Sequence record: SRR20825019_1297 | Reading direction: 5' to 3' (one strand) | Length of the DNA: 54,160 nucleotides | Part shown: piece after piece, positions 1-54,160 of the stretch | How the letters are laid out: the number at the start of each line of letters is the position of its first letter | Numbering within the stretch: position 1 is the first letter of the stretch | Program-made: the position numbers and the translations under genes | Notes under the pieces: model-generated | Database searches by the model: none | What the model was told of the DNA's origin: nothing | What the model saw: the letters and a program-made list of their open reading frames with translations, nothing else

Positions 1-315
1 GGTATATGCAATGTGCATCCAAACCGAAGCCGATCCTGGACCACCGTTAAAAGAAATTACCAATGGTCTTTTGGCAATGTTGTCCACATCTGTTCTTTGG
101 TAATAGGTAAAAAACAGTCCGGCTATTATTCTTCCTTTATCGTCCCATACAGGCTGCTTACCTGTGGTTGCTTTGTATTTTACTTCTTTCCCTTTGATGT
201 TGACCTTTCCTTGAACAGTTACTGTTGAATCCATTGCGGTATTCAACTGCTGCGCGGATACCGTGGTACCGATCAAGAGAAGAAGATATATGATTTTGTT
301 AAGTCTTATTTTCAT
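1..315 (-). CDS. Serine carboxypeptidase, peptidase family S10 (5' part; runs off the window start)
   Basis: Not in the ORF track. Manual translation from ATG at 315 gives MKIRLNKIIYLLLLIGTTVSAQQ...RPLVISFNGGPGSASVWMHIAYT: signal peptide plus the S10 NGGPG motif. Confidence 0.85.
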   Translation of the reverse strand, partial: MKIRLNKIIYLLLLIGTTVSAQQLNTAMDSTVTVQGKVNIKGKEVKYKATTGKQPVWDDKGRIIAGLFFTYYQRTDVDNIAKRPLVISFNGGPGSASVWMHIAYT

Positions 316-412
316 GGTTTTTATGTTTTAATGTGACGAGGATGGTCCAAAAGGGTTAGTAGGGTATAATCATTTAAGCCTATGGCATTTCAAATTAGTG
401 GATCATAAATAA

Positions 413-476
413 AAAAGGGGCAGAATTTTGATTAATTGAGCAATCAAAATCAGATAGCGTGTATTCTGCCCCTTTT
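413..476 (-). terminator. Inverted repeat / probable terminator downstream of susD
   Basis: 14-bp perfect arms AAAAGGGGCAGAAT (413-426) and ATTCTGCCCCTTTT (463-476); T-run follows on the minus strand; the long loop can form an inner hairpin. Confidence 0.55.
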
Positions 477-567
477 CAGCTAATCAAACGGATAAAAAAT
501 CAATGAGAGCCTAGGCTGGGTTTCAGCCCAGGCAATCTTATGGTTAAGTTGGATATTTTAAAAGAAT

Positions 568-1986
568 TTAATCCACATCCCAGAACAAACTAGTAGTAAG
601 CAGATCTCCACCAATGGCCGCAGCTGCGCTTTCATAGTTGGCCCTGTTCAAGGTTTGTTCGGAAATAGGGTATGTCAATCTTACCGGAACGGTGGGAACA
701 AAGGATTGAGGCGGCGCCTCCAAAGTTGGATAATCCAATCTTCTGTACTCTGTCCATGCTTCCAATCCTTGGTTGAACAACGCTACCCATTTTTGCATAC
801 CTATTTTTTCTTCCCAAGTTCCGGGGGCTGTAGTATATGCTACTTCTGGATCTGCCAAATAAGCGGCTGCACTGTCGCCTATTCCGTAATAATCAAAATT
901 GGCTTGTATGGCCGCATTGTAGTGTGCCTCTGCATCGGTTACCCCGGCAATTCCTCTCTCGGCGGCTTCGGCCAACAAAAATTCAATTGTTGCATAATCC
1001 AAAAGGATTACCGGAGTGGTGGACTGATAGAATAGTGTCCCGAATCGGGAGAAATCAAAATACGCTACCACAAGTCCAGATTCCGAGCCACGATACACAC
1101 CCTCGGTACCATCAACTTCTTGAAAGAATACTGATCTTCGTGGATCTTCCAACTCGTTCATGTAATCTATAAAGACATCTGTTCCCACAAAGTCCCTACG
1201 GTTTCCTACGGCCAAATCCGTCCAAAGTTCAGCTGTATTTGGCTGAGACTCCAAATGCTCTATTTGCGCAATATCTGCATTTGAGGTAAAAATATTTGGC
1301 AAGGCCGTTGTTATGGCATCCGTAGCCAAAGTTGGATTGGATTCTATGATTCTCATTCCCATCTGGAACAACAATGAACTACCAAAACTACTCCAGCTAG
1401 CAACATCTCCATTGTAAAGAAGGTCTTGACCCCAAGAAGGCTGGGACGTATCCAAAGCATTGATAGCCGTGGTCAATCTTGATAACAAATCGGTGTAAAT
1501 TGCTTCTTGATCATCATATTCTGGCGAAATGTTATCCACATCCAGTGCTTGTGAATAAGGAATATTTCCAAAAGACTCCACAAGTTTGGACCATGTATAT
1601 ACCTGAACAATCTCTATGATCGCCAATTGGTTTTCGTTTGCAGGAGTCAAACTCTCTGCGCTCTGAATGACCTCAGCGCTTTGGCGAAGGTTGTTCAAGA
1701 TATCCATATAGACCTCGTTCCAAGTAAAATTGGAATAGTACGTGGTACCTTCGTTATAAGTAACGGAGGAAATTTGCTGCACCAACAATCTGGTTGTATT
1801 AAATGGGTTACCATTGGCCCCATAGGTGATACCACTCATGGTATCGGACAGATTTTTCACGGCATTGTTGAAAAAGGTCTCCGCCGGAGCCTCTGTTGCG
1901 TTCTTCACGTCCACGTTCATGTCTTCCAAATCACCGGAACATGAGAAAAACAGCGCCATTAAAATTATGATATAATAGTTTTTCAT
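568..1986 (-). CDS. susD: SusD/RagB family outer-membrane lipoprotein
   Basis: Lipobox (FFSC), FGNIPYSQA, QKWVALF..G.EAWTEYRRL and C-terminal LFWD motifs; directly after susC. Confidence 0.93.
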   Translation of the reverse strand: MKNYYIIILMALFFSCSGDLEDMNVDVKNATEAPAETFFNNAVKNLSDTMSGITYGANGNPFNTTRLLVQQISSVTYNEGTTYYSNFTWNEVYMDILNNLRQSAEVIQSAESLTPANENQLAIIEIVQVYTWSKLVESFGNIPYSQALDVDNISPEYDDQEAIYTDLLSRLTTAINALDTSQPSWGQDLLYNGDVASWSSFGSSLLFQMGMRIIESNPTLATDAITTALPNIFTSNADIAQIEHLESQPNTAELWTDLAVGNRRDFVGTDVFIDYMNELEDPRRSVFFQEVDGTEGVYRGSESGLVVAYFDFSRFGTLFYQSTTPVILLDYATIEFLLAEAAERGIAGVTDAEAHYNAAIQANFDYYGIGDSAAAYLADPEVAYTTAPGTWEEKIGMQKWVALFNQGLEAWTEYRRLDYPTLEAPPQSFVPTVPVRLTYPISEQTLNRANYESAAAAIGGDLLTTSLFWDVD

Positions 1987-2004
1987 TTTCTGATTTTTTT
2001 GGGT

Positions 2005-5000
2005 TTAGAATTGAACTTGTAGGTTAAAACCGATATTTCTTACCGTAGGCAAAACCCCGTTCTGTGAACCTTGCAAGTTACCGGAACTCAATCCAGCTTC
2101 TGGGTCAGCGTATGGCAGGTTTTTATGGATGATCCACAAGTTGGAACCTGTTAATCCCAATCTTAGCGACTGAATACCAATGGAATCCATAAAGGCCATT
2201 TTTGGGAAGTTATAGTTCAAGGCAACTTCTCTCAACTTCACATAAGATGCATCGTATACGAAATGCGCCTGTGGTGCCATAACACTACCTGTTGCATTTC
2301 TGTAGTTATCCATTGCGGTTCTAACGGTATTTGGAGATCCATCAGGAGCTACACCCTCCAATATGATACCCCCGCCATCGGCCAAGGAGTTTCTTATTGG
2401 ATTGCCCAAATCGTTAAGTCCTACAGACCAAGCGTACAGACCTGAACGGTTACCTGTTGAGATATCGTTCGAATACACATCTCCTCCACTTTGAATATCA
2501 ATCAAAAAGCTCAAATCAAAGTTCTTGTACCTAAACTGGTTAGTAATACCTGCCGTCCAATCAGGGGTAATGTTCCCAATTACGTTGTTGGATGTAGTAG
2601 TACGCTCGTAAGCCCCTGTTTCTTGGTTGATCAAACGTTTTCCATCCACGTAGATATAGTCGGTTCCTTGAATGGTTCCGTAGGGTTCCCCAACAGTTGC
2701 ATTGATGGAAACTCCACTTACAGTTCCCAATTGTAGGTTACTACCTCCTTCGAACAAGGAAACTACCTCACTCTGGTTCTTTGCCCAGTTTACATTGGCT
2801 TTCCATTGAAAATCCTCCGTTTTTACGATGTCTCCATTAATGGCCACCTCAATACCTTTGTTCTCAACTTCTCCAGCGTTCACAAATCTAGAAGAGTATC
2901 CTGTTGTGGTTGAAATGGCCACAGGGATAATCTGATCCTTGGAATTTGTTTGGTAAAGAGATAGATCAAAGCCTAATCTACTGTTCAAGAATCTCATTTC
3001 AAGACCAGCCTCGTAACTGATCGTTGTTTCGGGTAACAATTCTTCATTGTTCTTGGTATCGTTTGTACCGTACAAAGGAACCGCTCCAAATGGTGTCGGT
3101 TTGTTCAATACATCGATCAAACTGTTTGCAGGAGCGGAGCTACCTACCTCGGCATAGTTTAAACGAAGTTTACCAAAACTCAACCAGTTTTTGTCCACTA
3201 AATTGGAAAATACAAAACTGGAAGAAATGGATGGATAGAAATATGTACTGTTCTCTTCCGGCAATGTAGAGGAATGGTCAAACCTTCCTGTTAAATCCAC
3301 ATAAATCAAGTTATCATAACCGAAAGAGGCCAGACCGTAATATCCATCAACTCCAACTTTCTCCACATTCTCTATGGGTGCTGGTGGTAAGTTCAATGAA
3401 TTTGAAAGGGAGAACAAATCCGGAAGTACCAATCCACCGTTTGTTTCGGCGTAAATGGAACTTAGATCGGTTCTTCTGATATTGGCTCCCAAAACACCGC
3501 TGATGTTCAACTTATCGGTAACATATCTGTTAAAGTTGATCATCAGATCATAGTTCTCTTCACTATAGTTGATGTTTCTCCTGGAATATCTTCCCACAGC
3601 ACCGGCTGTACCTACATTATTCCTTTCTTCTTGAATAAAGGAATAGGTATCCAAGGAAACCCTACCTTCCACATTCAACCAGTCGGTGAATTTATATTTT
3701 GCGGATACGTTTCCAAAAATTCTACTACGGGAATCGTTCTGATAGTTTTCATACACTACCCAGTAAGGGTTATCGATTGTACCTCCCATAAATGGGTCAA
3801 CATTGGTTCCCGTGTTGAAATAAGCTTCTTTCAATTCGTCTATACCAACGTTCATAGCCCAGTACCTTCTCATGGATGAGATTACGTTCTGTGCATTGGC
3901 ACCAGTTTCACTACCTGTTCTGTTTCTACCCAAGGCATCGGTAAGTATATAGTTTGCACTTCCCGAAACGGAGAACTTATCGGTAATATTAAAAGATGTA
4001 TTGATGGAAATGTTGTCCCTGGTCATGTTACTGTTCGGCATCAATCCATCTTGATTGAAACGGGTATAGGCAATTCTATAGGTTGCCTTATCACTTCCAC
4101 CAGCAACCGCAACACTATTGGTCATAGTTACGGGGGTTTCAAAGAAATCGATCAATCTGCTTTCCGGAGCAACCCATGGACTTGGTTGGAGATAATATGG
4201 AGATCCTTCGTAAAAGGAATCCCATTGATATACCATTAGATTGGGATCAAACTGTGCACCATAAGAACCATATGCGGTAGCTGGTGTCACCAAATCCAAT
4301 TCCCCGTCGCCATTCACATCTTGGTCATTGAAAAAACTCATTCCATCGTTACCATAAACAGGACCATATCCTGTACCGTACTGATATTGGAAATCTGGCC
4401 ATGTGGATTTATCAATGAATCCCATGGTAACGTTTGAGTTGATGGTTACTGTTGGTTTTTGTTTTGCACCGGCTCCTGATTTAGTGGTAATGATCACCGC
4501 ACCGTTTGTGGCCCTTGAACCATAAAGTGCCGTTGCTGCCGCGCCTTTAAGTACGTTAATGGATTTGATATCGTTCGGGTTGATATCGGAAGCCATATTA
4601 CCGTAATCGAAACCACCGGTACCGCTTTGCTGATCGGCGGTGTTAAAGTTGGAGTTACTAACAGGAACACCATCCACAACGAATAATGCTTGGTTGTTAC
4701 CTGTTAAAGAGGTACTACCACGAATCACAACATTACTGGATCCGCCCATGTTGGTATTGTTCTTGATCTGAACCCCTGCAATTTTACCTGATAAGGCATT
4801 AACTACGTTATCCGTTGGAGTCCTGTTCACATCCTCTCCGTCCACTTCTTGCGTTGCATATCCCAAAGATTTTTTCTCTCTGGAAATACCAAGGGCGGTT
4901 ACAACAACCTCATCCAACTGTGCAGAATCTTCTTGGAGTTCAATAGTGATGGGACCGCTACCTGTAACTTCGGTCTCCGAAGTCTTAAAACCGATGTAGG

Positions 5001-5568
5001 ACACCACTAAAATGTCCCCAGGCTCGGCCTGTATGGTAAAATTTCCATCAAAATCCGTTTGGGCACCGTTGGACGTTCCTTTAACCATAACGTTCGCACC
5101 CAATAAGGGTACCCCGCTAAAATCCACGACCGTACCTGTTACAGTACTCTGTAGTATTGGCTTAACGGGTTCCGCCGAAGAAAATCCATCCGATGACTTT
5201 TTACTGGCAGATTTCATCAGTATGATTTGTCTACCACGGATTTGATAAACCACTTTAGTATCCCTGAACAAAAGTGTCAGGATATCCTCCACTTTTTGGT
5301 CTTTCGTTTTTAAACTTACTTTCTTTTTTAAAGGGATTTGACTGTACTCATACATAAAACGATACTCGGAACGAGACTCGATCTCGCCCAATGCACCCTC
5401 TATGGTAACTTCTTCTAAATCAAGCGAAAGCTTTTCTCCCTGCGAATCGGAATTAGCCGCCTGAATTTGGATTATCGAAGCAATTATTAGAAAAATGGTC
5501 AATTTGGTTGATAAACCATTCTTCAAGAATCTCTTTAAAAAAAGAATTCTAGATGGTTTTTTTTTCAT
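2005..5568 (-). CDS. susC: SusC/RagA TonB-dependent transporter with N-terminal signalling (STN-like) extension
   Basis: Carboxypeptidase-like domain, LDEVVVTALG TonB-box region, plug motif VLKGAAATALYGSRA.NG.IIITTK, terminal Phe; extra ~140-aa N-terminal domain typical of FecR-coupled transducers. Confidence 0.95.
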   Translation of the reverse strand: MKKKPSRILFLKRFLKNGLSTKLTIFLIIASIIQIQAANSDSQGEKLSLDLEEVTIEGALGEIESRSEYRFMYEYSQIPLKKKVSLKTKDQKVEDILTLLFRDTKVVYQIRGRQIILMKSASKKSSDGFSSAEPVKPILQSTVTGTVVDFSGVPLLGANVMVKGTSNGAQTDFDGNFTIQAEPGDILVVSYIGFKTSETEVTGSGPITIELQEDSAQLDEVVVTALGISREKKSLGYATQEVDGEDVNRTPTDNVVNALSGKIAGVQIKNNTNMGGSSNVVIRGSTSLTGNNQALFVVDGVPVSNSNFNTADQQSGTGGFDYGNMASDINPNDIKSINVLKGAAATALYGSRATNGAVIITTKSGAGAKQKPTVTINSNVTMGFIDKSTWPDFQYQYGTGYGPVYGNDGMSFFNDQDVNGDGELDLVTPATAYGSYGAQFDPNLMVYQWDSFYEGSPYYLQPSPWVAPESRLIDFFETPVTMTNSVAVAGGSDKATYRIAYTRFNQDGLMPNSNMTRDNISINTSFNITDKFSVSGSANYILTDALGRNRTGSETGANAQNVISSMRRYWAMNVGIDELKEAYFNTGTNVDPFMGGTIDNPYWVVYENYQNDSRSRIFGNVSAKYKFTDWLNVEGRVSLDTYSFIQEERNNVGTAGAVGRYSRRNINYSEENYDLMINFNRYVTDKLNISGVLGANIRRTDLSSIYAETNGGLVLPDLFSLSNSLNLPPAPIENVEKVGVDGYYGLASFGYDNLIYVDLTGRFDHSSTLPEENSTYFYPSISSSFVFSNLVDKNWLSFGKLRLNYAEVGSSAPANSLIDVLNKPTPFGAVPLYGTNDTKNNEELLPETTISYEAGLEMRFLNSRLGFDLSLYQTNSKDQIIPVAISTTTGYSSRFVNAGEVENKGIEVAINGDIVKTEDFQWKANVNWAKNQSEVVSLFEGGSNLQLGTVSGVSINATVGEPYGTIQGTDYIYVDGKRLINQETGAYERTTTSNNVIGNITPDWTAGITNQFRYKNFDLSFLIDIQSGGDVYSNDISTGNRSGLYAWSVGLNDLGNPIRNSLADGGGIILEGVAPDGSPNTVRTAMDNYRNATGSVMAPQAHFVYDASYVKLREVALNYNFPKMAFMDSIGIQSLRLGLTGSNLWIIHKNLPYADPEAGLSSGNLQGSQNGVLPTVRNIGFNLQVQF

Positions 5569-5652
5569 AATTTTGAGTTGATTTAATTAGTTTGAATCGA
5601 TATTTATTACACACAGTTCAAGAGAGGGAATGGGCCAACATTCCCTTTTTTT
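5568..5652 (+). ncRNA. Putative cis-antisense sRNA over the susC 5' leader (span includes its -7 promoter box)
   Basis: TAATTTTG at 5568-5575 on + overlaps the susC start codon; hairpin AGGGAATG/CATTCCCT (5625-5646) is followed by a T-run to 5652 on +. Confidence 0.45.
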
Positions 5653-5731
5653 GTGTGCTTTTTTAATAAAAAAGTCATTTCATTGGCATATATATTTTAG
5701 TATTAATAGTTTATTGTTTGGTTGTTATCTG

Positions 5732-6892
5732 TTACTTTATTTTAACATCCTTCTTTTTACCTTTCTTACCATCAACAAACTCATACTCAAAAGGTGTTAT
5801 AATCCTTAAGGCCTCAAGAACATCCTCTATTTTTTCTACATTTCTATTGAACCTCGCACTAAAAGTCTGTCCAACAATACTGTCGTTGGTGTTTTCTATT
5901 TTCACATTGTAGGTTCTTTCCAAACTTGCCAGTAATTCGGTAAATGGCGCATTTCTAAACACAACCTCTCCATTCACCCAACCGGTATGTAAAGAAACAT
6001 CCACTTCTTCTACCTCAATTATTCCCTTGTCCCTGTTCCATGCACCTTTTTCTCCAGGTTTCAACAAAATCCTGTCAGAACTGTTTTCCGAACGTGAAAG
6101 ACTCACCGAACCTTCTACCAATACTGTGGCCACTTCACTCTGATCGTCATAGGAAGACAGATTGAACTGTGTTCCCAATACTTCTATCCCAACTTCCTTG
6201 GAATTGACCACAAACGGACGCTTTTCATCCTTGGTCACATCAAAATATGCCTCACCATAAACCAACACTTCCCTCCTACCTTTTTCAGGAAACTTTACAG
6301 GAAATTTGATTCTTGTTCCGGAGTTTAAATAAATCTTGGTGCCATCTGACAATACAAGCGTGAACATTTTCCCATTGGGTATACTGAGCTCATTGTAAAC
6401 AAAGTCCTTGATTTCTTCATTAGAACCATAAATTAGTGTATCCCCATTATGTATGGCCACTGTTTCACCTGATGGAAGTGTAACGGCATGGCTACCATGT
6501 GACTCTATCAAGGTTCTATCCGAACCCGTGTCCAATGTTACATGCTCACCATCCATACCTGATAATAAGGCATCATTATTATTATCGCTTAGCCACACAT
6601 AACTTATTCCCAAAGAAACCACACCAACAAAAATCGCTGCATATTTGAGTATTCGTTTTGGATAAAGTTTTTTAACCTTGTTTTTGGTTATTCTTGCCTC
6701 TAAGGATCTCCAATCCTTATCCACATCCAAACCTTCCAAAAGTTCCAAAGATTCGTCCACCAAATCCTCTTCAATAATACGCTCAATCAATTCTTGAGAG
6801 AAATCCTCAAACTCCTTGTCAGATTTATCTTTCCAACTGGTCGACTCCTTCAACTTTTTTAAAAGTGTACGCAATGTTTCTTTCTTATGCAT
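5732..6892 (-). CDS. fecR: FecR family anti-sigma factor
   Basis: Single TM segment (YAAIFVGVVSLGISYVWL), LSDGTKIYLNSGT, GEAYFDV, VLGTQFN motifs. Start placed at ATG 6892 (MHKKE) rather than 6982. Confidence 0.9.
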   Translation of the reverse strand: MHKKETLRTLLKKLKESTSWKDKSDKEFEDFSQELIERIIEEDLVDESLELLEGLDVDKDWRSLEARITKNKVKKLYPKRILKYAAIFVGVVSLGISYVWLSDNNNDALLSGMDGEHVTLDTGSDRTLIESHGSHAVTLPSGETVAIHNGDTLIYGSNEEIKDFVYNELSIPNGKMFTLVLSDGTKIYLNSGTRIKFPVKFPEKGRREVLVYGEAYFDVTKDEKRPFVVNSKEVGIEVLGTQFNLSSYDDQSEVATVLVEGSVSLSRSENSSDRILLKPGEKGAWNRDKGIIEVEEVDVSLHTGWVNGEVVFRNAPFTELLASLERTYNVKIENTNDSIVGQTFSARFNRNVEKIEDVLEALRIITPFEYEFVDGKKGKKKDVKIK

Positions 6893-6933
6893 TCGATCAT
6901 TGTTCTCATGTATTAGATAGTATTTTATTGAAA

Positions 6934-6943
6934 TAGGGTGACA
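6934..6943 (-). promoter_or_regulatory. Putative ECF sigma -35 element TGTCACCCTA upstream of fecR
   Basis: Identical 10-mer occurs upstream of the amidohydrolase (7719-7728). Confidence 0.5.
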
Positions 6944-7062
6944 ATCATCAAATATTTTTTTAAAAATCAATAATTTTTTCAACCATTTTGGGTAATGATC
7001 AACTTTAACTTTATATTTCGGTAACTTTAAATTTATATGAATATCCCCCGAAACCTCAATTT

Positions 7063-7602
7063 ATGAGATTTAAGGTTGAAGAGCTTTTTAAAAATAACTA
7101 TCCACTTTTGTGCTTGGTTTCCTTTTCCATAGTAAAGGATAAGGATATTGCAAAAGACATTGTGCAGGACTTTTTTGTTTCGTTTTGGAACAAAAGGGAG
7201 TCAATCACGATAAATATATCTTTTGAAGCCTATGCAAAAAAATCCGTCAAAAATTTAAGCTTTCAATATTTAGAAAAGAAAAAAAGGGAGCAAAAGCTAT
7301 TGGATACTTTTGAAACGGACCCTAGTGCCCCGGAACCTAGATCGGATCGACAAAACAATAAGTTGAATGATTTAATAAATAAATTGCCCACAAAAAGGAA
7401 AGAAATTTTCGTGTCTGTCGTAGTGGATGGAAAAAGCTATACTGAAATTGCCGAAGCCAACGGTATTTCAGTAAACACGGTAAAAACTCAAATGAAAAGG
7501 GCCTATGCGTTTTTAAGGTCCAACAAAAAAGAAGATTTTATTTCCTCAATTCTTCTGATCTTGTTCTCCCAATTAGTAGAACAACTGCCTTCAATTTGCT
7601 GA
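7063..7602 (+). CDS. ECF RNA polymerase sigma-70 factor
   Basis: AKDIVQDFFVSFW (region 2) and SYTEIAEANGISVNTVKTQMKRA (region 4); divergent from fecR. Confidence 0.93.
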   Translation: MRFKVEELFKNNYPLLCLVSFSIVKDKDIAKDIVQDFFVSFWNKRESITINISFEAYAKKSVKNLSFQYLEKKKREQKLLDTFETDPSAPEPRSDRQNNKLNDLINKLPTKRKEIFVSVVVDGKSYTEIAEANGISVNTVKTQMKRAYAFLRSNKKEDFISSILLILFSQLVEQLPSIC

Positions 7603-7718
7603 TCACGATTTTTCTACACCATGAGGGTTCTATGATTTTTTGAGCCATTTATCAGGCAGGCTGTCTTAATCCCAATAACACTTCCATTATTTATCAAAAA
7701 CGACAAAAAACAACCTTC

Positions 7719-7728
7719 TGTCACCCTA
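7719..7728 (+). promoter_or_regulatory. Putative ECF sigma -35 element TGTCACCCTA upstream of the amidohydrolase
   Basis: Identical to the 10-mer upstream of fecR, oriented toward the downstream gene in both cases. Confidence 0.5.
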
Positions 7729-7840
7729 AATCTATATTTTTTTAACATAGTATTGAACAGTGTTATTAAATACGGATTGTTTATGCCCATTTTTCACAAT
7801 CATGGGTTTGACCAACCACCAACCATTTAAACCTTAAATC

Positions 7841-9421
7841 ATGAAAAAATTATTTTTTGCAACACTTCTTTTGCTCCCTTTGCTGATGTGTGCCCAGACC
7901 ATTGGAGCACCTGACAGAAAACCGGGTGAAGGAGAAGGCCCCTTTGACCGGCTCATTATTAGAGGTGCCATTTTAATTGATGGTACCGGTGGTCCCGCTT
8001 CGGGACCGGTGGACATTATTGTTGAAGACAATAAAATTGTTGATATCGCAAGAGTCGGGGTCCCAAAAGTGGCCATTAATGAATCCAAGCGCCCGAAACT
8101 GGGAAATGGCAAGACCAAGGAAATCGATGCCACCGGTAAATACGTAATGCCTGGCCTAATAGATTTGCACGTACACACCGGGGGGACACCAAAAGCTCCA
8201 GAAGCCGAATACGTTTATAAATTATGGATGGCCCATGGAATCACAACGGTTAGAGGTGTTCCGTTTGGAGACTTGGAGTGGTCGCTCAATGAAAAAGAAA
8301 GAAGTGCCAAGAACGAAATTGTAGCGCCCAGAATGATATCGTTCCATAGAATCGGAACCGGAAAAGAATGGAAAAATCGAAAAATCCTAACACCTGAAGA
8401 TGCCAGGGAATGGGTGCGCTACGCCAACAAAAAAGGTGTGGACGGGTTAAAATTGAGCTCCCATAGGCCAGCCATTATGGAAGCCGTACTGGACGAGGCA
8501 AATTCCCTGGGAATGGGAAGCACCGCTCACCTTGCACAAAGTGGCGTGGCACAAATGAACGCCATCGACGCAGCCAGATTGGGACTTACCAGTATGACCC
8601 ACTTCTATGGACTATTCGAATCCATGTACGAGAACAACGATGTACAACCTTGGCCGGTGGACATCAACTATGGAGATGAGCAGCACCGTTTTGGCCAAGT
8701 GGCCCGTCAGTGGGACATGGTTAAACCAGGTGGTGAAAAATGGAACGCGCTTCTTGATGAATTGTTGAAACTTGATTTCTACATTAACCCTACCATGACC
8801 ATCTATTCTGCAGGTAGAGATGTAATGAGAGCCCGTAACGCGGACTGGCACGAGAAATATACATTGCCCTCTTTGATGGATTTCTTTTCCCCTAGTCGTA
8901 CCAGCCACGGTGCATATTGGTTCGACTGGACCACTGAAGACGAAGTGGCGTGGAAAAAATACTATCAAGTTTGGATGCAGTTCCTTAATGAATACAAGAA
9001 CATGGGCGGGAAAATCACGCTAGGTTCAGATTCAGGTTTTATTTACCAGACCTATGGTTTTGGAACCATATTGGAACTTGAAATGTTCCAAGAAGCCGGA
9101 TTCCACCCACTGGAAGTAATCCGTGCAGCAACCATGCACAGTGCCCAAGAAATCTTCAAACCTTTGAAAAAACCGATCGAATATGGTGTGATTCGTGAAG
9201 GTTTATTGGCCGATATGATCATTGTGGACGAGAACCCGCTTCAAAACCTAAAAGTACTTTACGGAACCGGTGCTGTTCGTTTGAACGATGACACCGCAAA
9301 AGTGGAAAGAGTTGGCGGAATAGAATACACCATCAAAGATGGTATTGTCTACGACGCTAAAAAATTGTTGAGCGATGTGGAAGCCATGGTGAACAAGCAA
9401 AAACAAGAAAGAGGTGAGTAA
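7841..9421 (+). CDS. Secreted amidohydrolase family protein
   Basis: Signal peptide; MPGLIDLHVH (HxH), LGSDSG and G.LADMIIVD.NPL motifs. Confidence 0.88.
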   Translation: MKKLFFATLLLLPLLMCAQTIGAPDRKPGEGEGPFDRLIIRGAILIDGTGGPASGPVDIIVEDNKIVDIARVGVPKVAINESKRPKLGNGKTKEIDATGKYVMPGLIDLHVHTGGTPKAPEAEYVYKLWMAHGITTVRGVPFGDLEWSLNEKERSAKNEIVAPRMISFHRIGTGKEWKNRKILTPEDAREWVRYANKKGVDGLKLSSHRPAIMEAVLDEANSLGMGSTAHLAQSGVAQMNAIDAARLGLTSMTHFYGLFESMYENNDVQPWPVDINYGDEQHRFGQVARQWDMVKPGGEKWNALLDELLKLDFYINPTMTIYSAGRDVMRARNADWHEKYTLPSLMDFFSPSRTSHGAYWFDWTTEDEVAWKKYYQVWMQFLNEYKNMGGKITLGSDSGFIYQTYGFGTILELEMFQEAGFHPLEVIRAATMHSAQEIFKPLKKPIEYGVIREGLLADMIIVDENPLQNLKVLYGTGAVRLNDDTAKVERVGGIEYTIKDGIVYDAKKLLSDVEAMVNKQKQERGE

Positions 9422-9503
9422 TACCAAAAAGTTTTAATCCTTAAACATACTATTTCTAAGCGATTGTGAAGGAAGTTTGAGCCTTTCATAAAGCTGTAAA
9501 GAG

Positions 9504-9529
9504 GGCCCTATTTTAGGGCCTTTTTTTTT
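9504..9529 (+). terminator. Intrinsic terminator of the amidohydrolase gene
   Basis: GGCCCTA-ttt-TAGGGCC followed by T9. Confidence 0.8.
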
Positions 9530-9854
9530 GCTAAAAAATTCAGAAAAGCTAAAGATAACTTACAATGAGTGGTTTACGGGGTAGGCTATCGTTGTCGGTA
9601 ACGATTTAGTAATGGTGCTTACTGCATTCATCTTCACTCAATTTCCTTGTAAATCAAGGTCAAAGATAATGAATTTTCTTGTTGAAAATCATTTTTTTTA
9701 TACCTTGTTCACCCATCTTTTTTTTGTGATTTTGGAAGTCGGTTCGTCGTGCTCCTATAAAAAAATCTTTCCTGACTTCGGATCATATCATGAAAGAAAT
9801 TTATTGTTAAGGATAATATTTGCATGTAGATAGTTACATGCAGAATTAAAATCT

Positions 9855-10706
9855 TTGGCTATGAGAAATTCTTTGAACAAAATAGTTGCCGAAATCCAGG
9901 AGCAGGAAAGGAAGTTGTCCGCAAATGCATCCAGTTTCATAGACGAGGCATTTAAAATGACGGTATTTCTCCAGGAGTTGTTATGCACACTGAAAGAGAA
10001 GGTGGCAAAAGAAGGGTTTTCCACTAAGGATGAAGAAATCCATTTTTTCAAACAGGTGAAGCCGAACATTCTCGGAAAACTTATTTACTACAATAAAGTA
10101 TATCGGATTGAAACGGCCTGTCCCGTGGATAATGGAAATTTGAACCAAAATTATTATGCTTTACAACTCCGGGGACTGACACAGGAATACAAGGAGCATG
10201 TTTGCAGTTCGGCTTTTTACAGGTACTACCGTTCCGGCAGAACCGACCGGGACGAAAACTATTTTATGCGGGGAAACATAAATTACCATGATGGGCTGAA
10301 CAGTTATGTATTTGAAATAGACCCCAAGTTTTCTACATACTTCGATTACAAGGTGGCCAAAATTGTAGCCAACGAACTCATCTATAATTATCTGACAACC
10401 AAATTAAGCCCCGAACAGAATCCTGACATCCTGTTGCAGAATGCCGAAACAAAAGATATTTTCTGGACACAGACAAAAAATGCCCTTATTGAATTGATTT
10501 ATGCCCTCCATGCTTCCGATGCCATTTCGCATGGAAAGATAGGCATCCGAAAAATCAGCCTGGTATTCCAAATCCTGTTCCGTGTTTCGCTCAATGACAT
10601 TCATAACAGCTTTCACCGCATGAAGACCCGGGCCGGATCACGTACCTTGTTTTTGGACCAACTGAAATACAGTTTGGAGGAATACATGGACAAGGAAGAC
10701 CATTAA
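9855..10706 (+). CDS. rteC: RteC family regulator (copy 1)
   Basis: EEIHFFKQVKP, FSTYFDYKVAKIVAN, W..TKNALIELIYALH, R..FLD.L motifs. Confidence 0.9.
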   Translation: MAMRNSLNKIVAEIQEQERKLSANASSFIDEAFKMTVFLQELLCTLKEKVAKEGFSTKDEEIHFFKQVKPNILGKLIYYNKVYRIETACPVDNGNLNQNYYALQLRGLTQEYKEHVCSSAFYRYYRSGRTDRDENYFMRGNINYHDGLNSYVFEIDPKFSTYFDYKVAKIVANELIYNYLTTKLSPEQNPDILLQNAETKDIFWTQTKNALIELIYALHASDAISHGKIGIRKISLVFQILFRVSLNDIHNSFHRMKTRAGSRTLFLDQLKYSLEEYMDKEDH

Positions 10707-10733
10707 CGATTTTTATCTTCTCCCTCCCTAATT

Positions 10734-10765
10734 AAAGGACAGCATTATCCGTGCTGTCCTTTTTT
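10734..10765 (+). terminator. Intrinsic terminator after rteC
   Basis: AAAGGACAGCA-N7-TGCTGTCCTTT plus T-run. Confidence 0.8.
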
Positions 10766-10971
10766 ACTTATTTGCCTATATGTGTATATGGACAGATTTG
10801 CTGTTTTGGTGTTCGACCATCGGCACAGAAATGAGAAAAACCATTGAAAAACAGCGCGTTACCCCGACTGCAAAAAAAATCTAAAAAAATGCCTTTTTGA
10901 TAGACACCTATCGGAAGACAGCCCTGGACAAACACCCCAATTTTGTACAGTGGACATTAAGAAACTGTACA

Positions 10972-11325
10972 ATGAAAATCATAACCATTGAAGAGGAAGC
11001 ATGGAAACAGCTCAATGAGCGGATCAAATCCATCAGTGAGTACCTCCTGAAACTGGAAGACACCAGCTATGACAGCCTGTGGCTCAATAACCACGAAGTC
11101 TGCCAGTACCTGCATATCAGTGAAAAAACGCTTTGGCGTATGCGCACCAAGGGCGAAATCGCCTATTCCAAGATGTATGGGCAATACTACTACACTATAG
11201 GGGCTATAAAGGACATGCTCAATGCCAACGCTGTACAGACCAGTGAGGAATATATCAAAGAGCTTATGGCAAAAGGGAAAAGCTATATCGAAAAAGGAAG
11301 GGAAATAAAGTCTGGAAAACAATAA
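10972..11325 (+). CDS. HTH_17 excisionase-like DNA-binding protein (Xis2c-like position)
   Basis: WLNNHEVCQYLHISEKTLWRMR winged HTH. Start placed at ATG 10972, downstream of CAATTTTG (10938-10945). Confidence 0.85.
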   Translation: MKIITIEEEAWKQLNERIKSISEYLLKLEDTSYDSLWLNNHEVCQYLHISEKTLWRMRTKGEIAYSKMYGQYYYTIGAIKDMLNANAVQTSEEYIKELMAKGKSYIEKGREIKSGKQ

Positions 11326-11336
11326 AACGTATCGCC

Positions 11337-11645
11337 ATGAACATAGACAGAATGGAATTTACCAAGTGGATGGAGCGCATCATGGAGCGTTTCGATATTC
11401 TGAAAGAACATATCACGGACATACAGAAACAGCGCAACAGCATTGACGGCGAAGAACTATTGGACAACCAGGATCTACTCCAAATGCTGAAAATCAGTCA
11501 CCGTTCCTTGCAGCGATACCGCTCGTCCGGCAAGCTGCCCTATTACACCATTAGCGGCAAACTCTACTATAAATTATCGGATGTACACCAGTTCATCAGG
11601 GAAAGTTTCAGTACCCCCCTGCAACGGACAAAGGACAATAAATGA
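11337..11645 (+). CDS. HTH_17 excisionase-like protein (Xis2d-like position)
   Basis: LLDNQDLLQMLKISHRSLQRYRSSGKLPY...GKLYY motif. Confidence 0.88.
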   Translation: MNIDRMEFTKWMERIMERFDILKEHITDIQKQRNSIDGEELLDNQDLLQMLKISHRSLQRYRSSGKLPYYTISGKLYYKLSDVHQFIRESFSTPLQRTKDNK

Positions 11646-11703
11646 CAAAGAGTGCCACTGAGGGACAGCTACTGCCATAACGTACCCACTTCATCTACTT
11701 TCG
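11634..11703 (+). promoter_or_regulatory. Phased G(A/C)CA array plus -7 box upstream of DUF3945
   Basis: GACA/GCCA at 11634, 11644, 11654, 11664, 11674; TACTTTCG at 11696. Confidence 0.6.
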
Positions 11704-11723
11704 GAAAATAACAGCACTAAAAA

Positions 11724-13181
11724 ATGAATATCATGAGCGAAGAAACTATCAAAAATCCGCAGGAATATCCCGAACAGCTATCGGATATTCTGCTGGTAAT
11801 GGATAAGGAGAAAAAGAAAATCCAGGCCGTCAAGGGCATCGGTAAAAACGGCGAACTGGAAACCGTGGATGCCAACAAAAAGAACCAGGGTCAGTTCATG
11901 CGGGTGGACAAGAGCGGGGATGTATTCTCCAACTTCTTTTCCAATTTTTGGCAACAGCTCAAAGATCCGACCCACTTCTCATTTTTTAAAGTCCCTGCAT
12001 CGGAAGCGGTGGATACCGCCAAGGAAATGCAGAAACAGATGGATACACCCTCCAAAAAGGGCGAAACACTTATGGCCAGGCATGAGGTAAAAGAACCAAA
12101 GGAACAACAACAGGAAAACAAAAAAGATATGGAAACAACGCAAACAACACCGGAAACAAGCGAGTACCGCTTCAAACCGGAACAGATCGATTGGGAGACA
12201 ATGAACAATTTGGGGCTGAATAAGGAAAGGCTCGAAAAAGCAGGAGTACTCGAAACCCTGTTAAAAGGCTACAAGACCAATATACTGATGCCAATAAGCC
12301 TTAACCTGGGTACTGCCGTTACCCGCATGGATGCCAGGTTATCGCTTCAGCCCGGTGAAAATGGTGATGCAGTCGTTGCCATTCATGGCATCCGAAAAGA
12401 GCCGAACCTCAATTTTCCTTTCTTCGGTCACGAATTTACCAAAGAGGACAAGGAGAATTTGCTCAACACCGGGAATATGGGGCGTGTGGTGGATCTGACC
12501 AATCCCAAGACAGGCGATAAAATTCCGTCCATCATCAGTATTGACAGGTTGACCAACGAGGTCATCGCCTTACGGCAGGAATGGATGAAAATCCCCCACG
12601 AGATCAAAGGTGTAAAGCTCAATGAAGAACAAAAGCAGACATTATTGGATGGAAAACCGCTTTCATTGGAAGGGATGATCTCCAGAAAGGGAGAACCTTT
12701 CAACGCCAATGTCCAGTACAATGCCGATAAGCGCTTTGTAGAATTTCTTTTTGACAGAAGCCGTACCAATAACCAATCGCAAACCCAACAGCAGGGACAA
12801 CCACAGGAAGCGCCCCGAACATTCAGGGGCAAAGAACTGACCGACCAGCAATACGAGAAATTCAAAGAAGGGCAAACCGTTTATGTCAATGGACTGATTG
12901 ACAGAAAAGGACAGAAATACCAAGGCTATATCACTTTTGATAAGGATACGGGCAAAACAGGTTTTTCATTCAGCAATCCAAACAAGCTAAAAGACAAAAT
13001 ACAGCCTGTTGAGGCCAACAAAACCCAAACAGCCGTCAATTCCGAAGGTAAGACCAACGAGGCGACGAAAAACATCAAAGAACCTTTGAAACCCGGGCAA
13101 CAAACGCCGAAAAACCAAAAGCAGCAAGCGCAACAGAATACCGCTAAAACCCCGGTCAAATCCAAAGGCAGAAAAATGTAA
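11724..13181 (+). CDS. DUF3945/DUF4099 domain protein
   Basis: FSNFFSNF..QLK.PT.F motif, repeated GVKL..EQ..L..G units, Q-rich tail ending KSKGRKM; precedes topoisomerase as in Bacteroidota ICEs. Confidence 0.85.
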   Translation: MNIMSEETIKNPQEYPEQLSDILLVMDKEKKKIQAVKGIGKNGELETVDANKKNQGQFMRVDKSGDVFSNFFSNFWQQLKDPTHFSFFKVPASEAVDTAKEMQKQMDTPSKKGETLMARHEVKEPKEQQQENKKDMETTQTTPETSEYRFKPEQIDWETMNNLGLNKERLEKAGVLETLLKGYKTNILMPISLNLGTAVTRMDARLSLQPGENGDAVVAIHGIRKEPNLNFPFFGHEFTKEDKENLLNTGNMGRVVDLTNPKTGDKIPSIISIDRLTNEVIALRQEWMKIPHEIKGVKLNEEQKQTLLDGKPLSLEGMISRKGEPFNANVQYNADKRFVEFLFDRSRTNNQSQTQQQGQPQEAPRTFRGKELTDQQYEKFKEGQTVYVNGLIDRKGQKYQGYITFDKDTGKTGFSFSNPNKLKDKIQPVEANKTQTAVNSEGKTNEATKNIKEPLKPGQQTPKNQKQQAQQNTAKTPVKSKGRKM

Positions 13182-13187
13182 CGGATT

Positions 13188-15272
13188 ATGAAAGCGATCA
13201 TTGCAGAAAAACCAAGCGTGGCAAGGGAAATAGCCAGTCTGTTGGGGGCTACCGAAAAACGGGATGGTTACCTGACAGGGAACGGTTATCAGGTTACGTG
13301 GGCATTGGGCCATTTGGTGGGATTGGCAATGCCGGAGGACTATGGATTGACAGGTTTCCAAAAGGAAGCCCTGCCCATCTTGCCGGATCCTTTTTTGCTC
13401 ACGGTACGAAAGGTAAAAAAGGAGAAAAGTTATATTCCCGATAGCAGGGCGGTAAAACAGTTGAAGATCATTGAGCAGGTCATCACCCGCTCGGATAGCA
13501 TTATCGTGGCCACCGATGCAGGACGCGAGGGCGAACTTATCTTCAGGTATATTTATGAGTACCTAAAGTGCCGGAAGCCCTTTCAGCGTTTATGGATAAG
13601 TTCATTGACCGAAAAAGCGATCAAGCAGGGATTTGACAACCTGAAACCCGGAAGCGATTTTGACGGATTGTACCGTTCCGGACAAGGACGGAGCCAGGCT
13701 GACTGGCTGGTGGGCATCAATGCTTCGCAGGCATTGAGTATTGCCGCAGGGCGTGGGGTGTATTCGCTCGGGCGTGTACAAACGCCGACGCTTGCCCTTA
13801 TCTGTAAGCGGTATTTGGAAAACAAAGACTTTACCAGTAAAAAATACTTCCAGATCCAATTGGGGCATCGTAAGGAATTTGTGGGCTTCAAGAGCCTTTC
13901 CAAAACCAAATGGGACGACCATAAACCCGCAGTCGATACTCTAAAATCCATCCAACGTACCGGGACTGCTACTGTGACGGCTGTGGAAAATAAAACGGTT
14001 TCGGAACAACCGCCCTTGCTGTTCGACCTGACGGGCTTACAAAAAGAAGCCAACAAAAAACTGGGGCTTTCCGCAGAAGAAACATTGGGCGTTGCACAAA
14101 GCCTGTACGAAAAGAAATTCATTACCTATCCCCGCACCGGGAGCAAATATATACCTGAAGATTTATGGCCTGAAATCCCTGTACTGGTAAGAACACTGGA
14201 AGTAAGGGCATCCTGCATAGAAGCGGTCGGGAAAGTAAAATGGGGACGTTTCAACAAGCGTATTGTGAACGATGTAAAGGTAACGGACCATCACGGTCTG
14301 CTCATTACCGAAAAAAGCCCTTCCGCATTGTCTGCAAAGGAGGATGCGGTTTACGACATGATAGCCCTGCGGTTATTGGAAGCCTTATCGCATGCCTGTT
14401 CCAAAGAAATAACCGACATCGCATTACAGGTCCTTCACTACGATTTTGCATTGAAAGGATGTAAGATATCGAAACCGGGCTGGCGTGCCATCAGGGGCAA
14501 TTTTACCGGGGAAGACAATGAACCGGTACAGGAACTGCCCGAATTACAGGTAGGTGATAAACTCAAAATAAAAGAGGCCGCCATTTTGGAAAAGAAAACC
14601 AAACCGCCCGTGCTTTATACCGAGGCCGGCCTATTATCCGCTATGGAGAAAGCCGGAAGGGAAATAGCGGACAAAGACGAACGGAAAGCCCTGCAAGGCA
14701 TCGGTATTGGTACACCGGCTACCAGGGCGGCCATCATAGAAACGCTTTTTAAAAGGGATTATATCAAACGGGAAAGAAAATCCCTTATTCCCACCGATAA
14801 GGGACTGCGGGTATATGGGGTTATAAAGGACAAAAAGATTGCCGATGTATCCATGACCGCCGAATGGGAAATGGCATTGCAGAAAATAGAGAACAACGAA
14901 ATGGATGCAACAGCTTTCCATAAGGAGATGGAAGCCTATAGCACCTTTATAACACAGGAACTTTTAAGCATGACCATTGCAAAGGAAAAGCGTCCCGAAC
15001 TGACCTGCCCCAAATGCAGGAACCGTCAACTTTTAATTTGGGACAAGGTAGTCAAATGCCCCGATGATGCCTGCAACTGGCTACAATTTCGCAATGTCTG
15101 CGGGGTGCAGTTAAGCCTTTCCGAAATAGAAAATCTTGTGAGCAAAGGGAGAACCAACCTTATCAAGGGCATGAAAAGCAAATCGGGCAAAAAGTTCGAA
15201 GCCTACATCTCAATGAAAGATAATGGCGAAACCGCCTTTGAATTCGGGAAACATAAAAATCATAGAAAGTAA
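13188..15272 (+). CDS. topB: Type IA DNA topoisomerase (Topo III / Exc-like)
   Basis: IAEKPSVA, ATDAGREGE, SLGRVQTPTL, ITYPRT (catalytic Tyr), GIGTPATRA; C-terminal Cys ribbon. Confidence 0.93.
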   Translation: MKAIIAEKPSVAREIASLLGATEKRDGYLTGNGYQVTWALGHLVGLAMPEDYGLTGFQKEALPILPDPFLLTVRKVKKEKSYIPDSRAVKQLKIIEQVITRSDSIIVATDAGREGELIFRYIYEYLKCRKPFQRLWISSLTEKAIKQGFDNLKPGSDFDGLYRSGQGRSQADWLVGINASQALSIAAGRGVYSLGRVQTPTLALICKRYLENKDFTSKKYFQIQLGHRKEFVGFKSLSKTKWDDHKPAVDTLKSIQRTGTATVTAVENKTVSEQPPLLFDLTGLQKEANKKLGLSAEETLGVAQSLYEKKFITYPRTGSKYIPEDLWPEIPVLVRTLEVRASCIEAVGKVKWGRFNKRIVNDVKVTDHHGLLITEKSPSALSAKEDAVYDMIALRLLEALSHACSKEITDIALQVLHYDFALKGCKISKPGWRAIRGNFTGEDNEPVQELPELQVGDKLKIKEAAILEKKTKPPVLYTEAGLLSAMEKAGREIADKDERKALQGIGIGTPATRAAIIETLFKRDYIKRERKSLIPTDKGLRVYGVIKDKKIADVSMTAEWEMALQKIENNEMDATAFHKEMEAYSTFITQELLSMTIAKEKRPELTCPKCRNRQLLIWDKVVKCPDDACNWLQFRNVCGVQLSLSEIENLVSKGRTNLIKGMKSKSGKKFEAYISMKDNGETAFEFGKHKNHRK

Positions 15273-16153
15273 TGGAAAATAAGCCCATCGTAAGCCCAAC
15301 GGAAATAAAGAACCTGATTTATACCATACGTGGCAAACAAGTGATGCTGGACAGCGACCTGGCTTCCCTATACCAAGTGGAAACGAAAAACCTCAACCGG
15401 GCAGTAAAAAGGAACATGGAAAGGTTTCCGGAGTCATTCTGCTTTCAACTGACCGATGAGGAAACCGAATTTTTGAGGTTCCAATTTGGCACCTCAAATG
15501 TAGGGCGAGGCGGAAGACGTTATCTGCCCTACGTTTTCGGCGAACCAGGAATAGCGATGTTGTCCGCAGTACTTCGTTCCGATATTGCCATAAAAATCAG
15601 CATTGAGATCATGGATGCCTTTGTGGAAATGCGCAGGATGCTGATGAGCAATGCTTCCCTTTTTCACCGTTTGGATAAAATCGAACTCAAACAGATAGAG
15701 GCAGATGGCAAGTTTGAAGAAATCTTTAAGGTACTGGATAGTGGCAAACTCCACAGTGATAAGGGTATTTTCTATGATGGGCAGGTTTTCGATGCCTATA
15801 CCTTTGTTTCCGATATTGTCCGAGGTGCACAGAGGTCAATTATCCTCATTGACAATTATGTGGACGATACGGTACTCACTTTATTAGGAAAAAGGAAAGA
15901 TAGTGTAGCAGCGACTATCTATACCAGGAATATCAGCAATCAGCTACGGCTGGACTTGCAACGCTACAACAGCCAATATCCATCGATTGACATTCACGTT
16001 TTCAAGAATGCCCATGACCGTTTCCTCATTGTTGATGACACGCAATTATACCATATTGGGGCATCGCTCAAAGACCTGGGCAAAAAGTGGTTTGCCTTTT
16101 CAAAAATGGATATTGAAGTCAATAAGATGTTGCAATTTTTAAACGATTTGTGA
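15272..16153 (+). CDS. ORF6N domain protein with PLD-like C-terminal domain
   Basis: IRGKQVMLDSDLA.LY.V....LN.AVKRN.ERFP..F.FQLT; C-terminal IILIDNY...HDRFLIVD...YHIGASLKDLG; start overlaps the topB stop. Confidence 0.85.
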   Translation: MENKPIVSPTEIKNLIYTIRGKQVMLDSDLASLYQVETKNLNRAVKRNMERFPESFCFQLTDEETEFLRFQFGTSNVGRGGRRYLPYVFGEPGIAMLSAVLRSDIAIKISIEIMDAFVEMRRMLMSNASLFHRLDKIELKQIEADGKFEEIFKVLDSGKLHSDKGIFYDGQVFDAYTFVSDIVRGAQRSIILIDNYVDDTVLTLLGKRKDSVAATIYTRNISNQLRLDLQRYNSQYPSIDIHVFKNAHDRFLIVDDTQLYHIGASLKDLGKKWFAFSKMDIEVNKMLQFLNDL

Positions 16154-16159
16154 ATTGGT

Positions 16160-17497
16160 TTACTCATCAATCTCTTGAGGATTCTCTAATGGATGGAAGG
16201 CTGCAACTCTACCGTTTTCTAAAACATGTAGGGAATAATGATTGCCATTAAAATACAGTGATTTATCTCCATAAATTCTGAATTCCTTCCCCTGCGACAG
16301 TCTATCATTAATTTGTGGCAATAGATTCTCGATTGCGATTTTCAGAATACGCCTTATATCTCTATAAGAATACTGAAACTTGGTTTTATTTTCAAAATGG
16401 CCTTCTATGGACAGTTCATCGCAATGGCGTAAATAAATATGAAGAAAACTTTCGTAATCCCAATAAATCGGTTTTACAACATTGTGATAGGCCAAAGTTT
16501 CATTGTCAAACTCAATCCTGGAAACTTCAAGAGCCTTGTAAATTTCCGGGTATTCTTCTTTGAATTTTTCTAAAGTTTTATTGGTTGAACGTTTAATTTC
16601 TTTCACAACTGCCTCGATCCGAACAGTTTTACGTTCCTTTAAAAACTCATTGAATTCCAGTATTTCTTCAGCAGAAATATCTTTAGCATATAATTTGGCT
16701 TCTAATTCAAAAAAACGTGATAAATAGGTTTTTTTTCCGTCTTGCGAAAATCCCTTGGTTTTTATAATATCAAAATTTACTGATTCGGGTTCTAAGTAAA
16801 ATGATAATCCACAGAACTTAGCCCACTCATCATCAGTTAGTAGGTAACCACTTTTAATCTTTTGTCCCAGCAACCAGTGATTTGATCGGTTAACGTCAAA
16901 TCCGGTCGGATCCATCTTTATTTCAATTGTATTTGGTATTACTTTCTTTCCGACTTGGCCAAAGGCTTTTTGAGCAGGGAAATTAGTCGCCAAAACCTCA
17001 TAAATATCGCCACTAATAAACCCTTCGTTTTTGAGTAGATCTTGTTGTTCCTTTGATAAGTTGCCGTCTGTAGATTCAAATTTTACAAGGCCATTTGTTC
17101 TGGGTACATTTTTGGATTTAATAATTTGTTCCAAAGATTCACGTTCTGCTTTTCCATACAGGATGACACCAGAAATATTGCGACCATATTTCTGTGCTGA
17201 TTCACTGAATTTATGAAATTCTATACTAATGAATTTTCGTTCGTATTGGCCATACATCGCATAGATTTCCTCAACGGAAAACTGAAAGCGTTCCTTTTTC
17301 TGATTATCAATTTCCTGTTTGAATTTCTCCAGTTCTCCACGATATATTGATATGGCATATTTCAATCGGGCTATTTTTTCCTTTTCTTCTGGCAGCGTAT
17401 TAGCCAAAGTTTTTTCACATGCAATCAACTGTTCCTCGACTATATCACTAAGTAGATATAAGCCTGGATCATTTATCTTATGGTTTATTCCGTACAT
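16160..17497 (-). CDS. Hypothetical 445-aa protein; C-terminus resembles toxin RNase domains
   Basis: Long ORF in visibly AT-rich DNA, opposite to its neighbours, with its own TATTTTTG box (17556-17549); HIYLRH...KTKF...GRVAAFHP at the C-terminus. Confidence 0.7.
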   Translation of the reverse strand: MYGINHKINDPGLYLLSDIVEEQLIACEKTLANTLPEEKEKIARLKYAISIYRGELEKFKQEIDNQKKERFQFSVEEIYAMYGQYERKFISIEFHKFSESAQKYGRNISGVILYGKAERESLEQIIKSKNVPRTNGLVKFESTDGNLSKEQQDLLKNEGFISGDIYEVLATNFPAQKAFGQVGKKVIPNTIEIKMDPTGFDVNRSNHWLLGQKIKSGYLLTDDEWAKFCGLSFYLEPESVNFDIIKTKGFSQDGKKTYLSRFFELEAKLYAKDISAEEILEFNEFLKERKTVRIEAVVKEIKRSTNKTLEKFKEEYPEIYKALEVSRIEFDNETLAYHNVVKPIYWDYESFLHIYLRHCDELSIEGHFENKTKFQYSYRDIRRILKIAIENLLPQINDRLSQGKEFRIYGDKSLYFNGNHYSLHVLENGRVAAFHPLENPQEIDE

Positions 17498-17587
17498 AAT
17501 TCTGTCATTTATTTAGTTGAGGCCAAATCCCTTTTTATCAGCGTTATACAAAAATAGAATTTAATTGTACTTAGTAGGTATGCAATT

Positions 17588-17657
17588 GCCAAATCCTACC
17601 TCTCAAAGCCAAGCCCTACTACTTCTTTAAAGACACTTATATCCCACTATAATTTTG
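17588..17657 (+). promoter_or_regulatory. Phased array plus -7 box upstream of DUF1896
   Basis: GCCA 17588, ACCT 17598, GCCA 17608, ACTA 17618; TAATTTTG at 17650. Confidence 0.5.
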
Positions 17658-17677
17658 ACTTCAAACAAAATTATAGT

Positions 17678-18115
17678 ATGGAAACACGACAAAAAGACCT
17701 TTCCTATTTTACATTAAGGTTACAGGAATTACTCAGCACCAGCTTTCCCGAAAAAGCATACGACCAACAATTTATCGAACAGCGTTCCCGGTGGGCCGCC
17801 AATGCTTACGAAGGGGCATTTCTATCGGGAAACCCAATTGACCAATGCGATGAAATAGCCAGTTATATCCTCTTTGAGGGGCTGCACTTCTCCAAATTCG
17901 ACACGGTATTCCAAGTAGTCTGCAATGAGTTCGACACGATTATGGCAGACGAGGAACTGCGACCGTTTGCCCTGAAAATGCTCCCTGTCTGTGAGCCCGT
18001 TTTCTCCAACTATGAACTGACCGATGATTTTGCGTACGATAATGAGTTTGATGTCCTCTATACCGAAATAACGGGAACCATCGCCATTTGGATAGCCGAA
18101 AATGGGCTTCAGTAA
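17678..18115 (+). CDS. DUF1896 family protein
   Basis: LSYF.LRL..LL..SFPE and [11 protein letters not shown] motifs; usual position before the methylase-helicase. Confidence 0.82.
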
Positions 18116-21100
18116 ACGCCAACATCTCCAACTGAACATAGATGCCTTACGGATTGCTTTTACATTGGAAAAGGAGAAACGGCAAGCCACCGTAGGCGAA
18201 AGCTTGTTAATGAAGCAATACAGTGGATTTGGCGGGCTTAAATTCGTTCTGAACCCCATAGCCAACGAAATAGACATCAACCATTGGCGAAAGACCGAAC
18301 ACGATCTGTTTCCGATTACGCAGGAACTCCACCGGTTACTCAAAGAAAATTCCGCAGACGAAAAGCAATACAAACGCTTTGTGGACAGTATGCGAAGCTC
18401 CGTACTTACGGCTTTCTATACGCCGCCACAGGTTGTTGATGCCATTTCGCTGGCCTTGCGTGATGGTGGTCTGAAAATTGGCAAATTCCTCGAACCGTCC
18501 GCAGGGATCGGCTCCTTTATACAGTCCTTTTCCGAAAACGGGCAAAATGTCACCGCTTATGAAAAGGATCTGCTCACGGGCAAGATCTTAAAACAGCTAT
18601 ATCCCGCAAGCCATATCCGGGTTAGCGGTTTTGAGGAAATCCCCGAAAAGGAACAGAACACGTTTGATGTTATCGCAAGCAATATCCCTTTCGGCGATAC
18701 TTCTGTGTTCGATCTTTCTTACTCTCGGAGCAAAGACCCTGTAAAAGTACAGGCAATCCGGGGCATTCACAATTACTTTTTCCTCAAAGGAACCAATATG
18801 CTCCGTGAAGGCGGTTTACTGGCTTTTATTACCTCTCAGGGCGTTTTAAACAGCCCAAAGAACGAACCTATCCGCAGGGCATTGATGCAGGATAATCATT
18901 TGGTTTCGGCTATCCGTTTACCCAATAACCTGTTTACGGATTATGCAGGTACAGAGGTCGGCAGTGATTTGATAATCCTGCAAAAGGATACGGCAAAACA
19001 AAGCCTGACCGAAGCGGAAGAACTGTTTTGCCAAAGCAACAGAACGGAGTTTGACACGCCAAACAACGCTATTTTTCAGGACAGTGCCAGAATTGTACAT
19101 ACCGACCAAAAATTAGACACTGATCCCTACGGTCAACCTGCTTTAATCTATACGCATAAAGGCGGTGTCCAGGACATTGCCAAAACGTTGAAACAAATGC
19201 TTTCCGATGATTTTGGAAAGCACCTGGATTTGGGACTGTACAACGGCGAACGGAACGATAAGCCTGTTATGCAAACTCCAATACAGCCAACAGGTTCCGT
19301 TCCTGTAGTCGCGTCGGAAAGCGTTCAACAGGAACAATCTGGTTTTACCACTCGAACCATTGTACAAAATAGCCCACAGGAACAAAGACAGCTAAGCATT
19401 TTCGACCTGTTTGAAAATACGAATGAACCCATAGCAGTCGTTGCATCACTCCAAAAGATCACGACAACCAAAAGGCAGCCGATCAAAAAAAGAAGGACTG
19501 TAAAAGGTCGCCAAACCGATTTGTTCAGTGGGGCGATGCAACAGCCTTATACACCTTCGGTTTCAAATGGTACGGTTAATAGAACTGCTCAATCCAATGG
19601 TAATAAACAGGAAGCAATCGGCGACCTGTTTTCGGGAATAAATGGAAATACCCAAACCGAAAAACCGAACGTTCCCGGCACCATTCCCGATCCTGCCTCT
19701 TATAGTGGCAACCCGCAACCATTCCACCGTAATAACTGCCTTGTCGTGGATAAGGGCTGGGTGGGGCATTTGCAAGAGGTAGATACTTCAAATGGAACTG
19801 CTGTTTTTCACCCGCTTAAATTGTCTCCCGCACAGCGGGCAAGGGCCGAAGCTTATATCGAAGTACGTGACATTTACAATGACCTCTATCAAAAGGAAGC
19901 TGAAAAACAGACCGAACACAAAGAGGAACGGGAGAAGCTCAAGAGCTTGTATGATGCCTTTGTGAAAAGATACGGAAACCTCAACAGTGCCGATAACATC
20001 AAGCTGATTAAAACCGACAGTGCCGGCAAGGAAATCCCTTATTTGGAACGTGTGGTGGGTGGTGTGATACACAAAGCGGATATATTCAGTCGTCCGGTCA
20101 GTTTTTCTACCACAACCTTAACGACAGACAATCCCGAAGAAGCGTTAGCGGCTTCACTCAACAAGTATGGAAATGTGGATTTGGGTTATATGTCCCAAGT
20201 CAGCAACATGACCGATGATGCGCTGAAAAAAGGATTAAACGGGCGTATCTTCTACAATCCACTGCAAAAGGAATACGAAATAGCCGAACGTTGGATAGCG
20301 GGCAATGTGGTTGAGAAAGCCCAGGAGGTCAAAACCTACCTCGAAAGCTATCCCGACGATACGGAAGCCAAAGAAAGTTTAACGGTATTGGAAGATGCCC
20401 GACCACGGCGTATCGGGTTTGAGGAACTGGACTTCAACCTCGGCGAACGCTGGATACCCACGGGCGTTTATGCCCGTTTTGCTTCGCACCTGTTCGATAC
20501 GGAAGTGCGCATCCATTATTCGGACAGTGCCGATGATTTTTCCATCAAATGCAACCAAAAGAACGTGCAGATCTGGGATAAATATGCCGTCAAAGCGGAA
20601 AGCCGGACGTTTGACGGGATTGCCCTGCTCAAACACGCCCTTGTCAATACCACACCGGACATAACCAAAAAAATAACGATTGATGACAAAGAGGTCAAGG
20701 TGCGCGATATGGAAGCCATTCAGATGGCAAATACCAAAATCGACGAAATCCGAACGGCATTTACCGATTATCTCCATGCTCAAAATGACGAGTTTAAAAC
20801 CCGGTTGACTGACCAGTACAATGATACATTTAACTGTTTTGTCCGTCCGAACTATGACGGAAGTCATCAGGAGTTTCCGGGCCTGGACAGAAAAGGTTTG
20901 GGCATTGAAGACCTCTACGACAGCCAAAAGGACACTGTCTGGATGATAAAGCTCAACAACGGCGCCATCTGCGATCACGAAGTCGGTGCGGGAAAAACGT
21001 TGGTGATGTGTACGGCAGCACAGGAGATGAAACGTTTGGGCCTGGCACACAAACCGATGATTATCGGGTTGAAAAGTAATGTCCATGAAATCGCCGAAAC

Positions 21101-23525
21101 GTACCGGACGGCCTATCCACACGCTAAAATATTGTTTCCGGGAAAAAACGATTTTACGCCCCAAAAACGGCAACGGATTTTTGGTGATATCAAGAACAAC
21201 GATTGGGACTGTGTGATACTCACGCACGACCAATTCGGAATGATACCACAATCTCCCGAAGTCCAAAAGGAAATCCTCGAAATCGAACTGGATAATGTGG
21301 AACGGAACCTCGATGCAATGCGGGCACAGGGAAATGAGGTGACAAGGGGAATGTTTGGGGGAGCCATCAAACGCAAGGAAAATCTTGAAGTCAAACTGAA
21401 AACCTTGCAACATGATATTGACAACCGTAAAGATGATGTGGTGGATTTCAAAATGATGGGCATTGACCACCTGTTTATTGACGAAAGCCACCAGTTCAAA
21501 AACCTGATGTTCAATACCCGACACGACCGTGTTGCAGGGTTAGGTAATATGGCGGGCAGCCAAAAAGCATTGAACTTATTGTTTGCTATCCGTACCATTC
21601 AGGAACGCACGGATGCGGATATGGGGGCAACCTTTCTTTCGGGAACCACGATCAGCAATTCATTAACGGAATTGTACCTGTTATTTAAGTACCTACGCCC
21701 ACGGGCATTGGAAAAACAGGGCATCAACTGTTTTGATGCGTGGGCGGCAATTTATGCAAGGAAAACGACCGATTATGAATTTTCGGTAGCCAATAACATT
21801 GTGGCAAAAGAGCGCTTCCGTTACTTTATCAAAGTACCGGAATTGGCCCAATTCTATTCCGAAATCACGGACTACCGGACGGCAAAGGATATTGGTATTG
21901 ACCGTCCCGATAAAAACGAAATACTTTATAATATACCGCCTACACCTGATCAGGAGAAATTTATCGAAAACCTGATGCAATTTGCCAAATCGGGTAATGC
22001 CACCTTATTGGGCAGGGCACCGCTGTCACAAAGCGAAGAAAAAGCCAAGATGCTCATTGCTACGGATTACGCCCGCAAGATGTCCTTGGATATGCGAATG
22101 GTCAGCGGAAAATATGAAGACCACTCTGACAACAAGGCTTCGCACTGTGCCAACAATATTGCAAAGTACTACAACAAATACACCGCACAGAAAGGTACAC
22201 AATTCGTATTCTCGGATTTGGGGACTTACAAGTCAGGCGAATGGAATGTGTACTCCGAAATTAAACGTAAACTGGTGGAAGACCACGACATTCCGGCACA
22301 CGAAGTCCGGTTTATCCAGGAAGCCAAAACGGACAGGCAACGCAAGGAACTTATAAAGGGAATGAACGAAGGCAAGATCCGTGTGCTCTTCGGTTCAACC
22401 AGTATGCTTGGTACAGGTGTGAATGCACAGAAAAAGGCCGTTGCCGTGCATCATCTGGATACCCCGTGGCGACCGAGTGACCTTGCCCAGCGTGACGGCA
22501 GGGCTATCCGCAAAGGCAATGACATTGCCAAGCATTTTGCCGAGAACAAAGTGGATGTCATCATCTATGCCGTTGAAAAATCACTGGACAGTTATAAGTT
22601 CAATCTGCTGTTCAACAAGCAGCTTTTTATTGACCAGTTAAAATCAAACAATCTTGGCAAACGAACCATTGACGAGGGCAGTATGGACGAAAAATCGGGA
22701 ATGAACTTTTCGGAATATGTGGCTATCCTGTCCGGGAATACCGACCTGTTGGATAAAGCCAAAGTAGAAAAACAGATTGCCGGTCTGGAAAGTGAAAAAC
22801 GGGCTTTTAATCGCTCCAAGTTCAGTGCCAAATACAAATTGGAGAATTTTACGGCAGAATTGGACAAAGCCCGATCCCGTTTTGACCGTATGAGCCTTGA
22901 TTGGGATAATTTACAGCAACGCATACAAAAGCGTTCAGACGGTAGAATTGCAAATCCTGTACAGTTGGGCAGTTTACCTCCCAATGCAGATGTAAAACAA
23001 ATCGGAACAAAGCTTAACCAGCTTGCGGACAAATCCCGAACAGGAGGCGATTATGAAGAAATCGGAAGTTTGTATGGGTTTCAACTCTTGGTAAAAACCG
23101 AAGTATCCGAAAAAGAGGGCGTGGATATCCGGGTAAACCGGTTTTTTGTACAGGGCGAGGGAAACATTAAATATACCTTCAACAATGGTATCATGGCAAA
23201 AGACCCCGAAACCGCTTCAATGAACTTTTTAAGGGCATTGGAAAAGCTGCCAACGTATATTAAAAAAGAACAGGAAAATATGGACGAGTTCCAAAAAGAT
23301 ATACCTATACTTCAGGAGGTCGTGGGTGGTACCTGGGCAAAGGAAAACCGATTGGGTGAACTTAAAAACGAACTGGCAGCCATCGAGCGGAAGATACAGT
23401 TATCTATAAAGCCGGAGAACGCTCCGGAACAAAAAGAACCGGGAGAAAAAAAGGAAACGGTTTCCAATAATTCAGAGGTGATGACCCATACAAAAAATAT
23501 TCATTCACCCCGTGGAGTGCTTTAA
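18102..23525 (+). CDS. N6-adenine DNA methylase / SF2 (SNF2-like) helicase fusion, DarB-like
   Basis: [19 protein letters not shown] (MTase); [30 protein letters not shown] (helicase). Confidence 0.9.
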
Positions 23526-23670
23526 CCCTTATTATGTGCGTAAGGGATAGGAGCGGCATCCTTTTGTGGAGTATTACGAAGCAAAAGATATAGCAGATAG
23601 CCCGACCCGATTGCATTTTTGTGATGGGGATTGGGTATGGACAAGATGCAAGCGGTGGGGACGCCCAAAT

Positions 23671-24495
23671 CTATTTTTCATCTTGCTCATCCATTTTTTT
23701 GATGAGGCCATCCCGGAGCGCATCAAGGAATTTGATCCGGTTCATTTTCCGGGTTCTGAGTTCCAAATACGTTTGATAGAAATTCCCCAGATCAATATTA
23801 AAGATGCTTTCAAAATACTTGGCTATTAACCTTATATCGCTGTTGCCGAAAACACCCTGATAATGCAGTGCATAAATAAGTTCTATCATAGCGGCTTTGC
23901 TTCCCAGCCAATTCAATTTTGGTAGGTCTATAGATTTGTCTCCCTGTGCCGTGCTGGAGAGCTGATCTTCGAGATATACCTGTATCAAATCATTGGCTAT
24001 TATCTTGGCCACTTTATAATCGTGGGAAGTGGAAAACCTATGGTCGGTTTCAAAATAATAAGTATCTAAGCTCAACTTTATATCATACTTGCCTCTGACA
24101 AAATATTTCTCATCGAGGTAGGTGCTATTAGTTCTGTAATATTTATAAAATTCGAGGTTATTATCAAAATATCTTTTCAGTTTTGTCAATTCATTGTCGA
24201 TATACTTCTTTATTGCTTTCCCGTTGCCATAAGGCTTTTTGGCTTCTATCTTGTATATCGCATTGTAGTAAATCAGCTTTGCGAGGATAACAGGCTTTAA
24301 TCTTTTGAAGAAATCTATTTCTTCTTCGACACTCTTGAAGCCTCGTTCTAACACAAATTTCTTTAACTTAGACAGGCATTCTATGAGAAGTTCAACAATC
24401 TCTTGTGGTAATAGAATGGGGTTATCAAATTCTATTGTCAATTCTTGGATTTTTCCTTCCAATTTTTCTACGCATTCGTTGTAATATTTTTTCAT
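23671..24495 (-). CDS. rteC: RteC family regulator (copy 2)
   Basis: EEIDFFKRLKP, FSTSHDYKVAKIIAND, W.GSKAAMIELIYALH; clearly diverged from copy 1. Confidence 0.9.
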   Translation of the reverse strand: MKKYYNECVEKLEGKIQELTIEFDNPILLPQEIVELLIECLSKLKKFVLERGFKSVEEEIDFFKRLKPVILAKLIYYNAIYKIEAKKPYGNGKAIKKYIDNELTKLKRYFDNNLEFYKYYRTNSTYLDEKYFVRGKYDIKLSLDTYYFETDHRFSTSHDYKVAKIIANDLIQVYLEDQLSSTAQGDKSIDLPKLNWLGSKAAMIELIYALHYQGVFGNSDIRLIAKYFESIFNIDLGNFYQTYLELRTRKMNRIKFLDALRDGLIKKMDEQDEK

Positions 24496-24582
24496 GGCTT
24501 TTAGTTTAACGTTAAAATCACGAAGAGTAAAACCTCATACATTTTATCATACACATATAGCACAATGTGAAGAATTATTCTC

Positions 24583-25989
24583 TTAAAAGTTGATATTTGA
24601 ACGGTCGCTACCGTTCAAATAAGTAATGAGGGCTTGTACGGCGGTGGTTTCTAAATGTATCCTGTTGCTGCCGTATTTGTCCGATACACCCTGTTCTGTT
24701 ATGTAGGCAATCTGATACACTTTTCCTTTTTTCAAGTGTTCGCCGTTATGGAAGATTTCCTCTATGCGGTAGCCATACGGGTTTTCTACGTGAAAGTTCA
24801 TTTGAAGTCCTAAATACCGTTTACAATAACCTCCCATTTGTTTCATTGGACTGGCTGAAAATGTACGCTCAAAGTTTTCTTCAAGCATATCAATGATCTC
24901 TTGTCCTGTCATATCCACAGTAGTGATAACCGGATTCATGGGAACCATATTGTACAAATCCCAAATGGTGATAGCTCCCTTGTCAATAGGTGCACCATAC
25001 CGCCATCCGTTTGAAAATGCTATATCTACACCAGCCGCCTTACTGATTGCTTTTAAAAGCAAATCATCCATTGATGATGAAAAAGTGGAATATCGGTGTA
25101 AGAGGGTATCTGTTTTTCCGATAACCTGTTTTTGCAGGTTCCTGTATGGAATCATGATGTCATTTATCATTTGCTCTATAAGTTTATCACTGGTAACCTG
25201 CTCATTCACTTCTATAAGCTCGTATTCATGATGTACAATTTTATTGTCTGAAATGGATAGTTTCAAATGCCCGACAAAAGAGGCGTGACAACCGCATTGT
25301 ATCACTATGGTATCATTTACCTTTACAGGTTCATAAATCCTGTTATGGGTATGTGCACTTAGGCATACATCAATGCCGGAAGTTTGTTGGAGCAAATCGA
25401 GATCCTGAGGATAGCCGTTGTGCGAAAGAAGTATGACAAGACTTGCCCCTAAATTCTTTACCTCATTTATATAGTGTGTTATTTCCTTTAACCCATCCGT
25501 GACGTAAATGCCTTCTTTAAAGGTTTTGGTCATCGTCTTATCTATGATATTGGCACAGATACCAATTACTGCAATTTTTTGATTACCTACCTCAATAAAT
25601 GAATACGGTTTCAGCAATAATGTACCGTCTTCTCTGTAAACATTGATGCCCAATACCGGATATTGGAGTTGTGTGGACAAGGACAAAAGGTGTTCCGGTG
25701 AATAAGCAAAATCCCAATGCCCTACCATTGCGCTAAAACCAAACTTGTTTAAAACCGGGATTAGAACTTCTCCTTTTGAAGCTACTACTGGTAAGGTTCC
25801 GTGAAAAGTATCGCCTCCATCAAAAAATAAGGTATGCTCGCTTTCACGCCTTATCTTCTCAAAAATGGTTGCAATCTTTGCGTAACCCCCCGCTGTTTTT
25901 ATGTATTCTCCATCTTTACCGTAAAATAGTTCGGGATGAGGTTCGAGGTAACCGTGTACATCGTTTATAAAGCCTATTGATAATTCCAT
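24583..25989 (-). CDS. Metallophosphoesterase/5'-nucleotidase superfamily protein, SoxB-like
   Basis: NDVHG, DGGDTFHG, GHWDF (SoxB-type GHW rather than nucleotidase GNH), LLSHNG, AHTH, NGWRYG, QMGG; no signal peptide. Confidence 0.8.
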   Translation of the reverse strand: MELSIGFINDVHGYLEPHPELFYGKDGEYIKTAGGYAKIATIFEKIRRESEHTLFFDGGDTFHGTLPVVASKGEVLIPVLNKFGFSAMVGHWDFAYSPEHLLSLSTQLQYPVLGINVYREDGTLLLKPYSFIEVGNQKIAVIGICANIIDKTMTKTFKEGIYVTDGLKEITHYINEVKNLGASLVILLSHNGYPQDLDLLQQTSGIDVCLSAHTHNRIYEPVKVNDTIVIQCGCHASFVGHLKLSISDNKIVHHEYELIEVNEQVTSDKLIEQMINDIMIPYRNLQKQVIGKTDTLLHRYSTFSSSMDDLLLKAISKAAGVDIAFSNGWRYGAPIDKGAITIWDLYNMVPMNPVITTVDMTGQEIIDMLEENFERTFSASPMKQMGGYCKRYLGLQMNFHVENPYGYRIEEIFHNGEHLKKGKVYQIAYITEQGVSDKYGSNRIHLETTAVQALITYLNGSDRSNINF

Positions 25990-26022
25990 AATAAAAATTT
26001 TTAAGTTTAAAATTTGGTTTGC

Positions 26023-26478
26023 TTAGGGATGTACAATTGCCCAACCCTCATACTGCCTTAGTATAATTTCGCCATTACCACTCGGAACGTAATGCACAAA
26101 ATCATATAATTCTTCTTTTTCTATTTTACGTTCTTCCATTGTTTTGGAACATTGAGCGAATAAGACCCCCTGAGCTTTCAAAGCATTCAATAGCGAACCG
26201 TAATTATTAGACTTCTTATACATTTCCACACCGTCCCCAAAAGCAATAACCTCTATATGCAGCTTGCCTTCCAGCCTTTGGTCGTGCAGCACATTATTGA
26301 CATTGCGAAGCATCCCCCTTATCTTTTTATTATCGGCTTCGTTAAGAATGTAAAGAGCGTTATAAGACTTCTTATGGGCTTCGGCGGGTTTAAAGACCTC
26401 TGTTGTTTTCTGCTGGCTGAAAACATTGAGTGATGTAAGACACATAAATACTATTAGTAATGATTTTAATTTTTTCAT
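26023..26478 (-). CDS. DsrE family protein, exported
   Basis: Signal peptide; IEVIAFGDGV, GV.FAQC..TM, VPSG..EII.RQ.EGW motifs. Confidence 0.82.
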   Translation of the reverse strand: MKKLKSLLIVFMCLTSLNVFSQQKTTEVFKPAEAHKKSYNALYILNEADNKKIRGMLRNVNNVLHDQRLEGKLHIEVIAFGDGVEMYKKSNNYGSLLNALKAQGVLFAQCSKTMEERKIEKEELYDFVHYVPSGNGEIILRQYEGWAIVHP

Positions 26479-26495
26479 ATTATTTTATTTAATGT

Positions 26496-27122
26496 TCATA
26501 TTTCTTTTATCAATTCTTCTATTTGCTTCACAAACTGGTCGGAAGCATAGTTGGCAAATCCTGTACGATGAAACCTGACTTTTCCATTCTTATCAAGCAC
26601 AATCGTTGTTGGCAATGCTCCGGAGAAAATTTCATTCGGAACCTTTCCGCTGGTTTTATAAATGGGTAAGGAATATTTTTTCTTATCTAGATACTCCTTT
26701 CCAAGTGAAAGGTCGCTGTCTTCATTAAGGGGCAGAAAGAAAATATCAGCATTGTTTTTGAACTTTGAATAAAGCATATCTATGGACGGAAATTCTGCCC
26801 GACAAGGCGGACACCACGAAGCCCAAAAATTGATAAACACGACTTTGCCCCTTAATGATGCGGTATTCTGAACATTTCCTTTTTCATCCGTAAAGTCAAA
26901 ATCCATTTTTGCCTGGCTTGCGTTAGCCGTATCCTTTTTATCCATACTCGCATTAAAAAGCCCTATTGCCATTAGCTGCCGAAGCACAAATGATTTTGCA
27001 TCGGGACTGAAAAACATTATTCCTGCAAAAATGACCATTACAATGGTAAAGGCATTTTTCTTGATGTACTGCCATTTATTGGTAGGCGGTTTCTTTTTGG
27101 AAACTTCTTTATTGTTCATCAT
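26496..27122 (-). CDS. TlpA-like thiol-disulfide oxidoreductase, membrane-anchored
   Basis: N-terminal TM segment; GKVVFINFWASWCPPC; LPTT cis-Pro loop. Confidence 0.9.
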   Translation of the reverse strand: MMNNKEVSKKKPPTNKWQYIKKNAFTIVMVIFAGIMFFSPDAKSFVLRQLMAIGLFNASMDKKDTANASQAKMDFDFTDEKGNVQNTASLRGKVVFINFWASWCPPCRAEFPSIDMLYSKFKNNADIFFLPLNEDSDLSLGKEYLDKKKYSLPIYKTSGKVPNEIFSGALPTTIVLDKNGKVRFHRTGFANYASDQFVKQIEELIKEI

Positions 27123-27139
27123 AATCCTGTTTTTATCTG

Positions 27140-27718
27140 TTAGTTGCTTTCGACCAATTCATTCAGGGCTTTGATAATTTCGGGGCTTGTATAATCCCTG
27201 CCGCCCTCCATACGGGCTATCATATCTCCGCTTTTGTCCAGTATGACCGTAGTGGGAATTGCACTGCCTAAATAGTCGGACGGTATATCGCTGGTTGGAA
27301 CATACACAGGCAAATCATATTTTTTGCCCTCCATAAAAGCGGTGGATTTTTCGATGTTGTTATCTACATCTACCATCAGGAACACGATGTCGTCATTGCC
27401 TTTATACTTTTCTTTCAACTCATTAATAGTGGGCATTTCCTGAATACAGGGCGGACACCACGTAGCCCAAAAGTTGATGAATACCACCTTGCCTTTTAAG
27501 GAACTTAACGATACCGTTTTACCGCTTTTGTCCTTAAAAGAAATATCCGAAGCTGCCGGAGCAGGGGCTTCCATTGCTGCAACTTCTTCCGTCGGGGTAT
27601 TTCCGCTTTCAACCTTGTTCTCTTTGTTCTTATCCGTATTTCCACAAGCTGCCAGCGAAATAGCTGTGATAATGAAAATCCCGGAACGAACTGCCAAATT
27701 TTTAAACTGCGTTTTCAT
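27140..27718 (-). CDS. TlpA-like thiol-disulfide oxidoreductase, lipoprotein
   Basis: Lipobox LAAC; NFWATWCPPC; IPTT. Confidence 0.9.
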   Translation of the reverse strand: MKTQFKNLAVRSGIFIITAISLAACGNTDKNKENKVESGNTPTEEVAAMEAPAPAASDISFKDKSGKTVSLSSLKGKVVFINFWATWCPPCIQEMPTINELKEKYKGNDDIVFLMVDVDNNIEKSTAFMEGKKYDLPVYVPTSDIPSDYLGSAIPTTVILDKSGDMIARMEGGRDYTSPEIIKALNELVESN

Positions 27719-27746
27719 ATTCTGTGATTTTTTACTGTTTCTAATT

Positions 27747-29420
27747 CTATTTTTTATTCTTGTATCGGTCTATCGCAGATTGCAAAAAGCTGTAATAGCT
27801 TTTCGGGTCATAATCTGCTCCGATAGGGTTTACCAAAATTTCTTCGTTGGCGGGGTTTAAAAGCACATAAAAGGGTTGCGAATTGGCGTTGTATTTACTC
27901 GCCTGAAAATCACTCCATTTATTACCTATGGTGCGTATATTTTTACCACTGAACGATGATACAAATTGCTCTGCCTCCGGTAAGGCGGTCTTGTCATCTA
28001 CATAAAGCTGTATGATAACCAACTCTTCGTTCAATAGCCGGAGTACGTCTTTGTCAGACCATACCGATGCTTCCATCTTACGGCAGTTCACGCAGGCGTG
28101 TCCTGTAAAATCGAGCATCACGGGCTTGCCCGCTTTATTAGCATATTCCATTCCCTCGTCGTAATCAAAAAATACGTTCAGGTTTAACGGAGCGTGGAAT
28201 ATATCAGAATATTTATGGGCTTTGCCATCCGTTGAATAGCTTGCCTGTGTTCTGCCTAATGACGAAGTATAAAGGTCAAAATCCTGTGTAGCCTGCGGGG
28301 GTAAAAATGCTGAAATGGATTTAAGAGGTGCGCCCCATAATCCCGGAACCATATACAGGGTAAATGCAAGCACCACCATAGACAGCACCATTCTTGGCAG
28401 GCTTATATTTACTGGCGGACTGTCGCCGGGAAAGCGCAGCTTGCCCAATAAGTAAAAGCCCAAATACCCGAAAATAATAATCCACAGTGCTAAAAAGACT
28501 TCCCTGTCAAACCAATTCCAATGGTAGGCAAGGTCAACGTTGCTTAAAAATTTCAGTGCAAGAGCAAGCTCCAAAAAGCCGAGCGTAATCTTTACGCTGT
28601 TCAGCCAGCCACCCGAAGACGGCAGGCTTTTTAAAAGGCTTGGGAACATTGCAAAAAGTGTAAACGGTATTGCCAATGCAAATGCAAAGCCGAGCATCCC
28701 GATGGCTGGACCTAAAAGCTCGCCCATTGTGGCAGCTTGTACCAGCAAAGTTCCGATAATCGGACCTGTGCAGGAAAAGGACACAACGGCTAATGTTGCT
28801 GCCATAAAGAAAAGCCCCAACAAACCGCCACGGTCTGCCTTACGGTCTAATTTGTTCGCCAGCGAAGCCGGCAGCGAAAGCTCAAACGCACCGAAAAAGG
28901 AAAAGGCGAAAACCACTAAAAGAGCGAAGAAAGCAAAATTAAAAATCCCGTTTGTGGACAGGCTATTAAGTGCATCCGCACCGAAGATTACTGTAATGAG
29001 AATACCCAATAAAATGTAAATAAGTATAATAGACAACCCGTATATCATTGCCTGCATTACAGCCTTGCGTTTGGTATGCCCGTTTTTGGTAAAGAAACTT
29101 ACCGTTAAGGGCAGCATTGGGAAAATACAGGGCATCAGCAATGCTGCAAAGCCGCCAATAAAACCCGCAATAAAGATTGCCCATAAGGAACCTTTATCCG
29201 TTGTGGCTTCATTCTTTTGCAAGGTAGTCCCATTATCTTTTGTTAGCGAAGTTTCCGGCTTGGATGCTGCGATACTGTCCTGCTGAACGGGCTGCTGCTC
29301 CGTTATTTCCGTAAACTCCACATCATCATATGATACGAGGCTGTCTGTCTGCGCATTCGCAGTAACAGCCGTCAAACCACTGATGAATAGTACCGTTAAT
29401 ATTTTCGCTATTAATCTCAT
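27747..29420 (-). CDS. dsbD: DsbD/CcdA-like membrane disulfide reductase (beta + gamma domains)
   Basis: LLMPCIFPM and FSCTGP transmembrane cysteines; C-terminal thioredoxin DFTGHACVNC. Confidence 0.87.
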   Translation of the reverse strand: MRLIAKILTVLFISGLTAVTANAQTDSLVSYDDVEFTEITEQQPVQQDSIAASKPETSLTKDNGTTLQKNEATTDKGSLWAIFIAGFIGGFAALLMPCIFPMLPLTVSFFTKNGHTKRKAVMQAMIYGLSIILIYILLGILITVIFGADALNSLSTNGIFNFAFFALLVVFAFSFFGAFELSLPASLANKLDRKADRGGLLGLFFMAATLAVVSFSCTGPIIGTLLVQAATMGELLGPAIGMLGFAFALAIPFTLFAMFPSLLKSLPSSGGWLNSVKITLGFLELALALKFLSNVDLAYHWNWFDREVFLALWIIIFGYLGFYLLGKLRFPGDSPPVNISLPRMVLSMVVLAFTLYMVPGLWGAPLKSISAFLPPQATQDFDLYTSSLGRTQASYSTDGKAHKYSDIFHAPLNLNVFFDYDEGMEYANKAGKPVMLDFTGHACVNCRKMEASVWSDKDVLRLLNEELVIIQLYVDDKTALPEAEQFVSSFSGKNIRTIGNKWSDFQASKYNANSQPFYVLLNPANEEILVNPIGADYDPKSYYSFLQSAIDRYKNKK

Positions 29421-29430
29421 ATTATATCCT

Positions 29431-29877
29431 TTATTTTACAGGAATGCTGAACGCCACTTCTTCAGGCGGTAAGCATTGCTTGTCGTTACAAACCATATAG
29501 GTAAGCGTACCTTTTACCGTAGGCGAATTGCCTGTTAGTTTTACCTTTTGCTGGAACACCACTGATTTTTCATAATAGCCCACTTCCATATCGAAAGTAG
29601 GGTCGTGCTTCACGATAGGTTTAGTCGCCTGTACCTTTCCGTTCAATTGGTAGGCTTTCGACGAATGGAAAGCAAAACTTGTCGGCTGCGGACCATTTTT
29701 CGGAACCGTTTGCGAATAGATATGCCAGCCGTTGTCTATTGTTGCCTTTAAAAGCAGTACAGCTTCTTTATCGTTGATGCGTTTTGAAGCATACGACCAT
29801 TTTACAGGCTTTAGTATTTGTCCGAATGATGTGGCACTTATGAATAAGAGTGTCACAAAAAATATTATCCTCTTCAT
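29431..29877 (-). CDS. Stand-alone DsbD N-terminal (alpha) domain protein
   Basis: Signal peptide; GWHIYS and YMVCNDKQCLPP. Confidence 0.82.
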   Translation of the reverse strand: MKRIIFFVTLLFISATSFGQILKPVKWSYASKRINDKEAVLLLKATIDNGWHIYSQTVPKNGPQPTSFAFHSSKAYQLNGKVQATKPIVKHDPTFDMEVGYYEKSVVFQQKVKLTGNSPTVKGTLTYMVCNDKQCLPPEEVAFSIPVK

Positions 29878-29925
29878 TGTATTACCTTTTAAGTGTTGCT
29901 AATTATTTTTCTTATTTATTACCAA

Positions 29926-30492
29926 TTATTTTTCGTTCAATAGTTTTGTCATTAGGTCAATGACTTCCTTTGACGAATAGTCTGCGCCGCCCACCTGCCT
30001 GCCGATGATGTTGTTTTGCTTATCTACAATAATGGTGGTCGGGATAGAGCCTGTAAATAGCTCACGGGGTATGTTCCCGTCGGGAACGTGTACAGGGAGG
30101 TCAAATTTTTTATTTTTCATCCACTCTTTTGACTTTTCTATTTTCCCGTCCACATCGACCATAAGGAATACCAGATCCTTGTTATCCTTAAAGGTCTTTC
30201 GCAGTTCATTGATAGAGGGCATTTCGTGAATACACGGCGGACACCACGTTGCCCAAAGATTGATAAAGACAACCTTGCCCTTTAAGGAGTGTAACGAAAT
30301 GGTTTTCCCGTTTTCGTCCTTGAACTTTAAATCAGGCATTGATTGCGCATTTGACACTAATGGCTTTTCGCCATTAGTGTTTTGATTTATATTCATACTT
30401 CTATCAATACCATTGCTATTGATTGCTGCGTATGCCCATCCCGTAATAGCTATTAGCGGGAGTAGGGCTATTTTTTTTATGCTCAACTTCAT
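29926..30492 (-). CDS. TlpA-like thiol-disulfide oxidoreductase, exported
   Basis: Signal peptide; NLWATWCPPC; IPTT. Confidence 0.9.
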   Translation of the reverse strand: MKLSIKKIALLPLIAITGWAYAAINSNGIDRSMNINQNTNGEKPLVSNAQSMPDLKFKDENGKTISLHSLKGKVVFINLWATWCPPCIHEMPSINELRKTFKDNKDLVFLMVDVDGKIEKSKEWMKNKKFDLPVHVPDGNIPRELFTGSIPTTIIVDKQNNIIGRQVGGADYSSKEVIDLMTKLLNEK

Positions 30493-30497
30493 AATCC

Positions 30498-31610
30498 CTA
30501 TTTTTTAATTTTGCCCTCTTTGATTTCTTCCGAAGGTTTGATAATGATTTTATCGGCTGGAGAAAGGTTCCCAAAAACCTCTGTCAGTGTATCTAACCGG
30601 ATACCCTCTTTTACGGGAATGCGTTTTACTTCGTTATTGTTCAATGTTAATACATAGGTTCCCGACTGTGTATTTAATACGCTTTTGCTGTTTACCCAAT
30701 TAGATGGGTTTTTACGTTTTAATTTCAGTTTTACCTGCGCATAATCGCCGCCCTGTAATTCCCCCGATGGATTGCCTACGTCAAACTCCAATGTTAGGGA
30801 GCGGTCTTGCTGGTTGAGCAAACCTGATGTGCGTGAAAGTTTAGCATCAAATGTTTTGCCCGGCTGCGAGCTGACAGTAAATGTAGCAGGCATACCCTCG
30901 TGCACGGACGATGCGTGTTTTTCGGGTAGGGATAGAGTTAAGCGCAGCTTATTACTCTGCGCCATCATAAATAAAGGCGTATTGCTCCCCGTCCCTGCCA
31001 ATGCTCCAACAGAAACATCCCTTTGTGTAATCACCCCGTCAAACGGTGCTGTAATGCGTAAATACTGCTGCAACTGTGAAGAATGTGCCGTACCTGCTTT
31101 GGAGGCATCATAGGCAGACTTGGCACTTTCCATAGCACTTTTAGCCCTGTCCAGTTCAATGTCAGCAACCGCACCTGTGGTTTTGGAGGCATCTACTAAA
31201 CGGTCATAAGCCTGCTTTGCATAGAGATAATCACTATATACCTTTTGTTCGGTAGATTTATCGGAAAGATATTGCTGCTGCATTTCGGGGGCTTCCAGCA
31301 CCGCCAAAAGCTGACCTTTATGAACCCGGTCGCCACGGTCCACGTACAAGCGCTGTACAAATCCGCTGACCTTTGCATATACCGCTACCTGCTCATAAGG
31401 TTTCAGCTCTGCCGGAACCGATATTTCGTATTCGGGATTGATGAGCTGTACTGAAGCCGTGGGATAATTAACAGCTTTTACTTCCTGCTTCTTTTGTTTC
31501 TGTCCTTTTATTTCCGATTTATTTGAACAGGAAGCGAACACCATTGCCAGCACTGCCGTCATTGCCAGAGCTATCCGTGATTTTTTATTTATTGAAATGC
31601 TTTGATACAT
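30498..31610 (-). CDS. RND efflux periplasmic adaptor (MFP)
   Basis: Lipobox FASC; AKVSGFV..LYVDRGDRV.KGQLL and ITAPFDGVIT lipoyl halves. Confidence 0.92.
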   Translation of the reverse strand: MYQSISINKKSRIALAMTAVLAMVFASCSNKSEIKGQKQKKQEVKAVNYPTASVQLINPEYEISVPAELKPYEQVAVYAKVSGFVQRLYVDRGDRVHKGQLLAVLEAPEMQQQYLSDKSTEQKVYSDYLYAKQAYDRLVDASKTTGAVADIELDRAKSAMESAKSAYDASKAGTAHSSQLQQYLRITAPFDGVITQRDVSVGALAGTGSNTPLFMMAQSNKLRLTLSLPEKHASSVHEGMPATFTVSSQPGKTFDAKLSRTSGLLNQQDRSLTLEFDVGNPSGELQGGDYAQVKLKLKRKNPSNWVNSKSVLNTQSGTYVLTLNNNEVKRIPVKEGIRLDTLTEVFGNLSPADKIIIKPSEEIKEGKIKK

Positions 31611-31631
31611 TGTATTTGATATTTTTAAGTG

Positions 31632-34600
31632 TTATGATATAGTTTGTTGTGCCGATGGTTTCTTGTAATACCTGCTTTCGCAATCATCAGGGTCTAATGA
31701 CGGACTAATTACTTTTGTCCTCGACATCAGGGATGAAAAGAAATGCGGAACTAATAACAGGATGGTAACAGTAGAAGCAATTAAGCCACCGATAACCGCC
31801 CTGCCCAAAGGAGCTACCTGCTCAGCGCCATCGCCTAAGCCCATTGCCATTGGCAACATTCCGGCAAGCATTGCTGCTGCGGTCATCAATACAGGTCTTA
31901 ATCTTGAAGAAGCGGCAAGCCTTGCGGCATTGGATGGCTTCAAGAGCAGTTTTTTACGGTAATATTCTGCCTGATTGACCAGTAAAACCGCATTGGAAAC
32001 CGATACGCCAAGCGACATAATAATGCCCATATAGGATTGCAGGTTAAGCGTACTGCCTGTAAGAAAAAGAATGATAAGGCTTCCCGCAACAACGGCAGGT
32101 AATACCGAAAGGATAATCAATGGAACTTTGAACGATTGGTAATAAGCCGACAGCATTAGGAATATGGCTATAATAGCTACGCCCAAGCCTGCCAAAAGAC
32201 TGCCCAGTGTATCATCTAAAAGTTGTAATGTTCCCTCTGTCCAAACGAGTGTACCACGGGGCGGTTCCCCGGCATCTTTAATGGCTTGTTTCACTGCCCG
32301 TGAAGCTGTACCCAAATCCTTACCGTACACATTGGCAACGATGGTAACATAGCGATTAGGACCCTTACGGTTTACCTGCGCTGGAGCCGTAACCCTGCGT
32401 ATGGTTGCCACATCTTCCAGTACCGGGCGAAGACTGCCTGCTTTTAATGGAAGCGACCGCAATCTTTCTTCCGACATAATCCCCTCCGGTATTTGTACTT
32501 GTGTCTGGAATACCAATCCCGATTTCGGGTCAATCCACAGGTTTTTATCCGTAAAACGAGTAGATGATGTAGCCGTAACAAGGCTGCGTGTAATATCCTG
32601 CATCGTCAGCCCGAACTGTCCGGTAAGGTCACGGTTTACCTCAATTTCCATACTCGGATATGCAATGGGTTCAGCAATACGGACATCCCGCAGGTACGGA
32701 ACTTTTTTCAGGTTGGCTTCAATCTTTGAGGCGTGTGCAAAAGCTCCTTTTACCTGTCTTGCTCCTACTTTGACTTCAATCGGGGTCATTGCTCCCTGTC
32801 CCATAATTTTTTCTGTAAGCTCCATCGGTTCAAAATTGAAAGCGACCTCGGGGTGCTTCTTGATAATCTTTTTACGGACTTTTTCTTTAAAATCTTCTAT
32901 CGAACCGCTGTACACATCCTGATTGACGGATATTTGCAACACGGCTTCGTGAGAAGCATTACTGAAAAGGAATATCGGGTTGATAGGTGAACCTGCGGGG
33001 TGCATCCCTACAAATGCGGAGGTAATATTCAATCCGTTTTCGGGTAGTTCCTCTTTAATATCTTTGGTAATCTCTTTGACAATCTGTTCTGTTTTTTCGA
33101 GCCGGCTTCCCTGTGGCGCATCTATTCGTATCTGAAAGTCACCGCTATTTGAAATAGGCATCACATCTGTACCGACAACCGTCAACAGTAAGCCTGCAAC
33201 AATGCCCGCTAACAAAACATATACGACAAAAAGAGGCAATGCTTTGGTTGACCATTTACGCATCCGGTAGGAGTAGTGGACACGGAACTTTTCAAAGAAA
33301 GCCCGTTTCCTCCGTGTATTGGCTGGTTTGTAGTGCTTACTTTTCATCAACCAGTTTGCCAAAATTGGCACAAAGGTCTGCGAAGCCAGAAAGGAAGCAA
33401 TCATTGCAAAGGCAACCGCCATTGACAAAGGCATAAACATATCTTTCGGAATGCCCGTCATAATAAAAGCAGGGGTCAGTACCGCAAGAATACAGAGTAA
33501 TATCAGCAATTTGGGGATAGAGATTTCGAGCAGGGCATCCACAATAGCCCGCTGTTTGGGCTTGCCCATTTCCATATGCTGGTGTATATTCTCTATGGTT
33601 ACCGTGGCTTCATCGACGAGAATACCGATAGACAGGGCAAGACCGCTCAAAGTCATAATATTGATAGTCTGCCCGAAAAGATACAAAGTTGTAACTGCCG
33701 AAAGGATAGCAATCGGGATGGTCAGCACCACAATAATTGCTCCCCGTGTATCGCCTAAGAACAATAATATCATCAGCCCCGTAAATACTGCTCCCAAAAT
33801 TCCCTCGTGAATAAGGTTGGAGAGTGAGCGTTCGATATAGCTCGACTGGTCAAATTCATAGCTGACCTTTACATCTTCGGGTAATTGGTTCTTCAGCATC
33901 GGAATGGCGTTCTTCAGGTTCTCAACGGCATCCAATGTAGAAGCATCCGCTTTTTTAATAATTGGCAGATAAATGGAACGTTTACCGTTTATTAAAGCGT
34001 AACCTACGGTCTGGTCTGCTCCGTCCTCAACACGAGCAACATCGCCCACATATACGGTATGGTTATCACTTGTTTTTACAGGGGTCTTCAATAGCTCTTC
34101 CGGTCCCTTTGCGATGGAATTAATTGGAGCCATCAGGTTTTCATCGCCGATACGGATATTTCCGGCAGGAGAAGGAAGACTGTTTTTGGTTATGGCTGCC
34201 GTTATTTCTTCGGGACTTAGCCCGTTCGCCTGCATTGCTTCGGGGTCGATATTGATGACAATGGAACGGATATTTCCGCCAAAGGGAGCCGGAGAGGTAA
34301 TTCCCGGAATGGATGTAAACATTGGTCTTATTCTCGTAATGGCAAGCGTTTGTAATTCGTTTACCGAACGCTGGTCGCTTTCAAACACCAATTGCCCGAC
34401 CGGAAGCGAACTTCCGTCAAACCGTACCACCATTGGAGGAACCGCACCCGGCGGCAGAAAACCCATTGCCCTCGAAACAGATGTCGAGACCTCTCCGGCA
34501 GCCTGTGCCATATTGGTTCCGGGATAAAAGGTCAACTTCATCAGGGTCAACCCCTGTACACTTTTAAAATCTATATTTTTTACGCCGCTAACAAACAGGA

Positions 34601-34811
34601 GTACCTTTTGGAACTCGTTTGCCATAAATCCGTCCATATAAGCGGGGGATAGCCCACCGTAAGGCATAGCGACATATACCGCTGGTAATTCCACTTTGGG
34701 AAATATATCTACGTTTATTTTTTTTATGGTATTATAGGAGAAGAAAGCTATCGCCAGTACGACAACCATAATCGCAATGGGCTTTCTTAACGCAAATCTT
34801 ATAATGTTCAT
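31632..34811 (-). CDS. RND efflux permease subunit
   Basis: 1059 aa, RND topology; INIMTLSGLALSIGILVDEA.V.IENI; RLRPVLMT. Confidence 0.93.
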   Translation of the reverse strand: MNIIRFALRKPIAIMVVVLAIAFFSYNTIKKINVDIFPKVELPAVYVAMPYGGLSPAYMDGFMANEFQKVLLFVSGVKNIDFKSVQGLTLMKLTFYPGTNMAQAAGEVSTSVSRAMGFLPPGAVPPMVVRFDGSSLPVGQLVFESDQRSVNELQTLAITRIRPMFTSIPGITSPAPFGGNIRSIVINIDPEAMQANGLSPEEITAAITKNSLPSPAGNIRIGDENLMAPINSIAKGPEELLKTPVKTSDNHTVYVGDVARVEDGADQTVGYALINGKRSIYLPIIKKADASTLDAVENLKNAIPMLKNQLPEDVKVSYEFDQSSYIERSLSNLIHEGILGAVFTGLMILLFLGDTRGAIIVVLTIPIAILSAVTTLYLFGQTINIMTLSGLALSIGILVDEATVTIENIHQHMEMGKPKQRAIVDALLEISIPKLLILLCILAVLTPAFIMTGIPKDMFMPLSMAVAFAMIASFLASQTFVPILANWLMKSKHYKPANTRRKRAFFEKFRVHYSYRMRKWSTKALPLFVVYVLLAGIVAGLLLTVVGTDVMPISNSGDFQIRIDAPQGSRLEKTEQIVKEITKDIKEELPENGLNITSAFVGMHPAGSPINPIFLFSNASHEAVLQISVNQDVYSGSIEDFKEKVRKKIIKKHPEVAFNFEPMELTEKIMGQGAMTPIEVKVGARQVKGAFAHASKIEANLKKVPYLRDVRIAEPIAYPSMEIEVNRDLTGQFGLTMQDITRSLVTATSSTRFTDKNLWIDPKSGLVFQTQVQIPEGIMSEERLRSLPLKAGSLRPVLEDVATIRRVTAPAQVNRKGPNRYVTIVANVYGKDLGTASRAVKQAIKDAGEPPRGTLVWTEGTLQLLDDTLGSLLAGLGVAIIAIFLMLSAYYQSFKVPLIILSVLPAVVAGSLIILFLTGSTLNLQSYMGIIMSLGVSVSNAVLLVNQAEYYRKKLLLKPSNAARLAASSRLRPVLMTAAAMLAGMLPMAMGLGDGAEQVAPLGRAVIGGLIASTVTILLLVPHFFSSLMSRTKVISPSLDPDDCESRYYKKPSAQQTIS

Positions 34812-34821
34812 ATACGATTAA

Positions 34822-36219
34822 TTAAAGGTTGTTAAACAAAAAGTCGAAATCGGCAGTCAGCTCTGCCTCGTAAGCTAGCAATACCCAATAATCACGGGAA
34901 GCCTCGATATGGGCGTTCTCCGCTTGTTCGAGCAAAATACGTATCTGTAACAGTTCGCTCAACGTGATTAAACCGCTTTTGTACCTTGCGAGGTACATAT
35001 TGTAAGCGTCCTGCGACTGTTGTACGGCAAGTTTTGTTTTTTGAAGCTGTTCGTATTGCTGTTTGATTTTTGCCTGTGAAGCGGACAAATCTGCCTGCAT
35101 TGCCTGCTGGTACTGTGAATGCAATAATTTGGTGCTTTCTGCTTCTTTAAATAGCTGTTCGCTTTTCATCCGTTTGGTATGCAGGCTTGTCAAATTCCAG
35201 GTAATACCGATACCTGCCAAAAAATTATTGGTGGTATTGCTGAACCCGTCTTTCCACGCTCCCGATACCATTCCGTTAGGGTTGACACCCGTACCCCGGT
35301 AGGCATAACCACCCAACAAGTTAATAGAGGGCAAAGAAGACCTTTTTTGTGCCTCGCCGCTCAACGTGTAATACTCGGATTGTTTATCCAAAGCATCTAA
35401 AATGGGGTGTGAGGGATTGATGGCATTTACCTTGTTTAAAGTATTTTCGGCGGGATTGCCAAAACGGTTGGCAGATGCGGTATAATTAATAGTATCATTA
35501 CCGTACAATTCCAGCAATTTGATAAGGGAAGCATTTTTAAAACCATTCCATTTATCGTGTTCACCCATTGCCTGTATATACGATGATGAAGCGAGCAGAC
35601 TGTCTGCTGCAGGTCTTAAGCCAGAAGCGGACAAGCCCGAAGTTATCTTGCGAATATCGTCCAAACGTTCGGCGTTCTTTTCCGTCCAGTTCAGTTTGGC
35701 GTTGTTGTACAAAAGTGTGATGTATCTTTCGGATAATATTTTTTTGAGGTTGAGGATATAAGCATTTTTATCGCTTACCGATTTATCATACAAAGCATTC
35801 GCAGCCTCGTTTTGCTTACGGAGCTTTCCAAAAGAGAACACTTCCCATTGAACAATGGCGGAACCAAAGGTATTGGCAGCCGTAGAACTGCCGTCCTGTG
35901 GCACTGCCGAGCCACTTACATTGAAAAAACCTGCCTGCGGAAAAAACGCCCCTGCGCTTCCCTCATACGTTCCGTAAGTATTCTGTGCCTGTGCATTTAC
36001 CTGTGGAAACATACTGCCTTTTACCGCCCTTTGGTTGAACTTTGCAGCATCAATCGCCGACATTTTGGCTCCCACTCCGGGATAATTTTCTTCGACCTTA
36101 GACCACAGACTGCCTAAAGTATGTTCCTTTTGTTGCTGTGCATATAGCGGAAGCGTAGCAACAATGGCTGACCACAATAAGGCGGTCGCCATAATATGTT
36201 TTATCATATTATGATACAA
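34822..36219 (-). CDS. TolC family outer-membrane channel
   Basis: Signal peptide, helical repeats, ARYKSGLITLSELL motif; adjacent to RND and MFP. Confidence 0.9.
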   Translation of the reverse strand: MYHNMIKHIMATALLWSAIVATLPLYAQQQKEHTLGSLWSKVEENYPGVGAKMSAIDAAKFNQRAVKGSMFPQVNAQAQNTYGTYEGSAGAFFPQAGFFNVSGSAVPQDGSSTAANTFGSAIVQWEVFSFGKLRKQNEAANALYDKSVSDKNAYILNLKKILSERYITLLYNNAKLNWTEKNAERLDDIRKITSGLSASGLRPAADSLLASSSYIQAMGEHDKWNGFKNASLIKLLELYGNDTINYTASANRFGNPAENTLNKVNAINPSHPILDALDKQSEYYTLSGEAQKRSSLPSINLLGGYAYRGTGVNPNGMVSGAWKDGFSNTTNNFLAGIGITWNLTSLHTKRMKSEQLFKEAESTKLLHSQYQQAMQADLSASQAKIKQQYEQLQKTKLAVQQSQDAYNMYLARYKSGLITLSELLQIRILLEQAENAHIEASRDYWVLLAYEAELTADFDFLFNNL

Positions 36220-36315
36220 TTTTGGAGAGGTCGCATAACGACCTATGATTATTTTAAAATGAAAACAATAGAAATTCGACCCATTGAATTGGTACGGTCA
36301 ATAGGGAAAAGAGAA

Positions 36316-36735
36316 TTAGCAGGCGTAATGAATGATAAGTTTCCGGTATTCGAGAAAGATAGGAATAGAATTCCGGATTTTTCCACTGCTATTATAAAGC
36401 GGGTGTTTGTTTTCTTTGCTTACAGGACGTAAGCCAAATAAAAATAAGAATGTAACCGTGAAGATAACGGTAGGTAGCAAGTCGTTCTCATTGAAAGAAT
36501 TTTTTTGAACGCCTTGTGTATCTAAAATATCAAGCTGTGCACATTTTTCAAATGTGTTTGTCAAAAAGTTATGGCTGCCTTTGGGTACGCTCCTTTCTGT
36601 TTTAGTGGGAATACCTGCCCAATTTTTGATACTTGCTTTTACGGCGCAGGATGTAAGCAATACCAAAAGCATTGCAGCGAACACTAAAAAGTATCGCTTG
36701 CAATTTGCTAAAATATTTGGTATATTCCTGTCCAT
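36316..36735 (-). CDS. Hypothetical membrane protein heading the efflux operon
   Basis: Two hydrophobic segments, LTSC lipobox-like motif; TAATTTTG (36750-36743) directly upstream of ATG 36735. Confidence 0.65.
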   Translation of the reverse strand: MDRNIPNILANCKRYFLVFAAMLLVLLTSCAVKASIKNWAGIPTKTERSVPKGSHNFLTNTFEKCAQLDILDTQGVQKNSFNENDLLPTVIFTVTFLFLFGLRPVSKENKHPLYNSSGKIRNSIPIFLEYRKLIIHYAC

Positions 36736-37020
36736 CAATCTACAAAATTAGTCTTATTTGATTAAGAATGCAAACAAATTTGACTATATAATAACTTTTA
36801 ACCGTATAAATGATGAAACTCACATAGCCTGCTATTGTTAACTCAAGCGGAAGAAGTAAATGATAGTACTACGAGAATAAAAGTAGCAAAAGACATGGCA
36901 AATATTATTAAGTAGCTGATGAAATTAACTTGGGTATACCTAAAAATTAAAATGATATTACCTGGCTAATTAGTTATTTTAATTTCAAAGATGGATGCAG
37001 AAAACGTTTTTACAAACGGA

Positions 37021-37040
37021 ATTCAACAACCATCTTGAAT
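37021..37040. promoter_or_regulatory. ATTCAA-N8-TTGAAT palindrome (second copy of candidate operator)
   Basis: Same arms and spacing as 39496-39515. Confidence 0.4.
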
Positions 37041-37107
37041 CTTGGACGAATATAGTTTCTGTTAAGTATGTTTTAAAGGAGTTTACAAAACAGGGGTTTT
37101 AAATAAA

Positions 37108-37467
37108 TTACCTTTTTAATTCTTTTTGGAAGGTTTCAAAAGCTTGTAAAGCTTTAGCACCATAAAAATGGGATGGACCACCTCCCATCAGAATAGCAAT
37201 TCCTATCATTTCTGAAAACTCCTCCAAAGTACAGCCTAATTTTACACAATCATGGACATGTACAGTTATACAACCTTCGCATCTTGCCGCTACTGCCAAT
37301 GCAGAAGCAATAAGTTCTTTCGTTTTTTTGTCTAATACACCTTCTTTCAAAGTTGCTTTCTGCAATAATGCAAAAGTTTTAAATACATCAGGTGCATTAT
37401 TGATTAAATGAGGGTACACTTTATCTAACTCTTGGTGATTTTTTTGATAATCTTCGTAAATGCTCAT
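37108..37467 (-). CDS. Carboxymuconolactone decarboxylase / AhpD-like protein
   Basis: LDKKTKELIA.ALAVAARCEGCI.VH and MGGGP motifs. Confidence 0.88.
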   Translation of the reverse strand: MSIYEDYQKNHQELDKVYPHLINNAPDVFKTFALLQKATLKEGVLDKKTKELIASALAVAARCEGCITVHVHDCVKLGCTLEEFSEMIGIAILMGGGPSHFYGAKALQAFETFQKELKR

Positions 37468-37576
37468 AACTTATAATTCTATTAAATGAATGAGACAAAA
37501 ATAGAAACGAAACCACCTCTAAGACTTACACCAATCGGGGCAATTCTTATACACTCTGAATAACCGAAAAACAGGA

Positions 37577-38542
37577 TTATTTATGTAAATTCCTGAATTT
37601 CAGAGGTGATAAGCCAGTGTTATTTTTAAAAAACCTACTAAAATGTCCAAGAGATGAAAATCGCAGTTCTAATGCGATTTGGCTAAAACTTAAATCGGTC
37701 TGTAGAACAAAGCTTTTTGCAGCCAACAAAACCTGCTCATTGATTTCCGATCTCACATTACTTCCCGTCTGTTTTCTTACTATACTGTTTAGATAATGAG
37801 CAGAAACATTCAGCATATCTGCGTAATCCACTACTTTTCTTTTAGAAATATAATTTTGCTTCAATAATTTTCTAAACTGGGTCACTAAAGAAGCATGCGT
37901 GGTATTTTGTATTTGCAATCCTTCACTTTGGGTATTAAAATGTTTTTCTATTTCCAACAATAGAATATTCAAATACAACCTAACCAATAAATCGTTGTAG
38001 GAAGACGTGCTGACACAATAGTCTTTTTCGATTTTATTTACAATCTGAAGAAACTCCTTCATTTCTAAAGGATTGATTTCAGCCACCGGGACAACATTGG
38101 TTAAAAAATAAAAAAAATCATTTAGCTTAGATTGATTTCGTAAAGAAAGCGAATAGTAGTTCTCGTCGAATATTAATTGATATCCTTTTACATCATCAGA
38201 GATAGGATGCATTTTATACAGTTGATTTTCACTTACAAAACAAACCGAAGGAGCTTCCACATTAATACTATGTGTACCAATAGTTATTTTAACCTGACCT
38301 TGTGTAAGCAGAATAATAGAAAAAAAAGAACGACTTTCGACCGTTATATGATCACTATCCATTCCTACTTTCAAATCTTCGATTTTTATGATTTCTAAGA
38401 AACCTGTATTTACGTAAACATCATCTGAAGAATGGATCTTTTCGCAATCTATCCTTTGCTGGAAGGACAAATGATTTTTTCTAAAATTCTTTAGGTCTTT
38501 TAGGTGAACAATTTTTTCAACTTTTTTACTTGACATAATCAT
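37577..38542 (-). CDS. AraC family transcriptional regulator
   Basis: C-terminal double HTH: YADMLNVSAHYLN, IALELRF....HFSRFFK..TG.SP..FR. Confidence 0.9.
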   Translation of the reverse strand: MIMSSKKVEKIVHLKDLKNFRKNHLSFQQRIDCEKIHSSDDVYVNTGFLEIIKIEDLKVGMDSDHITVESRSFFSIILLTQGQVKITIGTHSINVEAPSVCFVSENQLYKMHPISDDVKGYQLIFDENYYSLSLRNQSKLNDFFYFLTNVVPVAEINPLEMKEFLQIVNKIEKDYCVSTSSYNDLLVRLYLNILLLEIEKHFNTQSEGLQIQNTTHASLVTQFRKLLKQNYISKRKVVDYADMLNVSAHYLNSIVRKQTGSNVRSEINEQVLLAAKSFVLQTDLSFSQIALELRFSSLGHFSRFFKNNTGLSPLKFRNLHK

Positions 38543-38573
38543 TTGAGCTTCTTATATGAGGAAACTTTTTATC

Positions 38574-39416
38574 CTATTTCTCAATCGGTAGGTTTAATTT
38601 TTCCTGTCCCCATTCCGTCCAGGAACCGTCATAGACTTTGAAATTATCTTCACCGGTAACCAGGTATTCTGCAAAAGCCAAAATGCAAGCTGTAATACCA
38701 CCGCCACAGGAATAGATTTTCTCGTTAGACCCGTCCAAGGCACTATCTATGCTATTCTTTAGCATCTCCAGATCCTTGTATCCATTTTCATCCAGCAAAT
38801 CAGTAAAGGGAAGGTTTATGGCATTGGGTATATGACCAGCGTTAATGCCTTTTTCTTTGTTTCCGCCTTTTATACCATTATAATATTCTTCACCACGTGC
38901 GTCTAAAATAGGTACATCCTGATTATAAATATTATTTTTTACCTCTTCTAAACCAGCTAAACATTTATTAGAGAAATGTGCGGCAAAATCACCATGTAAA
39001 GAAGGTGTTATATATTCCTTCGATAGGGGATAACCCAACTTTTTCCATGATGGTAATCCTCCATTTAATACATATACTTCTGTATGTCCCATGATATGAA
39101 ACATCCACCAAACTCGTGGCGAAGAATAAATACCCCATCGGTCGTACAAAATAAGAACAGAATCATTATTAATACCTAAGTTTCTTGCTGCCTCTTGAAA
39201 ATGTTCCGGCGAGGGCAAAGTATAGCGTAACCCTGATGTCTCATCAGAAAATGTATGCTCCAAATCAAAAAAAAGGGTCCCCGGTATAAGTTCCAATGGC
39301 TGCTCTTTTAAACTCTCCCCAAGGCGGTCAATGGTACAATCCAACAAAATGAAATTGTCTGGTGTGAGTGTAGAATGGAGTTCTTTAGGGGATATAAGAG
39401 GTGAATTAAAAATCAT
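38574..39416 (-). CDS. sseA: Two-domain sulfurtransferase (3-mercaptopyruvate/SseA-like rhodanese)
   Basis: SPRVWWMF, VLNGGL, LDAR, GHIPNA, active-site loop CGGGITAC, YDGSWTEW. Confidence 0.88.
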   Translation of the reverse strand: MIFNSPLISPKELHSTLTPDNFILLDCTIDRLGESLKEQPLELIPGTLFFDLEHTFSDETSGLRYTLPSPEHFQEAARNLGINNDSVLILYDRWGIYSSPRVWWMFHIMGHTEVYVLNGGLPSWKKLGYPLSKEYITPSLHGDFAAHFSNKCLAGLEEVKNNIYNQDVPILDARGEEYYNGIKGGNKEKGINAGHIPNAINLPFTDLLDENGYKDLEMLKNSIDSALDGSNEKIYSCGGGITACILAFAEYLVTGEDNFKVYDGSWTEWGQEKLNLPIEK

Positions 39417-39486
39417 GATTTTATAATTTTATTACTATAGAGCAACAGGCGTTTTATTCACTTGTTATAATCGGCAAAGTCAAAAT

Positions 39487-39538
39487 AATTCAACTATTCA
39501 ACCAAATAGTTGAATTTATATTATTTTTTGTATATTTG
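39487..39538. promoter_or_regulatory. Palindromic operator between divergent sseA and trx operons, plus -7 box
   Basis: Perfect AATTCAACTATT-N6-AATAGTTGAATT (39487-39516) containing ATTCAA-N8-TTGAAT; TATATTTG at 39531-39538. Confidence 0.7.
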
Positions 39539-39580
39539 CTCCCTGAAAGCATATTTTTTGAAAAATTAAAAAGTGTAGTT

Positions 39581-39892
39581 ATGAGCTATTTAGAAAAGTT
39601 TAAAAATGAACGAAAACCAGTATTAGTGCAGTTTTGGGCAGAATGGTGTGCTCCATGCCGAATGCTTAGGCCTATCGTTGACAATATTGAAAGAAAAGCA
39701 GACAATAAGCTTCTTGTTGACCGTGTGAATATTGATCAAGAAAGAGAGATAGCAATGGAATTTGACATAAGGTCTATTCCTACCTTAATGTTAGTAAAAG
39801 AAGGAAATATTATTTGGCAAAACGCGGGGCTTATGGGAGAAAATGATCTGACCAATTTGCTGGAAGAAACTTTATCGGTAAGCATTTCATAA
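39581..39892 (+). CDS. trxA: Thioredoxin
   Basis: FWAEWCAPC and IRSIPTL; start placed at ATG 39581, downstream of the promoter. Confidence 0.88.
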   Translation: MSYLEKFKNERKPVLVQFWAEWCAPCRMLRPIVDNIERKADNKLLVDRVNIDQEREIAMEFDIRSIPTLMLVKEGNIIWQNAGLMGENDLTNLLEETLSVSIS

Positions 39893-39946
39893 AGTTATTT
39901 CTGATAAACAATCCAATGACCAGCAATTTTAAATCAATAAGAACGT

Positions 39947-40612
39947 ATGAAAACAGACGTGCAGCAACTTAAAGAAAAAATATATGAGGAATTATCCAAA
40001 ACCGCAAAGGCATTGGGTAATGCTAAGAGATTAGAGATTATTGATTTGCTCGCTCAGGGTCCATTATGTGTCGAAGAAATAGCAAATCAGACGGCTACGA
40101 GTTTTGCCAACGCTTCCAAACATTTACAGGTACTGAAAACAGCGAAACTGGTGCGTATAAGCAGGAGGGGTAATTGCATAGATTACTCACTGGCTGATGA
40201 AAATGTTTATCATGCCTGGGAAGCCATTCGTGAACTCGGCGAACTCCATAATGCTGAAATTAAAAACGTTTTACATGATTATCGTAAGAATGAAGGAAAA
40301 GTAAATGGCGTTTCGGCAAGTGAACTCTTATTGAAAGTAAATAAGGGGGAAGCCATTGTTTTAGATGTGAGGTCTGAAGATGAATACAAAAGAGGCCATA
40401 TCCACAAAGCCATATCCCTTCCTGTTGAAATGTTACAGGAAAAAATAAATTCTTTATCGAAAGACAAAGAAATCATTGCCTATTGCCGGGGAAAATTTTG
40501 CTTTTTGGCAGATGAAGCTGTTTCTTTTTTACAAGACAATGGATATAACGCAAGCCGTGTGGAAAATGGCTTTTCTGAATGGGTAGTAAAAGGTTATCCT
40601 ATTGAAAAGTAG
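39947..40612 (+). CDS. ArsR/SmtB HTH regulator fused to a rhodanese domain
   Basis: KALG..KRLEIIDLLAQG...ASKHLQVLK; C-terminal VLDVR..DEY..GHI..A and YCRG.FC. Confidence 0.9.
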   Translation: MKTDVQQLKEKIYEELSKTAKALGNAKRLEIIDLLAQGPLCVEEIANQTATSFANASKHLQVLKTAKLVRISRRGNCIDYSLADENVYHAWEAIRELGELHNAEIKNVLHDYRKNEGKVNGVSASELLLKVNKGEAIVLDVRSEDEYKRGHIHKAISLPVEMLQEKINSLSKDKEIIAYCRGKFCFLADEAVSFLQDNGYNASRVENGFSEWVVKGYPIEK

Positions 40613-40636
40613 AATAAAAATTAAAAATGATTCAAA

Positions 40637-41686
40637 ATGAGCAACATAGAAATAGAACACCTATCATGCCTGATCATCGGCTCAGGTCCAGCTGGTTATA
40701 CCGCTGCAATTTATGCAGCGAGGGCAAATTTAAAACCTGTTTTATATACGGGTCTGGAACCTGGAGGGCAGTTGATTACGACTACCGAAGTAGATAATTT
40801 TCCGGGATATCCAAAAGGAGTTCAGGGATTCCAGATGATGGAAGACCTGCGCGATCAGGCTGTGCGTTTTAATGCAGAAGTGCGCTATGGCATTGTAACC
40901 GGCGTAAACTTTAATGAAAGGCCATTGCAAATTGATATTGATGAGTCCAAGCGCATTTTGGCTGATTCTGTGATTATTGCCACCGGTGCTTCTGCTAAAT
41001 GGCTAGGTCTGCCTTCAGAAAAACAATATAACGGTCACGGTGTGTCTGCCTGTGCAGTTTGTGACGGGTTCTTTTTTAAAGGGCAGGATGTAATTGTTGT
41101 CGGAGGTGGTGATACTGCCGCAGAGGAAGCGTCTTATTTGGCAAAATTGTGTAACAAAGTGTATATGCTGGTAAGACGTGGCGAATTAAGAGCCTCAATG
41201 CCTATGCAGGATCGGGTTACCTCCATAGACAATATCGAGATATTGTTTAATACTGAACTTTTGGAAATTGAAGGAAACAGCAATGTGGTTACCGGTGCTA
41301 AGATATACAACAATAATGATAAGAATGAACAATCATTGGCAATTCAAGGCGTATTTATCGCCATCGGTCATCAACCCAATACCAACGTCTTTAAAGATTA
41401 TATACAAATGGATGCCAATGGTTATATAAAAACATTCCCTGGCACAACGAGAACAAATATTTCCGGCGTTTTTGCCTGTGGGGATGCCCAGGATAATGTT
41501 TACAGACAAGCTATTACGGCTGCGGGAACAGGGTGTATGGCGGCTTTGGATGCCGAACGCTACCTGTCTTCAAGAAAAGTTCGTAATAATATTGAATGTA
41601 TAGGTGACGAAGAAACAATTACAACCATTGTTTCCAAAAATGGATTTCATTGTATAGAAGAAGAGCTTTCGGATGCTTTTAATTAA
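40637..41686 (+). CDS. trxB: Thioredoxin-disulfide reductase
   Basis: IIGSGPAG, CAVC, VVGGGDTA, GVFACGD, RQAITAAGTG. Confidence 0.95.
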   Translation: MSNIEIEHLSCLIIGSGPAGYTAAIYAARANLKPVLYTGLEPGGQLITTTEVDNFPGYPKGVQGFQMMEDLRDQAVRFNAEVRYGIVTGVNFNERPLQIDIDESKRILADSVIIATGASAKWLGLPSEKQYNGHGVSACAVCDGFFFKGQDVIVVGGGDTAAEEASYLAKLCNKVYMLVRRGELRASMPMQDRVTSIDNIEILFNTELLEIEGNSNVVTGAKIYNNNDKNEQSLAIQGVFIAIGHQPNTNVFKDYIQMDANGYIKTFPGTTRTNISGVFACGDAQDNVYRQAITAAGTGCMAALDAERYLSSRKVRNNIECIGDEETITTIVSKNGFHCIEEELSDAFN

Positions 41687-41730
41687 ATCTATGAATCATT
41701 ATTAAATCATAAACTTAAATTATATATAAT

Positions 41731-42480
41731 ATGAAAAAGTTAGAAAATAAAGTGGCTCTCATAACAGGAGGCAGTAGTGGGATAGGATTGGCCATTGCAA
41801 AAACTTTTGCCGGGGAAGGTGCAACTGTTATTATTATCGGGCGAAACAAAGCAGCACTTGATGATGCAACTGATGAAATCGGTTCTTCTGCAACAGGTTT
41901 ACAGGGTGATGTTTCCAATCTGAATGACCTTACCCGTATTTACCAAACTGTTCAGGAAAAATTTGGCAAAATTGATGTACTTGTTGCCAATGCAGGTGTT
42001 TATGTGCTTGCACCGCTGGCAGATTTTACAGAAGAGATGTTCGAAAACGTAAGCGATGTAAATTTTAAAGGAACATTCTATACAGTTCAAAAAGCGATTC
42101 CTGCCTTAAAAGAAGGCGCCTCTGTTATCTTAAATTCCGGAACTGTAAATGAGAAAGGATTCCCCAACCACGCTGCTTACTCAGCTACTAAAGCTGCTAT
42201 TCGGTCATTAGCAAGAAGTTTCTCAGTCGAACTTGCGGACAAAAAGATAAGAGTAAATGCTCTTTCTGCGGGACCTACCGATACTCCTGTCTTTAATAAA
42301 GTGATGTCTACACCAGAAGAAGCCAAAGCAATGGCAGAAGGAATGGGCAATTTTACTCTTGTAAAACGTCTTGGAAAACCGGAAGAAGTTGCTGCCGCTG
42401 CCTTATACCTGGCATCGGATGATTCTGCATTTATGGTCGGGTCTGATTTGTTGTTAGATGGAGGTTTGAGAGATTTGTAA
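41731..42480 (+). CDS. Short-chain dehydrogenase/reductase
   Basis: TGGSSGIG, NAG, YSATK. Confidence 0.92.
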   Translation: MKKLENKVALITGGSSGIGLAIAKTFAGEGATVIIIGRNKAALDDATDEIGSSATGLQGDVSNLNDLTRIYQTVQEKFGKIDVLVANAGVYVLAPLADFTEEMFENVSDVNFKGTFYTVQKAIPALKEGASVILNSGTVNEKGFPNHAAYSATKAAIRSLARSFSVELADKKIRVNALSAGPTDTPVFNKVMSTPEEAKAMAEGMGNFTLVKRLGKPEEVAAAALYLASDDSAFMVGSDLLLDGGLRDL

Positions 42481-42546
42481 AACACACCATTCCTAAAAAT
42501 GCTTTCGATAATAGAACATAAATATCAATGCAAATAACAAATAAAT

Positions 42547-43254
42547 ATGAAAGTAGAAATATGGAGTGATATCATGTGTCCCTTTTGTTATATAGGAAAG
42601 AAAAGGTTTGAAAATGCTTTAGCAGGATTTGAGAATAACGCTAATATTCAGGTGGAATGGAAAAGTTTTCAGCTAATGCCAGATATCAAAACACAAAAAT
42701 CTGGGAAATTTGATGATTTCTTAGTTGAATATAAAGGAATGAGTCCTCAACATGCCAAGGGAATGACCGATCAGATTTTGACTATGGCAGCAGAAACCGG
42801 TTTAGTGTATGATTTTGAGCATATCGTACCCGCCAATACGCTAAATGCCCATCGGTTCACTCATTTTGCCAAACAGTACGGTTTACAGAATGAAGCCGAA
42901 GAAGCTTTATTCCGATCCCATTTCACAGAAGCCAAAAATATAGATGACTTAGTCGTACTTATTCAATTAGGACAGGAAATAGGCTTAGATACTAAAGAAC
43001 TGAAAACAGCACTTGAAAAGAAAATGTTCACAGAGGAAATCTACAATGATATCCGCACAGCTGAACAATTAGGAATTCGTGGTGTACCTTTTTTCCTGTT
43101 TAATGGAAAATATGCTGTATCCGGAGCTCAGGCAATAGAACAGTTTAATAAGGTCTTAAAACAATCCTATATGGAATGGAGGCAAGAAAATCCCGAAATA
43201 AAATTAGCCATCATAGAGGGAAAAGTATGTACAACAGATGGCCATTGTGAATAA
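42547..43254 (+). CDS. DsbA/FrnE family oxidoreductase
   Basis: WSDIMCPFCYIG, GIRGVPFF, SGAQ, C-terminal CTTDGHC. Confidence 0.9.
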   Translation: MKVEIWSDIMCPFCYIGKKRFENALAGFENNANIQVEWKSFQLMPDIKTQKSGKFDDFLVEYKGMSPQHAKGMTDQILTMAAETGLVYDFEHIVPANTLNAHRFTHFAKQYGLQNEAEEALFRSHFTEAKNIDDLVVLIQLGQEIGLDTKELKTALEKKMFTEEIYNDIRTAEQLGIRGVPFFLFNGKYAVSGAQAIEQFNKVLKQSYMEWRQENPEIKLAIIEGKVCTTDGHCE

Positions 43255-43289
43255 TAAAAAACATTAAATAGATTAAAAAAGTAAAATAA

Positions 43290-43682
43290 ATGTCAAAACT
43301 CATTGAAGTAAATTATCAGGGAAAATTCCAATCTACAACAAAAACATATTTTAACCAGGAGCCACCTGTTACTGTAAATGCAAGTCGTTTTACACCTATT
43401 GATTTATTGGCAGGTGCATATGGAAGTTGCCTAATGGCTACCATTGATTATGAAACACAAAAGAAAGGTTTCCAGTGTGGAATTTTACGTGCGGAAGTAG
43501 GTTATGAAATGGCTGAAGACGGATTGAGCGTCGGTCAATTTAATATAAAGATTTTCTTCAATGAAGATTGTACTGATGAGCAAAAAAGCATCATCGAATC
43601 TGCGGCTAAGAATTTGTGCCATGTGGGCAATAGTATCAATCCAAAAGTTCAGAAGAATTTTGAATTTATTTATAATCATTGA
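43290..43682 (+). CDS. OsmC/Ohr-like protein
   Basis: TPIDLLAGAYGSC and CHVGNSI two-cysteine pattern. Confidence 0.8.
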   Translation: MSKLIEVNYQGKFQSTTKTYFNQEPPVTVNASRFTPIDLLAGAYGSCLMATIDYETQKKGFQCGILRAEVGYEMAEDGLSVGQFNIKIFFNEDCTDEQKSIIESAAKNLCHVGNSINPKVQKNFEFIYNH

Positions 43683-43699
43683 TATTTAATGTCAATAAA

Positions 43700-43820
43700 G
43701 AGGCTGTATCAAAAGTAAAATCGCCAACGTTGGTGCAATATATTATTTGCAACTAGTTTTAGAATAAGCCATTTAGAAAGAAAACGGGCAACTTTCAATC
43801 TGAAAGTTGCCCGTTTCTTT
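43700..43820. mobile_element. Possible IS-end remnant with strong hairpin
   Basis: GAGGCTGTATCAAAAG (43700-43715) resembles Bacteroidota IS1182/IS5-type terminal repeats as I recall them; 16-bp perfect stem 43782-43816; no transposase. Confidence 0.35.
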
Positions 43821-43944
43821 AATATAACCACTGCCCAAAATTTAATTCAGTGGGTGTTTCTAAAAATCGCCTTAGGAGACGGCTTCTTTTATTCAAGTAG
43901 TTATCAATCATTTATTTCAAGGTACCTCAACTATGCTTTAATTT

Positions 43945-45135
43945 ATGTTTTTATTCAATCCCAGACACAGGTTTATTCTTCCTTTAATCGTTTTTTCGCA
44001 GTTTGCCTGCACTTCACTTTGGTTTGCGGCCAATGCGGTAATGCCGGATTTAGTTCGGGAATTAGGAGTTCCGGCTTCGATAACCGGTTTGATTACGTCT
44101 TCTGTTCAATTAGGTTTTATTGCCGGATCATTGTTTTTTGCTGTTTTTGCCATAACCGATCGCTTTTCGCCATCGAAAGTGTTTTTTGTAAATGCAATTC
44201 TGGCGGCAGTTTTTAATATCAGCATTACTTTTGGCCAACCAGGATTAACTATACTGCTTTTATTACGCTTTTTTACTGGTTTCTTTCTGGCTGGAATTTA
44301 TCCTGTCGGTATGAAAATTGCCGCTGACCATTTTGAAAAAGGGTTAGGAAAGGCATTAGGTTTTCTGGTTGGGGCGCTTGTTTTAGGTACCGCTTTTCCG
44401 CATTTTTTGCACGCGTTCGGTTCGGTTTTATCCTGGAGATTATTGTTTTACGTTACCTCTGCTTGCGCATTATTGGGGGGATTTTTGGTTTTGCTTTTTG
44501 TGCAGGATGGCCCCCTTCGAAGAAAAAACGCAGTTGTTCATTTCAAAGGAATCTTTAGTATTTTCCGGGAAAAAAAATTTCGTTCTATAGCATTCGGTTA
44601 TTTTGGCCACATGTGGGAAGTTTATACACTTTGGGCATTCCTTCCGCTCATGATGCAAACTTATATGCATCTGCATACCGGGCAGAAGCTAAATGTTTCC
44701 CTATTTTCTTTTCTGCTAATCGCATCCGGCAGCATTTCCTGTATTGTAGGCGGATTGATTTCGCAAATCATAGGAAGTAAAAAAGTTGCCTTTAGTGCAT
44801 TGCTAATTTCTGCTTTATGCTGCCTGTCCTCACCTTTGTTTTTTCAGATGAATGCGATGTTGTTTTTAACCATGCTTTTTTTATGGAATATGAGTATGTC
44901 TGCCGATTCGCCGCAGTTTTCTGCATTAACTGCATTGTATGCCCCACCGGAGTTAAAAGGCAGTGCTCTAACTATTGTAAATTGTATCGGATTTGCAATT
45001 ACGATTGTTAGTATTCAATTAACCAACGTTTTATTATTGAGATTCAATCCGGTTTATGTTTTTCCGATACTTGCAGTCGGACCGGTTTTAGGATTGATTG
45101 CTCTTCGGCCTCGCTCTGCTGTTATTACGAAGTAG
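43945..45135 (+). CDS. MFS transporter
   Basis: About 12 hydrophobic segments; DRF loop, LRFFTG, ADSPQFSAL. Confidence 0.9.
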   Translation: MFLFNPRHRFILPLIVFSQFACTSLWFAANAVMPDLVRELGVPASITGLITSSVQLGFIAGSLFFAVFAITDRFSPSKVFFVNAILAAVFNISITFGQPGLTILLLLRFFTGFFLAGIYPVGMKIAADHFEKGLGKALGFLVGALVLGTAFPHFLHAFGSVLSWRLLFYVTSACALLGGFLVLLFVQDGPLRRKNAVVHFKGIFSIFREKKFRSIAFGYFGHMWEVYTLWAFLPLMMQTYMHLHTGQKLNVSLFSFLLIASGSISCIVGGLISQIIGSKKVAFSALLISALCCLSSPLFFQMNAMLFLTMLFLWNMSMSADSPQFSALTALYAPPELKGSALTIVNCIGFAITIVSIQLTNVLLLRFNPVYVFPILAVGPVLGLIALRPRSAVITK

Positions 45136-45331
45136 GAAGAAACTTGATCAAACGATATTGTTTATATTGCTTAAGAAAGATTTATCCTAATGAAAGGCGA
45201 TCAATGTTATTGATTATTTTAAAAAAACGGAGGCTATCACACCTCACGAATTTTAGATTGCAAATTTACAAATTATTATTCCGACCTTAATTTTGGGGGA
45301 ACTGATTTACTTTAATGTAGGCGGACAACGA

Positions 45332-47341
45332 TTATTCTTCCTGTTGCACCAAATGCTGTAAGTCAGGGTCGTTTTTGATGCGCTCTATTTCACTTTCGAT
45401 AATCTTCACAATGTCCAACTTCACCCGCTTGTAATTAGCTTCAATTTCCTGCTTCATACTGTCTTTTCCGCTTTTATCGGTAAAGGATAATATCTGCGGT
45501 ATTTTCTTGTATGCTTTGGTTTCAGCAGAAACCTTATCATTATCTACCACAATCTCCGCATGAAATATTTTCTGCTCGATACGTTCATTAAAATTGTCAG
45601 ATACCGCACCCACAAACATTCCCTGAGTTAGTGTTGAGATTTTGGAAGCAGGTATCAGGCTGTCCATTTGTGTGGAAATGGAGGTGGATTTATCATTGCG
45701 GTTGATGGTCATGCTCTGTCTTTTCTGCAACACCTTACCAAACCGTTCCGAAAGGCTTTTGGCAGTTTCGCCTACTACCTGTCCGGAAAAAACATTGCCC
45801 ACTGTATTTTGGATGACCTTGCTCTCTTTATCTCCGTAGTCCCTTGTCAATTGTGAAAAATCCTGAAACCCCAAACAAACTGCCACCTTGTTACTTCTCG
45901 CAGTGGCGATAAGGTTATCCAAGCCCCGGAAGTAGATCGTAGGCAACTCATCAATGATCACCGAGCTTTTTAATTGCCCTTTTTTGTTAATGAGTTTGAC
46001 AATTCTTGAATTGTATAATCCCAATGCTGCCGAATAAATGTTCTGACGGTCAGGATTGTTGCCAACGCATAATATCTTAGGCGCTGCCGGGTTGTTGATG
46101 TCCAGCGAAAAATCATCCCCGGTCATGACCCAATATAACTGTGGACTTATCATCCTTGACAAAGGGATCTTTGCCGATGCGATCTGCCCCTGTAATTGGT
46201 CTTGCGCTCCACCTTGCCACGCATCCATAAAAGGGGACAAATAGTTTTCCAGTTCGGGGTATGAAGTAAGGATAGTAAATACGTCTGCATATTTTTTATT
46301 CAGCAATTCAATAGCGTGGGGAAAGGTGCAATACCTGCCGTTTTCATAGATTTTGAGATACCATATAATAGCGGCCAGCAGGATAATTGGACTTTCCACG
46401 AAGAAATCGCCCTGCTTCTGTATCCAGCTACGGTTGAGGTTCAGCATAATGGTATAGGCAGCTTCGTAGGCATCCGAAATATCCGTCATAAAGTCGGGAT
46501 TGAGTGGATTGCAGCGATGGCTCCTTCTCGGATCGTCAAAATTGATGACATAAAATTTGGGCTTTACCTTGTACTTATGGGTGTGCTTTAGCAGGTGGTT
46601 GTAGGCAATCATGGAAAGGTCATCAAACTTGAAATCATAGATGTACATACTGAAGCCTTTCTCGATATGCTGCTTGATATAATTGTTGATGATGGCGTAT
46701 GATTTACCGGAACCCGGCGTTCCCAAAACAATTGAGGCCCTAAAAGGATTGACCACATTAATCCAACCATTGTTCCATTTATTCTTGTAATAAAACTTGG
46801 TGGGAAGGTTAACGGAATATTCGTTTTGCATCAATTGGGTTTCCTGTTGGAAACTTTCGTTCTCGTTATTGAAAACATCGTCCATCAAATTGTTACGGAG
46901 CAGTCGGCTCATCCACACTCCGGCAACCATTAAGGCGATATAGCCTAACGAAGTAGTCAGGATATAAAGCGATGTAACAATTCCAACCTCAACCGATAAT
47001 TTCAGCAATGGTGTATTCAGAAAGAACAGCACAAACCCAATAATCAGGGCGGTGTAAATCTTGGGCCATGTTATTTTTTCGTTCTTTACACCTTTTGTAC
47101 CCAAACAACTTAAGGCCAGTAATAGCAGTGCAAAAATTTTAGTGTAACGTGTGTTTGAGAATAGCCCTGCGGTACGGTTGAAGCTGGTAAGTATCTTGCC
47201 TATAGTCTTCAGTGTCCAACCACGTTCGGCGAAGAACCCATAACAGAACCAATAGAAGTGCATCAGTACCAAAAGAATACTTACGGCACGCATAAAAGCC
47301 ATGATTTTGGCCAATCCCCTTAAATCGTCTTCTCCCTGCAT
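45332..47341 (-). CDS. mobC: Conjugative coupling protein MobC (YWFCY + TraG/VirD4-like)
   Basis: YWFCY motif, GTPGSGKS Walker A, IIDELPT Walker B. Confidence 0.95.
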   Translation of the reverse strand: MQGEDDLRGLAKIMAFMRAVSILLVLMHFYWFCYGFFAERGWTLKTIGKILTSFNRTAGLFSNTRYTKIFALLLLALSCLGTKGVKNEKITWPKIYTALIIGFVLFFLNTPLLKLSVEVGIVTSLYILTTSLGYIALMVAGVWMSRLLRNNLMDDVFNNENESFQQETQLMQNEYSVNLPTKFYYKNKWNNGWINVVNPFRASIVLGTPGSGKSYAIINNYIKQHIEKGFSMYIYDFKFDDLSMIAYNHLLKHTHKYKVKPKFYVINFDDPRRSHRCNPLNPDFMTDISDAYEAAYTIMLNLNRSWIQKQGDFFVESPIILLAAIIWYLKIYENGRYCTFPHAIELLNKKYADVFTILTSYPELENYLSPFMDAWQGGAQDQLQGQIASAKIPLSRMISPQLYWVMTGDDFSLDINNPAAPKILCVGNNPDRQNIYSAALGLYNSRIVKLINKKGQLKSSVIIDELPTIYFRGLDNLIATARSNKVAVCLGFQDFSQLTRDYGDKESKVIQNTVGNVFSGQVVGETAKSLSERFGKVLQKRQSMTINRNDKSTSISTQMDSLIPASKISTLTQGMFVGAVSDNFNERIEQKIFHAEIVVDNDKVSAETKAYKKIPQILSFTDKSGKDSMKQEIEANYKRVKLDIVKIIESEIERIKNDPDLQHLVQQEE

Positions 47342-47374
47342 TATTTTTCAGTTTTCAGTTTTAATGTTCGGGTG

Positions 47375-47444
47375 TGAATTTAAAAGCTCTATGGTGTGGC
47401 TATAAGAATATGGCAGTATTTGGCGGTATGTGGCGGTGCTTGGC
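47375..47444 (-). promoter_or_regulatory. Phased GCCA array plus degenerate -7 box upstream of mobC
   Basis: TGGC on + at 47411, 47421, 47431, 47441; TAAATTCA on - starting at 47382. Confidence 0.55.
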
Positions 47445-47555
47445 TGAATGTTAATTAAGGTATCAACAATACAGAGATTTTGTTACAACTTCCATTAATA
47501 GGGTTACATCAACTTCAATTTTCATTCGGAACTTTGTAATGCAAAAAACGGCAGT

Positions 47556-48257
47556 ATGAATATTCTGAAAATATTAATCATTGTAACGAACATCAATGCC
47601 TATACAAGCGGCAAAGAAGCAGGCTTGTGGTTGAGCGAGCTGACGCATCTTTATCACGCAGCAAAAGAAGAAGGTTATAAAATCACCATTGCCAGCCCCA
47701 ACGGTGGTAATGTCCCCATTGATCCTGAAAGCCTGAAACGCTTTACCCTTGACAGAATATCTAAAGCATACTGGAACGATACCTCGTTCCGGGAATTGCT
47801 GAAAAATAGCAAGCGTTTAACCGATATTTCCAACCAGACATTTGATCTGGTATATCTGGCCGGCGGACATGGTACCATGTACGATTTCCCGAATGATACT
47901 ACCATGCAACATATTATCAGAAATCAATATGAAAACGGAAAAATGGTAGCCGCCATCTGTCACGGTGTGGGTGGACTGCTGAATGTAAGATTGTCCAATG
48001 GGGAATACCTGATAAAAAACAAAACTATCACCGGTTTTAACTGGTTTGAAGAAAGCCTGGCGAACAGGAAAAAAGAAGTGCCTTTTAACCTGGAAGCTGC
48101 CTTAAAGGAAAGAGGAGCCGATTATAAAAAGGCTCTCATCCCGATGACCTCAAAAGTAGTGGTGGATGGCAACCTGATTACCGGACAAAACCCCTTCAGT
48201 TCCAAAGAAATGGCAAAAGTGGTGATGCGTGAATTGAAAACAAATAAAAACCAATAG
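47556..48257 (+). CDS. DJ-1/PfpI (type 1 glutamine amidotransferase-like) protein
   Basis: GLWLSEL, LAGGHG, AICHG, LITGQNPFS. Confidence 0.9.
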   Translation: MNILKILIIVTNINAYTSGKEAGLWLSELTHLYHAAKEEGYKITIASPNGGNVPIDPESLKRFTLDRISKAYWNDTSFRELLKNSKRLTDISNQTFDLVYLAGGHGTMYDFPNDTTMQHIIRNQYENGKMVAAICHGVGGLLNVRLSNGEYLIKNKTITGFNWFEESLANRKKEVPFNLEAALKERGADYKKALIPMTSKVVVDGNLITGQNPFSSKEMAKVVMRELKTNKNQ

Positions 48258-48258
48258 C

Positions 48259-49197
48259 ATGCAAACGATATTAGGAGCCAATGGACAGATTGGTGAAGAA
48301 CTGGCGAGAGCGTTAAAGAGGAATTTCACCTCATACCTCCGCATTGTAAGCAGAAATGCCAAAAAGGTAAACGATACCGATACGGTTTTATCGGCAGATC
48401 TATCCATTAAAGAAAAAGCCGTTGAAGCCGTGAAGGACAGTGAGATTGCCTATTTCACTTTAGGGCTCCCCATCAGTTCGGCGCTGTGGGAACAACAGTT
48501 TCCTTTGATTACAAGGAACGTGATTGACGCCTGTAAAACCAACGGAACAAAGCTGGTGTTTTTTGACAATACCTATATGTATCCGCAGGATGACCGGGTG
48601 CTCACGGAAGAAACCATTTTTAATCCGGTGGGAAGAAAAGGCAGGGTGAGAAAAGAAATGGCAGAAATGGTCTTAAAGGAAATGCAGTCTGGCGATTTGG
48701 AAGCCGTAATTTGTCGGGCTCCCGAGTTTTACGGCCCCGGAAAAACGCAGAGCATTACCAATACTTTGATTTTTGATAATATCAGGAAAGGGGAAAAACT
48801 GAAAGTGCCCTTACGTGCCGATAAAAAAAGAAGCCTGATCTGGACACTGGATGCCAGCAGGGCAACAGCCCTGATCGGAAATACGCCGGATGCATTCGAA
48901 CAAACCTGGCATTTGCCTGTGGATGAAAGCCATCCTACCTACAGCGAATTTATCGGGTTGGCATCCGAAGTTTACCAGAATAAATTAAAATACACCGTTG
49001 TTCCGAAGTTTGCTTTTAAGGTTGGCGTGCTTTTTAATGAGCGGGTAAAGGAATTGCAGGAACTGCTCCCCAGATATGAGCATGACAATATCTTTGATGA
49101 TTCAAAATTCAGAGAACGTTTCCCTGATTTTGAAGTAACGCCTTATAGGCAGGGAATGGAGCGGATTAAGAACGAACAACTTTCAGCACAAAAATAA
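48259..49197 (+). CDS. NAD-dependent epimerase/dehydratase family protein
   Basis: ILGANGQIG Rossmann motif; FFDNTYMY, RAPEFYGP. Confidence 0.87.
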   Translation: MQTILGANGQIGEELARALKRNFTSYLRIVSRNAKKVNDTDTVLSADLSIKEKAVEAVKDSEIAYFTLGLPISSALWEQQFPLITRNVIDACKTNGTKLVFFDNTYMYPQDDRVLTEETIFNPVGRKGRVRKEMAEMVLKEMQSGDLEAVICRAPEFYGPGKTQSITNTLIFDNIRKGEKLKVPLRADKKRSLIWTLDASRATALIGNTPDAFEQTWHLPVDESHPTYSEFIGLASEVYQNKLKYTVVPKFAFKVGVLFNERVKELQELLPRYEHDNIFDDSKFRERFPDFEVTPYRQGMERIKNEQLSAQK

Positions 49198-49213
49198 AAA
49201 CGGTAATTTAGCC

Positions 49214-50149
49214 ATGTACAAAGCTGAGAACCAAGACATGAAAGCTCCGGAAAAAGTTTCGTCCATAAGTGCATTGCACCGGTTTTTGGGGTTGAAAAGA
49301 CCATCCAATCCGCTGATCAGTGTTTTCAACTTTGATGATGTAAAACTGGAGCCTGAAACTATCCTAAGTGCGATAACAACGGATTTTTATGTGGTTGCCT
49401 TAAAGAAAGATTGTGCAGGTGGCAAATGCAGGTACGGCCAGCAATATTATGATTTTGATGAAGGGATCATGTACTTTATCGCCCCGCATCAGGTATTGCA
49501 GTTTGAAGATGTGCTCCTTAACGGAGTGAAAGGATTTGTACTGGTGGTACATCCCGATTTTTTCTACGGGCATACTTTAGCATCGCAAATCAGAGACTAC
49601 GGTTATTTTTCCTATGCAAGTAACGAGGCCCTTCATCTTTCCGAAACAGAGGAAAAATCCATCATGGACATCATAGAAAATATCAGTAGAGAAATGGATG
49701 CCAATATGGATACTTTCACCCAGGATCTGCTGGTAACCAATATTGATTTGTTGCTGAAATACTGTGGTCGTTTTTATAACCGCCAATTCCTGACCCGAAA
49801 AAAGGCTAATAATGACCTACTTACCAAACTCGAAGCGCTATTGGACGGTTATTTCAAAAATGACCGGTTAATTTCAAATGGTATTCCTACCGTTCAGTTT
49901 GTAGCCCAGGAACTGCATCTGAGCCCTAATTACCTGAGTGATATGTTGCGTGTGCAAACCGGACAGACTACCCAGCAACACATCCAAAACCGGGTGATAG
50001 AAAAAGCAAAAGAATTGCTTTCCACCACGGGAATGTCCGTATCAGAGATTGCGTATCATTTAGGGTTTGAGCACCCGCAATCTTTCCATCGCTTGTTCAA
50101 AAACCGGACTTCTGTTTCTCCTTTGGAGTTCCGTACCTCATTTAACTGA
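49214..50149 (+). CDS. AraC family transcriptional regulator
   Basis: YGQQYYDFDEG sensor region; LSPNYLSDML, VSEIAYHLGFEHPQSFHRLFK. Confidence 0.92.
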   Translation: MYKAENQDMKAPEKVSSISALHRFLGLKRPSNPLISVFNFDDVKLEPETILSAITTDFYVVALKKDCAGGKCRYGQQYYDFDEGIMYFIAPHQVLQFEDVLLNGVKGFVLVVHPDFFYGHTLASQIRDYGYFSYASNEALHLSETEEKSIMDIIENISREMDANMDTFTQDLLVTNIDLLLKYCGRFYNRQFLTRKKANNDLLTKLEALLDGYFKNDRLISNGIPTVQFVAQELHLSPNYLSDMLRVQTGQTTQQHIQNRVIEKAKELLSTTGMSVSEIAYHLGFEHPQSFHRLFKNRTSVSPLEFRTSFN

Positions 50150-50172
50150 ATGTAAAATTGATTCGTCGATTC

Positions 50173-51468
50173 CTATCGCTTTTTTCTCCGTTTCTTTTTC
50201 TTCATCCTATTGGCAAAAGCCAATTCCTCGTAATCCTCGCCCTGAGCTTCCGGCAAGAGCCCGCCCAATCCGTCTATCCATCCGAAATCATCTATCGGCT
50301 GTGCTTCATTCAAGAAGTCAAAAAGGCTATGGGTTCCTTCTTGCTCTACGAAGTTGCTGTTACTTTCAGTCGGTAATGGATTTTGTGCCATTGTTTTTTC
50401 AGCTTCCTGACATTGCCCGACCGCTTGTTCTTTCCACCAGTCATTAAAGACATTGGCAGAAAGATTTTTGCCCAGTTGTGAGCCGTTCCAAACGGTACGG
50501 CTTTCATGGTCTATAAAGGTCATACCATAAATACGCCCCGCATCGTTGCGCCGTACCACGGTATTGATGCCCTGTTCCATCAGTTGTTTTTTAAAATCAG
50601 TTTCGTCGGAGGCTATGTGCATCGCTGTTTCGATGGTGTTTTTGAGGACGGCTCTTGCAGGATTGGTTTTCATTTGCTCCTTAGCTGCTGCAAAATGTTT
50701 TTGGAGTTCGTCCAGTCCAGCATATTTGCCGAAACGTGATGCCTTAAAAGGATTGCTCGCTTTTTCAACTTGTTCGTTCAGGGCAAAATATACAAGTCCG
50801 TTTTTCGGTTGTCCGTGCAATTCCCCTTTGACTTCCTCAGCCGTGATGTTGAAAAGTGAAAGCAACGCATTGTACGCTCCCAGGCTTGGGTATTGGTAGT
50901 ACTTGGGCAGATGCCGTACCACCGATGCCATTTGGCTCTTGATATCTCCGGTTCTGTAATCCACCGGACGGAATACCTGCCTGTTTCCCGTACGCTGCTT
51001 TTCCGTTGCAGGTATCAGCTTATATTCTTGTTCCAATGCCCGGCAAGCATCCATAGATCGAAGCTTCTCATAGCTGTCGGGGATCTTTTTCCCATAGCGG
51101 TCAACGCAGGTCGATACAATATGGATATGGGTTCGTTCAATATCAGTGTGCTTAAAAACGATATAGGGTTGTTCACCATAGCCCATACGTTCCATATACT
51201 CCTGAGCCATTTTTATAAACTGCGCATCACTGACCTTATCCGCAGGATCTGGGTTCAGCGATATGTGCAATACGGGCTTCTCCGTTCTTTTGTTTGCCAT
51301 AAGGTAAGGCTCAAAAGAACGATGCAACTGTGCCACCGAATAACTGCCATCTGGTGTTTCCATAATCCTTTGGGTAGCCAGAACCTGTCCGTTTTCCTTA
51401 TCCACTTTAAGCTGGTTGTAGGAAAGTGCACCTGTCATATTAGCCCCGTGACCAATTTTTGCTATCAT
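50173..51468 (-). CDS. mobB: Relaxase MobB
   Basis: GALSYNQLK (catalytic Tyr), HISLNP, FKHTDIERTHIHIV (HUH). Confidence 0.93.
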   Translation of the reverse strand: MIAKIGHGANMTGALSYNQLKVDKENGQVLATQRIMETPDGSYSVAQLHRSFEPYLMANKRTEKPVLHISLNPDPADKVSDAQFIKMAQEYMERMGYGEQPYIVFKHTDIERTHIHIVSTCVDRYGKKIPDSYEKLRSMDACRALEQEYKLIPATEKQRTGNRQVFRPVDYRTGDIKSQMASVVRHLPKYYQYPSLGAYNALLSLFNITAEEVKGELHGQPKNGLVYFALNEQVEKASNPFKASRFGKYAGLDELQKHFAAAKEQMKTNPARAVLKNTIETAMHIASDETDFKKQLMEQGINTVVRRNDAGRIYGMTFIDHESRTVWNGSQLGKNLSANVFNDWWKEQAVGQCQEAEKTMAQNPLPTESNSNFVEQEGTHSLFDFLNEAQPIDDFGWIDGLGGLLPEAQGEDYEELAFANRMKKKKRRKKR

Positions 51469-51908
51469 TTTTCATCCGTTCTGCTGAGGTGTTTGGCTTC
51501 AAACTCTTGTGTCAATTCCATAATATCACGACACAAATTTGCCAACTCTGCCGTTTGTTTTTCCAGTTTAAAAAGGTAGGCGGCGGCTTTCTTTTCCGAA
51601 AAATTACGGTAGAGTACCTTCACTACCTGGTTATAATTGACCCCAACTGCCCTGAACTGACCAAAGAAAGTGGTCAATCTGGTATAGTAATCCATTGCAG
51701 CCATGTCCACCTTCACACTTTTAATTGGCCTCTGAAAGAGTATGGAAGTAATAAACTGTGCTTTGTTATCCGCTCCCGATGCTTCAAAAAGCGAAAGAAA
51801 TTTGGCATTTTCCTCGTCCGTAAGACGAAAAACATAACGGTGGATGCTCGGGTTTGCGATGGGCTTCCGTCCACCTTTGTGCTGTTTCTTTTTCTCTTGT
51901 TCCTTCAT
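51465..51908 (-). CDS. mobA: Mobilisation accessory protein MobA
   Basis: GGRKP, RHH-like N-half, QFRAVGVNYNQVVK; overlaps the mobB start. Confidence 0.9.
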   Translation of the reverse strand: MKEQEKKKQHKGGRKPIANPSIHRYVFRLTDEENAKFLSLFEASGADNKAQFITSILFQRPIKSVKVDMAAMDYYTRLTTFFGQFRAVGVNYNQVVKVLYRNFSEKKAAAYLFKLEKQTAELANLCRDIMELTQEFEAKHLSRTDEK

Positions 51909-51972
51909 CACAAATCCATTTTAATATTCTACAAAACCCCGACTTCGGAGGGTGTTTCCCGGCTCCCTGCAA

Positions 51973-52030
51973 GGGCAAGTTGTTTTGGGGCACGGAATAC
52001 GTTTCGAGTGCCTCAAAACACAACTTGCTC
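51973..52030. other. Putative oriT
   Basis: Imperfect inverted repeat GGGCAAGTTGTTTTGGGGCAC...GTGCCTCAAAACACAACTTGCTC directly upstream of mobA; CAACTTGC fits the MOBP-type YAWCYTG nick consensus. Confidence 0.65.
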
Positions 52031-52206
52031 TGTTCGGGTGAACAGAAAATCCGCTCTGCGGGACGGATTGGATAAAGCAGAAAAAAAAGGCTTTAAGCCG
52101 TTCCGTTTATTGTGGGCTATCCAAAATAATATCTCCATTCACTTTTTGCATTCAAGCCATTACAAAGTAAGGACAGCTTTTTAAAAGCATTGCAGTGTTG
52201 CACTTG

Positions 52207-52276
52207 GCCAAAGACTGCCACGGAGTGCCATTGATTACCACATTAAAGAAGTGCAATAAAATAACCTGCTCCTTTG
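52207..52276 (+). promoter_or_regulatory. Phased GCCA array plus degenerate -7 box upstream of the tra region
   Basis: GCCA 52207, 52217, 52227, ACCA 52237; CTCCTTTG at 52269. Confidence 0.55.
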
Positions 52277-52279
52277 TAT

Positions 52280-52630
52280 CAGCAATCAGGCAAGCCTGTA
52301 TGCAGACGTTCATACCCTCTTGCAATCTTGAAAGCAGGAATGCAGGAATGCAGGAAAGCTGGAATGTCCGGCAGTGTGAAAGCTGTCCGGCTGTTTTGTT
52401 CTCGGGCAGGATAACCGGCAGGCAATTGACCATGCCTGCGTGAAAACCTGAATACCGGAGAGACGGCAGGTATGATGGCACGGCGGATTGGAAGAGTGCC
52501 TGTCCGATAGTCGGAAAGGCAGCAGGTTTGCCAAAGGGCTATCAGGCACGCATGCAGGAGTGATGGCATTGTGCCGTGCAGGACAGCAGGCCGTCTATAG
52601 AAATCGCCGGCTTGAGGGCCGGCAGGAAAT
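52280..52630 (+). repeat. Degenerate short-period repeat tract upstream of parA
   Basis: Four tandem WGCWGGAA octamers at 52333-52364; many further GCAGG/GCCTG/CCGGC words across the tract. Confidence 0.6.
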
Positions 52631-52663
52631 CAAAAGAAGTAACACCTTAAAAACAGATTTGAA

Positions 52664-53431
52664 ATGGAAACAATAAACAAAACCCGGTTCATCGCTTTTT
52701 CCAGCCAAAAAGGAGGCGTGGGCAAAAGCACTTTTACGACCCTTGTGGCCAGTATCATGCACTACCGCATGGGGTATAATGTAGCCGTCTTCGACTGCGA
52801 TTACCCGCAGCACAGCCTTTCGCAGATGAGGGATAGGGATATGAAAGCCATCATGCAAAATGAAGCTTTGAAGAAATTGGCCCATCGTCAGTTCACGACC
52901 ATTAACAAGAAAGCGTATCCGGTATTGCAAAGCAGGGCGGACAATTCGTTAAAGGAAGCAGAAGCATTTTTGCAATCTTCTACCGTTCCTTTGGATGTGG
53001 TCTTTTTTGACCTGCCGGGAACAGTAAACACCTCGGGTTTGCTGAATACCCTGGCCGGAATGCAACATATCTTTTCGCCCATTACGGCAGACCGTGTGGT
53101 CATGGAGAGCACATTGAGCTTCACTGATGTCCTGACCAATGTATTGATGAAACAAGGGCAGACTTCCATAGAGACCATTCGGTTGTTCTGGAACCAGGTG
53201 GATGGCCGGGAAAAATCCCATTTATACAAAACCTATGGTGATATCATCAAAGAGGTCGGGCTGCAAGTAATGGAGGCCCGTATCTCAGACAGCAAGCGGT
53301 TTCGCAAGGAAAGCGAAATTACGAGAAAAACAGTTTTTCGCTCCACATTATTGCCTCCTGACGTAAGGTTGACGAGTACCTGCGGCCTAGATATGTTTAT
53401 GAAGGAATTTTTAAAAACCATCAAACTATAA
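52664..53431 (+). CDS. traA: ParA family ATPase (conjugative transposon TraA)
   Basis: QKGGVGKST deviant Walker A; DCDYPQ; DLPGT. Confidence 0.88.
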   Translation: METINKTRFIAFSSQKGGVGKSTFTTLVASIMHYRMGYNVAVFDCDYPQHSLSQMRDRDMKAIMQNEALKKLAHRQFTTINKKAYPVLQSRADNSLKEAEAFLQSSTVPLDVVFFDLPGTVNTSGLLNTLAGMQHIFSPITADRVVMESTLSFTDVLTNVLMKQGQTSIETIRLFWNQVDGREKSHLYKTYGDIIKEVGLQVMEARISDSKRFRKESEITRKTVFRSTLLPPDVRLTSTCGLDMFMKEFLKTIKL

Positions 53432-53435
53432 CCGT

Positions 53436-53858
53436 ATGGAGAATGAGAATAAGAAAAAGCAAAATGTCCCCATAGACGAAGCATATCTCATGTCCATCAT
53501 GGCGGGCGAAACAAAGAAACCGGAGCAGAAGGAAGTTCCTAAAAAGCCAACAGAAGAGCCAGCAGAAAAACCAGTAACTGAAAAGCCTTTGACAAAAGGA
53601 AGAAACCGGCAAAAGAAGATATCCGATGTGGGTTATGGCGAGCGTTTTCTCGACAGCCATTCCATGACACGCCGGGGCGACAAAAGCATCTACATCCGGC
53701 AGGAGTACCACGAACGGCTTTCCCGAATCGTACGGGTTATAGGTAAAGATAAGATACCCCTGTACGCCTATCTTGACAATATTCTCGAACACCATTTTGT
53801 GCAGTTTGAAAAAGCCATTACCGATGATTTCAATGAGAATTTTAAACCCCTTTTCTAG
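53436..53858 (+). CDS. DUF3408 domain protein (TraB-like)
   Basis: KSIYIR.EYHERLSRIV.VIG.....LYAYLDNILEHHF. Confidence 0.85.
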   Translation: MENENKKKQNVPIDEAYLMSIMAGETKKPEQKEVPKKPTEEPAEKPVTEKPLTKGRNRQKKISDVGYGERFLDSHSMTRRGDKSIYIRQEYHERLSRIVRVIGKDKIPLYAYLDNILEHHFVQFEKAITDDFNENFKPLF

Positions 53859-53860
53859 CT

Positions 53861-54131
53861 ATGGAAACATTGATTGTAATATGCCTTATCATCGTCATTG
53901 TCCTATTGCTGAAAGATAAGGTCGTCATCCAAAAAGTGGCTGGCAGAAAGGGAAAGACGAAAAATGAACGTCCTGATCTACCCGACATCATGGGATTGCC
54001 AAAGCCCTTGGAACGCCACCCGTTGCCAATGGATGCCGCCAAAAGCCAATGGGAAGAATCAGGCGACATATCCGATAATTTTGAAACAGAAACCTACGAA
54101 ACAGGTTTCGCAAGGGAAATTCCGCAGGAAG
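53861..54131 (+). pseudogene. TraD-like conjugation protein, apparently truncated by an insertion
   Basis: N-terminal TM segment and LPDIMG.PKP motif; the frame closes six codons after IPQE, inside IS-like sequence. Confidence 0.55.
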
Positions 54132-54160
54132 TGGCTATTTCGGAGTGATGGTGCCACCTG
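54132..54160. mobile_element. Probable IS21-family terminal repeat at the window edge
   Basis: TGGCTATTTCGGAGTGATGGTGCCACCTG begins with TG and resembles IS21-type ends as I recall them; only 29 bp visible. Confidence 0.5.

Follow-up and report, generated by a model that had tools for sequence, protein, structure and literature searches.

An open reading frame (ORF) of 445 codons carried by a conjugative element probably encodes a new, self-contained protein of bacterial conflict or defence, predicted from structural models to cut RNA. The ORF was analysed within a stretch of 54,160 nucleotides, referred to here as the window, and its product is, by sequence comparison, this window's founding member of a Bacteroidota protein family that lacks annotation. 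The features of the gene and of its upstream region are the following:

16160..17497, minus strand: whole ORF, 445 aa plus stop, ATG start (ORF call and translation)
17285..17497, minus strand: helical hairpin, residues 1-71 (helices 15-33 and 39-69 in the AlphaFold2 model)
16988..17284, minus strand: alpha/beta domain, residues 72-170 (alternating helices and four strands), opening the family core
16913..16987, minus strand: linker, residues 171-195, with a conserved K-x-I-P-N-T-I (pLDDT <50 for 172-195)
16511..16912, minus strand: all-helical middle domain, residues 196-329 (helices 202-329, pLDDT about 86-92)
16163..16510, minus strand: predicted BECR-fold RNase domain, residues 330-445 (AlphaFold2 models and fold matches)
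16424..16441, minus strand: H353-I-Y-L-R357-H358, an H-x3-R-H motif and candidate catalytic centre (codons read directly)
16382..16387, minus strand: K371-T372 in a flexible loop, candidate transition-state or substrate-binding residues
17498..17677, no strand: intergenic region separating the gene from the divergent DUF1896 gene (180 nt, GC 31.1%)
17549..17556, minus strand: TATTTTTG box, possible Bacteroidota -7 element, 52 nt upstream of the ATG

Genomic context of the gene

The ORF listing and translation reproduced the gene precisely as the original prediction had delineated it, and Pfam identified both of the neighbours named there: an ORF6N gene (15272-16153), tail-to-tail with it across a 6-nt gap, and a divergent DUF1896 gene (17678-18115). 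The ORF6N product also matches the PADLOC model PDC-S05 (E 5.6e-133). The AT-richness attributed to the 445-aa gene was likewise borne out: it has a GC content of 34.8% (GC3 30.3%), against 43.0-47.3% (GC3 50-53%) for the backbone topoisomerase III, ORF6N, DUF1896 and methylase-SNF2 genes and 45.4% for the backbone DUF4099 gene, and its base composition is foreign to the element backbone. The maximum 19-aa Kyte-Doolittle hydropathy of its product is 0.65, in agreement with the claimed lack of a signal peptide and TM segment, and its sequence marks it as cytoplasmic.

Placement of the gene on an ICE is corroborated by the backbone genes of the window, which include two RteC genes, DUF4099/DUF3945, topoisomerase III, DUF1896 and methylase-SNF2 genes, and genes for a YWFCY/TraG coupling protein, a relaxase, ParA and DUF3408. 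The host element is a CTnDOT-type ICE. Comparison with ten other DUF1896 loci established that the slot bounded by ORF6N/topoisomerase and DUF1896 varies, as had been anticipated; none of the ten carries a gene of the 445-aa family. The accompanying notion that such slots house conflict genes stood in part: among the six occupied slots two clear and two weaker cases were found, but the other two hold metabolic or metal cargo, and four slots are empty. A lone HEPN_Swt1 RNase gene, oriented as the 445-aa gene is, fills the slot of one related ICE, and an ABC-3C system occupies that of another; cargo elsewhere includes plain metabolic and heavy-metal genes. ORF6N was considered as a dedicated partner and rejected, since it belongs to the ICE backbone and five of the ten DUF1896 loci (L065, L066, L069-L071) have it but not the family.

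The ICE context is common to only three of 53 family loci. The cluster of sequences with at least 90% identity to the protein comprises 66 members, and the 40 listed include Flavobacterium, Sphingobacterium and Elizabethkingia records. The gene sits as cargo in a variable slot of its ICE; that this ICE is spreading it among the Bacteroidota is part of the explanation developed below, to which we give about even chances.

The claimed absence of an adjacent small immunity gene was upheld by ORF, tandem-repeat and Rfam checks. The intergenic region 17498..17677 contains no immunity ORF, the longest ORF confined to it being 27 aa; no tandem repeats were found beside the gene; and a search there for an RNA antitoxin gave no Rfam family above noise. 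This setting invites the reading of the gene as a fused toxin-antitoxin or addiction module, in which a protease-labile N-terminal antitoxin would act in cis on a C-terminal RNase toxin and thereby stabilise the ICE or island. Its location on an ICE with no separate antitoxin, and the frequent mobile-element neighbours of its homologues (resolvase, transposases, relaxase), are consistent with such a role. The gene is, however, not part of the ICE backbone, being absent from all ten of the other DUF1896 loci compared and sharing its ICE context with so few homologues. Moreover, no antitoxin family matches the N-terminal domains, which are large, with ~260 conserved residues, and addiction by one polypeptide would require its halves to differ in stability, of which we see no evidence. 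We consider this reading unlikely.

The consensus -7 element of Bacteroides promoters is TAnnTTTG. The promoter box originally reported is present as TATTTTTG at 17556-17549, but its designation as a consensus promoter found no statistical backing: the window contains 39 instances of the TANNTTTG pattern, where shuffles predict 59, and since this is not above chance the box by itself constitutes no promoter evidence. A sigma-70-type scan was also at chance level, with 8 sites against 7.6 expected.

A divergent protein family confined to the Bacteroidota

A word-indexed search with the 445-aa protein returned 163 family hits, and an exhaustive search (E<=1e-3) returned 299 clusters at 50% identity from the Bacteroidota, with a patchy distribution confined to this phylum. 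All names given by any source among the 120 homologues listed are 'hypothetical' or 'uncharacterized'. One of the 120 (P0094) bears a UniRef label of DUF4263, and a DUF4263/Shedu identity was rejected, as a Pfam scan at E<=1 gave no DUF4263. The family had not been recognised by the original prediction either, and in effect the protein has no match at E<=1 in Pfam, NCBIfam, PADLOC or PHROGs. The PADLOC check proposed there hence came back negative for the protein itself, with none of the families among the 5,027 defence-protein models of PADLOC-DB v2 detected at E<=1. Sequence searches of the PDB with the whole protein, the domain alone and a 124-sequence profile returned chance-level rows only, and scans of 50,697 phage and 72,556 plasmid records and of IMG/VR revealed no relatives. 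Literature searches on the family, encompassing BECR/EndoU toxins, CTnDOT elements and homologue accessions, found no paper; the main text of a 2026 BECR classification preprint contains no instance of 'Bacteroid' or 'conjugative', and its family tables may include the family.

Conservation was assessed on an alignment of 124 members, reaching down to 21% identity. The family is highly divergent, with a mean column identity of 24%, and its best-conserved stretch is the C-terminal RNase-like domain. Most aligned members (91/124) are shorter than 425 aa and most of the remote homologues start near query residue 72, leaving a family core of 370 aa. The coiled-coil start that had been proposed for the protein corresponds to the helical hairpin of the AlphaFold2 model, but it is not a family-wide feature: on sequence evidence, the hairpin (residues 1-71) is an accessory module of the subfamily of ~440-450 aa. 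Another subfamily has an N-terminus resembling ribosomal protein THX. Longer fused forms were found neither with the whole protein nor with residues 330-445, which is weak evidence.

The alpha/beta domain that follows the hairpin contains the motif FQFSxEE(I/L)YxMYGQY and has a mean information of 1.73 bits, with G83 (122/124), G105 (114/124), G110 (112/124), R119 (109/124), G159 (122/124) and D164 (101/124) as its conserved positions. Within the linker, K185 and P188 are invariant among 37 close homologues, and P188 is found in 94/124 members family-wide. The middle domain is the least conserved part of the core (1.26 bits; median identity of remote homologues to the query, 19%). Residues 72-330 could be assigned to no fold or family, and domain 72-170 gave no convincing fold match. 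VIA-align searches with the full-length model were swamped by helical-hairpin matches to residues 3-71, leaving 72-329 effectively unsearched by that route, and Foldseek against the viral BFVD returned nothing at E<=1e-3. The weak top BFVD rows are phage 'polyvalent protein' entries, a lead only. ESM Atlas neighbours of residues 72-330 are MafB, PT-TG and EndoU polymorphic-toxin clusters (0.79-0.84); we rejected these as evidence, since no score exceeds 0.84, which is below the lead threshold, and only four of the ten hits belong to one family. The N-terminal ~330 residues may act as the proposed sensor gating the RNase, although no result marks residues 72-330 as a sensor or inhibitor.

Predicted fold of the C-terminal domain

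A toxin RNase of the BECR/EndoU-like kind had been proposed for the C-terminus, and both fold matches and ESM clusters support this assignment for its ~115 residues. The predicted model contains a compact alpha+beta core of the BECR type (a helix and a four-stranded antiparallel sheet), residues 330-445 running in the order beta-hairpin, helix with H353, R357 and H358, loop with K371 and T372, two helices and four-stranded antiparallel sheet. The same secondary-structure elements appear in the full-length and domain-only AlphaFold2 models. The latter (pLDDT 80.2, pTM 0.75) presents, in its own numbering, the hairpin, helix 19-29, helices 49-62 and 64-72, and strands 77-79, 85-87, 90-96 and 101-108.

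The best fold matches of the domain are CDI RNase toxins, colicin D, EndoU/Nsp15 and RelE/ParE, and they agree between two independent models. Within the best 26 fold-match rows, 24 are by title CDI or polymorphic toxins, colicin D, toxin-antitoxin proteins or EndoU/RegB-type endoribonucleases. The AlphaFold/Foldseek check suggested beforehand was thereby answered in two ways: RNase toxins dominate the fold-match list, but Foldseek against the PDB was not significant (best E 0.24 for the domain model and 0.86 for the full-length model). In the ESM Atlas, residues 330-445 lie near EndoU_bacteria clusters (0.90, 0.89 and 0.89), with 10/10 best hits in one family or clan; a value of 0.90 is also reached by 4-10% of shuffled proteins, and the 169 shared features fall one short of the 170 that true family members typically have. 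Neither sequence nor profile searches tie the protein to a known RNase family or solved structure. Based on these models, the C-terminal domain is predicted to fold like bacterial RNase toxins.

Were this fold assignment wrong or incomplete, the domain could be a two-histidine enzyme other than an RNase or a binding module, such as a phosphodiesterase of cyclic-nucleotide signals or a non-catalytic, ParE-like BECR inhibitor of some target, and the protein possibly an anti-defence or establishment factor. The predominance of RNase toxins among the top rows and the agreement of two models and a language-model search speak against such a reading, as does the presence of an invariant histidine pair with Arg/Lys and Thr/Ser, the usual make-up of metal-independent RNases (EndoU, RNase A). 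A role in phage counter-defence is further disfavoured by the absence of the family from the phage, plasmid and IMG/VR records searched. We regard this alternative as rather unlikely.

Candidate catalytic residues

Translation of the gene confirmed that residues 353-436 read HIYLRH...KTKF...GRVAAFHP, as claimed. Conservation of the histidines had been put forward as a refuting test, and both H353 and H358 are present in 124/124 members; together with G429 they are the only invariant columns of the family. R357 (109/124) and Y421 (116/124) are also widely conserved, position 371 is K in 90 and R in 15 members, position 372 is T in 81 and S in 23, and position 430 is R or K in 103/124. The closing histidine of the 'FHP' motif (H435), which had been included in the pattern, is not conserved (H 66, Y 39 and F 11 of 124). 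In the models, both invariant histidines lie on a pre-alpha-like helix (348-358), and the K371/T372 loop has low pLDDT. For a catalytic pair it is unusual that H353 and H358 share a single helix, separated by five residues; we treat them as a candidate RNase catalytic centre.

Comparison with known BECR proteins

The best structural match to the domain is the CdiA-CT toxin of Serratia marcescens BWH57 (PDB 7M5F, CASP14 T1065s1). Its depositors assign this toxin to the BECR fold, list a beta-hairpin, three helices and a four-stranded sheet as its elements, propose H47, E51, H52 and R89 as the likely active site, and count over 900 homologues in its uncharacterised family. The element inventory is the same as in our model and H47-x3-E51-H52 has the spacing of H353-x3-R357-H358; this H-x3-(R/E)-H match in spacing suggests a shared catalytic solution. 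The two proteins nonetheless have no detectable sequence similarity (14-17% identity in structural alignments). Furthermore, the 7M5F toxin is the tip of secreted CdiA and is neutralised by a separate CdiI, whereas the 445-aa protein is cytoplasmic, has no immunity gene and carries ~330 unrelated N-terminal residues.

This resemblance raises the question of whether the protein could itself be an inter-bacterial polymorphic toxin, delivered to competitors in the manner of CDI. Its best structural matches are CdiA-CT domains and the ESM features of residues 72-330 are weakly near the MafB, PT-TG and EndoU clusters, but those scores are below the lead threshold, with four of ten from one family. 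The hallmarks of CDI, Rhs, MafB and LXG toxins were searched for, and neither a trafficking domain nor an immunity ORF was found. With no signal peptide, TM segment or pre-toxin domain, no immunity gene here or as a conserved neighbour, and no long fusions found, we deem delivery to competitors highly improbable.

The element order of the predicted domain also fits the 'Colicin-like' BECR topology, which the main text of the 2026 classification preprint outlines as extra strands, a pre-alpha helix with His, and an alpha helix with four strands. This group includes colicin D, PBECR and the CdiA-CT toxins of K. pneumoniae 342, E. coli 3006, NC101 and EC869. According to the same text its second active-site residue lies on the terminal strand, where H435 is only semi-conserved here; the 445-aa protein differs from the colicin D/CDI tRNase group in having two invariant histidines on the pre-alpha helix, gives no Pfam or profile match to it and has a quite different delivery context. 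Likeness to bacterial EndoU, Nsp15 and XendoU is seen in the ESM neighbourhood (0.89-0.90) and in fold matches. However, hmmscan of the whole protein gave no match to EndoU_bacteria (PF14436) at E<=1, and EndoU has a duplicated BECR module with histidines from different modules, in contrast to the single module and single helix of the 445-aa protein. RelE, ParE, YoeB, HigB and BrnT gave no Pfam or NCBIfam match, and no adjacent antitoxin gene was found; RelE/ParE-superfamily type II toxins are, unlike this protein, single-domain and ~90 aa long, and many have no catalytic histidine.

Multidomain BECR effectors are documented in defence operons (PtuZ/Menshen; Gerdes 2025, PMC11980606). PtuZ, from the ptuXYZ/Menshen operon, has 272 aa and is assigned to the Pfam family YoeB (PF06769). 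In this protein a helical linker joins an alpha/beta N-domain, described as PIN-like, to the BECR RNase at the C-terminus; its gene follows a DUF262/ParB-family gene and one for an ABC/PtuA-like ATPase. Flavobacterium is one of the genera that have it, and its associates are PtuA-like ATPases and genes of the DUF262/GmrSD type (PMC11980606). The predicted architecture of the 445-aa protein is the same, and one family member (L030) follows a PtuA-like ATPase gene while another (L026) adjoins a GmrSD gene. Identity with PtuZ was rejected, by description, on account of length (445 against 272 aa), no PF06769 and differing operon content. No PtuX/PtuY, DUF262/ParB-family or PtuA-like ATPase genes were found flanking the window copy.

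Neighbourhoods of the homologues

The neighbourhoods of 53 homologue loci were surveyed, applying a PADLOC cut-off of E<=1e-10 to immediate neighbours. At 23 of the 53 loci an immediate neighbour matched a known or candidate defence model (26 of 100 neighbour proteins), including Old, a type I REase, GmrSD, AbiGi, AbiEi, AbiLii (four times), pAgo, a PtuA-like protein, RmrA and SoFic; Pfam added Mrr, PIN_12, transposases, a resolvase and a relaxase. The neighbourhood check proposed originally is therefore positive as to the presence of defence genes, but the enrichment is weak: 26/100 adjacent ORFs against 9/65 of those located 4 kb or more from the gene (odds ratio 2.2; two-sided p = 0.08). 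Even the most widespread neighbour family is seen at no more than 4 of the 53 loci. The evidence for an anti-phage or addiction role of the 445-aa gene is, in sum, circumstantial.

Several members are found in tight same-strand arrangements, some of them operon-like in appearance. At L030, with upstream genes for AbiEii, a GHKL-like protein and a PtuA-like ATPase, and no DUF262, the ATPase gene overlaps the family gene by 11 nt. A pAgo gene overlaps it by 44 nt at L043, with an Mrr-domain gene 9 nt downstream, AbiL-like gene pairs accompany it at L041 and L045-L047, and KilA-N/PDC-S22 genes lie 1-4 nt upstream at L035, L050 and L053. These partners, and the analogy with PtuZ in ptuXYZ/Menshen, are compatible with the family being the effector module of multi-gene systems with ATPase or Argonaute sensors, of which the ICE copy would be orphaned or act in trans. 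The partners vary by locus, however, and none reaches beyond four loci; the close relatives at L003-L024 stand alone, as does the window copy, and the long subfamily has its own N-terminal hairpin instead. This scenario is accordingly judged quite unlikely.

Other loci have metabolic neighbours (GluRS, dihydroxy-acid dehydratase, ROK kinase, aldo-keto reductase). Along with the THX-like N-terminus of one subfamily, these could point to an enzyme of ordinary RNA processing or housekeeping that plays no part in conflict. Such a function is hard to reconcile with a patchy, Bacteroidota-only distribution, foreign composition and high divergence, or with the occurrence of the gene on an ICE and in defence-rich regions, and we hold it to be very improbable.

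Proposed mechanism and significance

The explanation that we favour, to which we assign about an even chance, is that of a single-polypeptide, cytoplasmic conflict effector with a cis-silenced BECR RNase, carried as ICE cargo. The C-terminal ~110 residues would constitute a canonical BECR-fold, metal-independent endoribonuclease, nearest to toxins of the CDI/colicin-D or EndoU type, with H353 and H358 as putative general acid and base, and R357, K/R371, T/S372, Y421 and R/K430 binding the substrate and transition state. Silencing in cis is proposed because there is no immunity protein, and domains 72-170 and 196-329 would be responsible for it. The RNase would be set free by some trigger, for which infection by a phage or the entry of another element is the likeliest candidate, and would then cleave tRNA, rRNA or mRNA, stopping translation and aborting the infection. 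We infer the RNase activity, cis-inhibition, trigger and defence role alike.

A bolder version, which we advance tentatively and at well below even chances, envisages a one-gene, immunity-free and Bacteroidota-specific Abi system cued by phage, within a modular family moved by ICEs between orders. One core would here be combined with different front ends (the coiled-coil hairpin, the THX-like peptide, and partner ATPases or Argonautes), the THX-like peptide might dock the RNase on the 30S subunit, and transfer between orders would encompass Elizabethkingia and Flavobacterium columnare.

Among the effectors of bacterial conflict, BECR-fold RNases form a main class, yet most of their divergent families escape sequence annotation. 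With the present family they would gain a branch specific to the Bacteroidota, whose N-terminal architecture is undescribed and which has no immunity partner. If cis-gating is true, it would provide a compact model for the safe containment of a toxic RNase inside a single polypeptide, and a new single-gene defence candidate for a phylum in which phage defence is poorly charted. Copies with at least 90% identity are present in several genera, opportunistic pathogens and pathogens of fish among them, and, given this multi-genus presence and its carriage by a CTnDOT-type ICE, the family may affect how susceptible those hosts are to phage and how stable the element is in them.

Identification of an undescribed protein family in a conjugative element

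By gene content, the window corresponds to a CTnDOT-type conjugative element. It encodes two RteC-family regulators, HTH_17, DUF4099/DUF3945, topoisomerase III, DUF1896, ParA and DUF3408 proteins, a 1807-aa N6-methylase/SNF2 protein, a YWFCY/TraG coupling protein and a relaxase, together with a cargo block of redox, thiol and RND-efflux genes. The target gene lies in the slot between DUF1896 and ORF6N/topoisomerase III:

9855-10706, plus strand, RteC-family regulator
15272-16153, plus strand, ORF6N gene, convergent with the target gene across a 6-nt gap
16160-17497, minus strand, target gene (ATG start, 445 residues)
17678-18115, DUF1896 gene, divergent from the target gene
23671-24495, minus strand, RteC-family regulator

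The RteC genes, in opposite orientation, stand on either side of the topoisomerase-to-methylase block. Past the second one and before the TraG coupling protein lies ~20 kb of cargo with thiol/disulfide (DsbD, redoxins, rhodanese, DsrE), RND efflux and oxidoreductase genes.

The composition of the target gene (GC 34.8%, GC3 30.3%) is foreign to the ICE backbone, with the four backbone genes scored for both measures presenting GC values of 43.0-47.3% and GC3 values of 50-53%. The 19-aa hydropathy profile of its product peaks at 0.65, revealing no hydrophobic segment. In the 180-nt intergenic region upstream, the longest confined ORF spans 27 aa, and neither tandem repeats nor credible Rfam matches were detected. 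The TATTTTTG box that had been taken as a promoter is indeed present at its stated position (17556-17549), but TANNTTTG occurs 39 times in the window versus 59 expected, and is hence not commoner than chance. A scan for sigma-70-type sites likewise returned background levels only, leaving this promoter plausible but unsupported.

Searches with the target protein returned no match at E<=1 in Pfam, NCBIfam, PADLOC or PHROGs, and no sequence match in the PDB. A word-indexed search identified 163 relatives, and HMMER, run exhaustively against 1.84 billion representatives, yielded 299 clusters at E<=1e-3, 62 of them at E<=1e-30. All named relatives belong to the Bacteroidota (Flavobacterium, Chryseobacterium, Aequorivita, Cyclobacterium, Empedobacter and others) and are labeled hypothetical or uncharacterized, barring one UniRef label, DUF4263, which Pfam did not reproduce. 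Phage and plasmid records and IMG/VR yielded no relative, and no long fused form of the protein was found. Neither the literature searched nor the main text of a 2026 BECR classification preprint describes the family, which might be listed in the supplementary family tables of that preprint. The family and its architecture are considered undescribed, within the well-known class of BECR RNase effectors.

The cluster of proteins at least 90% identical to the target comprises 66 members. Among the 40 members examined, Elizabethkingia is represented by E. anophelis and E. meningoseptica, Sphingobacterium by several species and Flavobacterium by F. columnare, alongside two "MULTISPECIES [Bacteroidota]" records, a spread across genera that fits recent ICE-borne dissemination. 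In one study, public runs under four organism codes matched the 1.6-kb segment 16100-17700 at a full word share; the share was 0.89 under a fifth code in a different study and 1.00 in a marine-metagenome run, which may be the origin of the window DNA. Together with the cluster, these values suggest that this segment of the ICE moved between genera very recently.

The C-terminal domain is predicted to resemble BECR ribonucleases

The original prediction proposed a toxin-RNase-like C-terminus carrying a His motif. Among 124 aligned sequences, down to 21% identity, the only invariant columns are H353, H358 and G429, and the lack of His conservation that would have spoken against this proposal is clearly not observed. 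The final His of the proposed motif, at position 435, is not conserved.

Residues at other conserved positions among the 124 aligned sequences
R357: R 109, G 12
371: K 90, R 15
372: T 81, S 23
F374: F 106
Y376: Y 105
Y421: Y 116
430: R 88, K 15
435: H 66, Y 39, F 11

Residues 330-445 were folded alone from a 133-row alignment (pLDDT 80.2, pTM 0.75). The best structure matches to this model were 7m5f_C (6.6, 3.1, 82), 5e3e_B (6.4, 3.0, 85), 6vek_A (5.3, 3.5, 92) and 7vmc_B (5.1, 4.4, 83), followed by a PAS domain. Judged by the titles of the entries, 24 of the 26 top rows are endoribonucleases (EndoU/Nsp15/XendoU/RegB), colicin D, toxin-antitoxin entries (RelE, YoeB, ParE, BrnT) or toxins of the CDI or polymorphic kind. 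For 7m5f, the matched chain C has 119 residues, a length compatible with the toxin (127 residues) but not with the immunity protein (98 residues). A language-model search with the same residues placed bacterial EndoU clusters nearest (0.90, 0.89, 0.89; borderline by the tool's calibration), with the ten best matches all in one family or clan. These modelled likenesses favor the RNase-toxin reading.

The 7M5F toxin, a CdiA-CT from Serratia marcescens BWH57, is assigned a BECR fold by its depositors (PMC8616854), with three helices and a 3-10 helix in addition to a beta-hairpin and an antiparallel sheet of four strands. They propose that the active site probably involves the conserved H47, E51, H52 and R89. 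On that description, the target family presents the same inventory of elements and the same His-x3-x-His spacing (H353-x3-R357-H358), from which we infer residue equivalence between the two sites. In the BECR preprint, a Colicin-like group is defined by a pre-alpha helix with the catalytic His and includes CDI and phage members with extra N-terminal strands, an element order that fits the target domain, while EndoU-like proteins use two His and a Ser/Thr. The preprint also delimits a separate BECR-like superfamily, which fits less well because it reportedly does not recover canonical BECR structures in structure searches. The likeness to 7M5F and these group features would place the target domain, at superfamily level, among the canonical BECR proteins. 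A BECR fold is considered probable, and activity as a His-dependent RNase somewhat less so, though still favored.

Domain architecture

A full-length AlphaFold2 model built with 37 homologues (mean pLDDT 81.6) outlined five regions:

1-71, helical hairpin
72-170, alpha/beta domain
172-195, disordered linker with a conserved K-x-IPNTI motif
196-329, all-helical domain
330-440, C-terminal alpha+beta domain

Conservation is highest in the RNase-like domain (2.04 bits per column) and lowest in the helical domain (1.26 bits). Most remote homologues begin near query residue 72, and 91 of the 124 aligned sequences are shorter than 425 aa (28 reach at least 425 aa), indicating that the N-terminal hairpin is a subfamily accessory.

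Five of the 124 aligned members carry a basic MGKGD(R/K)K peptide at the N-terminus. This MGKGD(R/K)K...KGK side branch comprises L026:5875-7290, a single unbroken 471-aa ORF, and proteins P0137, P0160, P0219 and P0253. All four members scanned matched ribosomal protein THX (PF17070) with E-values of 3.6e-5 to 0.08 and sub-gathering scores; the peptide may anchor the RNase on RNA or on the 30S subunit. Another homologue, P0177 (572 aa), is family-like over query residues 72-376, from the N-terminal part through the helical part as far as the His motif, and continues with ~270 unrelated residues lacking a Pfam match. Domain swapping or a chimeric gene call may account for this arrangement.

Genomic neighborhoods of the family

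Of 54 loci recovered from reference genomes, 53 had a called family ORF, and the ICE context is common to only L001, L002 and L006, with copies 90-92% identical. In the Chryseobacterium and Empedobacter ICE copies (L002 and L006; 4665-5945 and 7348-8300), an extra 427-aa gene with no Pfam family and just weak zinc-ribbon-like matches lies between DUF1896 and the family gene, and ORF6N is apparently split into 198-aa and 108-aa ORFs. No neighbor family recurs in more than four of the 53 loci, pointing to the lack of a conserved immunity or partner gene. Together with the upstream region, this bears out the noted absence of an adjacent immunity gene.

PADLOC matches at E<=1e-10 were obtained for 26 of 100 immediate neighbors, in 23 of 53 loci (PDC-S05, AbiGi, Old, type I REase, PDC-M19A, PDC-S39 plus methylase, GmrSD/Orf5, PtuA-like, AbiEi, PDC-S22, RmrA, PDC-S01, AbiLii, pAgo, PDC-S57 and SoFic), and Pfam added Mrr, PIN_12, resolvase, IS200 and DDE transposase and relaxase families. 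The family therefore resides in defense-rich and mobile regions. Control ORFs from the same loci, 4 kb or more away, matched PADLOC in 9 of 65 cases (odds ratio 2.2, two-sided p = 0.08), and adjacency to defense genes is, by itself, weak evidence.

Operon-like linkage was observed in some remote, short-form members. On one strand, L030:591-7188 encodes AbiEi, AbiEii, a 674-aa protein weakly matching GHKL-ATPase, a 510-aa PtuA-like ATPase and, overlapping it by 11 nt, a 396-aa family member. This arrangement resembles a Septu- or Menshen-like operon in which the family member would take the effector position. In L043:4407-9045, also on one strand, a class I pAgo-like gene (PADLOC E 2e-135) overlaps by 44 nt the gene for a 392-aa family member, followed after 9 nt by a 637-aa Mrr_cat protein; this may be an Argonaute system with this RNase family as an extra effector. 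In L035, L050 and L053, KilA-N/PDC-S22 genes lie 1-4 nt upstream of the family gene.

Proposed function and relationship to known systems

The closest functional analogue of the target is PtuZ, the effector of the ptuXYZ (Menshen) operon. In this 272-aa protein, a helical linker joins a PIN-like domain to a YoeB-type BECR domain (PMC11980606), an architecture resembling that of the target, but length, Pfam assignment and operon differ, which argues against counting the target as a PtuZ. CDI toxins share the predicted fold of the target but not its delivery and immunity logic. RelE/ParE toxins belong to the same predicted fold class, although they are small proteins paired with antitoxins.

The favored reading is a conflict effector: a cytoplasmic, self-restrained BECR endoribonuclease that would probably act through abortive infection. 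Given the conservation of residues 72-329 and the lack of any partner gene, these domains would inhibit the RNase domain in cis; once released, the RNase would act as a conflict effector, with abortive infection favored. A role in defense as such is put forward tentatively, at slightly under even chances.

The slot as a cargo site

DUF1896 was detected in 8 of 301 sampled Bacteroidota genomes, in 10 loci, none of which carries the family gene. Their slots hold the following:

L068, L069, L072, L073: empty or almost so
L065: metabolic and regulatory genes, in a backbone near-identical to the window (DUF1896 100%, topoisomerase 97%)
L067: heavy-metal genes
L066:6118-6873: a single 252-aa HEPN_Swt1/PDC-M34B protein, in target-like orientation
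L070:670-4037: an ABC-3C system (CTD9 effector domain, middle component MC5, LmuB-like ABC ATPase)
L071: a mad2-like methyltransferase
L074: a weak STAND-NTPase match

These contents mark the slot as a general cargo site that conflict genes occupy at times. The L066 protein, with an RNase fold unlike that predicted for the target, occupies the equivalent position between ORF6N and DUF1896.

The ORF6N neighbor in the window is a full-length match to the PADLOC candidate single-gene system PDC-S05 (E 5.6e-133), whereas NCBIfam gave its C-terminal half no more than a weak match, to VPA1262_N (E 2.4e-4). ORF6N adjoins topoisomerase III as ICE backbone in 5 of the 10 other DUF1896 loci, and its status as a defense candidate may reflect no more than ICE hitch-hiking.
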